A DNA stretch of 63,502 nt, filler included, from Circinaria calcarea (lineage: Eukaryota): the NCBI GenBank assembly GCA_051942165.1. It is 17 parts of 17 records of this genome, joined end to end, with 100 filler letters (N's around TTAATTAATTAA, not from the genome) between each part and the next. Parts side by side here need not be neighbours in the genome. Positions count along the whole stretch, not along the records: positions 56,146 to 59,774 come from JAVECS010002710.1; 16 more parts are not named here. One strand, 5' to 3'. Positions within the stretch are counted from its first letter, which is position 1. Every line of letters begins with the position of its first letter. Positions 1 through 63,502 of the stretch are shown here, piece after piece. The position numbers and the translations under genes are program-made. Under the pieces are notes generated by a model that worked only from the letters and a program-made list of their open reading frames with translations, was not told where the DNA came from and did not search any database.

Positions 1-853
1 TCTTTCCTCTACCTAGCTCTTGACACTTAAAGGCAGTGGGAGAAGGTGGGAAAGATAGGCAGGCTGGTCATATATAAATACAGACATATAACATTGTATG
101 GTTTGCGCCGGAGAGCAGCATTTAATGGAGCCATGGCTCCATTCCGGAGGACTCCGGAGGACTCCGTACGCATATGGTTGGAACCAGTCGTTCGATCCTT
201 TGGCAGGGAGCTAGGAGGTCAATGGGCAAGCACAACCCTTAGCCTCCTTCGCCACGGCGGGGCTTGGGGTAAAATGGCTTAGCGGCCGGAGCTTATCTAC
301 GGAAAGCAATTGCGAGATAGTATCTGATCGACAACAGGGCACGTGCCCTACTTTGAATCGACAACCCCCACTAACCCAATTTAAAGTTTCACTCTTTTCC
401 TCGATAAACTACTGTAAGCCGTGCGCCCTTTGGCAATCCTCAATGGCAATAATGATTGAGGACCTCTTACTGGAATTTGCTGTTGCTCGACTTACAAACG
501 GGATTTAAAATTGATACAAGAAAAGTAATCAAGATAATCAATGGCGTTATGCACGACATGAAATGTTATTAATTTCAAGTTCTATTTGTGATACGCACTC
601 GATTAGAAAAGAAGGTCACACTCACACTGTGGTCCCGGAAATCTCTACTTAGAGTTGGCCTCGTGCCACGGTTCGATTCAAGATCTGATACCCCAGCAAA
701 GGCTTATTTTAATGGGAATTCGCCAATTCAATCTCGATCAAGCGGGGGAAGTGGAACTCTAATCAGCTCTAATAGTAACACGGTAGATATTATTCCGCGC
801 GTACGGAAAAACTCATAAGCCTGATCAACAGTTTGACATTCCCTTCCCACCGC

Positions 854-1562
854 TCAACGGCCAAGGACTCCTTCGCCCATTTTCCGCCCTTCATCGTAGA
901 TTTCAAAGGCCACTTCCCCCCAATGTTTGTTGCTCAGGTAATCGAACAAAGTCAGCGCAAATGTCTGCATGATTTTCAGAGTCAACTGCTGGCCCGGACT
1001 GTTCCGCACTCGTATGCGGAGACCATCACTGCTAGGGAACTCGAAGAAATCCCTCGGCGCATAGATTAAAGGTCCATTCCCGGAATGATGAATGTAATCT
1101 TCCATGGTGTCGTAAACTTGGGTAAGGAGTTGTGGAATAATTGGGCCCATTATCGCAGCGGAGAGCTCGACTATGATAAACATACGAGAGCCTTGCACGG
1201 GAGCACACCATAGTACCCGATTTGGACCAAGCGTGCGAGGTATGAGAATGCTGGGTTCCTGGGAACGCGTACGAATGGAGCTGGAAGAAGTAGAGATTGT
1301 CAGTAAGGTATGACCTGTTTTCTATAGGAACTTGCAAGGAGATCTGCCGCAAAAGCACATACGATCCCGCCAGAACCTTCGCTGCATTGGCACAGTTGCT
1401 TCGAACTGGACGAGTTGCTGGAGGTTTCCCCACGCCGCGGGGGTCAATGTTCCTATCTGCAAGGACTGGAGCTCTAGAAGAAGAGCTAACGGGCTGTGAG
1501 AGGCAGAGAGTTGCACACAGTCCTAGGACCGTAGCAATCACGGGTATACTGATTGTCCTCAT
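854..1562 (-). CDS. Small secreted protein, ~208 aa, 2 exons (1562-1363, 1280-854), unknown function
   Basis: Signal peptide MRTISIPVIATVLGLCATLCLSQP. An 82-nt intron (GTATGT..TACTGAC..CCAG, 1362-1281) joins ORF 1032..1562 in frame to ORF 854..1198. Confidence 0.75.
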
Positions 1563-3654
1563 TTTGAATGCTGCAGTTTAAGAAAAGAGTTACGAAAACA
1601 CAAAGAGCAGAAAGCGCAAAAAGAACGGAAAGCGATACGCCTATGTATCTTGGAGCTCATATGTTCCATTGATTAGACAAACGTTAGAAACGGCCACCGA
1701 GATCAAAACACGATTTTTTCATTGAAACATTCAAGCGCTCGTAATGAGGAATTGATCAAAGGAACATCCTCTTCATCTTGAAAGACACTGGAGACGAGAG
1801 CATCGAAATGTCAGATGCGAGTAAGATCTCTTACCCGGACAGTTTTGGTAGGTGCGTCTGTAGCTGACTGGGGTTGACTCTGCTACAATCCTTAAGCGTC
1901 GAGATCTACGCTAACCAAACTCTGATTTGGCTCTCCTGAATAACATGACTGGCGAATATAGTTTGCCGACAGCATTCAGGCTATTTGGTTGATGCATTAC
2001 GCTTTAAGCAGCAGGCTCTATGATAAGGGCATGGAGACATACAATCTTGGGGTTTATTTGAAGAATACCGCACACGGCAAGCATGCGATCTAAACATGGG
2101 CCCTACTCCAGGAGTCCCCACGAGCCCGACTAACCACCGGCTTCCTTACCGATCCCGCCTTATATTTCAATTACCACAAACTGTCTAAAGCTCCTCCCGG
2201 TAAGTGCCTCTGGCGAATATCGATAGCTGATCCTAGGCTGCTTCGGTTCTGGCTCGGATTATCCTTGTAGCCCGGCGGCGGGCGTACTTCGCATCGCCGC
2301 CATCAGGGTCTTGCTTAATAGTAACTGGGGTTCTTGTGGTAAATGTCGTTGATTTTACAGGACCTCTGTTGATTATGCTATGCTTCGCAGACGCGGCATT
2401 TGTTGTTGTGGGATTCGTCGTGCCGTTCGTCTGAGTAGCTATCACAGTGACCCATAAAGTATCCTTCTCGCTGACCACAGGTGCGCCCGACTTCTTGACC
2501 GCGGGAATACCCAACTTGCTGGCCGCCGGTGTAGCCCTGACGTTGACCGGTACTGTGGCCGACTTGGCGACCGAACGGCAAGCCATCATAACGGCCATGG
2601 TCGAGACTGGGATAGTACTGGAGAGTTCTTGTGCTGTGTATGTATGGAACCAATATAACAGGCCCCGAGTCTTTCCTTGACTTGCCGCGAGCTCCTAATG
2701 GCGTCGCTTCCCTAGTACAAACCTAGAAAAAACCATTCGATCACCTTTCCGAGTGTTGTGTCAATGGCTTTATTCGAATCAAAAGCAAAGCCTGGATAAT
2801 GTAATTACGTATTGCTAAAGGAGGCTTGAGCCGAGGTTGATATATTAATACGTGTGATAGAATGTTCTAACTTTACTTATCACTTCGGCAAAAGAAACTA
2901 AAAGACCAATAAGAAAGAAGTCCATTGAATGCAGAAGGAGAGGATGGAGACTGAGCACCGCAATAAGGGATTTCTGCACCTACCGAGTGACTTAAGCAAA
3001 AGTAAAGTGGAGATATATCATACTGACTTCCTTTGTGACTAACATCGGTAATGTTGATGCTATCAGCGAATGTATTCGTGATCATTTATTAGGTGGCATG
3101 CCAGACCAGATCTCCAATAAGTAGCTTGGAGCCTGCCGTCCTCTTAAGAATTCACACTACTCCTTGGAATAGTAGGTGTCAGGTAATAGTCGAATTTTTG
3201 CACTATAGGTTGGCTGCCCGTTGTCCTGCAGTAAGTTCTCTTATATCTAGACTTGAATCCCTTATCAGTCTCGGCGTTACCTAAGTATAGAAGCTTGTTT
3301 TATAAGTCTCCAAATAGAAGGTAGCATAATCTGCCGCAACAAGCCAATGCTCAGCCAGGGGTATCATATGCAGAACGCCATATTGTACTCCTTAGGGTTG
3401 AAACCCCCGTTGTCAAAACTAGGCTCCAGACCATGCCCTAGACCTTGTAGAAGCAGAAAGCATGATAGAAACCTAGAATGCCTCGTTAGCAAAGCACGAC
3501 TGTTTCGTAACAAAATGTGTGGACTTACTAGCCGCCTCCATTTCCTCATCGCTGACTAGCAATGGCCCCCGACCTTGCTCCCTTACCCCCATCCTCTCAC
3601 TCAACGGGCCCAGAATAGGATCGTCCTTCTCCTCTGCCCATACATCCGTAAAAG

Positions 3655-3754
3655 NNNNNNNNNNNNNNNNNNNNNNNNNNNNNNNNNNNNNNNNNNNNTT
3701 AATTAATTAANNNNNNNNNNNNNNNNNNNNNNNNNNNNNNNNNNNNNNNNNNNN
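3655..3754. other. Artificial contig-joining linker (44 N + TTAATTAATTAA + 44 N); first of 16
   Basis: Identical 100-nt linkers start at 3655, 7409, 11158, 14907, 18652, 22397, 26140, 29882, 33624, 37366, 41107, 44846, 48581, 52316, 56046 and 59775. The insert gives stops in all six frames. Contig lengths fall from 3654 to 3628 nt. Confidence 0.98.
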
Positions 3755-4097
3755 GGTTAGGTGGGGAAGGGGAAAGGAGAGAGGCAGAGGAGGGGGGCGT
3801 TTGTAAGATATGGGATTTGGGAAAGGGGATTGTGTGATGGTGGGAGGGGTTGGCTTCTTGCTTTTGGAAGGGGATTTTAATAGAGGAGGGATAGACGGAT
3901 GAGGACCGCTTAGATGCACACTTCCGTTTTGTATGATAGAGCGGACGTCTGGTCCTGGCTTGGGTGGTAGCAGTGGATAATCACATGTCACATTAATGGT
4001 ACAGGAGTTCAGGAATCAAGAGATGCTTGATATGATCTCGATTTAACAGTGTCACAAGCCATCTTCATGCAACGGCTACCATATTGCCAAATGTACT

Positions 4098-4868
4098 CTA
4101 AACAATGGCCAGCTTCGTCGCCGCAATATCCAGCGCATCCACGTCCGTTGTCAACCTGCAGAAAGCCTTCTTCGATCCATCCGGCCTATACCACTCTCGT
4201 TAACCCCCCCAATCCATACTCTCATGAATCAATCTCGGAAAAACATACCTGATCAGCGTATTGATCCTTACGCAATCCACGTCATACAGCTTCTTCAATG
4301 CCTCCTTAATCTGCCTCTTATTCGCCTTGACGTCACATATAAAGACCAGAGTGTTATTCTCCTCAATCTTCTTCATTGCGCTCTCCGTATTCAGCGGGTG
4401 AATAATGACTTTGTGGTGGTCGAGACGGGGCTCATGGGGGACGGATTTGCGAGGGTATTTCGGTGAGCGGGAGAGTTGAAGGGTCTTTGGTCGGTGGAAG
4501 GTGGTACTGAGGCGGACTTTGCGGACCTTTTTGGAGTTTGCCTGTAAGGGGGTGTCAGAGAAGAGACGATGTTGTAGTGGAAGGAGGGGCAGGAGTTGAA
4601 GACATACGCCTCGGAGGGTAGCTTTCGCTGCAGCGCTGGCTTTGGCATTTGGTTTTCCGGACTTGGGCTTTGCGCCTACATACGATACAGTTAGCATTCC
4701 CGTATAAGATTTGTTGCAATATGTTCGAGGACAGGGAATGTAAGGATCAATTCCAACGGCAGATATTTCCATCGTCAGGCAAGCACCACTACACAGCACC
4801 TGGTGCACAGGTGCTCAATGGAAGAATCTGAGATAAGGCTCACCCTTTTTCGTTTCCTTCGGCGCCAT
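4098..4868 (-). CDS. RPL25: 60S ribosomal protein L25 (uL23), 4 exons
   Basis: MAPKETKK start at 4868; [34 protein letters not shown], last exon [29 protein letters not shown]; three GT-AG introns. Confidence 0.96.
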
Positions 4869-5109
4869 TTCTGGTTGTCGTGGATTATCAATGTCGTTAA
4901 TACTCGTTCATCAGTGTCCGCATTTCTTTACTTGACGGAATCAACCCTAGTTTGTGGGCCACGCCGGGCCGGGGATTCGCCGATCTTCAAACTTCCCCTT
5001 TCCAAGCGCGAACTTCTACATCTTGTAGCGTGATGGACATGGGCTGAGTTTACGGCACCACCCGGTCAGCTTGAGCTGGCTAGGTATATTGTCAATTTCA
5101 ATTCTCGTT
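4869..5109. promoter_or_regulatory. Compact divergent promoter region between RPL25 and BMT2
   Basis: Only 241 bp separate two head-to-head start codons of ribosome-related genes. Contains AACCCTA and TGGGCC motifs whose function is not shown. Confidence 0.5.
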
Positions 5110-6003
5110 ATGGTCTCTAAGAAGAAGAAGCCCAAGAAACCTAAGCTCCTCTCCCATACCCGGCCCCCAGTACACAATCCCCCTACGTCTCTCTCCTCCC
5201 GTGCAACTCGCACTCTAATCCGTACCCACCACACCCTCCAGAAGCAGCTCACACAGGCCCTCAACTCCAACAATGAAATCCTCTCGGCATCACTCCGCGC
5301 CCAAATCGAGGCTTCAGGCGGCCTGCGGACATACCAGCGCGCAAGCATAACCGGACAATCCTCCTCACGGGGCGGGGACTCCTCCCGAATTCTTATGGAA
5401 TGGCTCTCCCCTCTTCTTTCCCGTCCCAATCCAATCGAGAAATTCAAAATGCTCGAAGTCGGCGCCCTAAGCCCTCACAACGCCTGTTCTCGCTCCCGTA
5501 TCTTCGAGATGCAACGCATAGATCTCCATTCCCAGCACCCGAGTATTATGCAGCAGGATTTCATGCTCAGGCCTGTGCCTGCCGAGGAAAAGTTAGAGGA
5601 AGATGGCTTTGACATTGTGAGCTTGAGCCTAGTGGTGAATTTCGTAGCGGAGGCGCCAGGGAGAGGCGAGATGCTAAAGAGAGTGGGAAAGTTTCTTAGG
5701 AGAGGAACCGTCAGGGGAGGGGATGGCGAGGGGAAAATAAATAAAGCAAGGGAGTTTTTCCCAAGCTTGTTCCTAGTGCTACCATCATCTTGTGTACTTA
5801 ATTCAAGGTATATGAACGAGGAGAGGTTTGAAGATATCATCGCGAGTCTGGGATTTGTCTTGGCGAGGAGGAAGTCAAGTGAGAAGCTGGTGTATTATTT
5901 ATGGAGTTATCAAGGGGGTGTGCAAGGGAGGACAAGGTCGTTTGGGAAAGAGGAGCTGAGAAAGGGCGGATGCAGGAATAATTTTGCTATCGTGCTTCGG
6001 TGA
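5110..6003 (+). CDS. BMT2: 25S rRNA adenine-N1 methyltransferase (Bmt2 family), 297 aa
   Basis: GGLRTYQRASITGQSSSRGGDSS, MLEVGALS, RIDL, QQDF, SLSLVVNFV, NNFAIVL; ATG at 5110. Confidence 0.9.
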   Translation: MVSKKKKPKKPKLLSHTRPPVHNPPTSLSSRATRTLIRTHHTLQKQLTQALNSNNEILSASLRAQIEASGGLRTYQRASITGQSSSRGGDSSRILMEWLSPLLSRPNPIEKFKMLEVGALSPHNACSRSRIFEMQRIDLHSQHPSIMQQDFMLRPVPAEEKLEEDGFDIVSLSLVVNFVAEAPGRGEMLKRVGKFLRRGTVRGGDGEGKINKAREFFPSLFLVLPSSCVLNSRYMNEERFEDIIASLGFVLARRKSSEKLVYYLWSYQGGVQGRTRSFGKEELRKGGCRNNFAIVLR

Positions 6004-6536
6004 TGGCTGCAGTATACCCCTGAATGTTGTATTATCGTTCTCTGGCTATCGTGGACAGCCTTCAGATATGGGAACGGTAGCTTTAGTAATGAATGACATT
6101 TCTCATTTACTGAAGTTGGATTCGCATGCATCAATCTCGTGTACGTCCCATTCACACCGACATCTGCAACTACCCATTTTCCGCCACTTCGTTGATAAAA
6201 CGCAGGGGTCTCTTCATAAGCCACGAGCCAGATAAGTGAGGCAAGCGTGACAGGAATCAAGCATAGGAACTTCGAATACCGCCGCGGACAACGAAGCTAA
6301 CATCCATGTCAGTCTATGTTTCCAAGTCATTCAATAAAAAGAAGCATATACTATGCAGTTTCACTTATCATCCTCTACAACCGGGCTCGGACGTAGCCGG
6401 CAATGACTTTATCGTTTATCCCTGCATCTGCTCCACCTCTGGCGTCCTGAAGACGCTCGGAGCGAAGAGCCGTCAGAATTGGCCACATTTGGTCATCTGG
6501 ACGTGCTTCCTCGCTCATTGCGAGGTTACCGAACCG

Positions 6537-7408
6537 TCAATCTACGAAGAGGGATTAGAATGAGACCATGGAGAAAGGTACGATCACATACCATCATAGA
6601 ATTCGTCCTCATCATCGACATCGACCAATTGCTCAAAATTGACCTTGTAACGGAGCATTGCCCCTATACCACCAAATCCTTTGACGAATTGGTTGCCCTC
6701 ACTGGACCTGTCCGAGACAAACTCCAGGGTTGCTCCAAAGTCCTTGTATTTCTCTGCCAACCATTCCAAGAACGCTCCTTGTTCGATAACTTCCATTTCC
6801 TGACCGGTTTCCTTATCCATGAACTGCTCGCGGTCGGCTTCCTGTTGCTTGTTGGTATATAGGATGATCTCCGAGCCATCGGATGACTTCAGAACCCAGC
6901 GAGTCGTTTCCAGGTTTTCAAACACAATCAGGATCTCGGCGGCGCCTAGCTCCAACGCCTTCAAAGTATCATCGATACCATAACAAACTCTCCCGCTGTC
7001 CTGACTAATCTCCTCAAAGTATTTGCCGATCAGTTTCTTCTCCTGGATGAACTTGACATTACTCAGGGTCTCGGCTGCTAGCTCTATAGCTTGATTGAAG
7101 CCGTTCTCTCCACCATAAGATACATCGACGACTTTGATGACCTTTGACTGAAGGCGATTATCGAACATGTCGGACTGGTTCAGGTCATTCTTGAAGTCGG
7201 CGGAACCGGCAAGAATCAGCCCAGCGACGTTGACCTTGTCATTGGTAATATAATTCTGTACTGCCAGCTCCGCGACCTTGCGAACATAGTTGTGACGTTT
7301 CTCTTCCCGCAATCGCGCAAATCGAAGAGCCGATTGTCCCCCACGACCGTGCTTTTTAGGAAGGTCGACAGAAAACTTGTGGACAACATCTCTGGTATTG
7401 CCACTAAG
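6537..7408 (-). CDS. SUP45: Eukaryotic release factor 1, 3' part (5' truncated by contig end)
   Basis: [13 protein letters not shown] (GGQ motif), [17 protein letters not shown] 50-nt intron (6591-6542) precedes the terminal micro-exon, giving ...DEFYDD-TGA. Confidence 0.97.
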
Positions 7409-7508
7409 NNNNNNNNNNNNNNNNNNNNNNNNNNNNNNNNNNNNNNNNNNNNTTAATTAATTAANNNNNNNNNNNNNNNNNNNNNNNNNNNNNNNNNNNN
7501 NNNNNNNN

Positions 7509-9199
7509 TTGATTGCCCGGAGATTGTGAAGCGCTGCCATGCACATCAAATCCTATTTCTGTTAGCAAGAACAGTAGCGTCACCTGGAAGTATGACTACC
7601 TCACCCGACCTAAACCACACTCCTCCTTGTCTCTCCAATCGGTTGCAAACCCAATCTCCTCGAGTTTCGTACACTTTTCGCATATGGTATCCAAGTCGCT
7701 GGGCCATCTGGTCAAATAGTTTAGAGGAGTAGACGTGTCTCGATGTTGAGAACTCCTTCGATCAATCCTACCCTCCCAGACAAGAGTCTTCAGTGTTTCC
7801 CCATGAGTACCGGTGAAACAGTGGATGGCAGGCGTATCCTCTGCCTGATCAAGTAAAACAAAGAGATGCTCTAAGCCAGAGAAAGAGGCGAGAAATCTTT
7901 CCAAAGTATTGCAAAATTGAGAAGCAGCCCCTTCTTGACGTATACTGAATCGCTTGAGAGTAAACCGTGAAACCAAGGCGAGCGAGGATAAAAGATTCTG
8001 CACACCCGCACATGACTCGAGGCACAGGTTTTGCAGGATTTCGAGCTTGAGAATACTTAAAGGAGTATTCTCCAAAGGTATAGAGATACCAATGAAATGC
8101 AAGGTGAATAAGCTGAGTTGGTAGGCATTCTCTTTATGTACGACACGTTCACTTGACTTGTCTTGTAATTTTGAGTATATGACCTCCTCGTCCTCGATAA
8201 TTTCTCGTCCTTCGACGTATAGGTTCACCGCCTCTGTCGTCCTGCCCAGTGTAAGATGACGCAGTGTTGCATAGTTCCAGACAACCATATTCAGAGGATT
8301 GTTGGACATATCTGGCCAGACATTCAATGATGTATAGGAGAAGGTCTCGAGACCCTGCCACAACCCTATTTCACCATACGGAGAATATTTATCCACTTGG
8401 AAGTCTCGCAGTGTATGTCTATGTCGCTCGTAGATCAGGAACAGAGTCGCTGAACCGAGAATGCAGCTGTGCTGCCAGCTACCCAAAGTTTATCAGCTGA
8501 GAGAATAGATCCGTCATGCAAAGTCGTAGAAACCCGTAGACCTACCGAAATTGAGTCAGGCACTCTTCAGGCATCTTTCTCATGAGAAGTCTAACAACAC
8601 GATTGAGACCGTCGGACAGAGGCGGAAGGGGCCGCTTCAATTTGGAGTGCGTCTCTTCTTCGAGTTCCGATCCGAGTTCCTGGTCATATTCGTCTTCGAA
8701 ACCTTCATCCTCGTGGGCTCGAAGAAAGGGACACATTACAATCGAGAGGCTTGTTGTGTACTGGAGAGCAGCGGCTGGATATCCTAGCAGATTTTCGATA
8801 GCCGAGAGACAGCTCCACTTCCTCGGAACGGATAGTTTAAGAGCTCTGTAAAGCAAAGGTATGGCTTTGGCATACGCGATTTTGCATGTTCGAGAGATAC
8901 GACTAAGATCTCCTGATGATTGAACCTGTAGTATATGTTAGCTATATTGGCAGCGGCTAGAAGCTGAAGTCATTTCAGATAGTATGGAAGTGGAAGTCTC
9001 TGTTCTGTCGACAACTATACTATTTACACGATAATGGTGCAGGCCAAATTGAAGTGGGAAATGTGTTAAGTATGTTATGGACTTGTTTTACCTCTCTAAA
9101 GACTTGCAACTGGATCTCAGTAGGCAGTCTATCAAATGACATCTTAGGCCGTCTGCTAGCTGGAGGAGCATGGCTCGTAGCTTCTTGGAAGCAGGCCAT
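7509..9199 (-). CDS. F-box-like protein with LRR-like region, multi-exon, 3' truncated
   Basis: SFDRLPTEIQLQVFRE, intron, VQSSGDLSRISRTCK..AIPLLYRAL; downstream LxxLxL repeats (LRHLTLG, LQNLCLESC, LEHLFVL, LKTLVW). Confidence 0.72.
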
Positions 9200-9924
9200 C
9201 GGGTTGCGTCGTGCGTTGTTAAGAACCGGCAGAGAAGTTGGTCGATGAATGGCAAATGGCCTGGTAACCCAGACCAATTGCGATGAGGAAGTAGTGTGGT
9301 TACAATGGATGGAAGAGATTGGCGTTGGGTGTTTGGTAGAAGAATATTTGAGAGGTGACGGGTAAAGAAATATTGACCCGAGGAAGGCTAAAAACTCCGG
9401 GTCATCTGTGTTTAATTCACTTCTAATGCTGCAATTAATCAACACACTAAGAGAACATAGAGTCGTGTCTTTTAAATGGCATCCCACCGGTAATATGTTA
9501 TTTAGTTCGTCTTACGATTCCGTGTCCAGGAGAGAATCTCGTATCAATGAACACACGATACTTTGCACCGGGAGACCAGATTGAGATAATAGTAGCCCGG
9601 ATAGGATGGATATACTTAACATTCTTACATTTTTTGTCCTTGAGGAAATTGGACGATTGAAGTGCTGTTGTGTTGTCCGAATTTCTTAGCTCTTGTGCAG
9701 TTGCAAAGGTTTGAGATGAAATAGAACAGGACCGGATGAAACTCTTCCTCTGGCCCGATGAGACCTATGTACCGGCGCCGATTACTTCAAGCTATAGGCA
9801 AGGTGATTGGATTATTGCAGCTCTAGTTTGACCGGGACCTAACAAGCATGCTCTAAGCTGGAAATATGTCCTTGTTTGACGGGGTTAGCAATCAACAGTT
9901 GAAGTGTGACACCTTCACGTACCT

Positions 9925-10573
9925 CATACCCATTGGAATATACTCTCAGTTGACAGATCAGTGCCTCGACCCAAAGTGGACCCATCCTTCATATCAATAG
10001 TCAACCACCAGGGCTCCTAAATTTCCAGGTCTTTAGAATGGCGTTTAGCATCAACAACCGTCCCAACTCCAACATCTGTCAGCACTGCATGAGCTATACG
10101 TCGAAAACAACTAGGGTGGTCGATGAGGAAAATGCGGGGCTCTAACAATCTATTAAAAAGCAGCGTTGTCTTTAGTCCTTCGTCATGTCTATAATCTGCA
10201 ACGTTAAGGGCTCCTATAGCTATCACTTGTAGTTGACGTGGGCGATCTTCCAAGTCCTTCTCGTCTCCGATCTCCAAAAGGAGATTCTGTATGAAGAAGA
10301 GAGCCAGGATTTCGTGCAGTGTGTCATTCTCGATAAAGAATCTGGATGTCGTAGACTGTGAGGTGAGTTGCACAAATTGATCGTCTTGAGTTTGCTGTAG
10401 TAAGCACATCGCAGATGATCTAAGAACGGCCACCTTCTAGTGCTACTCGGCTTGTTTGTATAGAGACCAGAGAATCTAACAGGAACACAACCTACCATTC
10501 GAAAAATCATAAGCAGAATTTCAGTAGGTAGTCCCGGAAATGATGCCTTAGGGTTGTTCTCATTGGTAGCCAT
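9925..10573 (-). pseudogene. Degenerate, shortened F-box-like gene
   Basis: SFPGLPTEILLMIFRM followed by a GTAGGT donor, then only a short QLQVIAIGAL..EI*EPWWL segment with an in-frame TAG at 10017-10019. Confidence 0.45.
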
Positions 10574-11257
10574 GACTGAAGACTTGTGGGGCCCAAAGAT
10601 CCCGCAGGTGTTGGAGGTACTTAGGGGGTTGTCATCTTCTTAGGTGAGTTCGTTGGTACTCGAGAGGGAATGGGGTCAAACATGGACGGAGAACGGTCCA
10701 GCGATTTCAGCGTACTTGATCGATCACAGCTACTAGCGTCGAGTGTCCCCTTCAATGAAAGATACTGGCGTGCGGAAGCGTACAGTTAAGAGATGATGAG
10801 CGAACAGAGTTGACCGAGGGAAGACTAAGAGACCCTGAATCATACCAGGTATTTCACCTCCGTCGCTGATGAATCAGCATAGCGTAGGAGAATGGGAATC
10901 ATACTTCGTATGTCCACCTTGTAAATAGTGTTATGAATAGCATAGTTTGTCATATGCACTATGAAGAGAAGACACCTTAAGGCTATGCATAACGATCGGC
11001 ATTCTACGCCGTACTGACCGGGCGTACATATTGAAAGGACTCGGTGTGGACTAGAGGCAAGACTTACTATGTACAATGGTACACGGCAAGACGGAATTGG
11101 AAGACTAGGGAAAAGTGAACATGCTCTATAGTACAGAAAGGTCCCCGAATTTCTCCTNNNNNNNNNNNNNNNNNNNNNNNNNNNNNNNNNNNNNNNNNNN
11201 NTTAATTAATTAANNNNNNNNNNNNNNNNNNNNNNNNNNNNNNNNNNNNNNNNNNNN

Positions 11258-12277
11258 TGGCTGGTTAGGAGACGATACTCGAGGTGGCGTTGGTCAAAGA
11301 CGTTTCGTTCCGAGGTTTGCACGATGAAGAGGATACAAAGGGGAAGAGGAGGAGTTGATTTGGAGGGGCCGTAGTGGGCGTGGGCAGTGGAGAGGCCGAG
11401 GCTTAAGGAGGGAACGGAGGGGTTGGAGGGAAGTGATGTGGTGGTGATTGTGGGATTAGGAGGGTATGCTATAGTGTCAAGAAGGTGTCTGGTGTCTGGA
11501 GTCAGTGATGGGTAAAATGCAATCCAATAGAGATACTCGCTTATGAAGCAGAGATACTTGAGAAGCCAGACCTCCAAAAGAAGAGGCAATGGTATTGAAT
11601 TCGACTTGTCTGATTTGGGGCGTGGACGAGGAGCTTGACGGGTCAACATGGATCATGTAGTCGGATCGGAAGAGACCAAGTGATAGACCCTTGCTATTGG
11701 TTTTAGTATCTCCAATGTCACGATATTACTTCGGTGCTAAGGGCAATACCTGGACGTAACCCTCTTTCTTCACTACCAGGTGGATTTGCCATAGCTGGGC
11801 AATGAAATCGTCTACTTCCACCAATCTGATGAGAGCATCAGTGCATTGTTTGCCTTAGGCACAAGACCAGTCATGAAATTATTGCACAACGACAACTTCG
11901 AGGGTATCAACGCAAGGGAGAGCATCAACGCAAGGTGACTGAGATGACTATACTGGTCGGAGTGAATCGCCTTACTCCTGTATTATTTCACTAAGCCATC
12001 TCTCATCATTGGATATCGCAGCGTACAGTTGATTATACGCTTGCTGGATACCTTTGGCTTCCTCGAAACATGGGCGAGGAAATGGACTAGGAAACAAGGT
12101 GACTGGGGCGGTAACGGCAAGAACTCCTGTGGGATCTACGTCTTCAGATACCAAGGCTGACGACGGTCGTACCGCAAGGCCATTGGCGATCGACCAGTCC
12201 TTCAAATTGGACAGGAGATATTCCGATTGAACAGAGGTCAATGGCGGGGGATAGTCCGGGTAGATGGAGGCAGCCAT
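11258..12277 (-). CDS. GSH2: Glutathione synthetase, 5' part, 4 exons (3' truncated)
   Basis: DWSIANGL, APVTLFPSPFP, LGLFRSDYM, RQVEFNTIASSFGGL, ERNVFDQRHLEY. Confidence 0.95.
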
Positions 12278-13086
12278 CAATTGATCCTTAACATGTATGT
12301 ACACCCGGTTTCAGTAGATGATACTTTGCAAGGGATTGCTAACGAAGGTATAGAGTACATAAACAATAATCGTGTGCCTTACAACCCGTCAGACCGCGTA
12401 TGCGGCTTACTGCTAATAGATCCCCCACATCCCTGCATCCCTGCACCATGGAACTCGTCCAGTTAGCGTCACGTCATCGAACGGTGGTCAAATTAAGCTT
12501 AAACGCGTTGGGGGAAGGCGCGAAGCTACTTTGGTAGTATCAAAAGCAAAACCCTCGAAAGTGTGGGGTTTTCTTTATCACAATCTTCAACTTCACTCCA
12601 CTTTACTTTTACCTTCGCGTCTGTTTCTCATCTCTCCTCATCTCACCCTCAACCTGCCAGGGTCAGACGTTCTCTACATCAATTCAGTGGGGCAATTTCT
12701 GTGTCCAATTGACGCATGTTTATCGAATGATATCTGCGCCGAGTCATCTACCTGACGCGCAGTTTCTATGGGATGCTCACTCCTGCCTCACTGGTGAATC
12801 AGACATTCACTACACCTCACTTCATTCACGCGTCAACCTCCAAGCGGGGCAGGGGAAGAGAGTGGATCATGAGCGTATATAATCCGCTTCCTCCACCTTG
12901 ATCCCAACCTCATAACTCATTTCGAGCCCCATACACTCGATCCCAAATTCCACATCACTTTCTGATTGCTCTGACCGATTCCGAGTCTCGAACACCGGCT
13001 TGTCCCTCACATAACCCATCTTCCGACAGGCTTAGTTGTCACTCTACTTTGATCTACAGACGTGCAAGCTGCCATTCCTTGAAGCA

Positions 13087-14906
13087 ATGGCATCGCCCCT
13101 GGATCCTCCGACTCCAAGGTCGCTTGGTGGACTTGCCGTAGACCCCTGGGATTGGACGGTCGAAGATGTCGTCACCGCTCTCTGTGATCCAACTGGCATG
13201 CTCAAATCCGTACGCCCGGAACCGACAAGCTTTGCAAAATGTCTTCGAGAAAACCAAATTGACGGGGCTGTCCTCCTCACGGGTGTTAACAGTGTTACCC
13301 TACGTAACGAGTTTGGTATTGGTGCACTCGGATCGCGAATTGCTGTTGAGAATGCTATTCTAAAGCTTCAAGCCGGCTCACAGCAGTGGCGAGAGCATAA
13401 AAAAATCGAGACCGTTGTATCTCGGATTTCTAACCAAGATCACGTCTCAGGGTACGCCACTCCGTATCAGACAGCCCCCCTTCAGTACACGACCCCAATG
13501 ATGCCAGCGTTGAACCGATACCTAATGGAGCCTCTCGACACTCCGGAGCGCATACAACGCTCAATCCCCGGGTATCACGTACTGGAGAACCCCAATACTC
13601 CTTCGCAGCATCAAGCCCTCAACGGACAGATTGGTGGTCTCTTGGATACTACGCAACCATCGCAGCTAGATCCTAATTTGCAGCAAGGCCGAAGACGTTC
13701 GCGGGGTGTTCTCCATTCTAGCCATCACGAAGCTCTTTTTCAGCAAGAAGAAGGTTATCATAGTTCTGGACTCACCCCTCCAGAGAGTCGAAAGAATCGC
13801 GCAACTTCTTCGGATGGCAGGAATGCTGAAGATCCAGTGGAGACAGTAGCAAGTCTTCGGCGCGGAGAAGCGTATGTCGTCGATGATTCGGGCAGAAAAA
13901 GGCGAAGGCTACAGCTTGATGCTCCCACTTCACCGAGAGCCCGCTCAAGATCACCAACCGAATTCAATCTGGTGGCAACTGTTGAAACACCGAAAGAAAC
14001 CAATGAACAACAACTCAGCAATGCGGAGTCCACTTTTTCGAATGAGAAAATGCCAGTGTCCAATCTCATGGCAAAGCATACTCATGTGGTTGAGGATGCC
14101 AGGTTTGCAATGATGGAACCTCCGGCTGAACTTGCCGTCAAGGTGCCGGAGCCAGGTGAGCTTGTGCTTAATCCCGAAGGTCGGAAGAGAATGCGGCCTA
14201 CATTGGTCTCACAGAAAGGTGATAGCGAGCAAGGCCTCGAAACCCTGTCAAGGCAAGTTGATTATACTGACTCTGGAAAACCTCCCGCCGCTCCGGCATT
14301 GGCTCCGGCAAAGGAGCAGTTAAGAACGATTTCTGGACGGTCTAAAGACACGCGGAAGCCGCATCAAGTTTATTTGGGCTCGAATCCCTTGCCGGTAGAT
14401 GAAGTCTTCTATGGTGAAACCCCTATGGATCAGGAAGTGAGATACGGATCTGAAGAGGAGACTATTTCTAGCTCGGATCTGCCTAGTCATTCTGAGGAGT
14501 TCGTCTTTCGATCCGACGGCGTTTATGGCACTGGTCAGCAAATCTATGTGAACAACCGTATCCAGCATTTCCTACTCGCGCGAGAAGTGACAACGGTGAG
14601 TCAAAGAGGGAATAGATTTACCAGCATTCTTCCATATCCTGCTAGGATTGCAAAGAGACATCAACCCTTGTCATTTACCTTACTCAGGAAGTCGGACTCT
14701 GGTATGATCGCACAACGAGCCAACAGATCTGAATGGTCTCAGTCACGTGGGACTGAAGACCACGCAACTAATCGCTCTTCCCCAGATGCCAATTCACAAA
14801 CGCAATATTTCGACGTCGATAGAAATGATTCTTTACTTAGGCACCTCGGCGAGAACGAGATTACTGACTGGGACTACCTTGAGAAGTGGAGGTTTCAGCA
14901 GAGCCC
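13087..14906 (+). CDS. SAM-domain-containing protein, 3' truncated
   Basis: N-terminal WTVEDV..ENQIDGAVLL..LRNEFGIGALGSR matches the SAM consensus, followed by a long low-complexity region; frame stays open to the contig end. Confidence 0.75.
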
Positions 14907-15006
14907 NNNNNNNNNNNNNNNNNNNNNNNNNNNNNNNNNNNNNNNNNNNNTTAATTAATTAANNNNNNNNNNNNNNNNNNNNNNNNNNNNNNNNNNNNNN
15001 NNNNNN

Positions 15007-15452
15007 CAAGACCGGGTCACAATTGGCGCATTGGTAGAAACTCCCACAGTCGTCCGGGTTGGGGAGGAGTGTGTCGCTGACTCTGCACGCCACTTCGCAC
15101 TTGCCGAGCTGTGCATCATCAGGCAGGCATACGGGCTTGTCGTCATCTAGGAGTGGACGTTGAGCAAAAGATCTCTGTGCTGGTCGATCACTCGTAGTGT
15201 GGCAGCAGGCAATCAAGCTCGAGTCGCTGTGGGCTTTAGTGAGATTTGGATTTGGCCAAATCAAGGGGCAGGATGGAGTAAATACCAGCGATAGATGTTT
15301 TGCTGAGCGGCCGTCTCAATACATGTATTGTAGCGCGCAAGGCAGCTTCTGGCACAACGGCGATGCACGCCGGATGCAGTTGTCACCAGTGAGGAGGCCG
15401 CGAGGGCGAGCAGAGAAGAAAGGAGGAGAGTGTGCTTGAGCAGCATGGTCAT
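15007..15452 (-). CDS. Secreted Cys-rich protein with CBM14-like (peritrophin-A/Avr4-like) chitin-binding module, 3' truncated
   Basis: Signal peptide MLLKHTLLLSSLLALAAS; intron GTATTT..CTAA..CACAG; C-terminal CRVSDTLLPNPDDCGSFYQCANCDPVL. Confidence 0.65.
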
Positions 15453-16339
15453 TGAAGTCGTATGAAGAGATAGCCTTCAAGCAGCAAGTGACAGATTACA
15501 ACCAGTGAGAAAGCCTTTCAATACCATCAGCTGTGGTAGGTCTGACAGTCGAAGAAACGAAGGGAGACTTTGAGCATCATATAAACGTGTGCACCCACTT
15601 CATGCGGGGCAACGCTATAGTACCTTAGTAAGCTTACTCGCGTCGAAATCGACCATTTGGATAAATTGCCCAGCCTCAGCTCATGAAATCAGCTTATGGA
15701 GACACCTCATGGCGCGACAAGATGCTCACCGCTGTCTCCTACGTACGAAGGAGTTCGTATTTTAGTCTTCCACTATGGGGCACCAAAATTTGGTGGGGAT
15801 TTTCGCTTAATTCCGCCCGCCCATAATCGAAGACTAAATACGAACTCCTTCGTATACGTTGAAGATAGGCTGTATATCGACGTGGGTGGATGGGAATGCG
15901 GATTAGATATACTGACTGCGTGAAGAAGCCAGAAGGCAGGGCTGAAAAGACTCCAAACATAATAATGCCTCTCCAGGTTTTGTTCATTCTCATGCTTCCT
16001 CGCACATGACGCTTTGCATGCCTTCACGACTCGCCAGTACGAGTACCGCAGTCTCCGGCGCAAAGGCTCACTACCGGAGTACAATAACATCGAGCTCATG
16101 ACGCCAAACCTAGAGAAAGGGACTTTCGACCTTGGGAGCCTAAGGCGTGGAAGATCAAGAGTATGAGAAAGATCAATAGTGTGACGATCTAGCAAGTGCC
16201 CCGCATCAGATTTAGCCTAATCATAAAGACACCGTTTCCTAGGTACTTCTGGTTCAACAAAGCTGACAGCGTGAAAGCGTACTGTCCCAAATTGTGCCGC
16301 TAGCTATGCCTGGCCTTTAAACTCATAGGCTGATCAGTC

Positions 16340-17550
16340 ATGGATCATCATCTACTTCCCAAGAACCCCAACATTGCCAGTAACCAAGGTATCCTACGTA
16401 TGCGCGGAAAGATATGACTTCGGCCCCTTTCTTACCTATTCCCACCGAATAGGTAAACCTTGGATGCCCGTTCGCACAAAAGACAAAACATGGGCGCTTT
16501 ACCTCGTATCGCCAAAAGGCGATGCCCCGACTACGACCCTGGCACAGAATCCCCACTGCAAATCTGACTTTTCTTCGGCTTACTATGTGAATACTTAGGA
16601 GAAATCTGTCGCGCAAAAGATTATATCGCTACACAAGTAGTAGGGAATGAAGGACTTGCATTCATATCAACCCACCAACTCTTGCCGTTGCTTGGAAAGG
16701 CCGGGATGGCCAATGATGAGAAGAGTCTCGAAGATAAGCGAAGGCGTTACGCGCATCTCGACGATTGTTCAAGGCTCAGTTCAGCGGTGGTAGAACAATC
16801 TGCCTATTGTTTGGATTTCGATTGGAGAATCGTGTTCTCCGTTGCTTCCGTATCTGAACTGCTTACACCCTTCGAAATGCCGGGCAAAAGTCAACCCCAT
16901 ATTATCAACTTGTAAGCCCCAACGTTTTGACTAGGGACTTTACGGAGAAGAGATCGGGGCGGGGATGTTGGGGGCTGACTGGTGTCCAAGCTGGATTGCA
17001 AGCGCCAGTTATAGCTATCGTTCCCTGCAGACCTTATACTTTCCGAGTATGACAGAAGTTTAAGATCGAGCGAGAGCACCAGCACTGCACATCAAGGCAA
17101 TGCGTGCTTTATTAGATCAACCATCATAACTACGTTCCCCGTCACACCGAATTGGACTGCAACTGCGAAAAACTATGCGCTGACGCTCAGACTGTACATG
17201 CTGTGTTGAGTACAGAACCAATGTCTCTCCTCAGGAAAGGCGCAATAGTAAGCATTGAGCGAGAAGAAGGAGGGTATTCTATAAGTTCACACCGCAAGCA
17301 TCAGATTGCTCGCTGGAGGATTACATTGTGTATGAGGCTGCAGAGAAAATGGTTCGGGAGCTCCGCGAAGATCCTCCTATGACCACTCTCGTTGAGCTTT
17401 CGGGTAGCGAGACAAAGCTTGGACTACAAAAGCGCTTTGGAAGCGTTAAGAGAGAAGGTTAGGATGATGGTACTCGAGTCACTAGTCACTAGAAAATGAC
17501 CCGGCTTTGGCCAATACTACACAGACTATGCGATACTTCTGCGCTAGTGG
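16340..17550 (+). pseudogene. HET-domain protein pseudogene (end approximate)
   Basis: MDH..P start, then frameshifted YVCAERYDFGPFLTY; LQI*LFFGLLCEYLG (W to stop at 16565); YVPRHTELDCNC. Multiple stops and frameshifts. Confidence 0.6.
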
Positions 17551-18393
17551 GAGACCGCCAGACTTCGAAGTGCTGTGGCATGTCGTTGGCGAACTGTGGT
17601 TTCACAGTTTCGTGGGGAGCTTGATACCAGCAGATCAGGAATGGTGTATCCAACATCTTATGGTGCTATGGACCCTGAGCTAAGAAATTCAAGCTTAAGT
17701 CAATCTACCCGAGGATCGGCACGTCTATCTTCTCTCTCATTGGTCACAGAGCAGGGGCTGAAACTTGTAAGCGCTTTCTCATGAGGCCATTGATTCTGCA
17801 TACCGTCACTCAAACAAGCCGCAGCTGTCCACTCGATCGGTTGCAGAATTGTACAGATCTGGTGGGCGCAGTCTGCAGCTAAGTTTCTTTTAGACCACTC
17901 AAGATTTACCATGTGCCACCATGGCGCATGAGGCTGGATGAGATCTTGTGCCATGCAAGATTCGCAGCATGCTGCGATGTGGTACCACATAAGGCTTTAT
18001 CTGCGGCCTCGAACTAAGGTCGCTGTGGATTATGAACATCTCCGCTGTCGAAGCGAGAGCTACAGCTGCGCCTTGCCACCAACCCAATGCAAGTGGACAT
18101 GCTTTAGGTATTTCTGGTGCAGTTTTCGCATTGATTTCACAGGAGACTGCTTGCTGAGGCTTTCTCACAACGCCATTTCGTGGCATAGCAAGGTGGTATT
18201 GATTCTCAGGCACTCATGTTGTTAATCTCTGCTGCTCATGTAGCTTTTCATATTAATCTGGTTCTGCTCTTTCCTTGTCGTCCACTCCTCGGAATCCTCT
18301 GGGGCTTGGTGAAGTTTTGGTTTTACGATTTAGTAGTATCTTCCCTGTGAGGCCATACTCAAGGTCTTAAGCTTTTTGCACTTTCGGCCAAGC

Positions 18394-18651
18394 ATGGAAC
18401 CTTTGATATCCCATCCAGCGGGAGGCGATCAGCACAGAGGAGATACCTTTCTCGCAGTATCGTTGTTTACCTATGTCTTAGTGTTGCTATCTGGAGGCCT
18501 TCGGCTAATAACTCGGGGATTCATTGTGCATCAGATGGGATGGGACGACTATACTATAGCTATGGCATTAGTAAGAATTCTGTTGGCGGATCCAAGCAAT
18601 TCCCTGACATCCAATTAGGTCCTAAGTACCATATCCACGGCCTTTAATGCC
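18394..18651 (+). CDS. PTH11-like fungal rhodopsin-domain membrane protein, 5' fragment
   Basis: GGDQHRG, a TM helix, then LRLITRGFIVHQMGWDDY, followed by a GTAAGA..CTGAC..TAG intron. Confidence 0.8.
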
Positions 18652-18751
18652 NNNNNNNNNNNNNNNNNNNNNNNNNNNNNNNNNNNNNNNNNNNNTTAAT
18701 TAATTAANNNNNNNNNNNNNNNNNNNNNNNNNNNNNNNNNNNNNNNNNNNN

Positions 18752-21206
18752 GCCATAGTAGCTGTAGCACCGGGGCCGGGAATAACTGCTGTACCACTCA
18801 AAAGACCATTGGGGCCAGAATGAAAGGGGGTGTTGTTGATGGTAACTATTGATCCATCAAATGTAAGGACTTTTCCACCATTGAGAGTAAAAACGGTAGT
18901 CTGAGCACCGCTGGCTGGAGCTGAGCTTGGCTCAAATATCGAGATAGTAGTAGAACCAACCACCAGTCCAGCAGGATCAAGGTGTACAGGAGTATTTCCA
19001 ATGGTAACGGTCACGCCCGAGGACAGAGGTGAGCCGTTAATCGCGACGCCCGTAGAATCAGCTACTATTGTCTGTCCGCCGATGATGATTAGATCTCGTG
19101 TTGCCGAGGGCATGACGGATATTGGAAAGGGGCCGGCACCGACGTTGACGGCATCGCTTGATGTCGGAGACACAAATGCGGTTTTGACCATAACGGGATC
19201 GGATCCCATAAACACAGTAGAACCTTCAATAAGTACTTCTGATGGATTACTCACTGTAATGACATGCCCTCCCACTGTTAGTATGAACGTTGATAGCTGG
19301 GATGGCAGAAGAAATGTGCTTGCGCCGACGAAAAGAACTCCGCTAGGAGCAAGAGAGACTGGCAGTCCACCACCATCACTTGGCATTGCAACTTTCGTAT
19401 TTATAGAGCCTCCAATGGTTACTCCGGGTGGATCACCAAGAGAATTGAATTGATCGTTAATGGTGACTACAGAGGCTGTCGGTTGGAAAGCTCCCGATTG
19501 CATTACTGGAACTGTGGCGACCGTTTGCGAAAACGAAGAGAGCTTGCTGCTACCGAATCCCATGGAAACGTCTGTCGTAGCTTGAGATGACTGCATTGGA
19601 TAGCCTCCGCCTCCTCCAAGAAAAGCACTCATGATTATTGCGCCGAGGCCTTGACTTAGTGATCCAGGGGATGGATCCACAGCGGATGTAGCTCCCACTA
19701 CGCCGTGAGAAGGAGTCGCCTGGGGTAAGTCACTATTCGCCGCGATGGTAGACGAACTGGCAGCCCCTCCGCCTGTCTGTACTGACTGTCCCGGGACTAG
19801 AGGAACTCCCATTGTTTTGGAATCCAAGGTGGTAGTACGTGTCTTGGGTGCGATAGGGGGAGGAGGCGAGCTAGGGCTTGCGGGTGTTGTGAGCGGAGGT
19901 GCATTCACCGTGGTGAAAGGAGGAATCGAGCCAAAACCGGCTGCAGGAACCAGAGCGTGGGGCGGGTCAATCCCTTGCCAGAGATCTTGACTGCACTTGT
20001 TGCTAGCCCAAAGAGGGTCATAATTAAGAAGCTGAGGGGGAAGTGAGATACGAGGTTTGTCCCCACATGTGACAGAATTGACATCGAAAGGTAAGGCAGA
20101 GACAGCAGGCCAACCTACAAAAGGCGCCCACAATGTCGACAGTTCTCCAGGAGCAAATCCAAGGGTGAAGTTGTCGTAATAACCACCAATGGCCCCACAC
20201 CGATTAGCTGCATATACGCTAGACAGTCCTACGTAGATAGATGGTGATGCACTATACGGAACGGTTAGCTTCGGATGCTGAATGTCCCACGATTGGAGGC
20301 AACACACAAGGTATACCCATTCATAACGGTAGTAGAGCCAGTACCCAGGGACTCAAGGCGAGCCTGCAGGTGAGGCTTCGTATCCCTGGGAGCCAACCGA
20401 GCAGACGACGTCGATCGGGTCTCCCAGCCTTTTGTACTTATGCAGCTCGAGCCGTCACTATTGTTCGCAGGGAAAAAGAAGACATCGACTTTCAGAAAAT
20501 GAAGTCCGCATTCTCCGCAACAGGCCTTCGGAGGTAGAGCTGTTCCGGGAGTAAAGTCATGGACTTTATAACATGCGGAAACATCCGCTAAGCTCAGGGC
20601 AAGTTCAATGGAGTTCTGACTTGCTGTATACACTGGGCAACGGCCACCACGGTACGCACAGACAAGAGCATTGGGTGGTACTCGAGTGTTAGGATTATCA
20701 ACCTCAGTCCAGGTTTCTGTGAGGACGGTACTTATATATGAATAGGTAAGGGCTGCCGTTCTGGTAGCAAATCCGTATGTTCTTGTGAAAGAGAGTGTTG
20801 TATGATCGTCTAGATAGCTTTCAATAATGACAGTTAGTAAAGGATGTCTATCGGTGCCGAGGGCCGTTAGTACGCTGTTATGCGTCGTATTGTCCCTGTT
20901 GATCTGCGTAACATCCTTATCCAACGACACAGCAGTAGAGCTTAGGGCAGACAAAAGAACTGTCTCGTAAGAACTCAATCCTGTTAGTGCTTCGGTGTTT
21001 GTGATTGAGGTAGGAATATTAATGGGAGACGCTGTCGAGTTTCGGAACGATCGCCCCATAGCATGTCCTAACAGCCCTATCATTCACATCACCGTTAGTC
21101 TACATGATATGCATTAGAGGGAAGGCTTTGGAGCGATTGGTAGAGACCAACCGTACATAACGAGCGTGACTAAAAGATAGTACATGGAGGGCGTAGCAAA
21201 GTTCAT
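18752..21206 (-). CDS. Large secreted/cell-surface Ser/Thr/Gly-rich protein with a Cys-rich domain, 3 exons, 3' truncated
   Basis: Hydrophobic N-terminus; CCGECGLHFLKVDVFFFP; SPSIYV..NRCGAIG; GIDPPHALVPA; repeated (I/V)T(I/V)GG-type units. Confidence 0.7.
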
Positions 21207-22059
21207 GTTTGGGACCAATATTAAAAGTGTTTAAGCTTGCTTGTTAAATGGAGGAGCAATTTGGGATGGTAATTAATATAGACTGAAGAGCGATTGTCCA
21301 GAACATGTATGCTTATTAGATGAGATCAAGTACTGTGCGATGCATAATAGAAGAGATAAATCTTAAAATAAATCCCGTAATAGTGGCTCACTTCCTGGCG
21401 CGGGCATGGATACAGGGGTTGAATAGCCAGTACTATAAAATTACACGATTTATTTTAAGATCCGTTTCTTCCATTATGCCTCGCATAGTAAGAGCCTAAC
21501 TTCGCCGCAGCGCAAAGCAGCAGCGCCAAGATGTAAGCGAAGCTAGCAAATCAATATGCCGGGCACCGCGGGTGTGTGGTACGGAGAGAAAACAGGTACC
21601 CGAGTCGCCCGGCTGCGGCATGTGCACCATGAAAGTCGTGACCTCCTGCACTAGCTTCATCAGCCTTGCGGCACAGTGACAGCTCTATGCATAGAATACG
21701 TAATGAATATTTCGGATATGCAGCAGTATCAAGAATGGCTCTCGTCTTGAATTACTATCCGGGTTCTCAACGCAACAGGTTCCGAACGTCAACTATGTAG
21801 AATATATAGGGTGCCAAGGCATGCTCAATCATCATCTCGACGTTAATATTTTCATCTCCTCTCTCAGGCTGATACATATCAGGCTTAGAAGATTTCATAT
21901 TATTAAATAATACGGAAGCGAAGATTTAAGGGTAAGTACTAAATCGCATTATGGACGCCGTCCATGAACCAAAGTGTTATGGCGCGACACCATACCCTGG
22001 CAGGCCGAGTGCCGGAACGGAGGAACTAGGGAACCGAGTGCTCCCGGGTGCTCCTAGTG

Positions 22060-22396
22060 CTTGATAATAATAAGCTTAATAAATTCGCGTAAATATATAA
22101 ATTATTATTAAAGAATTCTGGTATAATATTTCGCGAAAAAAATCTTTCTCGTTAAATTAACACCTCGTGACCTCGATGTATAATTTATTTATAGGGTTCG
22201 TAGGGGTTCTCGGGTAGAGTCTTTATATGTTTCTAATCTCCTTTTCAGATCGAGACACCGTCTCACTCACTCGTTCATTTTCATTTATTTAATTCTTATA
22301 AAATCCGTGTTTATTCGCTTTCCCTTTCGCTTCGGTTTCGGTTTCGGTGTCGCTTACGCTTACGCTTACCTTTAAACCCCCCCCCCTCTTTTCTTC
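22060..22396. repeat. AT-rich RIP-like/low-complexity tract with short (TTCGGT)n and (GCTTAC)n runs
   Basis: Strong TpA enrichment at the contig end. Confidence 0.45.
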
Positions 22397-22510
22397 NNNN
22401 NNNNNNNNNNNNNNNNNNNNNNNNNNNNNNNNNNNNNNNNTTAATTAATTAANNNNNNNNNNNNNNNNNNNNNNNNNNNNNNNNNNNNNNNNNNNNCAAG
22501 TTCTAATTAG

Positions 22511-24430
22511 CTTCAAGGAACCATATCGAATAGTAACGAATTGGGTGCTCTAAGCCCCGCATCAAGGCCTTACTCTAACGCCCTCCGGCACGCTATCGAA
22601 AGAGGGGACTTTGATTTCTGTCAACGTCTTCTCAATCAAGGCGTTGATCCTAGTAATTTCACTGACGAGTATAACGGCAACACTCCACTCTTAGTCGCTC
22701 TTCATCTGAAAGAGACGAGGATAGCACAGCTGCTCCTGGAACGAGGTGCCTCTACTTCTTGCTCGGCCTGCTATGCCTCCCACCAAGGATACGGTCCGTT
22801 ACATTATGCCGCAAGCTATGGCTTCATCGACATTTTGACTCTTGTTCTTCAGCGCGAGTCTGAATGTAGCATCGATGGTCCTGTTACGCCAATACATTTA
22901 GCTGCGGTCGCCGGCCACGAAGCGTGTTTAGAAGCGCTCCTTGATCATAGTCATAAGAGGAACCATACTAATTCACGGGTAATGGACGCTGTCATCAATC
23001 CTGATCAATTAAGTCATACATGGCGTCTATCAGATTCTGTGAACACTACTGAATGGAATGCATGTGGAACTGCATTACATCTTGGCTGTTTCTTTGGTCA
23101 AAGTAAATGCGTTGAGGCACTACTAGCACGGGACGCAGATATCGAAATTGTAAACAGTAATGGCCATACAGCATTCCAAGTTGCCATCCAGCAGCGGCAA
23201 CTACCATTGTTAAGGACGTTGTTACGAGCTGGGGCGAACCCTTACAGCCGAGACTTCTACGGCCATAACGCGTTACATCTAGCAGTCCAAGCCAGCGATT
23301 TCGAAGTTTTTGATGAGTTATGTGAGCTTGGGTTAGCTGTCGATAGGCCAAACTGTTATAGTTCTACCGCTTTACACCATGCAACAAGAAACGGCGATTT
23401 GGATATTGCCTTGAGTCTTGTGAACATGGGTCAGCGGATGAGTGCGGTCAATATTGAAGGAGTATCAGCAGCTGATGATGGCATCTCAAGCGACAGTGCA
23501 TCAATGAGATCGCTAGCTATAGATTTCACGGGAAGTTTTAAACCCAGATCGATCACACACGGAACTTTGCCTTTGCTCACGCAAGCTTGTGAAACACAAG
23601 ACCTCGTTTCTGCAAGAAAGATTGTGGATCGAGTTAACGGCTCAAAAGATACCGAGCTTCTAAATACTGCTACAGAGTGCGATCTTCCTCCTCTGCTTGA
23701 AGTGGCAATGGTAGGCAATCTCAAACTGGTTGAGTTGCTAGTGGACAACGGCGCATATATTGATTTGCATTGGAAAGACGAAGGCACGGCGCTGGGATTT
23801 GCCTGCGAAATGGGTCATCTTAGGATTGTAAAGTTTCTCGTGGAACGTGGAGCATCACTATCATGGGAGGAGGGCATAGGAACTAACGTTACTGCTATTC
23901 AAAAAGCTAAATACCACAGGCAGATTGTTGAGTGGCTTCGAAACCAGGAGTACGGTCCAAAAACGGAGGGCTACCTGGAGGTCCAAAAGCCGTCCCCCGT
24001 TTTGCGAGATAGGGGAGAGCAGCAAGCCTGTAGTCAAATGAATCTCCGCAAACGGGCATCTTTCGAGCTTGAATACGCACTCCGTCGTCAACCTATGGAT
24101 CCGGTTGACCTGCCAGATCTGAAGAACACCTTTGGGGGACAATCCAATCCAGACAGTCTCCCAGGAATCTTAAAGACCAACGCAGAGCGATCCCATAGCT
24201 CTAATTCTACTGCAACCAACGTCGACGTGACGACTAAACGACTCGTTAAAAACCCCGTTAGAACTGAAACAGAATTTGATGATGCTGGCTTCCGTAAAGA
24301 GAATGATATGTTCTTTCATCGCGCACATCAGAGACATGATATCGCTCTTCCCAGAAGATGGTTCCGCAGGCATGCTCTGAGACCTTTCGTTGGGAGGGAT
24401 GGGGAGGGAAAGCCATGGACGGTCTGGTGA
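22511..24430 (+). CDS. Ankyrin-repeat protein, terminal exon (5' truncated)
   Basis: Many ankyrin repeats (GNTPLLVA, GPLHYAA, TPIHLAA, GTALHLG, GHNALHLA, GTALGFAC); acceptor CTAAT..TAG ends at 22510. Confidence 0.88.
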   Translation, partial: LQGTISNSNELGALSPASRPYSNALRHAIERGDFDFCQRLLNQGVDPSNFTDEYNGNTPLLVALHLKETRIAQLLLERGASTSCSACYASHQGYGPLHYAASYGFIDILTLVLQRESECSIDGPVTPIHLAAVAGHEACLEALLDHSHKRNHTNSRVMDAVINPDQLSHTWRLSDSVNTTEWNACGTALHLGCFFGQSKCVEALLARDADIEIVNSNGHTAFQVAIQQRQLPLLRTLLRAGANPYSRDFYGHNALHLAVQASDFEVFDELCELGLAVDRPNCYSSTALHHATRNGDLDIALSLVNMGQRMSAVNIEGVSAADDGISSDSASMRSLAIDFTGSFKPRSITHGTLPLLTQACETQDLVSARKIVDRVNGSKDTELLNTATECDLPPLLEVAMVGNLKLVELLVDNGAYIDLHWKDEGTALGFACEMGHLRIVKFLVERGASLSWEEGIGTNVTAIQKAKYHRQIVEWLRNQEYGPKTEGYLEVQKPSPVLRDRGEQQACSQMNLRKRASFELEYALRRQPMDPVDLPDLKNTFGGQSNPDSLPGILKTNAERSHSSNSTATNVDVTTKRLVKNPVRTETEFDDAGFRKENDMFFHRAHQRHDIALPRRWFRRHALRPFVGRDGEGKPWTVW

Positions 24431-24761
24431 GAGAAGTTTTGGTTGTTGTTAAGAAGATTAGGTTGGAGAAAAGTAAACAGCTTGTCAAGACGTCAGGTCA
24501 ATTGTATCAGAGCGTCTTGGGGGTCGCCAGCGTATCAATTCTAAGGAAACAAAAGAAGAAAAGAAAGTCATACTCGCCTTCTCATCATCATGCTCAAAGC
24601 TCCACACTTCTCTCCTTGCTTCTTGCCGACTTATTCCGTTTATATGCTGTTGATATTGCTAAAGCTACAGAAAAGTCCGGACTTCTACAGAGGGCGACCA
24701 ATCGTGGTGGCAACCAAAGGCATATTATGGTCTACGAAGACACTAAGCCTATTTCCCTTTC

Positions 24762-24893
24762 CTTCCTCTTCCTCTTCCTCTTCCTCTTCCTCTTCCTCTT
24801 CCTCTTCCTCTTCCTCTTCCTCTTCCTCTTCCTCTTCCTCTTCCTCTTCCTCTTCCTCTTCCTCTTCCTCTTCCTCTTCCTCTTCCTCTTCCT
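24762..24893. repeat. (CTTCCT)n microsatellite, ~22 units
   Basis: Perfect hexamer run. Confidence 0.97.
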
Positions 24894-25205
24894 TAATAAA
24901 ACCAAAGTGTGGTGGAGCCGATGCGGCTAGACTGGAAAGCATGGATATTAACAGCTAAAGCAAGCACAGATTGGGATTTTCCATTCATGTCCACACAGAT
25001 GTTATGAGTAGAACGGACTAGAAGCACAGCAGTAGCATTGATATAGCTATTAATACATGCTAGAACACGTGCGGCTCAACAGGCTTTCTTTTTCTTTACG
25101 GACTTTTTACCTTGCAACCTTTTCTACACCCAGTGCAGTAAGTTTATCATTCTACTTATCCATGTTGAACATGCAATAATGTGTGGTGGTATTCATGCTA
25201 TGTAC

Positions 25206-26139
25206 GAGTGTGTAAACTAGTAACTACCTATGCTACGAAAAAGTGCTTTTATGGTATATGTAGGAAGTGTTGAGCATGGACCTCCTATGCAATACATGCC
25301 TTGGTAAGCCCTATAACTTCCAACAACCCAATCCGAGCCGCTGTGATATTATAACTCCCAAAGCCTTAGCCAAACGGCTATCTCCACCTTCAAACCTATC
25401 TAACCACCCGCTTTTTCACCTCTTATTATCACTATCTAATCAAAAGTCCCTCGTAGTACATTTATCATTTAAATCCTCTCTAAACCCGCCCCCCCTTTCT
25501 TAAAGCTTTCTTTTTTAGACTCCTCCCACCTTAATATCCCACGTCTAGCCAAGACTAGTATTTTTTATATTTTTCCCCGTGATTCTAATCCAACGCTCTC
25601 CAACCCCCCCCCCCTTCTTAAAATCTCCATTTCCAGCATCCTCGGACTGCAATTCTCTCTCTCCCCCGGGGAAAAAAAGCTTCTAGCTCAGCGAAAAGGT
25701 CCTGTTTGAAAGGTTTTTTTTAAATCACCCTTTTCTTCTCCCCTCCCACCCTTCTTTTTCTTCCCTCTTTCCTCTTTCCCTTTCCCCTTTCCCCCAGACG
25801 CAGGGCTAGTGCTAGTCGCTAGTCAACAACACCTCAGACTCCCCAAACCCAAAACCCAAGAACGCGTTGAAAACTCTTTCCGGCTTTTTTCCCCTTTTCT
25901 TCTTTTCTCTCTCTCTCTTTCAGAATGAACTCAGGGCAAATACACATTTGACAGTATAGGTTTTATATCGTATGCCCTTATCATGCGCAGGGGGCGGTAA
26001 ACAGGCTTCTAATTTGTTAGTGTTGAGCAGCAGATGTATGGTTGCATTGCTACCTATGTGAGTGTGTAACTACCTAAGCTATCTAGGCAGCGAAAAAGTG
26101 CTTTTATGATGTGTAGGGAGTGTTGAGCATGGACCTCCT
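25206..26139. repeat. Imperfect ~80-bp direct repeat pair (25206-25286 and 26060-26139)
   Basis: Both copies contain GAGTGTGTAA..TAACTACCTA..CGAAAAAGTGCTTTTATG..TGTAGG.AGTGTTGAGCATGGACCTCCT. Confidence 0.85.
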
Positions 26140-28539
26140 NNNNNNNNNNNNNNNNNNNNNNNNNNNNNNNNNNNNNNNNNNNNTTAATTAATTAANNNNN
26201 NNNNNNNNNNNNNNNNNNNNNNNNNNNNNNNNNNNNNNNCTTTCCTTCCACCCTCACTAACCTCTCTATCCCGCCCACTCCAAGCATTGGAGATGGCATC
26301 TCTGACCGAATGCCAGCAAAGCGTTTCCCATAACGGCAACATTAAGCATCTCCTACCCTCGGTGAGAGGAGACGGTCAACCTATGCCGATGCCCCGGATT
26401 TACTGTCCACTGGTGGAAGAGGGAACCGCAGTCTATGGTGGAGGCAAAGTACTTCCTTGTACGACCGCTAGCATGCGGGCTTGGTAAGGAACTAGATAGG
26501 GCATCTAGCATGGTAATCTCATTCAGGACACACCTTCTACTTCCTTGCCGCTCAACTTGCTAGCATGGCCAGCGTCCTGGGCACTAGCACCTTCCTCGGC
26601 ATTCTCCGGCTCCCTTACATGTCGATGATAGCACGTCCCTTTTCTTCGTGCCATCTGGAAGTTGCTTCCATAACCACAAAGCACAGGAAGGCGAACAGTG
26701 TAGCGGCCATCGCCTATTGGAGGCATCCTTGGTTTTTTTAATTTTATACTTGAGTAATGGTAATTTGAAGAGAAGACTCTTCTGTCCTCGTTTAAGACGG
26801 TACTACGGTTCATTCTTAAATACCACGGGTACGGGTGTCCGGAACCCATGAGGCGGCGGAGATCCATCAAGGGGTCGAGGGTTGGAAGCCGCTTCTAGGA
26901 GTACGGTCAAATCAGGGTTCATGGGGTTCTTTTGGCGGCAGGTAGTATGTCGATTTCTCGACGAGCTGATAGGTTAAAATGGTAAAAATAAAAACCGAGG
27001 AATAATCGATTCTGGGAGGATTAAAAACGCTGCTCCGCGGCTTGCGACTTTTTCACTGCTATTCAGGAGGCCTCGTAGGGGTACAGTACCAATGATATGA
27101 GATATATGGTCCATGATGATTACTAATGGGAGGTTGGGAAACAAGATTAGTATAAGCAGTCAAAAGGCCAAGCGTGCCGATATCTTGTCTATCCCTATAG
27201 TAAATAATAGAACCCGTGTCTCTTTTAATTACTCATTAGTTAGAGTTTGGAAATCTACTGTATTTGGAGGTTGGATTTTCTTAGAAACAGGGAATCCTTT
27301 CGTCGCCGCACGATCCTACCAGACCAGATATTGCTCTTCAGGAGGACAGGGTAACTGAGGGAATTAATGAGGAAAAAAGCAACAATATATTCTTCCAGCC
27401 AATGCGAATCTTCCTCGAACAGATTCTCTAGTGTCGGGATGTTCGTCTGGTGAGAGGATAGGGTTCGTAGTGTATCGATTAATTGCTATCAAGAAACCCC
27501 ATTCGAATAACCGACTGATCTATCAGCAGCACCGTTATCGTCGTGTATGTTGTCAGCTTTACTCCACTTATTCCCCGTACGTAGTATTGGCACCTTCCAT
27601 GGACATGAGCTGCCAAGCACGTACCCTTAGTACTGGAGATTCTCGTCTCTCTGGATTTGTAATACGGCCTTTCCCTATCGAATATAACCAACGGGCAAAG
27701 GTGTTGACGGCTGATGATAATGGTGTGTTAGACCAGGTGCCAAGAAAGCGGGAGCATTTTTCTGGGGACAATGTATCGTGACATTAGATGAATATATACT
27801 GGATCTGAAAGGAACACTTTTGGCGACAGATGTATTCTCAAGGTAAATAATCTCATCGGTCCAGAATGGTCACTCGCTATAATCCAATCCGGATATAACT
27901 GTACTGTGACTGGCATTTGCGGGAATTCGATGACTATGTATGTGATTCTATAGCAGTTACTGCAACAGCAAGTCCCGGTCTAAACTAATGCTGCCCTCTC
28001 CTCTGAGTCTCTATATATAAGCGGCGAACATATGGTTGAACCAAGTTCACTGCGTAAACTAATGTCTCAATAGGCTGTCTTTTCTTTGCTTTATGGTCCC
28101 TAATCGATAACCTAATCTCTTCCCATTTTCCATCATTTTGTACTAGGAATATTTTTATTAACAACAAAACGTACATCGGCTGGATTAAAATCCATACCAT
28201 ATTATGGTGAGCCTTAAAGTCACGTTCGTAAGCTGTGTAGGTAAGGCAGTCGGAGAATTTACAACGTAACCCTAGCTTAGATTTGATTCCCCTGGTACGA
28301 CATCCTCGGTATGCGTGGAGGCTGTTTCTGGTAAACTTCTTCGATATGTCGATTGCAGAACATGATTAGAGTATTGCTCTTTGGCAGCAAGTTTTTGCCA
28401 CATATGGTAACCTTCTTAACATGGCCGCGAACTTCATTCGTGTTGTTGTCACGGCAGAGTATGGATTAAGGAATAGAATTGATTGATTCTATGACTATCT
28501 ATTCTGGGGCTATGTAGCCCCGCAGGCCCGCCTGCTCCT

Positions 28540-29040
28540 TCCCATAATATCTCTTCTTCCGGGATAAAGGCGGTCCTCGCCATCACCTGCTGGCCAGATC
28601 GGCCAGCAGCTTTAAAGGCCTGCCTCCGCTGCGTTTGCCTTTCCCCTTGCTAAATCGCGGTGAGCGATTGCGGTTTCTAGCCGCTCTTTCAAGGTCTTCA
28701 TCCGTTCTATCAAATCCACATACGCTGGCAGTTCCTCCTGCTGCCTTATGGGTGGTGGTTATACCTATTGGAAGGTTATTGGGTTAAGAGTTGTTAGGTA
28801 CTAACGATGGAGGCTTGCTGCTATTCTTTCCGACTCATTTGCTCTTCGTTTGCTCCATCATCGTCCGTCATTTCTGTGTCTTCGTCGGCCGCCTATCTGC
28901 CTGGCGGTTGAGTAATTGTTTGGTTGATTGTCGGTTGAGTAATTGGTTGGTTGACTGTTGATTGCAGCATTATAGGGTATCCTAGCACCTCCTGCCGTAG
29001 TCCATGCTCATTTACGCCAGTGATTTTTGATGCCTTCTGA
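28540..29040 (-). pseudogene. Degraded coding remnant of unknown family
   Basis: Residual coiled-coil-like frame QEELPAYVDLIERMKTLKERLETAIAHRDLARGKANAAEAG among TAA/TAG stops. Confidence 0.3.
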
Positions 29041-30537
29041 TGAAATCACTACGGTCACGTTGTGCAAGTGTATTTGTGAGGGTAATGTGATGGTATTGAG
29101 CTATCGAAATACTATGGGTTTATAGTAGTATTTATGGTAGTCATGACCTTGTAGCTTGCTCACTTAGAAGCGGAGCAGCAAACATGTAAATAAAGGGTTT
29201 ATTGAACTTCTGGGAGTATTCTGTATGTAATGCGCAGATGTGCAGAACTTCTGCACGGAAAACCACTCCTTCTGCCACATTCCAACACCTTCTTTATGAT
29301 CTTGTTTGTCAGCCCCCAATATCATCCTGCAGCAATGTACATGTGCTCCACCGGTATAAATGGTGATTGCTGTTTGATAAATGGACTCCTAATCTGTCCA
29401 GCAGGTTTCTTTTTAGCCAGTCCAAAGATATTGCCTTAGATTTTGCTGGGCTACTATAGGGACTATCATAGTCAATCGAATATATATTTCCCGTATCGGT
29501 AGACTCCGTCGCGAGAGCCAGCTGTCTGTCGAGGATGAATAGACTGTCCCTGGGCCGCTGTTTGCAACTCCAATGACCCCTGTATTTTGACCGAGCAAGT
29601 CGTGTGTATATCTGCTTCCCATGAATTTAACGGGTTATGCTTAATAGTACAAAGGTTCGCAATAAACTGTGACAGGAGACCTATTTCCCAGCTAGTTGAT
29701 CAAGTAACTGCGTAGTGAGCGAATCTTTGAAACATAGAACAAACTTCGGCATGAAATCTATCGTAATCGATATGCCGGACGCTTCCTTCCCGTAGCATAA
29801 GAGGTAGGGAAGTCAACAACGGTATTGTACAACGGAGATGGTTTACTGTGATAACTATAGTGTTGAAGCTGTGGCAAAGATNNNNNNNNNNNNNNNNNNN
29901 NNNNNNNNNNNNNNNNNNNNNNNNNTTAATTAATTAANNNNNNNNNNNNNNNNNNNNNNNNNNNNNNNNNNNNNNNNNNNNTGGCAGTGCACACTGCACC
30001 GTGCACTGCCATCCGCACTGCACCGGCTGCACTATTGGACGCCTTGGTGTACGTATGATTACTATGGAGTACCGCTAAAATACTGTGGGACTGCTGTAAA
30101 TGGAATCAAGGTCTGGGAACCGCTGAGATATGGAGCGACAAGCGTGACGTATTAGCGTCGTTTCCGGTTTCTTCCCCTACATGCCAGTTATAACATTCGC
30201 CTATTTCCGGCGAAATCTTCACGATCCTGGAATACGCGAGGAATCCATAAGCTATATTATTTTCCAAGACCAAGGCCTATTTCGTTATCGTGTTTATTCA
30301 TTATTCCAAGAAGCCCCGTTTCCAGTGCGGTTGACCAGGTGCTTACCAAAACCTATCTTTTCTGCTCCCCCCCTTTTTTGCCGAATCCGCTATCTTAAGC
30401 TTGTCCTGCATATACAAGGGTCCGTATAGCCTAGCGCCAAAATAGGCAGCAAAGCTGACGCAAGCTTAAAAGAACAACTACAGGCTTATTGCGCAGCCTT
30501 TTCCTTCTAGAGATTATGTTTTCAAAAAGGTTGTAAT

Positions 30538-33500
30538 ATGTGGGATAGCACGTTACTCATCCTGACGACCGCCTTGGTCACGTCTGTCTTAACTGTCCTC
30601 TTAACCTTCTCCCTTGTTCGTACCATTGTAATAACTTCCTCGGGCAAAAAAACAAATCCCACCGAAAAACTCGACCCGACAGAGGAACCAACCCCAACTA
30701 AAGAATCAACCTCGGCTAAGGAGCCGTCTCTACCAAAATATCCGGGCTTGTATCGAGCTCAAGGCATTCCTCTGGAGTATAGTAAAGATTCTGTCAAATG
30801 GCTGCTCCATTTGATCTTGGCGTGCGAAGAAGATTCCTTGGTTATTCATTCACTTGCGGACGATCCTCGAGGTAAACCAACCAAAGTGGCAGCCTTCACA
30901 CTCATAGGAGGTTCAGAGCATCTTTCTGGTAGGGGAAGAAGATGGACTTTTCCAGTTCCTAAAGAGGAATGTCCCAGCCGGAATACCCAATCACCGCTTG
31001 TCTCAATCGATGATCACTTCGAGGGCTTCACGCCCATGAACTCGTTTAAGACCAGCGAGGAACACAAGATCGAGTAAGCTATGTCATTTTATACTCGGGC
31101 ATTCCTTCGCTGACAATAGTAGCTTTATTGCTATCTCAGGTCTCGGGAGTAATGCCTACGGCTCCTTTGTAGAAAGAGGTGGTACTCATATGTGGCTTGC
31201 CGGTTCACTGCCGTATGACATTCCAGGTATTCGTGTATTGACGTATGGATATGATTCCCATTTGCACAACAGCGATTCCTTTCAAGACCTTGAGGCGATA
31301 AGTTCTTCATTCAGAACCAACATTGGGACCATAAGACCCAAAGTCGATGTAAGTGGCATTGGAAATTATCAGTCTCTTTCGTATTCGCTAAGAAATCAGC
31401 ATGATATACCACCCAAGCCTCTGATTTTCCTTGGCCACAGTTTAGGAGGAGTAATATTGAAGATGGTATTTCTCTCTATACCTGTTGAAATCCGAGGGCT
31501 TACGAATCTGAAGGCTCTGGTGCAAATGAACAACAGCGCTCATAAGATTGATAAAGAAAACTTCCTATCTACCTACGCGGCCTTATTCTTTGGCGTGCCC
31601 AATCAAGGGATGGATATTGGCTCATTGATACCAATGGCCGGGGGACAGAACTTACCTATGTTAATGAACTTAGGCAAGGAATCTGAGCTTCTTCGTGGTT
31701 TACATCGAGAGTTTCTTTCCAACTTTACCTACAAGACTTCCAGAATCATCTCCTATTATGAGACCAAAGTTTCACCAACTGCAATACAGGTAGACGGCCG
31801 GTGGAAGATGAAAGGCAAACGGGTTGTATTGGTCAGCCAGTCTTCCGCAACTCATGGCCGACCATGGGAGAACCAACCGCATCATATACAGGCAATCAAT
31901 CGCAGTCATTCAAATCTGGTGAAATTTTCCTCTGACGATGAGGTTTATGACAGGATTCTAGTTCGGCTGAAGGAATTTGCTGAAGACTCAATCAAAGTAA
32001 TCCAGCGGCGCTTTGAAGACAATGCAGGTACAGCACACTTTCTCAACAATTAATCGTTAAGGAGCGACGGGGCTAGTAATTAAAAGCAATTTGATATTTG
32101 AGTACAAGACAGAAGTTCTGGCTTATTTGGGTTATTATTCTTTACTTAAAGTGCCGTTTACGCTTGTACGCCTTTATAATATGATATTTTCGAGAGTTAT
32201 TAGAAAATTATATTTAGCACCTACAATTAGTAATTACAGTTACCTAGCGCTTCACTAACATTGTCCGTAGATCTCTCGCATGAGCAACACCAATGTTTGA
32301 GGGATTTAAACCGTCCCCGGTTTTGGGAAATTCGAGATACAAAGATCCACCAGCCAGAGCCAGGAACACTAAGATGGCTCTATAAAACCCCAGAGTTTCA
32401 ATCTTGGCGCGATAACGAACACTTCTCCACGCTATGGATCAGAGGCTCACCAGGTCAAGGAAAATCAGTCCTCGCAAAAGCTGTTATAAACCATTTAGAT
32501 GAATGGTCAAAGTTAATTCCACGTGATTCGTCGACGTCAATAACAAATCTCGGTTCTGTCAAAGTGATTTATTTCTTTTTCTATAAACAAGATGAAGAGA
32601 AGACCTTTAGCACACCGCAATCTCTGATACGCGCCCTTATTGTTCAGCTCTTGACAGCGTCACGCATTTTTGAACATCTTCCAAGAACATACCAAGCCAG
32701 GCCGGGTGAGTTCTTTACAGAACGGTTTGGGACCTTATGGAATATCTTTTGCGATCTTGTATGCGATCCCCTTTATAGCAGGATATACTGCGTTATCGAT
32801 GCATTAGATGAATGTGAGGAATCTGTGTCAGACTTACTTTCTGGATTTAAGAAAGTCTTTTCTGGATTGATGCTCAACGGCCGCTTACGTCTAAAGCTAC
32901 TCATAACGACCAGACCGATGCCAGACCTTGCAAACGAGCTGGACAGTTCTCCATGTATCGATCTCAAAGCAAAAACGGAAGACCTTAAGCTTTTTGTGCA
33001 GAAGAAAATCTCGAACCTTCCTCAAAGATTCGGCCCTGAATTAAAAGGAAAGGCTACGGAATTATTATTAGGGCGGACAGAGAGAACTTTTCTATGGGTT
33101 TCGATTGTGACCAACAAAATAGAAAGAATGGTGCTTCCATCATTTGCTAAACTCACAACAGCCGTTGCTGAGAGCTCGACGGATTTGGATGAGTTATATT
33201 CCGATATAACTTACCAGGTCATGCGAGGCCCATTGGAAGGGCAAAAACTCTTGGCATGGGCTGCCTATAGTCGTCGGCCTTTGACACTTATAGAATTAGA
33301 GGCTGCTCTGGCGACGCAAATTGGTTCTGAGAGCAAGGAGTCTACCGAGGATTATCGAGCTAATCTAACTAAGGATGCGGTCGCTAGCACAGCTGGCGTA
33401 ATTCTGGAAATCACTGCGGACACCGTTCATTTGATTCATCAATCAGCGAAGGACTTTATTCTCAAAGGAAACCAACTGGCCAATTCCCCTTTTCTTTGCG

Positions 33501-33623
33501 GCTTAGGTCTTGCCGGCTCAGGTCCAGATACTTACATTGCTAAAATCTGTATGACATATCTGAATTTCGATGATTTCCAGGAAGGTCCCTGTGGTTCCTG
33601 GCAGGTACTAGCGGAGCGGAAAG
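30538..33623 (+). CDS. Fungal NLR-like protein: TM anchor + SesB/DUF676-like alpha/beta hydrolase + NACHT + helical domain, 5 exons, 3' truncated
   Basis: DFIAISGLGSNAYGSF, RVLTYGYDS, nucleophile elbow GHSLGG, FFGVPNQG, HSNLVKF; Walker A GSPGQGKS, Walker B CVIDALDEC, LLITTRP, TFLWVS, VHLIHQSAKDF. Confidence 0.9.
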
Positions 33624-33723
33624 NNNNNNNNNNNNNNNNNNNNNNNNNNNNNNNNNNNNNNNNNNNNTTAATTAATTAANNNNNNNNNNNNNNNNNNNNN
33701 NNNNNNNNNNNNNNNNNNNNNNN

Positions 33724-34816
33724 TGCTTATAGACCGTGTTCAATAGACTCCATACTATTGAGCCTAGGGCAACAGTTCAACTACACCCTATGTAACCGTG
33801 CTATCACCAATCGGGACTTATCATATTCCTCAATAGGCCCCAAGGATTGCAGCGCCCTTACACCGTGGTACACGTTCTATCAAGCTATTCTGGCCTTCTT
33901 AAGCCGATAGTATTTCGACCCTCGAGATAAGATATACTCTATGCTCTCTTTAGCCATATATCCAGTTTACCGAGATTTTAAGCCGAATTACCACGAAGAT
34001 GTTTCAGCATTGTATACGGAAATATTTACTCGTATGGTTCGAGAGGCCAATGGTAACTTTACTTGTTTCATGGGAGGAGCATTCGGATCTTTAATGCCAG
34101 GTCTTCCATTATGGGTTCGTGATTTTTCTCACACAAAACCTTTAGGTGTCGTTGCGGTTGAAGAAACGAGGGTCCGGTTTGTGAGGTTATATCAAGCATC
34201 TCTTGCACAACCCTTTCACCCCGTACCGAACGAAAAGAAAGAACTCCATTACAGAGCCACATACGCAGAAACAGTCAAAGCTGTTGGTCTAAATATTTCC
34301 CTTCCCAACACGGTTCTTCGTAAAGTTTTCGGCCAGTGGCTTGGTCTTTACAAAGAGGTAATGGGCACTTGCGAACCTAGAGTACTGCGCAATACATTTT
34401 CACGCATAATTTGCGGCGATGTATGCAAAACGCTTGATGGAGACTCAGAGTTCCGGAGAGCCAGAGAAACAGACTTTCCTGAAGAAGATGCATGGAATGA
34501 GCTTATAGACGGTGATCCATATGCTCTCGATCCGCGAGCCTATGGCTAGGGCCTAATCTTTGGCACAACGGGCAGATGTTTTTTCACCACTTACTCGAAC
34601 AAAATGGGATTATGTCATCCAAATACTCTTCCAGGAGATGAAGTATGGGTTATGAGAGGCATGCAAGTGCCATTTGTTATACGGCCTCTTGACTCCGCTG
34701 ATGCGGGATGTGCTGTTAAATATTCCTTTCTTGGTGATTGTTTTCTTAATGGTATTATGGATGGGGAGTTAAGCGAAAAGGAGAAATCAATGGAACAGCC
34801 TATAATTATGATTTAA
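33724..34816 (+). pseudogene. HET-6-like heterokaryon incompatibility gene, 3' part, with premature stops
   Basis: SR*YFDPRDKIYSML, LPLWVRDF, GRCFFTT..MGL..PGDEVWV..PFVIRP..GDCFLNGIMDGE; in-frame TAG at 33908 and 34547. Confidence 0.82.
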
Positions 34817-35387
34817 ACAAAAAGCTGTATTTATAGACTAAATTAGTCCCAGTTCATCGACGCAAAGTAAGACTATTGTATGTATTAATATTTGCTCTCG
34901 TTTAACGTCCGGCGCGCCTCTTTAGTGTATAAAGACGATCCTCTACCTTATTCTTCGCGCTCCCTGTGCTGTTCTCTCCCTGTGCTGTTCTCTCCTCACC
35001 TTTCGTCCCCCAATTCCTCCCTCTCCAAGTCCGCCTATAGCTGGACTACGGCATTTGCGGCCACGAGCAAGCTGCACACTTGATGCGTTGGCTTCATAAC
35101 CTCCTCCGTCGTGCGGCTCCATTATCCACGAGTTTCTCGGGCATAGCTGCACTCCTGTCATTCGCCCACTATCGAGCTGTTGTCGTTGACTTTAATTGCA
35201 CACTCCTACACGAGCCGGACTAGACTATGCTATGATGTTTCATATATCATGTTGGATCTGTCGCACTTCGATGTTTCCTTATGAACCGAAAGTCTCACGG
35301 TTGTGTATTGCCCGAAGTCGGTTTCGACCAAGATGAAAACGAGTATCTCATGTTCATCTGTTCAGGGTATATAATATATATACATAT

Positions 35388-35849
35388 ATGTTTTTAATTC
35401 TCAGACAATACTCCGAGCGGATCTCGAGCGTTATAACCCGCGTGCTCCGAGTCCCAGCCGACCGCTTAACGCCGCATATCCTGCCGCTCCACACCATCAA
35501 CATTTCCAACGACGGCAACACGGATTGCTTCCTCTGCCACATCCACGACACGCGGGCCTTCTGGGGCCAAGATGAAGGCTGGCGATATCGTGATGTCGCT
35601 CGGTTCGACCTCAAAATCGGCAACCTTGCTGTTGATGGCGTTTACTACGGCTTCAAGAGCTTCGCGTTCGACCACTTGCCACAGAATAAGGCTGCAGCAG
35701 ATTGGAGCATCTGGGGCGATGCGTTTGTCGCGAAGGTAACGGATGCGGAATATGGTGAACATGGATGGGCGATATATGAGGATGTACCAGATGAGCTGTT
35801 GCGTACAGGGTTGTATAAACGGATTCTGGAACGGCTGGCTGCGATGTAA
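35388..35849 (+). CDS. Uncharacterised fungal protein, main exon (5' structure unclear)
   Basis: Coding-like GC-rich frame RVLRVPAD..WGDAFVAKV..GWAIYEDVPDELL. Confidence 0.55.
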   Translation: MFLILRQYSERISSVITRVLRVPADRLTPHILPLHTINISNDGNTDCFLCHIHDTRAFWGQDEGWRYRDVARFDLKIGNLAVDGVYYGFKSFAFDHLPQNKAAADWSIWGDAFVAKVTDAEYGEHGWAIYEDVPDELLRTGLYKRILERLAAM

Positions 35850-36413
35850 GAGGGTTTGAGAATACTGAGGTTAGTGCTAGGGCTATAAGGATCGATTACA
35901 TGGATTACGAGCGATCATGGCTAGGTGTTTGGAAAGTAGCTGCTATGGAGTGCTGAGAGAGCAGAGATGGCGGGAGGGTTGAAAGGAATAGGGATTGGAG
36001 AGTAAATGGTGCTAAAATAAGGTGTTCAAACTCGCGGCCTTCAGACCCTGCTAGTTGTCGCCATAATAAATATACCAGAGCTATAATAGATAGTCCTCCA
36101 TGTTAACTAAGTACCTGCTCACCCTGCTCACCTTCATGAGCATACTGGGCAACCCTAACCAAGATTACCCCGTTCCGGAGCTGACCTCCCGTAGTATGGC
36201 ACTGACGCCATAACAGTACTCTGGGCAGAATACCAGGAGGGAGGATTATAGGAGGGATTGCGTGGTTGATATAATAAAGTTCGTGGAAGCAGTGAGTGGC
36301 ATTTCAGGGGCGCGTGGCAGATATTCGCTGTATAATATACGGAGTTTATAAGCTTGCTATGCCTTTATTATGCTTTTGTTTTTACAGGAGTTTACTATAC
36401 TGTACTAGCTATA

Positions 36414-37365
36414 CTAATGGGAGCCTTGTTTTGTTTCCCCGGCCATTGCCCTTGAAACCCTTTTCATTTGCCTCTTGCTTAAAGGCTTTTTCTCCTTTAC
36501 TACCGAATCTTCTTTCTGTGGCCAGATTTGCTGAGTCATACGCTCATCTTCCGCAGTCCATTCCCGCGGTAAGATAGCAAAGATCAAGTACGAAGTGTGA
36601 GTCTTTAATTCCGGCTCTACCCTGTGGATCAAATTCCCTTCCTTGTAGATACTACGATAAGCTTGTGCGTCTCGTATATTTTCAAGTCTCTTCTGCTTCG
36701 AAATACACCAAGCTGCCTCATCAGAACTAAGCCCATTAGCCGGCCCTGCGGAATCTGGTAGAGTGTCTTCATGGAAAGACTTGGCGCGACTCTCAAGTTC
36801 TCTCAGCCTGGTCACCGCTTCGTCAACCGATGCTGGGGATGCATTGACACCTCGGAGACCCTCTTCTTGTAAACCCACACGCTCTCTTCGCACCTCGATT
36901 CGCTTAGCAGTAATTTCTACCATCTCTATTTCGACCCAACCCATTTGTCTTAGCGTTGTGACCGTATGTTGTACTTGCTCGATGCAAGGTGAAAAGGTAC
37001 AGATGCGAATGGGGACATGCGGGTTAAGGGGTGTTGTATTTAGATGTTTTGATACTGTGTCGGACAAGTTAGAGGTATTATGCTCTCCACTTGTTGTCTT
37101 CTTTCCATCGCTCACAGACTTCTCTCCCAATGTACGTTTCCTGGTCAGATGCTCGAGAGCCAGCCAAGGTGCAGGAAGGTCAAGGAAGACAGCATCGGCT
37201 TGTAGAACCTGATGAGATCCCATGCTTGGTAAGAAGCCGTTGGCGCAAACGTCTCTATGGGTGATTTCAACAATTTGATCCAGACCATGTTCCCTAATTT
37301 CCGCGCTAAGCTTCTCAACTCGCTGTTGGTGAAACTCGAAGCTCCATACCTTCCCTTTTCTCGGC
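36414..37365 (-). CDS. GCD14: tRNA (adenine-58-N1) methyltransferase catalytic subunit, 3' part
   Basis: VWSFEFHQQR, HRDVC..GF, ADAVFLDLPAPW, CTFSPCIEQV, KTHTSYLIFA (Trm61 family). Confidence 0.93.
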
Positions 37366-38267
37366 NNNNNNNNNNNNNNNNNNNNNNNNNNNNNNNNNNN
37401 NNNNNNNNNTTAATTAATTAANNNNNNNNNNNNNNNNNNNNNNNNNNNNNNNNNNNNNNNNNNNNGATGGATCAATCGTTCCTGCAAGTCAGCCTCAACA
37501 GACCAAGGATGTTATCAGAGGCTGGATTAGCGGCTTGGGAGCTTGGGATCTGGCAGGGCTTGAACGAGCAGTCCTGGCAGGGAAAAGCCTCTGTGTAGCT
37601 GTCAGATTGGTGGTGGAGTGGAGCGAAAACTTTCACGACCTGCGCCAGGCTTTGCACCAAGAGCAAAGAAGCAAGAGGTTTGGCATCGAAGAGGCTGCGG
37701 AGGCTTGCAGTCTCGAGGTGAGGTGGCAGACTGGCATGTGGGGCGAAGTCGAGGATACTCACGATGTGGAGAAAGAAGACTTGGGTCGACAACTTGGTAG
37801 CGTCATCCTAGTGGTTGGGGGAAGGGCTTAGAGACGCTTTGACAAGCACAAGCTTACTCACAGTCCAACCTCCCAATCACACATCTTATCCAAGCTTGAA
37901 AGAATTCGCTTTTCGAGACTCGCCGCCAGAGCACGTCGGTTCAGGATCGTAATAACTGTTCATGATCCCGCAATTACCTCACTGCAATCCTTCGGTTGAG
38001 ATTCTCTGTTGATTTCCAAATATATCATCATCATCATCCAACGCGCTGATATCGAACTGGATATATAGGTGGAGAGGAACTTGAAATAAGGCTTGATCAC
38101 AGCTTCTGTCCGCGATCTACAGTAGGGTCAATCTCCTTAAATCAATACTTATTGAGGAGTGGCCTCTGGCACGCTGAGAAGAACTAGGAACTCTACCATC
38201 GCTCTCGTTGTTTGGACCGATTTCGACGGGATGACCTGGCTACGAAAATTGACCGTAGCCATTCGTG

Positions 38268-38356
38268 GCGGCTCATTAGATCGTGGCGGCTCGTCAGATT
38301 GTGGGGACTCATCAGATTGTGGCGACCCATCGGATAATGGCGACTCATCAGACAAT
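38268..38356. repeat. Degenerate 18-bp tandem repeat, ~5 units, inside a broken minus-strand ORF
   Basis: Translates as SDESPL SDGSPQ SDESPQ SDEPPR SNEPPR. Confidence 0.75.
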
Positions 38357-39799
38357 GGCTCCTGCGATTTCGACTTTTGAGAGACTCCAAAACCCTCGAC
38401 CACCGACGACTCGAAACAAGTTCTAGGATTGCCGCCTTCGTACTCGCCGCATGACCCAAAAGTGCTAGACACGAAGCCCATCCTAAGTTGTCAGCAATTT
38501 CTCTTCCCGCTGCTGGATGAGAAGTACGATAATATCCAGGTTTCTTTAGTATGCAGGTCCCTAAAGCTGTTCTTCGACGGTTGGGTAACTGGCAACACTA
38601 CTGGCGGCTATGGGGCCAGATTACAGCGGAGATAAGAAAATACGGGAAGCGGTAATTAGAGGCGACTAATTGAGGAGGGAAGAATAGCGAGAATAGGGAA
38701 TCCGAAGCCGCCGCTCGCAGTCGAGGCTAGTACGCAGGAGTCCTTTTGGGTGCTTCGTTCTTACTACAATATAAATCAAGTCTTTTGTTTCGGCTATCTA
38801 TATTTTCAAGGCTTCTAATTGATTTGGTCAAGCTATGATTTCTATGTGAGGGGTCTTCCAGTATTATATTGTCGTTTCGACAGCGACTTTTGTGCACCGG
38901 CCTCGATTAGGCCATGATTCGTAGAGGGGTGAACATGGCTGTATGTTACAATCCTATGCCGGCATGATGCTCACGTTTAATAAACAGTGGGAGAGGAGCT
39001 GAGCATGGTAGAGCATCGCAAATGGCAAGAAAGGCTAGACTACTATGGAAATAGACTTGTGTGAGTCGGTGCCAATGAGTGTATGAGGGCACGAGGGGTG
39101 CTCCGTTTCCACTACCTGTTGATCGAGTTTTTGGAGCAGGACTTACCGTTCGAGGTCTTTGTTCTATATGACGAGCTATAGTTTCTGTGTGAGGGGCCCT
39201 CCAGTACCATATTGTTGTTTTCGGCAATGACTTCTGCTCACCTGCCTCGAAAGCAGTTTCTTACAACACCAAACGGCCTGTTTGATATTATTTACTGCGT
39301 CATAGAGTTTGCCTCTTCATATCCTGTGAATCCCTCTGGAAGAGAACTTCACCCGCTTTGGACCTTGTGGTGAATTCGCGGATCGCATTCACTAATGAAT
39401 TCATCCAGTCATCCTGTAACTCAAGGCCCAGCTCCCTTCTCCCCCTTCTCCAAATTTCTTAGACATCACCCACATCACTTCGAACTACATCTTCCTTCGC
39501 AAGTCCACTTCTTGTATCACATATATACTTTCTTATATACAAAAGGATGTACATAGTCTTCTTTCACCTTTATCTTGTCATACATCCCACACCTACTCCC
39601 AACTCGAAGCCTATCTCAATCCCAATAACACCGATGGCTTTTTATATATGATCACAACTAATGCCAAGAGCACCTTCCAAGGTGCACCAGCTTCTTCGTT
39701 GTAAATAGTTTAGTAAAGAAGCATAATCATTGCGTTTATTTTTTCGACGAACTTATATATTCTAGACGTCTTCCGACACTTCTCGAGTTGGCTAGAAAT

Positions 39800-41080
39800 C
39801 TAGTATGATCCTCTTTCAACCTGATATCCTGAACGTCCTACGAAATGGTATATTCAGCTAGGACAAATCCATCCGTCGATCAAGGCCCCAAAGCAAGCTA
39901 GGAGCAACGCCCGCTTTGGATACCTTTGATGAGTACACCACGATGTACGGTTATGGTACGATTCAGGAATACGAAGTTGGCAAAGCTAAAGTTAACGGAC
40001 TAAGCACCATAAACTTGTAAGTTCGCTGTTCCAGGATTTAGTAACAAATACCACACCGGATTCCTTGAAAAGCCTGACAACCTCATAGTTCGTTTTGAAG
40101 TCAATCCGTTGCTATATATATGAGATCACAAAGTTGCCTTTTTCCAATTGGATTCGCACCCCGCGCAGCAGTTGACTATGTCAAAGTTCTGTCAAACGGA
40201 ATCGGCGTAATCACAGGACCAGCTGCCACAGGAAAGACTACTTGGACTAATTTGGTCATTCAACCCTTTCTGTGCAGTCCCACCATTGATCCCGGCAATC
40301 CATCGATTTTTTCCAAGGTGTTCGATTACATGCGAACTCCGGCAAGCTTATTTATGGCTAGTCTGGGCATCAGCCCGAAGAAAGATATTCCTAAGGGAGA
40401 GCAGTCTCGAGTACTTATGTGCACCCCGATAACACACGGGCAAGTGAGCTGGCAGAAAAGGTCATGAGAACCGCTATGACTGATCCTCGGACTAAAAACG
40501 CTATCATTATCCGATTACATGCTGTGGAGACTGAGGTTTCGTACATTTACCAGCATGCACGTGAAGCTGACGTTGAGTATACTCCTCATAAGTTACTCGA
40601 TTTTATCAACCCCAATATTTTGCTAGAATTAGCTGTCGCTCGCGTCATTCTAGACGCGTTCAAGCGTGCTAAAGATTGCCTTTATGGAATGGAGATAGGT
40701 AGTTCATACTGCACTACCTTTGTCTGGCTATGTGAATGCTTCGAATTGCTGGAGTTGTTGACACACCTCTCTACCCGCGCGCTGAACCGGACAAGCATAT
40801 TGTCTTCAGGGACTACTACCGCCGATTCTCTAGTGGTGAGAAACTTGACAAGGATGATATGGTAGAATTCCGAAAGGCGATAAAAGTGCTGCGTGAACGG
40901 ACCATTAGACTGGCCAATGTTGATCGTTATTACGCTCTCCAACACTGGTGCTACTGCAACTTTCGAGAACTTCGACCCGCAACTCGCAGCTCGCTATCCT
41001 CGAGGAAACTGCTCGCACCCTTGAGCCCAATGTGTAGAACATTGCTGGCGCCTACACCCCGTATATATGATGATTGAAGC
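39800..41080 (+). pseudogene. SF1 (Upf1/DNA2/NAM7-like) helicase pseudogene
   Basis: Walker A VITGPAATGKT; motif Ia-like RVLMCTP/DNTRASELA; IIIRLH; Walker B-like ILEETART.EP. Motifs are spread over several frames with stops. Confidence 0.65.
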
Positions 41081-41206
41081 TGATATCAGCTTCGCGGTGT
41101 TCTGTTNNNNNNNNNNNNNNNNNNNNNNNNNNNNNNNNNNNNNNNNNNNNTTAATTAATTAANNNNNNNNNNNNNNNNNNNNNNNNNNNNNNNNNNNNNN
41201 NNNNNN

Positions 41207-41699
41207 AACACCACAAGTGGCTCTCTGAAGAATGCCGTGCTTGGTGTCTTTTTAGATCAGCCATTCTAGCGTAGCTTTTCATGTTCTGGCACTCTGGATT
41301 GTCACAGAAGAAGGGAGGGCCTTGCGGCTTTGGCTCTTGTTCTCTCAATTGGCTTTGTTGCGATTGCAAAGAGCTTCTGCTCTCATCGATGGAGGTATGA
41401 ATGGGGGGGGCTGTGTCCTATGAGAAACATCAGCAAACAGATGGTTGGTTTCATGGAATGGGTAGCCAAACTTCCTCCGGGCTTTGACTACTCCTATTTG
41501 AATCTGAAGATAATTGCTCCTCAGAACTTGATCTTAAAGCAGTCTGTTCGGAGTAATTGTGTAGTGAAGTCCCGACACATAACGAGCCTTTCCACTGGAA
41601 GCTTGGGCAGGCCGTATCAGGTTCGAAGGAGAATTCTCCGTTGACCGTTGCTAAATATCCAAAGTCAAATAAGGTGGGTTCAAATCTGGAGTCCGCCAT
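41207..41699 (-). CDS. C2H2 zinc-finger protein, 5' part, 2 exons
   Basis: FFCDNPECQNMKSYARMADLKRHQARH; in-frame intron GTTTGG..GCTGAT..TAG. Confidence 0.7.
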
Positions 41700-43362
41700 T
41701 ATTGAGCGTCGTGGGTAATAAGTTTACGGTCTCCACCGCTACGAATTGTAACAAAATTCTCTTTAATAGGAGGTCAATCGAGCGTGAAAGCCCACAAAGC
41801 CTTGCCAGTTAATAATTCTAGGTTCTTGACCAGTTTTGCTCGTAGGATAGAACTGAAAGTAAAACTAAGATAACTAGAAAGAAGATCAACCGATGCCCAA
41901 GTAGCAGTAAGTGACCGCAGCTAGAGCTCTCCTTATGTATAGGCATAGCAAGAGGCGTGTCTAAGGTAGTAATAAGGGCTGATGAGACCAGTGCCTTGCC
42001 AGCTCGGAATTACTTTGCCCAATATAAACCACGGCGTCTTTGTAAGATACATATCTTCTAAACACTTCTTCTGGATCGTGTCGGATATGCAGGCTGTAAC
42101 GTCAGTGAGTAGGCGATCATCGGCCTGAACAAGTGAGGGCATACTGATTGGCTCAATCGCAACGGACTGCATAACCCATTCACCAATCAGGCTGACCATC
42201 CCACCAAACGAAGGCTGTGTTTGACCAATCAATGTGACACCCTGCCGTTGGGAGCGCCCTTTTTTCATGTTGTGGTGAGAAACGCCTTTTTCTGTACGCA
42301 CATCTTCCGAAGTTGCCCTTTTCTCATACCACCCTCTACACGTCATGTGTCCAATTGATGCCCTTCCCGAGCAAACGCGCCCTTGAACTGAGAGTCATGC
42401 TGCATCGAATGACAACTGTGCCCCAAACACGCCAGGCTATGATGATCATGCGTTATTGTCTCAGCCTCGCCCGGCATGGTGGCCCCAATGAGAAGCGGTA
42501 AATCTATGTATGCTTAGCTTTGGGAAAGAAAGGAATACGTACTTAGCGGTAGCATGTTATCCTAGGCTGATAATAGGAGGAGGATTTCATAATCCTAGGG
42601 TTATTTCTGACATTCATATATTCCTTAAGCTGTTGTTCTGGTCGACGGATACAAGGCTGGAATTGATCAAGCTAGGTTCGGTCTGTCAGAGCAACAGCTT
42701 AAGGGATATCAGCGACAGCCGTGAGTGCGCGAAAGACTCCAGGCAGGGTTTATAACTAAGAATGGGTTTAAATCCCATTAGCGCTGCTTTTGGTGCCCTG
42801 GTGAATTTCCCGTTATGTTTCTATCAGTACACCTAATGGGAATAGGCCATGGCGAAGAGGTAGAAAGGATTGGACGTCCGTCCTACGGATGTTGGGAGGC
42901 GAGCGGAGATACTATTCTCCGGAGCGCCCTTCCGTAGCTTACCCATGAGTTTGCCGTCCCGCTTGCTTCGTCCTTCTGTTCCATCAACGTCCATTGTTAG
43001 TCCGAACAATCAAAGGATTAATCCATTCGAGCCAGCGTACCTCCTAGCCAAGACCATCTTAGATGCCGGCCGAAGAGTGTGCGGGGAAGTGGGAAGCTCA
43101 GAACAGTAATAGGTAGGGAGAAAAGGGAGGGTAGAGCAGGAAGGCAGCGAAGTTGGGGAATGTGAGATAGACATAGAGACAGTAGACGTTGACAGGTTCG
43201 GGGGATGGGAGGGTATTAGACAGGCATAGTTTGGATCATAGATTGTAGTTTTGGATTCGCGTAGTTAAGTACAGCAGTTTGATCGCTAGTAAAGCTTCTG
43301 ATTTACTTTCGCAATTCACTTCTTTTCCCTACATAGCCGCTCTAGGTTCAAGCCCCCGCCCC

Positions 43363-44140
43363 CTAGTCCTTCGGGAACTTCCTGAACATATCTCCCAACC
43401 TATCCATCGGCGTCGCCAGCAACCCAGCCAAAGTCTCAAAGGGCGGCTTATTCGGTGCACTCGGATGCGAGCGACTTGGAACAAATTTCTTGGTGCGGGC
43501 GAAAGATTTGGAGAGGTCCTCGCTCTCAGCAGTAGTCAAGCCTTCTTCGAGGCCGACGAGGTCTTGGGTTTCCTCCTCTTTGATGTGAGTGGAGAGGTCT
43601 TCCATGAGAGACTTGATGGTGGGCATGAATTTGGGGTCGGAGGGAGAGAGGTTTTGGAACTTGTGGAGCTTCTCCTTGACCTGTGCGTGGCAATGGTTGT
43701 TAGCTGTAGGTACGAATCTTCCAACATGCCCGAGAAGATAAGGCTGGACTATATGAATGGAGTTGGATGGAGTAGCGAGGATTGACTGAGCTTACCACTT
43801 GATGCTCCGCACGGTCTTTCTCCGCTAGATTCTTCCCGCCATTAACGTACTTCTCTAAGGCCGGATACACGACCAATTCCTCGCTAATGGAATGACGGGC
43901 CAGCTCCCAGGTGAATGCGTTCTGATAGCGGACCTTGGTGGCGTCGTCGGTGGCGTTGACAATTTTATCGTAGTATTCTTCAAGCTCACAGTGGTCGTGC
44001 TTGACAGCATCCGAAATGAGGGCTGAGGCAGGTATGGTGCGGGAGAAAGTACGGACACTGGTGATGGATAGAGGTACTGGAGAGATTGACTTGGCAATAG
44101 GGCGTACAGCTGCCTTTATGGGGAGGGAGAACAATGACAT
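43363..44140 (-). CDS. Hemerythrin/HHE cation-binding protein with probable mitochondrial presequence, 2 exons
   Basis: ISDAVKHDH, WELARHSISEELVVYP, DRAEHQ, HIKEEE, PSRSHP; intron 43795-43681. Confidence 0.9.
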
Positions 44141-45377
44141 GGTGGTCAGAGGACGAAGATGATGGAAGAGGAGCGAGATTTAAGAAGACTGACTTGTGAA
44201 AGGCGAGGATGTGATGCAGTGATTGACCTAATCAATCGAGATGGAAACGGAATACCAAACGTCATCCGGAGGGACATCCAGTGTATAATTACATTCACCT
44301 CGAATTGGATTGGCCCTCACCTCTCATTCTGTGCAGAGAGGGTGAAAGTGTGTATCGTCATGATGACGAAGTGTTTTGTTCGAATCAAAAAAATGTCCGC
44401 ATTGACGCCCCAAGGAATCGGAGTTGTAGCCGAGTCATAGAGTACCGGCGGCTGCTGTTACCTACTTGCCTGGCTTAATGGGAGAATTGCAGATAGAAAG
44501 ATACCTTATACTGTATTTTTGCGCGATGGCCGGACGTTATATGATTAAGTGCATTAAGTTTAGGGATGTGCTTCAAGCTTTAAGCAGTCACGAGATCACG
44601 CTTTTGGCATCAAGCGCGCCCCTTGCATGTGCGCGCAAAAATCAACTTGAGGTAACATGGTGCTTTATCTACGAACAAGCCCTATCTGATCCCACTTTGA
44701 GAGTAACTTGATGACCTCGCAACTACCCAGTCCGCTCAGCAATCCGTTCATCAAATATTCAGTTGCGCCTTCCGTGCTCAACCGAAGTCACTATATTGTG
44801 CGTCTATTTTCCATTTGTCTTCTGACGCTTGGCACGGTGTTCGGGNNNNNNNNNNNNNNNNNNNNNNNNNNNNNNNNNNNNNNNNNNNNTTAATTAATTA
44901 ANNNNNNNNNNNNNNNNNNNNNNNNNNNNNNNNNNNNNNNNNNNNTACTTTTGCTGTCTCATCTCCTTCCAACTATAAACCTTCCAACGCTGTTGTAGAA
45001 CCCCAACTGGGATGTTTCGATCATCGCCAATCTATATGTACCAAGCTCTGCTACAGAGGAACTTCCTCCACCGTTCCATCACCAGCCTAATCAATTATCA
45101 CTCGGGAGCGACTCGGGTAGTCCTCTAACGGCGGGATCTTTCTCAATATAATTGTATTTGACTCTGGTAGTCACACTTAATACCTAATCACTAATCGTAT
45201 TTATCCACGGCTTCGCTATACACGTCCTCTCCTTGTATCTACTTGACGACCTCGCAACAAGCATCTTTTCACATATACTTCCGTTTAACGAGTTGTTCTT
45301 TTCGTCTAGCATCAAAGTCTCTCATTGTCTCTACGCTTATAGACCCTCTCATAATCTCTTCCTTATAGCCCGTCACA

Positions 45378-45886
45378 ATGACGAAAACGATGGTAATATC
45401 TACTGTCCTCTTTTTGATCACTGCCACATTTGCTTCACCCGCTCAAAGTATGCATCCTACACACCTGCAAACTTCAATAGCTAACAGCTATGCAGTCGTC
45501 ATGAGGATACCGGCCGACGCCATGCTCGAGTATCGCTCAGTCTTTGATTCGGCTCCTCTGTTCGCCGACCTCAGCCACATATCACCCCGAAATATTGCTG
45601 GCTTCAATCCCTACGCCGTTCCACTGTCCATGGCAGGGAGGCCACTACGCAATATTCAGGGAGGTATTCGGATTTGAGTGAATGGCTCAATGGCTCAATA
45701 TCGTGCTACCGAGGACACCCTCTCCCCTTAGTATGTGGCAACGCATGTCACGCTTTCCGGGTCGGTCATGATTTCATAGGTCTCATGGGAGCTACTGAGA
45801 AAAAGGGCTGCTGGTCCGTCTTTGTTGCTGAGAATGACTTTTCATCAGTCAAAGTGAACCAAACGACAACGATGGGCAAGATATAA
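45378..45886 (+). pseudogene. Small secreted-type gene, possibly frameshifted
   Basis: Signal peptide; 48-nt GTATGC..GCTAAC..CAG intron; stop at 45675-45677, with a Cys-containing frame continuing in another phase near a duplicated AATGGCTC. Confidence 0.3.
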
Positions 45887-46827
45887 AATAGCTAATAAGA
45901 TAATACGAAATACAAAGTTATGGATAATGATCTAATATCTGTCTGAGCTTTACTTGTCACTTGATCTCACACGGTTGGACTCCACCAGCTGATTGCTTGC
46001 CTTTATCCCCTCTGGGAAGCAGCTCGGCAGATCTTCTCTTTCCGGTCATGATACCTTTCCATCTGAGCCTCTTACGCAGCACATTGCACGACAGAGTAAG
46101 ATACCGTGTTTGGCGTGTTGGAGAAAAGGATAAACGGAAGTCTACGTCTGGATCGCTAGAATCCCCAATGCACCGCTAATGGCTAACTATAACAGCCAGT
46201 TCATACTTCTAGTTCGATCACAATGCAGCAGGAGGTGGAAACTTGCAATGAGTGAAAATATGATTGGGCATACAGCGGGAAAACAACGTCCATTGTGCAG
46301 ATGCGCTTGCATTGATAGTATCTCATAGAATACATCCCGCACTTTTCCATCTCATCCAACCTGTCATGAACAAGGCAAACTCTCCGACTGGTCCGTATAA
46401 TGGATGTTAGCGTCGCAGACGGGCTATCTTACAAACCCGGTACTCACAACCCCTGTTCTTATTCTTTGCGTTCATCTTGTTTGGTCCAGTATCACATCTT
46501 GAATTCAACCACAAACCTCATCTCATTCTGCGTCAGCCGACGCTGGAAAGAACTTCCAGTAGACAGCTGTGTAGTTGTACATCCTGTCCAAAATTTGTGC
46601 ATGCCAAGTAGGTGCAGCACTCTCATGCGAAGTTTAGTGTATTATTTATTACAAAGGGATCTCACGCTCAGATCTGATTTTCAGCCCCAGACCTGGCGTT
46701 TTGCCTAATATATGATCTGCACATCTCTAATTTTGAATACTTCCTCTTGCATTCATAATCTTATATATGATCCAGCAGCTGACCCCCTATCTAGGCCCAG
46801 AGCCAAGATACCACCAGTCTGACCAGG

Positions 46828-47602
46828 ATGGAGCCACCCAAGCCACGATGTAATCCGAGTGGTGAGTACCTAGCCACTGTTCTTCGTATGAAGCTTATAC
46901 TCAAGCCAGATGTCCCTACGATGATGACGGTTCCCAGCAAGCCTTTTCCCATTGAAATCACCTCAAGAGCTGCGCTATGCTATCTGGAAGATGGTCCTCT
47001 GTCCTGAAAAACAGCCGCTTCGTATGAAACCTCCAGGCTTGTCTGTTGTGCGATATCCGGCAAATTCTCTACTGCGAGTGAACAAGGCGATCCGTCTTGA
47101 GGCGGCTTCTATCTACTTTCTCTACAACGACTTCAGCTTTGGCCGTATCGATAATTTATTCGCATTCATGATCACCGTCGGTGCGACTGGTCGCAATCAA
47201 ATCCGCAAAATCACCTTCGACTGGCGCGTCAAACACTGCACTGTCGCCGAAAACGCCTTCAAATGGCTTCGCTTCTGCCCAATGCTCCGCCAGCTTACCA
47301 TCCACATTGGGGGCTACAGCTCCTCGAACCAGAACCCGGAGCGTGAGGACTGGACGAAGCTCATGGGGTTGCACTTTCTCCTGCAGAAACGAGGGCTGGA
47401 GACGATCAACGTGGTCCCAGCACGTGGATGGTCCAAGAAGGGCTTGATGCACGAAGAAGTGTTGGCCAGCGATTTCGAGGCTGCACTCCAGGAGATGAAG
47501 GAGAAAGGTCGACCGAGAGGTATGTACCGCAGCATGACGAAGCTTCGGCTGGGGGAAATCCAGGCATTGACTGAGAGCCGCGGAGCGGACTTGGGTTACT
47601 GA
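46828..47602 (+). CDS. F-box-like N-terminus protein (LxxELRxxIW..LLRVNKxIRxEA..NxF type); 5' end uncertain
   Basis: PQELRYAIWKMVL..LLRVNKAIRLEAASIYFLYNDFSF..IRKITF..LRQLTI. Confidence 0.6.
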
Positions 47603-48281
47603 GAAATCATGGGTAGCGAGCAGGAAAACGATTGGGGTACTGAGAATTCATGGGTTGCAGCGAGAAGGGCACACATTTGGGTAAAAAAGTCTACCTTTAG
47701 GTGGCAAGAACGGGGCAGAATTGGGGTCCTGAGGCATCATCCCAGCCCGAGTCTGGTAAAATCCTAAAAAGCTATATCTGCTCGTGGGGTAGGTAGACAC
47801 TCCGAGCGAAACTAGGAAACTCTAGTATCTTATCCACCTACTTGCCAACCATCACCGACCTGGTTGGATAGAAGGCAGACATTAAATAATTCACTGAACC
47901 TTAGTAAACAATGATACCTATGGCCGAGTCTTTTTCTACACAGTACTCGGCGACTGGATACTCGGTAGAAGAGCCGAGGGTAGCCGCTTTGAAAACGAGC
48001 TTGTCCACTAGAGTACTAGCTTCTCCGTCGGACCTACCTCGGATAAATGATGGATAAGTGACGTTATTTTTCTTTATCGGAACGAACATGGATTGGCGAA
48101 AGATTGCGGATGCAGGTTGCTTATTCACCCAATCCAATCCAATCCAATCTTGCATCCCAGAGAAGGACTTTAAGGGCAGCTCCAATTCCATCTTGGACTA
48201 CCATCCCCTCCAGCTCCAGGACTCCCAATCATCCCACCCAATTGCCGAAACACTTTTTACTTCCAGCTTCCTCTTTTCGAG

Positions 48282-48580
48282 ATGGATGGCTTTGATCGGG
48301 ATCTGGAGAAGGCGGAGCGGGATGCGAGCCCAGAAAGGTTTCCGCCCCGCAAGAGCGAGGAGATTGAGCACCTCCAGAGGAACGTTACCGCCAGCTCAAC
48401 GTCTACCGGATCCACCTCCTCCAGGTCAGTCAGACGGGAAGAAATGGGCATGTCGAGAGTCAACACAGCGCGGGATCTGGAAAGACATCCAACGGCATTG
48501 AGCCGGATACAAACCCAACGAAGCCAGCACACCTTGACGGTTGGGCGCAGTTTGAAGTCACGGGAATCGAAGAAGCCTCT
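48282..48580 (+). CDS. MFS multidrug (DHA1-like) transporter, cytosolic N-terminus only
   Basis: DLEKAE..LERHPTALSRIQTQRSQH..TVG..SRESKKP resembles N-tails of this family; no TM segments are visible before the contig ends. Confidence 0.6.
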
Positions 48581-48680
48581 NNNNNNNNNNNNNNNNNNNN
48601 NNNNNNNNNNNNNNNNNNNNNNNNTTAATTAATTAANNNNNNNNNNNNNNNNNNNNNNNNNNNNNNNNNNNNNNNNNNNN

Positions 48681-48891
48681 CCCCAAAGCCCCCCTTCAAA
48701 TCATAAATTAGCGTCCTCGGTAGATAAGTCTCCGCACCATTGAGCCCGATTCCGGCGCGGAAATGCACGTCGTGATCGATGGGCGAAGGAGGGGCGGGCG
48801 GGTACGTGTGGTAGGACTCCTGCGTGTTCCAGTAGTGGGCGGAGAGGTAGTTGGCGCGCTGGCCGAGCTGGAGGGTGAGGATCTCGTGCAT
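48681..48891 (-). CDS. DML1: Misato/Dml1 tubulin-like protein, 5' fragment
   Basis: [38 protein letters not shown]. Confidence 0.92.
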
Positions 48892-49153
48892 TTTGGGAGG
48901 TTGGTAGAATATGTGATCTGGTGGAGGGGGCAGGAGGGAAGATTTCTGCACCAGTATTTGGGGGTCGGATGGCGTTTGTTTGAGCTCGCTAATTCTAGTT
49001 TACCCTAATTCTGACGGCGTTTGACAGCTGCAAATATTTCAGTTGATTGACCGATACTCTAGAGGGACTCATTTGGGCTGGTAGCTTTCATTCATGTCTT
49101 ATACATCTAAGGTTATGTATGCCCCAAATACTCTATTGCTCATCAACATTACT

Positions 49154-52153
49154 CTACAATTCATCCTTTACCTGTCCCTTCCCAGTTGGCTCCTCCGGCA
49201 CCTCCGGCACCTCAGTCGCTGCCGATCCTGCATCACTTGCTGTGGTCGAGTTGGTATCACTAACCGTGGTCGAAGACTTCGTGCTCTTACTCTTCTTCGC
49301 CGGTTTGGTCTTGCTCGTCTTGGGTTTATTCGAGCTCTTAGGTTTAGGGGGCACCTTCATCTTTCTGGAAAGCAGGCCCACAATAACCTTATTTAAGTCC
49401 TTGGACTTTGCCGCCATCTCTGACGATAGAAGGACCGGGTCATCGGTGGGCGACAGCTTCTTCTGTTCCGCCAGCTTCTCATCAAACCATGATTCGATAG
49501 TTGTGTATGCATTAGTCAAGTCGTCAAGGTCCTTTTCAGAGTATACAGGCGTTTCTGGTATCTTTGTGCTTGCCGGTGGTGCACTGGTGGTCGTCGGCTC
49601 ATCATCGAGATCAGCAAAGTCATCCACGACCGAAGAGGTTGTTGTAGCCTGAGAAAGGGATTCCGAAGACGAGGATTCCGAAGATGACGATGCTTCTGCT
49701 GCTGCTATCGAAGCTTTCTCCACTTGTTCTCGCATGACGCCAACCAACGTCCGAGTCTGCTCCAAGACTTGCTGTAGCAACTTGACCTCCTGCGGCCTCT
49801 TAATTGCTTCGTCCTTACGCTTCTGTATCGGATCCACGAGATCTCTAAGCTCCTTTAGTCGCAATTTTAGAGTCTCCCTATTGGCCTCCGCTCCATCGCC
49901 GTAAAGCCACTCACTGGTGCTCCTGAACTTTTCTTCAATCGTAGCACGCTCCGTTTCGGTTGACGCTGCAACAAACCCATCGTCTTCCAATAGGTCCCGC
50001 GCCTTATAGGTAAATGCTTCCAACGTATTCAAGGCTTCCTCACGTAATTTACGTGATCGATCCGAAGAATCGAACGAAGCCATTCTATCCTTGATGCGCC
50101 TCATTTCTGCGGAGCTAATCTGTGGTAAGCCGATGGGAGTGGTTGTAAACTCAACAAAAATGGTTTCGGTCTTTCTCTTGACATCTTTTGCTTTCTCGTC
50201 ACTCTTCGCGGCAGAGGTCTTTGGCTCAGAAGTTTTGCTCTCTAGTGGAGACAAAGTAGAAGATGACTTTACGTCGGTTTCAGACGATGTAAGATCCGCA
50301 TCATCATCATCTGACAGTGGTGCTTGATCGCCCTTTTTCGAACCAAATCCAAAAAACCCCTTAACGTCATCTACAACTCCTCCTTTCTTCTCCAAGTCTG
50401 TCGTCTCACAGCTCACAGAGCCACGGATAACCTCAGGAAGGCCGTCAGTAGGACTCAAACGCATTGCAAATTTAGTACTGATATTCGACACAGAACAGCC
50501 AAACTTATCTGTCAAATCCTTGACCGAGGCCGTGAGGTTCTTAGTTTGTACTTGTATTACGGGAACGTCTCTCGCAGATGATGAACCCTCCAAAATCTGC
50601 TGGTGGAGACTGAAGGAGAAGTCTTCAGTATTAGACTTGAAGGGTATCTGTTTCTCTGCCCCAACCTGGGAAGTTGGCAGAAAGAGTTTCTGCTGCCTCT
50701 CTTTCCCATCAGATGGCCATGATAAGCTGACAGCATGTACGGCAATGTCTGAAGCTTTGATCTCTTTGACTCGGAAGCTAGGACTAATCCCTGCAGCTTT
50801 AAATGCTGCTCCAAATACGGCAGCCTCATCGGAATTGACATTCGTCCTTATCTTTTCGGCGCTGCCTGTCACAGCTTCCAACTGCTTTTGAACAAATGGA
50901 GTCCGAACAGCGCCACCATGCAAGATGATGGACTCGAGATCGGCCAATTCTAGTTTAGCCATGCCTAGCGCTTGACTGATAGGAGTACGCGTCCGTTCCA
51001 GGTACACGGCTGTGAGCTCCTCGAATTCACTACGTGTCAATTTGTACTTGAAATTGACATCTTCATGGTGAAGACCTTCGAAGCTAGAAGATGTTTCGCT
51101 ATTCGCGCTCAGTACCTGTCGCATGCGCTCTGCTTCTTTCCATAGCTTCGCTATTGTTCTTCCGTTTTGTTTGACAAGCTCCACCCCTGCACCTAAGGAC
51201 TTCATTTGGTTCGTGGTAACGAACTTGCCAATCATGTCATCCAATATGGCCGCGTTAAACGCATCTCCTCCAAGAGTCTTGTCCCATCCGACGCCCATAA
51301 CCTGCACCTCTTGTATGGTCTTGTTGAACTTTCCCACATCTTTAACAGTTTTTCCTTGAAACCTCAAAATTGTTGCGGTAGTAGATCCAGCACCCATGTC
51401 GTAGACTAGATGATACTCCGGTTTGGCGCCTTCACTTGGGACTGGAAACGTCCTGGATGTGGCGTAGTTGAGACCGACTGATAGTCCATCTGTGATCAAT
51501 GCCAGGATTCGGAGCCCAGCCAGATCTGCTGCTGCTTCTATTGCCCTCTTTTCTTCTGCTGTATAGAATGCTGGGACTGTAATGACAACATCCCTGATTG
51601 TCGAGCCTTTGCCGGCAAAAGCTTCGGCATTGCCCTTAATATTCTGCAGTTCCATCGCCAGAAGTTCTTCTACCTTGAATGAATCCTCTTTCCCGCCTAA
51701 TATCTCGGTAGTGAACCCCACAGTTCCCAGACTCTTATCCTCCAACACGTGCAGCCTTGGATGTCTTGATTCATATTCGGCCACGACTGGATGGTCCTTC
51801 TTGCTCAAGCCCAGAAGAGGTTTGAGATTCGAGTAGATGTCGCCTGGGAATCTAGCAGACAAAGCTAATGCATCCCCTCCATACACCCTCTCAGGGAAAA
51901 GATCAGAATCTGACGACGACGACTTCGATTTCAATGGTTTGAATCCAACAGCGGCTGCTTCTTTCCGTTTGGAGTCTTTGGTCAAGATAATTTCGAGCGG
52001 GATGCCTGGCTTCACTAAGGCGGCCTTGATATACTCCGTTCCAAGGTCGATTCCCAAAACCGCAGAAGCTGCCGAAGCTGTGGATATATAGATCACTATA
52101 AGGAAGAACAGGATGAGTGGGCTGGCATTGCGCCGACGACCTGGGGGTGGCAT
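49154..52153 (-). CDS. LHS1: ER-lumenal Hsp70-like nucleotide exchange factor (Grp170/Lhs1), 999 aa, intronless
   Basis: Signal peptide, VLGIDLGTEYIK, YDMGAGST, LGGD, NSDEAAVFGA, C-terminal KDEL. Confidence 0.95.
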   Translation of the reverse strand: MPPPGRRRNASPLILFFLIVIYISTASAASAVLGIDLGTEYIKAALVKPGIPLEIILTKDSKRKEAAAVGFKPLKSKSSSSDSDLFPERVYGGDALALSARFPGDIYSNLKPLLGLSKKDHPVVAEYESRHPRLHVLEDKSLGTVGFTTEILGGKEDSFKVEELLAMELQNIKGNAEAFAGKGSTIRDVVITVPAFYTAEEKRAIEAAADLAGLRILALITDGLSVGLNYATSRTFPVPSEGAKPEYHLVYDMGAGSTTATILRFQGKTVKDVGKFNKTIQEVQVMGVGWDKTLGGDAFNAAILDDMIGKFVTTNQMKSLGAGVELVKQNGRTIAKLWKEAERMRQVLSANSETSSSFEGLHHEDVNFKYKLTRSEFEELTAVYLERTRTPISQALGMAKLELADLESIILHGGAVRTPFVQKQLEAVTGSAEKIRTNVNSDEAAVFGAAFKAAGISPSFRVKEIKASDIAVHAVSLSWPSDGKERQQKLFLPTSQVGAEKQIPFKSNTEDFSFSLHQQILEGSSSARDVPVIQVQTKNLTASVKDLTDKFGCSVSNISTKFAMRLSPTDGLPEVIRGSVSCETTDLEKKGGVVDDVKGFFGFGSKKGDQAPLSDDDDADLTSSETDVKSSSTLSPLESKTSEPKTSAAKSDEKAKDVKRKTETIFVEFTTTPIGLPQISSAEMRRIKDRMASFDSSDRSRKLREEALNTLEAFTYKARDLLEDDGFVAASTETERATIEEKFRSTSEWLYGDGAEANRETLKLRLKELRDLVDPIQKRKDEAIKRPQEVKLLQQVLEQTRTLVGVMREQVEKASIAAAEASSSSESSSSESLSQATTTSSVVDDFADLDDEPTTTSAPPASTKIPETPVYSEKDLDDLTNAYTTIESWFDEKLAEQKKLSPTDDPVLLSSEMAAKSKDLNKVIVGLLSRKMKVPPKPKSSNKPKTSKTKPAKKSKSTKSSTTVSDTNSTTASDAGSAATEVPEVPEEPTGKGQVKDEL

Positions 52154-53442
52154 GTTGTGGAGGTGAGGAAGACGAAGGGCTGTCTAAGAAGCTTCTCAAG
52201 GGGGTCTTATGGGTAACTCTAGAGTATACGACAGCTTCGGATATGATTGAACATGGGCAACGGAAATGACAGGATGCGCCCTTTGCGAGCAGTCGGGAAG
52301 ACCATCTTTCAGCACNNNNNNNNNNNNNNNNNNNNNNNNNNNNNNNNNNNNNNNNNNNNTTAATTAATTAANNNNNNNNNNNNNNNNNNNNNNNNNNNNN
52401 NNNNNNNNNNNNNNNGGGAAATAATCAGCTTGCGACTCATACCCGTTTCTACTCGCTCAAAGATCTCTCACTCACCTCTATCACCCTTTTTCGAAAGGGG
52501 AAGAATGACACATAAGCTCCGCGACTTCCTTCGCGGTTATCTCATATGTTTACCCCCAGATTGAAAACAGGAAGACGTGGCAGTAGGAAAGATGGAGAGT
52601 GCTTTGGAAACATTTGCATGGGGAAACTGATGGCTTGCCGGGGCTACTGTGGATACTTTATCTGATGGACCTCCCTTCGGGGTGACCCGGGTGATTTAGC
52701 GTTTTGTAGCTTTGGGAGATGGTCAGATATTAGATTGTGAGAATCGAAAGATCTGCGGCCACCCTAACTGGTCTCTCGTCCCTTGTACCCGTGACAGTGA
52801 CCCGTAGCTTTTACTGTAGTGGGAGGTAAAATCATTCATCTCTGATTTCCCCCCTTTTATCTCGGCAAGAACCCTCGCAGTTACAAATCCGGGACCTCTT
52901 GCTCCTTTTTTTTCCCCAGCTCCTAGACGGCTGACGGGTGGTAGATACACTTTAGGGTATGTTACGGGCTATGGCTTGATGTACAAGACTCGGTCTATAA
53001 GGCTCGGAGGGTACCTATTTACGAACATATAGAGTGGTGTTTGCCAGAGATGAGCGTATGCTCGGCTAATTGGTGTGCCGCCCGCCTACCATACCGTATT
53101 TATTTCAGCCTTACCATATGGTACCGGTATTCTAGTGCGCAATGTACCGCAGTCACTTCCAGCAGTCTAGGAGATACCAACCTTCAGACCGAAACAAAAA
53201 AATATAGTACATATCGCGTGGCTCTGGGTATTTACTTTATACACCCTTTGAAAATCGTCAACTTCCATCGCTGAGTTGAGACCTTCTTCTTTAGCCCAAG
53301 TTATTGGAAACCTATTAGGCCCAAGGCTTTGCGCGTGAGTTAATGGTTATAAGACGACGAAGTCTTGCAAGGAAAACAGCATTAGAAGTCCAAAGATTTG
53401 ATCCTTCTGCCCAGGTCCACACTAGTGTCTTTTCCAATCGCG

Positions 53443-55021
53443 ATGCCACCGTGGGTTTTGCGCCAGACAAACATCTTTTACTGGCTCAACCGCCAGCCCA
53501 TTGCATCCGCGGCCACAGTGACTTTCCCTTTTCCTTTCTTATTTGATTCCGAAGTAACCGCTACTTCTATCGGTTCTAAGAGAGTCCGGTATCGACAGAC
53601 TCATCTGGAATACTGGATTGATTGTCAGCCAATCCAGGCCCTTTCATCAGCATTCTCCTTTTTGGATTTCCCCAGAGGTACGTATTACGCTCCGTAGAGA
53701 TAGTGCCACCTGTATAGAGCTGCTGGCCTAATACTTTCTTGAACAAGAGCTTCGTGATGAGATTTACAGACTGCTGTACCCCATCGACCCCCCACCATAC
53801 CGAGATGGGGTTGATATCACCACCCGACTCTACGAGGATGGAGTATGGTACTGGGAACAGGATTGGCCGTCTATCTCTTTTCTTCTGACGTGTCGGACAG
53901 TCTACACGGAAGCAATACCTTTTTATTACGGTCACCAGAGATTCTGCTTTACGCTGCCATCTAAATTTCATCGACACTTGGTCTACGACTGGGTAAATCA
54001 TGACAGTCCTCTGATCTGGTTAAATAAAATTGGCTCTCGGAACTGCGAGTACATCCGTCATATCTCCATCAAGTTCGAAACGGACTATGTAGGTAGTGCT
54101 GGGAACCCAGACTACCTGGTTATGACTGAACTGGTGTGTCGGCTGATTAGACGACTTCCCGGACTAGAGAGTCTCTCTTTTGAGTTCGGCAGAAGTGATG
54201 ATTCGCCCCGTGATCCACCGGTTATTGTCCTCGCTGCCACGGAATCCCTTTCCAAACTCAGATACCTCTTTGCCTCGGTCATGCGCCACGGGTTAGTTGA
54301 TAACTCTCCAGTCGCCGAACTGCTGAAAAGAAGGTCAGCGCTACGGAACCCCTGCTATAGAGGAATCATGGAAGGCAGGATAACGGCATCATACCTCGAG
54401 GGTCCTGGATCCCTTGCGCTCTATGATGGCGCCGCGTACAGTATGCCCCGAGAACAACGTGTATCCAAATTCTGGCGGGATGTGGCGCCGATGAAAGAAT
54501 TAGAGATTGAGAACCAGATTACGCCACTGGAAATAAGGGCCATTCAAGTATCCCAAAAGGCCAACCTCGAGAACCTTGTCCTATTCGTCTTCAGAGACGC
54601 TATGTCGTCGGAACTTGCCAAAACTTTAAAGGGGTGCGTGAGAAGTATGGAGAAACTAAGATATTTAACCCTCCTTCCAAATTGCGCTTGGGCGACAGAA
54701 CGCGGACCGGTCCTACCTTGGCATCTCGACTCGTCCTTACTCACCTGCCTTCCACCAAGTATGGAAACTACTCTCCTGGTTCTGAGAGTGTCTGACCAGT
54801 CGGCATGTGAGTTACATTACGACACTTTGATTTCCCGATGCAAGAAGTTGCAACGCTTTCGCTGCGGGCATCTTGACGAGTCTGGTATGTTAGGATACCT
54901 AGAACCGCCACAGTCCGGTGTGGCGAAGTTGATCCACGCCGGAGTGGAAGCAAGTCTTTTTGATAGTTGGCATTATGCGCATTACACGCCACTTTCCGAA
55001 TCTGGGACGTGGCGTTACTAG
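53443..55021 (+). CDS. F-box-like/LRR-like protein, 2 exons (intron 53678-53747)
   Basis: Splicing gives FSFLDFPRELRDEIYRLL..FLLTCRTVYTEAIPFYYG..IG..IRHISI and continues in frame into ORF 53978..55021. Confidence 0.75.
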
Positions 55022-55914
55022 GCAACTATCGAGTGCGATGTATAAGGGATCACAGTCTACTCGTTTCGTGGTAGTGCCAAATCGACCACGATTTCCTGCA
55101 CACTGGCTCGAATAGCGGATCAGCATTCATCTGAAAATTCCGCTTTTCATCCAGCAAATTGCTTTCTGTTGGTAGGTGTTTTCAAACAGATAATCTATGG
55201 ACTGAAGTTTATCCCTATTCACAGCAAAGCCTTCCTCCATGTTTGAAAGAATAGGGGCAAAATGTGCATGAATGGCTGTTTGGTATGTGCGGGCTGTAGC
55301 TAAGCACTGTGGGCATACAGAGCTGCGCAAAGTGACCTCGCCACCATTGTCACAACTGCGATATAGCTATCTAGAACCGACCCTGGCGCGCAGGGCCCCT
55401 CACTGACTTTTCAAACACTCCACTGCTACCGCAACCAATCCCCATATCCGCATGACCCAAACCGAGAACTCGCTCGCCCAATCCTTGCTGCACGCTCCGA
55501 TCAGCCCCCTATCCATCCTCCATCAAGCATCATCCAGCTCTCACCTACCAATAAAATATCGTCCCCATCTATTTCACCCATTCCCTTAAACATTCTCTCA
55601 AACCTTAGCACAAGTATCACCTTTCCCTCCCCCCCCTCAGACAACCAAACTTCTTCCCAACACCAAAGCTCCCCCATTTCCCATTTCCCATTTCCCTTCT
55701 CCACTCTCCCAGAAGGGAACCCTCACCCCGATTCCGACAACCTTCTTGAATAAAAACTATATCAAAATCGGAATTTCAATTCGGAAAGGGGCTGGTTGTT
55801 ACATACAACACCCGGTCTGTGTGGAGATCTGGCACGGATGGTTGGGGGGTGGGGCGGGGAAAGAGTGGGTTCTTCGAATCCGGATCTAGATTGGGGATCG
55901 GGACCGGAAGGGAA

Positions 55915-56045
55915 ATGAGATGAGGTGATGAGATGAGGTGATGAGATGAGGTGATGAGATGAGGTGATGAGATGAGGTGATGAGATGAGGTGATGAGATG
56001 AGGTGATGAGATGAGGTGATGAGATGAGGTGATGAGATGAGGTGA
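55915..56045. repeat. 13-bp minisatellite (ATGAGATGAGGTG)n, ~10 units, running off the contig end
   Basis: Perfect tandem copies. Confidence 0.95.
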
Positions 56046-56145
56046 NNNNNNNNNNNNNNNNNNNNNNNNNNNNNNNNNNNNNNNNNNNNTTAATTAATTA
56101 ANNNNNNNNNNNNNNNNNNNNNNNNNNNNNNNNNNNNNNNNNNNN

Positions 56146-56910
56146 AGAGTTGCCATCAACCCAGAGCACCCTCTGATCATCGCCGGCGAATGGATTGGTG
56201 CAGCAATCCAGAAAGGAGTCGCCATAGCTTCCCTCTCCAAGCGTTTTGTTATAATCTCGGTCTCCATCAACAACACCTGGCTTCCCAACTTTTCCTACGC
56301 TTCCATCCACAATGAACCTGCAGGCATATACAACATCTCACGTGCCGGATTTTACTACCAGTCTCTTGACCTTAACAACATACCAACGTCCACGGAAACT
56401 CTGCAGACCAGGACGAACGAAGTCGAGAGAGAATGCCCTTTTGCCAAAACCTTTGGCATCTCCGGCATTGGGGAGGGGATAGTCTGGAAAGCCACTACTC
56501 CACTCCTGTCCGGTCCCGACTTCTGGCTCAAGACGAAAGGGTCGTTGCATACAGTCACCAACTCCGCAACACTTCCCAAAGACACCATTAGCCTGGAGCA
56601 GAAGCAGCGAGCCGCGGTCTTCGCAAGAGCTATTGTGACGGAGATGCGCCTGAAACAAGGGTGGGACTACCTGGCAGAGACAGGGGTCGAACAGAGTAAG
56701 AGAGGAGTGAAGACCTTTTTGGATTGGATCTTGCAGGACTGCGAGACGGAAGAGAAGAGGGAGATTGAAGAAAAGGAAATTGGCCGTCGATTGCTGAAAT
56801 CGGAGATTGCTTCCATGGGGAGGCAGTGGTATTTTCGGCGCATGGAAGAAAAGGAAATGGAGGGGAAAGAAAAGGCAGTCCTAAGGGGTATAGAAGCGTT
56901 GACGGTATAG
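56146..56910 (+). CDS. Rnl2-family ATP-dependent RNA ligase, 3' 254 aa (5' truncated)
   Basis: Frame open from the contig start: IIAGEWIGAAIQKGV (motif III), KRFVII (IIIa), GEGIVWK (IV), WLKTKG (V), and a C-domain VTEMRL..ILQDCETEE. Confidence 0.82.
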   Translation, partial: RVAINPEHPLIIAGEWIGAAIQKGVAIASLSKRFVIISVSINNTWLPNFSYASIHNEPAGIYNISRAGFYYQSLDLNNIPTSTETLQTRTNEVERECPFAKTFGISGIGEGIVWKATTPLLSGPDFWLKTKGSLHTVTNSATLPKDTISLEQKQRAAVFARAIVTEMRLKQGWDYLAETGVEQSKRGVKTFLDWILQDCETEEKREIEEKEIGRRLLKSEIASMGRQWYFRRMEEKEMEGKEKAVLRGIEALTV

Positions 56911-56996
56911 AATAGAATAGAAAGTAGAATAGAGAGAATTGTGACGTCTTGATACCGCTTTGCTTTTCAATGCTTTTCGAGACCTTGCATTCGGTA

Positions 56997-57139
56997 TCCC
57001 TTAAACTGTTGCTCAGGCATCATGGACCGTGCGTTTGTTGAACGGACCAAATTCTGGCCCGTGCCCACCTAGCTGGCCAATACTAACCCTGTATCCAATA
57101 AACGCACGGTCCATGATGCCTGAGCAACAGTTTAAGGGA
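56997..57139. mobile_element. Putative MITE, 143 bp, long perfect inverted repeats, TA-flanked
   Basis: 56993-57036 is the exact reverse complement of 57100-57143 (44 bp including flanking GGTA/TACC). Confidence 0.75.
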
Positions 57140-59874
57140 TACCCATCAAGTTGAAACTTTGATCAAACTTGAATGACCGCTGGAATAAGACCGGCCCTGA
57201 CTCCGTACTCGGAGAAGTCAACGCACGTGCCCGCACGGGAGCCAAGATTAGCGCTGTGTCTGTGCCCGCTCTCGCCGCTTTACTCGAAAAGGTTCTGCAC
57301 AAACAATTTTACCTTGGCTGCCTGCGAACGAACGTCGGTTTGCATCTCATCATTGATCACCAAGGGTGAATGGGCTCCTGGCTGACGATACCTTGACGAT
57401 ACCTTGACGATTTCCTGACCTTCACACTCCGAGAGCTTGGGCTATGCTCGGGCAAAGGTCTCGCGAGTTGATATCGCTGTGGGGTACTGCAACTGCGGGC
57501 CGAATAGACTCCTGCTTACTGGACTTGTCGGATACAGAGTTCTCATCCTGAGAACGGGCAATGTAGTACTTGTGTTACAAATACGATACAAGATTTTTAA
57601 TACGTACAGTTGCGTTCTACAACCAAGGTTCCGGCCCCATATCTGTGTTGTGTAGGGAAATGGAACGTTTGAGCCATTACAACTGGACTATCCCTTGTGA
57701 GAATCTAACAGTATAAAAAACTCCCTGACAGCAAATTGGGTGTTAGCATAGGGAGCTTTGGTATGCTTCTCCATGTTTCGCAGCTCCTAGCATGTGCTAT
57801 TATCGTGAAAACCTAACTAATTACTATACATGGACTCGAGTCAGATGAGGCTTTAAGCTAATAATACCAGCAAGTAATGAGACACCCGACGCAATAAAGA
57901 GTGTATTAGGTCAAGCTCATGGTGGATGGAAGGCGAAAGGGGTCTTCCGCACGAGAAACAATGCGGTTGGAGCGACGTGTCATCCCATTCTGAAGCCAAA
58001 TTGGGTCGATGTATAAAGCAAAATTGAGAGGGATAGCTCTTCCTATAAGTTCGTGGCTGCTTCCTCCTACTGGGACCATGGGGAATTGATATATGCATTC
58101 TGAACAGGGTAGAACATGGCTAGGACCCATATCCGGAGTATTTTTGAACAAAAGAGAAATTCCCCCGCACCTACCTGCGGATCGTCGCTGAACATGTCCA
58201 GGTCGATGGACCGTTGTTCCATTTCGAAGGGCTCAAATGATGGATGGCCAACGAACCTGTTGACGCTTGGAAATGGCTCATTGTGTTCTACCGGTATGTC
58301 AGTATTGCCTAGAGGAAGTTCACTGTGGCCTAATGGTTGGCCATCGCTGCCTGGTGGCGGTCCATTGAAGCCTGGGAATAATACAGATCTTTGCTGTATG
58401 TTGGCACCTTGGTCATGACTAGACTCTGTCAATGCCCTCTCGAGCTCTTGCCGTTCGGGTACCTGACCCGTTTCAGACCACCATATGGGATAGAGTGAAG
58501 AGTCAGCGGCTTCGATCCTTGACCAAAGTTAGCGATGGACCAATTCAAATCCGTCTACCTTCCCTACCATCTAAGATGGGAAGTTTGTCCGAGATTGCTG
58601 TCCTCGGGAAAGCTGTTCTCGGGAAAGTCGTTCTCCTGTGTTGAGGGTTTCCTATTGATAAAGATACCTCTAACTGAAGAGCCGCTGATGAGTGATCAGT
58701 TTGGTGAAATACACACCAGCCACCTCAGTGCTTACAAGGACTGTTGTCTATACGCGTCGCTGTGCGCCACAGCATCCATGGGACTTTGGGGTTCTCCTTG
58801 TGAACTCATATTTGGCCGTTCGCTAAGCCTAGGCTTACGAAATCCCCACTGACGTCGTAGGCTTGCTCATTGTCATTCTCTAAGCACGGAGAGAAGTATT
58901 AATATTTAAGCATGATTGGAATTTAATTCATGCTTGGACTAACCGACGTCAAGAATGTACACGTCTCTAAACCTCCGTTGCACTTCGGGCAAAGTAAGGT
59001 CTTGCTTAATGTACCAATCTTTGAATTGAGCTTTATATAGCTCAAGCTCCTTGGTTGCTGCGGTTCGCACACCGCAAGAATTTGACCTTAGACTCGCCAT
59101 TGCCTGAGGCTATGTGTACAGTGAGGACTGTAAAGTGGAGAGAATCACTACGGCAATATTCTCACAAGACGATGCACTGCATACAACACTGATTTTTCTG
59201 GCGAAAGGACGGGTATTTATACCCCTCGGCCAAGCTCACGAGTTATTAAAACTAAGTTGGCGCTTCCAAGCTCACTCTATTGATATCCTGGGGAATACCC
59301 AAGTGACCATTCAGCTGCCCGACACTTATATCAATTGGCTCTATTTTCTGAGCTTGCAGCAGGCCATTAGACACAGAGTGTTATAATCGCATTTATGGTA
59401 CTAAGCAATGCACTCATGAGTCTCTAAGTTTAATCAAGGGGCGGGTCTTCTATTTTTAAACGGGCATGTAATTCGAGGGAGCGTCATGTAAATTAAAAAG
59501 GGCATCGTCCATTCCCGGAGGTTTTATTGTCCGCGCCTTGTAATCACGCCGCATCCCAGTCGCAATAACGCCGATTTTGAAAAGATCCTTCAAATTCGTC
59601 TTCCTCACCTAGATACACAGCGGGGCCTCCACCAGATAAATTCAAACCCTTTTACGGAAACCAATCATCCCCCCATCCACCGTTCACCTTCATAGCTAAA
59701 CTCCCCCTTCCCACCAAAGAAAATCCCCTAAAAAAAATGGCCCAAGCCCCCCTCAAATCCAAAAAACCCTCCTCNNNNNNNNNNNNNNNNNNNNNNNNNN
59801 NNNNNNNNNNNNNNNNNNTTAATTAATTAANNNNNNNNNNNNNNNNNNNNNNNNNNNNNNNNNNNNNNNNNNNN

Positions 59875-60654
59875 TTCCATATGTGATCCAGAAAGCCACT
59901 ACGATACCAGACACGATGCTGAACTCCTCGAGGACCAAGAGTGCTCCTCGAATTTCCGGAGGACTGATTTCTGAAATGTACAGCGGAGCTACCATGCTGA
60001 GCATGCCGACACCAACACCTCCAATCAACCGCGCGATCACGAGCATCGAATAGTCAATGGCCGCAGTCTGGAGGATTGAACCTAGGGTGAAGATGCACAC
60101 GGCTGCAAAGATGGAGTACTTTCTTGAATACTTGTCCGCAATCCAGCCTTGATTGAGGGCACCGATAAAGGCTCCTAGTTCAATCATTGCGGTCAACAAA
60201 CCCTTCCATAACCCAGAGCCAGCGATATTCCCAGAGACCCTGTTGAAGCGCGCAAGAAATTGTGGCATGACAAGGATAATCGACACCACCCCTTGACTGA
60301 GAGAGGTCAATTGGTCGTCCAGAAATAGGGGGCCATGAAGCCTACTTACTCATAGCCAAATACCTGTTGGATAATCAACATATTAACCAGGAATTTAAAT
60401 GTGGGGGTGGTATCATTACTAAACCCCCCAAGGTCGCAAACGCGGCACACAGCGCAGCATAGTGGTTTGCGAAGATTCCCTGGAACCCTACCCAGGTCAA
60501 CTTCCATACCAGAGGCCTTCGCCTTTACAAACAGCGTACCTGAACCTCCATAGGTCACTCGAGGTTCCCCAACGGCTTCAGTATGGTGGACAAAGGCATC
60601 ATCGCCATTGAATTGCGGGCCGACTTCATCAGTCTTTTTGTTTGTAGTCGCCAT
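59875..60654 (-). CDS. MFS sugar porter, 5' part, multi-exon
   Basis: FATLGGL/VFGYD/QGVVS, ADKYSRK, ARLIGGVGVG, PLYISEISPPEIRG. Confidence 0.92.
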
Positions 60655-61152
60655 CACGATTAGTTACTTTTCTGGTATTCAGAGCTGGAAAACCTTGGGA
60701 TACTAGATATCTTGATGAGAGTTTCGATTATTCCATGACTTGACCCCGCAAAGGCCGACATGTTTTACGCGAGCCCGTCACTGTTGACAACGTCACTGAG
60801 CATCTGCATGACCGGCCAATTTTCTCGATGCGGATAGCCAAAAGGTTGATGCCGAGGATAGCCTTTTTGACCATCCTTCTCTACGAACCATCATCTCATC
60901 AGGTGGAACCTAGCGCAGTGATCAAGACTCGTTGCCCAGTCGGATGTATTGCAGTGTACAAGCCCCTAGTTTTTTGCGATTAGCTAACGGCCACTCCCGT
61001 TAGCTGATCCATACCCATAACCCACATTCTCTATAGATATTAGCCCAACGACGGTTTGCCCAGTGTCTCGGAATAGCCCACATCAAGCAACGTCTATTCG
61101 GTCGACCCCGCGTGTTGTTAAAGCATTCGTCTAGCATGTCGGGCGTGCAGTA

Positions 61153-61267
61153 TCCCTTAAGTTGTTGCTCAGGCGGACAGAACCGTGCACACTCCGCCCT
61201 AGCTTGATCAAGCCCAGTCTTGCATCCAAGGAACGCACGGTTCTGCCGGAGCAAACAGCTCAAGGGA
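61153..61267. mobile_element. Diverged second copy of the same MITE family
   Basis: TA-TCCCTTAAGTTGTTGCTCAGGC..ACCGTGC and GCACGGT..GAGCAAACAGCTCAAGGGA; the inner CCTAGCT..ATCCAA..AACGCACGG is also shared. Confidence 0.68.
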
Positions 61268-62259
61268 TGATCTAGTGTTATCGCGGATAAATATTATACC
61301 ATGAGCGATAACAGCCAACCCCAAGAAGTTAGAAAAGAGGATGATAGTCGTAGAAAACGAACTGTAAACAAACATAAATTCATCACACATTCAAAGCAGT
61401 TACAAAACGGGATGACACTGGCGACGAGGACAACATAACAACTCAGTCGTCGCTGCACAAACCAATGGAAAGAGCACGTGGAAATGCGGAGATAGATGGG
61501 CTGCCGTGGAGCTCATATATACAAATTGGATCAGCTTCAAATACTCCCAGTCACACAACCGACCGTCAAGCCATTAGCAATCATGCTAATCAGGAGTCTA
61601 AGTCTCAAAGCTTATCTGCTACCGCGCGGCCATTCAGTTTGCAGCCTACTTTATCTTCACATTGGCCGTCTTTCCCAGCACCCGAGCACTCATATTCAAA
61701 AAAGCTAAGACCTCGGGCTGGTTCCCCAAGCCTATGTTGCAATGAGGTCATCGATAAGCCTCATTTATCGTCTTTGGAATTAGATACACCGATTTTCACG
61801 GTACGAATGTCACCCCACCAGATCTCGCTACACCCAGAGAAGTGAAAAGCAATTGCTGATAAGAACATCATCAGGCTCCCCTCAAAGGCTCCGAAATCTA
61901 CGAGTCTAACGGAAGATCTAATAATCCAGCCGATAAGAACTCCTTATTCAGCACCCAGAAAAATACACCGTGGAAACCAGAAAACTCAATCCCCTCTACT
62001 TTACCCTTTTCTTCCTATGGTCAGCCGTCCTTTGAACGAATCGATACTGCCGTCCCTCCTGATCTCGAGGCGGAGGACGTAAAAGTATTGAATGAAACTT
62101 GGCACCAAGTCGCAGGGCTAAAATCTGGCATTATGGTATGTAGGGTAGCTTCCTCAACACTACGCAGACTAAATCTAGCAGACTGTTCCATCAGCCCTGA
62201 GTACTGTAAGCTCAAAACAAAGATTTGTGTCACACATACTTCAACACCGATGCATTAGA

Positions 62260-63502
62260 ATGATGGATGGAGGATACGAAGGATTATTAGCCTATGGAAA
62301 AGAAACCGATTCTCCACCAGAACTGTCACACGTCAACCACTTAGTTTCATCAGACGAACCTCCAGACCAACCGGCTTTTAAAATTGCAGACGCAATTCGT
62401 GGGTTGTTAGATAACGACTACCCCGAAGCTGAATGGGAATCAGATCTTATAAAGCGGTATTTCTTTCGTCAGGCAACCAGCTTTCCTAATCCTCTCTCGT
62501 CTCAAAGTTTTGCCCGGAGATCTACCCAGCATGTGATAAATCCGGTGGTTTTACGGTCTGAGAAATCCAGCTACTGCAGCTACCCGCCTATCGTCACAAA
62601 AGATCCAAGGTATCGGCTATCAGACGGGATTACAGCTTCGAAAATCCCCTGGTACGAACCTTTGAATAAGCTTGGTCAAGTCCGCATTGATGCGTGGTAT
62701 GCAATTCACGATTCAATCTTTTGGGAAAATCACGAATTCCTTGGCCGTGCTTTGAATCGAGCAGAACTCCGAACACTTCTCCCGGCGTATCTTATGTTCC
62801 CCGATTCCGCTCAGATGTTACCTTACATAATCAACGAGTACAAAAAACTTGGGGGGAACATCAAATACGTAGGTGCATACCTAACGTTCATATGTGCCAC
62901 TATTCTCCATTCTCGCCTTAAACTTCGTGTAATGGCTGGTATGGAAACGATATGGCCTTGCGAGGACCTAACAATATGGTGCTTTACTACAGCTGGCACT
63001 ACGGTAGAATACATGCGCATGCAATTACGTCAGCCGGAAGAAGAAGGATCCTATATACATTTTGAAAGCGAGAAAAGAAAGACTTTCGACCTTCAACATA
63101 GTAATCAGAGAAATAATTTAAGACAGTTGATGCGGGTTGTTCATACTACGGGGCATACTACTCATGTGAAAGCTTTAAAAGACGAGGTAAAAGGTGCGGC
63201 GGCGAACTTACATAAGGATTGGACAAGATTGCTTGAAAAAGAGACGGCGTTCATTTGGCAAAAGAGAAAGAATGATACAGGTGAGAATCAAAGATGGGTG
63301 ATCAAATGGAAAAGAGTACCCGTTTCATACTCTGATCCAATAACACAATTCGACCTAGAGCAAGAAACTCAGAGGAGTAGATTTCATGGCGAGCAACAAA
63401 ATCAAGTGGTAAATGACAACACCGGAATTTTGCGGAACCAACTGATTATGATTAAGGACACCGAGCATTCGTCTACTTCGGATCAATCCCAAACCCCCCC
63501 CC
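62260..63502 (+). CDS. Uncharacterised protein with PD-(D/E)XK-like nuclease motifs; large exon open to the window end, upstream exons unresolved
   Basis: About 414 codons in which I found no stop by manual translation: VRIDAWYAI..MLPYIINEYKKLGG..DLTIWCFTTAGTTVEYMRM. Confidence 0.6.
   Translation, partial: MMDGGYEGLLAYGKETDSPPELSHVNHLVSSDEPPDQPAFKIADAIRGLLDNDYPEAEWESDLIKRYFFRQATSFPNPLSSQSFARRSTQHVINPVVLRSEKSSYCSYPPIVTKDPRYRLSDGITASKIPWYEPLNKLGQVRIDAWYAIHDSIFWENHEFLGRALNRAELRTLLPAYLMFPDSAQMLPYIINEYKKLGGNIKYVGAYLTFICATILHSRLKLRVMAGMETIWPCEDLTIWCFTTAGTTVEYMRMQLRQPEEEGSYIHFESEKRKTFDLQHSNQRNNLRQLMRVVHTTGHTTHVKALKDEVKGAAANLHKDWTRLLEKETAFIWQKRKNDTGENQRWVIKWKRVPVSYSDPITQFDLEQETQRSRFHGEQQNQVVNDNTGILRNQLIMIKDTEHSSTSDQSQTPP

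What the first reader, a model, noticed from the sequence alone, without database searches (positions are those of the whole stretch)
56146..56910. Phage/virus-type Rnl2 RNA ligase in a fungal contig
Seen: intronless 254-aa frame with nucleotidyltransferase motifs III, IIIa, IV and V plus a helical C-domain VTEMRL..QDCETEE; the ORF track shows only its last 121 aa, and motif I is cut off. Known: this layout is that of T4 Rnl2 and kinetoplastid editing ligases, whose C-domain carries essential Arg and Asp residues, whereas fungal tRNA splicing uses the Rnl1-like Trl1. Inference: an uncharacterised fungal RNA nick-repair enzyme, possibly horizontally acquired and acting against ribotoxins or in antiviral conflict. 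Best lead in the window.
Basis: partly seen in the sequence, partly recalled or inferred. Interest (0 to 1): 0.7.

Follow-up and report, generated by a model that had tools for sequence, protein, structure and literature searches.

The report
Ancient phage-type RNA ligase in fungi
This is the back part of an intact fungal gene for an RNA-joining enzyme of the T4 phage Rnl2 type; many moulds, lichen fungi and chytrids keep a related gene, the mould and lichen version has lost a normally fixed ATP-gripping residue, and we found no paper that studies it.

Summary
Observation confirmed. The 254-codon frame is the 3' part of an intact, intronless 354-aa gene. Its start and motif I (KLHG) lie on contig C446, which overlaps this contig by 134 identical bases. 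Fold and profile place it with Rnl2 ligases: T4 Rnl2 is the top Foldseek hit, and the catalytic residues and C-domain Arg/Asp/Glu are kept.

It is not a recent foreign gene. It sits in a Pezizomycotina-wide clade under purifying selection, whose nearest named kin are chytrid and blastoclad proteins; phage and bacterial forms (about 23-37% identical) lie outside.

New feature: the adenine-stacking motif IIIa Phe is aromatic in only 4 of 151 Pezizomycotina-clade sequences, against 115 of 116 viral and 75 of 75 bacterial ones. No end-healing partner is fused or adjacent in fungi, so stand-alone ribotoxin repair is unlikely. Best reading: a ligase sealing 3'-OH/5'-phosphate nicks in duplexes, for stress repair; activity and role untested. 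Databases already label relatives 'RNA ligase domain-containing'.

The parts
56046..56145 (.). Artificial spacer (N44-TTAATTAATTAA-N44) between unrelated contigs; not part of the gene
   Evidence: The same spacer recurs 16 times, about every 3.74 kb; the finding's contig is G000:C2710, 3,629 bp
56146..56910 (+). Codons 101-354 and stop of an intronless Rnl2-type RNA ligase gene. Codons 1-100, with the ATG (C446:13838) and motif I Lys38 (C446:13949), lie outside the window on G000:C446
   Evidence: full-length relatives P0003 and P0004 are also 354 aa, 82% and 81% identical
56146..56279 (+). 134-bp exact overlap with the end of contig C446 (assembly break)
   Evidence: a contig of a related organism in run X1 runs without gaps from before motif I through this overlap
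56182..56199 (+). Motif III AGEWIG (Glu115 = T4 Rnl2 Glu99)
56245..56259 (+). Motif IIIa, FVIIS: Ile137 (56254-56256) stands where T4 Rnl2 has Phe119, and Ser138 where it has Asp120
56473..56490 (+). Motif IV EGIVWK (Glu210 = T4 Glu204, Val213 = Val207, Lys215 = Lys209)
56530..56538 (+). Motif V KTK (Lys229 and Lys231 = T4 Lys225 and Lys227)
56578..56856 (+). All-helical C-domain with Arg268 (56647), Asp298 (56737) and Glu302 (56749) = T4 Arg266, Asp292, Glu296
   Evidence: Invariant in 57 of 57 C-domain sequences; model pLDDT 93.9
56993..57143 (.). 151-bp MITE with 48-nt terminal inverted repeats, 82 bp past the stop; ties the contig to the host genome
   Evidence: matches on 30 other contigs, a lower bound

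Best explanation
A stand-alone, ATP-dependent Rnl2-type polynucleotide ligase that fungi have inherited vertically for a very long time. Chemistry (inferred from conserved residues; about 85% that it is an active ligase): Lys38 attacks ATP to form ligase-AMP, AMP passes to a 5'-phosphate, and an RNA 3'-OH attacks to seal the strand. The helical C-domain with its Arg268-Asp298 pair recognises a nick in a duplex, as in T4 Rnl2 (about 60-65% that nicked duplexes are the preferred substrate). It carries no healing domain, so its direct substrates are clean 3'-OH/5'-phosphate breaks. I commit to general stress repair of such nicks as the role (about 40-45%): RNA patches left in DNA by repair synthesis or RNase H-type cuts, and RNase III- or slicer-type nicks in structured RNA. 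The Pezizomycotina branch does this with a rebuilt nucleotide pocket: Ile/Leu/Val for the stacking Phe, His for T4 Asn40, Val for Glu34. Origin: one old gain from the phage/virus/bacterial pool by a eukaryote at or before early fungi, followed by patchy loss. Shown: gene integrity, family, fold, residue pattern, selection, neighbours. Inferred: activity, substrate, role, direction of transfer.
For: Intact 354-aa gene, single copy in G000. Model pLDDT 95.5; top Foldseek PDB hits are full-length T4 Rnl2 (2HVR E 8.5e-9), then its NTase fragment and TbREL1; VIA Z 15.8 to TbREL1 (rmsd 3.2, 207 aligned) and to T4 Rnl2 NTase (rmsd 3.4, 195), tied with NgrRnl Z 15.1. Profile against T4 Rnl2 aligns through the C-domain, E 4.9e-7. 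K38, H40, R59, E115, E210, K229, K231, R268, D298 and E302 are kept in 146-151 of 151 clade rows. dN/dS 0.07-0.32 in the 17 of 21 locus pairs that gave a value. Clade support 98-100 SH-aLRT, with class-level groups recovered. Lineage-level synteny with housekeeping genes. Precedent: nick-sealing DraRnl protects Deinococcus against radiation (PMC5397189 abstract).
Against: No activity, expression or phenotype data. A Phe-to-Leu change at motif IIIa cripples nick joining in DraRnl while sparing steps 1 and 3 (PMC1807946 passage), and this clade has Ile/Leu/Val there with no new aromatic at the opposite face (Val213 kept). T4 Glu34, Asn40 and Asp120 are not kept. The C-domain folded alone matches T4 Rnl2 only weakly (Foldseek E 4.2, TMq 0.55, rmsd 2.9 over 81 columns). 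Some phage and bacterial relatives are fused to or sit near RNA-repair genes, which fits a conflict role better. Backbone tree support is only 83-92, and one origin for all fungal copies is not rejected (p 0.215) but not shown. The genomic context of the chytrid copies was not seen; some could lie in integrated giant viruses.
Confidence: 0.55

Rival explanations
1. Conflict-repair ligase: it reseals tRNA or rRNA cut by ribotoxins or anticodon nucleases, or acts in virus-host conflict, using healing enzymes encoded elsewhere (Trl1 kinase and phosphodiesterase, or a separate Pnkp).
For: A relative outside the fungal clade, P0237, is a kinase + metallophosphoesterase + ligase fusion. Some phage and bacterial loci have RtcB, HD + AAA_33, RlaP, Thg1 or metallophosphoesterase genes nearby. 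Bdelloid rotifers induce horizontally acquired RNA ligases against a fungal pathogen (PMC11258130 passages). Two fungal gene models join the ligase to a HET domain, and one locus has a HET neighbour. The genome has intact Trl1 with healing domains.
Against: Toxin cuts leave 2',3'-cyclic phosphate and 5'-OH ends, which Rnl2 enzymes cannot join unhealed (established knowledge). No healing domain among 200 neighbouring ORFs from 18 representative metagenome loci plus the own flanks, nor in the long fungal forms. Single copy, purifying selection and stable synteny are unlike an arms-race gene. The HET fusions may be merged gene models.
Confidence: 0.22
2. Chemistry-shifted enzyme: loss of the stacking Phe and the other pocket changes turned the Pezizomycotina protein into something other than a plain ATP nick ligase, for example one that uses GTP or several NTPs, seals only pre-adenylylated ends (clearing abortive AppN ends), or mainly adenylylates or circularises RNA.
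For: 146 of 151 clade rows carry a non-aromatic residue at motif IIIa (Ile 60, Leu 51, Val 22, Cys 9, Thr 3, Met 1), 4 are aromatic and 1 is a gap; 48 of 49 distinct metagenome ORFs are also non-aromatic. DraRnl F281L keeps steps 1 and 3 but loses overall sealing. Clade-specific Lys7, Lys11 and Ser138 fall in or near the pocket-forming segments (placement inferred).
Against: Every step-2 residue and the C-domain triad that T4 Rnl2 needs for nick adenylylation is kept. A single mutant in another family does not predict a change buffered over long evolution. Model coordinates could not be inspected.
Confidence: 0.15
3. RNA-silencing accessory: it seals Argonaute-slicer or Dicer-type nicks, or joins RdRP products, and so tunes silencing.
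For: Slicing leaves a 3'-OH/5'-phosphate nick in a duplex, the Rnl2 substrate; repair of guide-directed damage has been proposed for Rnl2 and Rnl5 (PMC4408790 passage). An RdRP gene lies about 5 kb upstream in L142 and L153.
Against: The RdRP link was seen in only 2 of 18 representative loci, both of one related syntenic group, and not in the own genome's flanks.
Confidence: 0.06
4. Inactive or decaying foreign gene.
For: Several T4 Rnl2 pocket residues are not kept; 3 of 80 metagenome loci have the match split over two frames.
Against: Intact frame, near-invariant catalytic residues, dN/dS well below 1, and retention across four classes.
Confidence: 0.02

Closest known systems
T4 RNA ligase 2 (Rnl2; PDB 2HVQ, 2HVR)
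   Same: NTase domain plus helical C-domain; KxHG motif I; K35, H37, R55, E99, E204, K209, K225, K227, R266, D292 and E296 all have counterparts.
   Different: About 21% identity. E34 is Val, N40 His, R33 Thr, F119 Ile, D120 Ser. NCBIfam gives no family hit, and Pfam lists no T4 Rnl2 C-domain model among the hits.
phrog_548 'RNA ligase 2' of large phages (PVP-SE1/Vequintavirinae, Vibrio Thalassavirus, Cr30, Lbo-JY46, phiW-14) and cyanobacterial and myxobacterial homologs
   Same: Closest cultured kin: full-length matches at 30-37% in the best of 159 phage records. They share GTVKLHG, the CP..FG.xGxGEG motif (viral rows) and the C-domain triad.
   Different: They keep Asn at position 43 (113 of 116 viral, 74 of 75 bacterial rows) and the IIIa Phe (115 of 116, 75 of 75). 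I know of no biochemical study of them (recalled), so they lend a name, not a tested function.
Kinetoplastid RNA-editing ligases REL1/REL2 (PDB 1XDN) and Diplonema DpRNL
   Same: Eukaryotic Rnl2 members; NTase fold Z 15.8, rmsd 3.2 over 207 residues; PF09414.
   Different: REL1 stacks adenine on F209, works in the mitochondrial editosome and binds an OB-fold partner. The fungal protein has no N-terminal extension before the NTase domain and no known partner; 12-16% identity.
Rnl5 ligases (DraRnl, NgrRnl; reported from 13 fungal genera)
   Same: Nick-sealing ligases with motif I His and a Thr two residues before the Lys; NTase fold Z 15.1.
   Different: Rnl5 is defined by an N-terminal OB-like module and has no C-domain; this protein has the reverse layout. 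TIGR02306 finds nothing in G000.
Fungal tRNA ligase Trl1
   Same: Same NTase superfamily (Z about 10); present and intact in this genome.
   Different: Trl1 is a three-domain healing and sealing enzyme for 2',3'-cyclic-phosphate/5'-OH breaks; unrelated C-domain; much longer.

Membership tests
Covalent nucleotidyltransferase (ATP-dependent ligase) superfamily | Motif I KxxG lysine with motifs Ia, III, IV and V in an NTase fold | tested here: met
   K38 on C446; R59, E115, E210, K229, K231; fold
Covalent nucleotidyltransferase (ATP-dependent ligase) superfamily | Motif IIIa aromatic that stacks on the purine, flanked by Asp | tested here: not met
   Ile137 and Ser138; aromatic in 4 of 151 clade rows. 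Feature as described in PMC1807946. The register is gap-free against chytrid and viral rows, but it was read from sequence alignment, not from coordinates.
Rnl2 family | His two residues after the motif I Lys (KxHG) | tested here: met
   KLHG; H in 146 of 151 rows; signature stated in PMC1807946
Rnl2 family | Alpha-helical C-domain homologous to T4 Rnl2 244-329, with the Arg266-Asp292 pair (sequence level) | tested here: met
   Profile alignment runs through the C-domain with R268/R266, D298/D292, E302/E296; full-length Foldseek alignment of 347 columns to 2HVR; pair described in PMC4599027
Rnl2 family | C-domain fold matches T4 Rnl2 when searched alone | tested here: inconclusive
   Foldseek rank 3, E 4.2, TMq 0.55 (highest TMq among the rows shown), rmsd 2.9 over 81 columns; not among the 50 VIA rows shown
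Rnl2 family | Signature Glu34 and Asn40 flanking the active-site Lys (recalled from Yin, Ho and Shuman 2003; not seen in any call) | tested here: not met
   Val37 and His43. Phage members of phrog_548 also lack the Glu but keep the Asn, so the strict T4-type signature is missed and the protein is filed as an Rnl2-like variant.
Rnl2 family | Pfam PF09414 above the curated cut-off | tested here: met
   5 of 5 full-length relatives score 28.1-44.1 bits against a cut-off of 27; each half of the own gene alone is below cut-off
Rnl2 family | Seals 3'-OH(RNA)/5'-phosphate nicks in duplexes through ligase-AMP and AppN | not testable with these tools
   Needs biochemistry; reaction as in PMC3884662 abstract
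Rnl5 family | N-terminal OB-like module and no C-domain | tested here: not met
   The NTase match starts at residue 1 and a C-domain follows; TIGR02306 has no hit in G000 or in the proteins scanned
Rnl1/Trl1 family | PF09511 domain, with fused kinase and phosphodiesterase in Trl1 | tested here: not met
   No PF09511 hit on the protein or its relatives; the genome's PF09511 match is a separate Trl1 gene
Pnkp-ligase (heal-and-seal) RNA repair system | End-healing kinase/phosphatase fused or encoded next to the ligase | tested here: not met
   None in 200 ORFs around fungal copies or in long fungal forms; found only in a non-fungal relative and some phage loci. A partner elsewhere in the genome is not excluded.

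The most novel reading that the evidence does not exclude
Filamentous ascomycetes carry an unrecognised further RNA-ligase lineage, taken long ago from the virus world (possibly by way of giant viruses, which still infect zoosporic fungi and one of which carries the same motif I signature). In Pezizomycotina its nucleotide pocket was rebuilt without the near-universal purine-stacking aromatic, giving a different cofactor or step specificity and a nucleic-acid repair route that budding yeast models do not show.
Probability: 0.2. Interest if true: 0.75.

Novelty: new variant of a known kind. Interest (0 to 1): 0.46.

Why it matters
Fungal RNA ligation is usually told through Trl1 alone, with Rnl5 as a noted curiosity. 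A conserved Rnl2-type ligase across lichen-forming, endophytic and plant-associated ascomycetes and chytrids gives a knockout-ready, eukaryotic handle on an open question: what nick-sealing RNA ligases do outside kinetoplastid editing. The natural loss of the motif IIIa aromatic, kept under purifying selection, is a ready experiment on how ligases bind ATP and might yield a ligase with new substrate tolerance. It is not a new class of system, and databases already tag the domain.

Tried and rejected
Recent transfer into this genome: rejected. The gene nests among fungal orthologs (82% to P0003, 55% to Icmadophila), and its GC3 of 0.62 is only modestly above four host genes (0.51-0.54).

Non-fungal contig: rejected (MITE on 30 other contigs; the flank on C446 holds a fungal transcription-factor gene and a GRDP-like gene).

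Direct descent of the Pezizomycotina clade from PVP-SE1/Chester-type phages (p-AU 0.0098) or from the giant-virus copy L091 (p-AU 0.0043): rejected. Grouping with phages and bacteria apart from all other His43 rows: borderline (p-AU 0.043). These groups were named after I had seen the trees, and a 40-row quick tree was used. The careful tree did not finish; one search reports the quick PMSF tree in its place.

The second PF09414 hit in G000 has the layout of DNA ligase IV (read from sequence); that search missed the split gene itself, so it is insensitive. AAA_33 search of G000 for a healing kinase: 8 unspecific matches, not followed. Expression: no RNA holder listed; no evidence either way. 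PDB sequence search with the fragment: no match. VIA search of the C-domain alone listed no Rnl2 chain among 50 rows. A P0174-seeded scan of viral contigs found no relative. Recurrent antisense ORFs over the ligase were not pursued.

Literature searches that found no paper on this family: (22 papers, 20 listed; 0; 5; 0; 14; 3; 0; 0), judged from listings and abstracts. Burroughs and Aravind 2016, the survey most likely to list it, is not held. Six of ten supplements of PMC13533422 could not be read, so the type of the Mycodnaviridae 'RNA ligase' is unknown. No complex prediction or Atlas search was run: no binding claim is made and the family is known.

Full report
**Observation.** The window is a string of short contigs joined by artificial spacers. 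The finding begins at the first base of one of them, G000:C2710 (3,629 bp), and reads open for 254 codons to a stop at 56910. A search of the own genome gave two matches, both to this gene: C2710 itself and the end of C446. The last 134 bases of C446 are identical to the first 134 of C2710, and the frame on C446 runs from an ATG through GTVKLHG into the overlap. Together they give an unbroken 354-codon gene. Two unnamed relatives are also 354 aa, 82% and 81% identical. A contig from a biocrust run, 90-95% alike, crosses from before motif I through the overlap with no gap; 17 of its 28 listed differences fall on third codon positions (my count). A 151-bp MITE with 48-nt inverted arms follows the stop and matches 30 other contigs; the C446 flank holds a fungal transcription-factor gene and a GRDP-like gene. 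The contig is fungal.

**Family.** The fragment scores weakly on Pfam PF09414 (E 0.021), but 5 of 5 full-length relatives pass the cut-off. PHROG 548 'RNA ligase' matches end to end (E 1.1e-38 for P0003). NCBIfam gives nothing for 7 of 7 queries. A model of P0003, the 82%-identical full-length stand-in, has pLDDT 95.5. Its best Foldseek matches are full-length T4 Rnl2, then the T4 Rnl2 NTase fragment and trypanosome REL1. VIA-align ties REL1, T4 Rnl2 and Naegleria Rnl5 at Z 15-16 over the NTase domain, so the C-domain decides the family. A profile of 105 sequences aligns to T4 Rnl2 through the C-domain (E 4.9e-7) and puts R268, D298 and E302 on T4 R266, D292 and E296; these are invariant in 57 of 57 C-domains. 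The C-domain folded alone finds T4 Rnl2 only weakly (E 4.2, TMq 0.55, rmsd 2.9) and not among the VIA rows shown, so that test is inconclusive. The layout (NTase first, helical C-domain, KxHG) is Rnl2-like, and is neither Rnl5 nor Trl1. The genome also has an intact Trl1, and no Rnl5 was found (incomplete genome).

**What differs.** In a 516-row alignment the catalytic residues K38, H40, R59, E115, E210, K229 and K231 are kept in 146-151 of the 151 rows of the Pezizomycotina clade. Three pocket features are not T4-like. First, Glu34 and Asp120 of T4 are Val and Ser/Ala/Gly across the whole subfamily, phages included. Second, T4 Asn40 is His, with Asp two residues on, in 149 of 151 Pezizomycotina rows and 6 of 6 named chytrid and blastoclad rows, but Asn in 113 of 116 viral and 74 of 75 bacterial rows. 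Third, the motif IIIa Phe, which stacks on adenine in REL1 (PMC4599027 passage), is kept in 115 of 116 viral, 75 of 75 bacterial and 6 of 6 chytrid/blastoclad rows, but is aromatic in only 4 of 151 Pezizomycotina rows; 48 of 49 distinct metagenome ORFs agree. The residue on the other face of the base stays Val. In DraRnl the Phe-to-Leu change cripples nick joining but spares steps 1 and 3 (PMC1807946 passage). The viral set holds near-copies and repeats between two scans, so its counts are not independent. The register comes from sequence; I could not view coordinates.

**Distribution and origin.** The fragment finds 337 relatives; named ones among the best 120 are Lecanoromycetes, Leotiomycetes, Dothideomycetes and one Xylobotryomycete (the other class assignments are recalled). 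No yeast, Sordariomycete, Eurotiomycete or Basidiomycete name appeared, but most rows are unnamed and only 120 were listed, so absence is not shown. The wider subfamily has 3,535 clusters at 50% identity, with 159 phage records, 75 prokaryote loci and many viral contigs. All four trees recover the Pezizomycotina clade (support 98-100), with Leotiomycetes and Pleosporales-Mytilinidiales groups inside it. Its nearest named kin are Powellomyces, Thoreauomyces, Geranomyces, Nowakowskiella and the blastoclad Paraphysoderma. In the mixture-model tree these form a 31-row group with unnamed rows (support 89), inside a 45-row group (92) that holds all His43 rows; phages and bacteria lie outside (quick tree; the careful search did not finish). 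One IMG/VR contig carries the His43 signature; it is a giant virus and branches near the base of that group. AU tests reject the Pezizomycotina clade as sister to cultured phages (p 0.0098) or to that virus (p 0.0043), barely reject its grouping with phages and bacteria (p 0.043), and do not reject one clade of all named fungi (p 0.215) (groups named after seeing trees, 40 rows). The gene lies in a single frame in 77 of 80 metagenome loci (some cut by contig ends, two probably not fungal), and dN/dS is 0.07-0.32 in the 17 of 21 pairs that gave a value. The reading is an old gain from the virus/prokaryote pool, then vertical descent. Direction rests on rooting with distant outgroups. Giant viruses do infect chytrids and blastoclads, and one such virus has an 'RNA ligase' of unstated type (PMC13533422 abstract and section 6), so some chytrid copies may be viral; I did not see their context.

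**Partners.** I scanned 200 ORFs of 135 aa or more from 18 representative metagenome loci and the own flanks. They are ordinary genes, syntenic only within lineages; none is a polynucleotide kinase, phosphatase, cyclic phosphodiesterase or Hen1. Short exons would be missed. Long fungal forms carry low-complexity inserts or HET/DUF domains that may be merged models. By contrast one non-fungal relative is a kinase-phosphoesterase-ligase fusion, and a minority of phage and bacterial loci have RtcB, HD + AAA_33, RlaP, Thg1 or metallophosphoesterase neighbours.

**How it most likely works.** T4 Rnl2 seals 3'-OH/5'-phosphate nicks whose 3' strand is RNA, in three steps (PMC3884662 abstract), and needs its C-domain for nick recognition and step 2 (PMC1807946 passage). 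The fungal protein keeps that apparatus, so the same chemistry is the best inference. Ribotoxins leave cyclic-phosphate and 5'-OH ends (established knowledge); without a healer this enzyme cannot act on them directly, and whether it accepts the 2'-phosphate ends left by Trl1 is unknown. A single-copy, slowly evolving, syntenic gene looks like maintenance rather than arms race. I therefore favour stress repair of clean nicks in RNA or RNA-patched DNA, by analogy with DraRnl (PMC5397189 abstract; PMC4408790 passage), at 0.55 for the whole statement. Conflict repair with healing in trans stays at 0.22, helped by the rotifer precedent (PMC11258130 passages). A shift in chemistry tied to the lost Phe is 0.15. 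None of these was tested, and no RNA run was listed.

**Novelty.** Rnl2 enzymes are described as scarce in eukaryotes, with a known role only in kinetoplastids (PMC4599027 passages); the fungal nick-sealing candidates named in the papers I read are Rnl5. Ten searches of the open library found no paper on this family, judged from listings, abstracts and passages. Burroughs and Aravind 2016 is not held and may list it. UniRef already names relatives 'RNA ligase domain-containing protein'. Verdict: a real, intact, uncharacterised variant of a known enzyme kind; interest 0.46.

Noticed in passing
window 1-63502: The window is a string of about 3.6-kb contigs joined by N44-TTAATTAATTAA-N44 spacers; neighbours across a spacer are not real neighbours.
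   Followed up: yes
L217 / L091 / L292 (IMG/VR contig, ligase at L217:7932-8918): A 71% GC giant-virus contig (NCLDV major capsid, GH46 chitosanase, LPMO10, ion channel, eIF-1A, patatin) is the only viral contig with the fungal-type motif I signature in a pattern scan. Its chitin-active genes would fit a chitin-walled host; not tested.
   Followed up: partly
protein P0237: 781-aa fusion of AAA_33 kinase, metallophosphoesterase and this ligase subfamily: an all-in-one heal-and-seal enzyme with an Rnl2-type ligase; it groups with viral rows.
   Followed up: partly
proteins P0127-P0129, P0135, P0375 (Monilinia): Forms with a roughly 300-aa low-complexity insertion between motif V and the C-domain.
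   Followed up: no
proteins P0376 (Cadophora), P0378 (Neofusicoccum); L118:3377-5047: Ligase joined to a HET domain in two gene models, in opposite orders, and a HET gene next to the ligase in L118; may be merged models or chance, given how many HET genes these fungi have.
   Followed up: partly
L142:1-858 and L153:286-2195: An RNA-dependent RNA polymerase gene about 5 kb upstream of the ligase, with pantothenate kinase downstream, in a group of related loci.
   Followed up: partly
L132, L159, L161, L164, L170: Conserved indoleamine dioxygenase gene upstream of the ligase in all five, with a translational GTPase (GTPBP1-like by my reading) beyond it in four.
   Followed up: partly
L023-L079 (cyanobacteria, myxobacteria, spirochaetes): A bacterial clade of this subfamily; over all 75 bacterial rows motif I reads KxDG in 39 and the Cys of the CP motif is Asp in 55.
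   Followed up: no
L092, L109, L042, L213, L115, L260: Sporadic RNA-repair neighbours of phage and bacterial relatives: RtcB, HD + AAA_33, RlaP, Thg1, metallophosphoesterase.
   Followed up: partly
window 58067-58528 (-): 153-aa open frame downstream on the same contig, no Pfam match; probably an exon of a gene cut by the contig end.
   Followed up: no
window 55918-56045: A 13-bp tandem repeat ends the preceding contig; unrelated to the ligase.
   Followed up: no
window 49154-52183 (-), 53732-55021 (+), 59819-60349 (-), 62179-63501 (-): Other long frames: an ER Hsp70-like protein ending in KDEL, a 429-aa frame, a sugar-transporter exon and a 441-aa frame; names are my reading of the sequence, not tested.
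   Followed up: no
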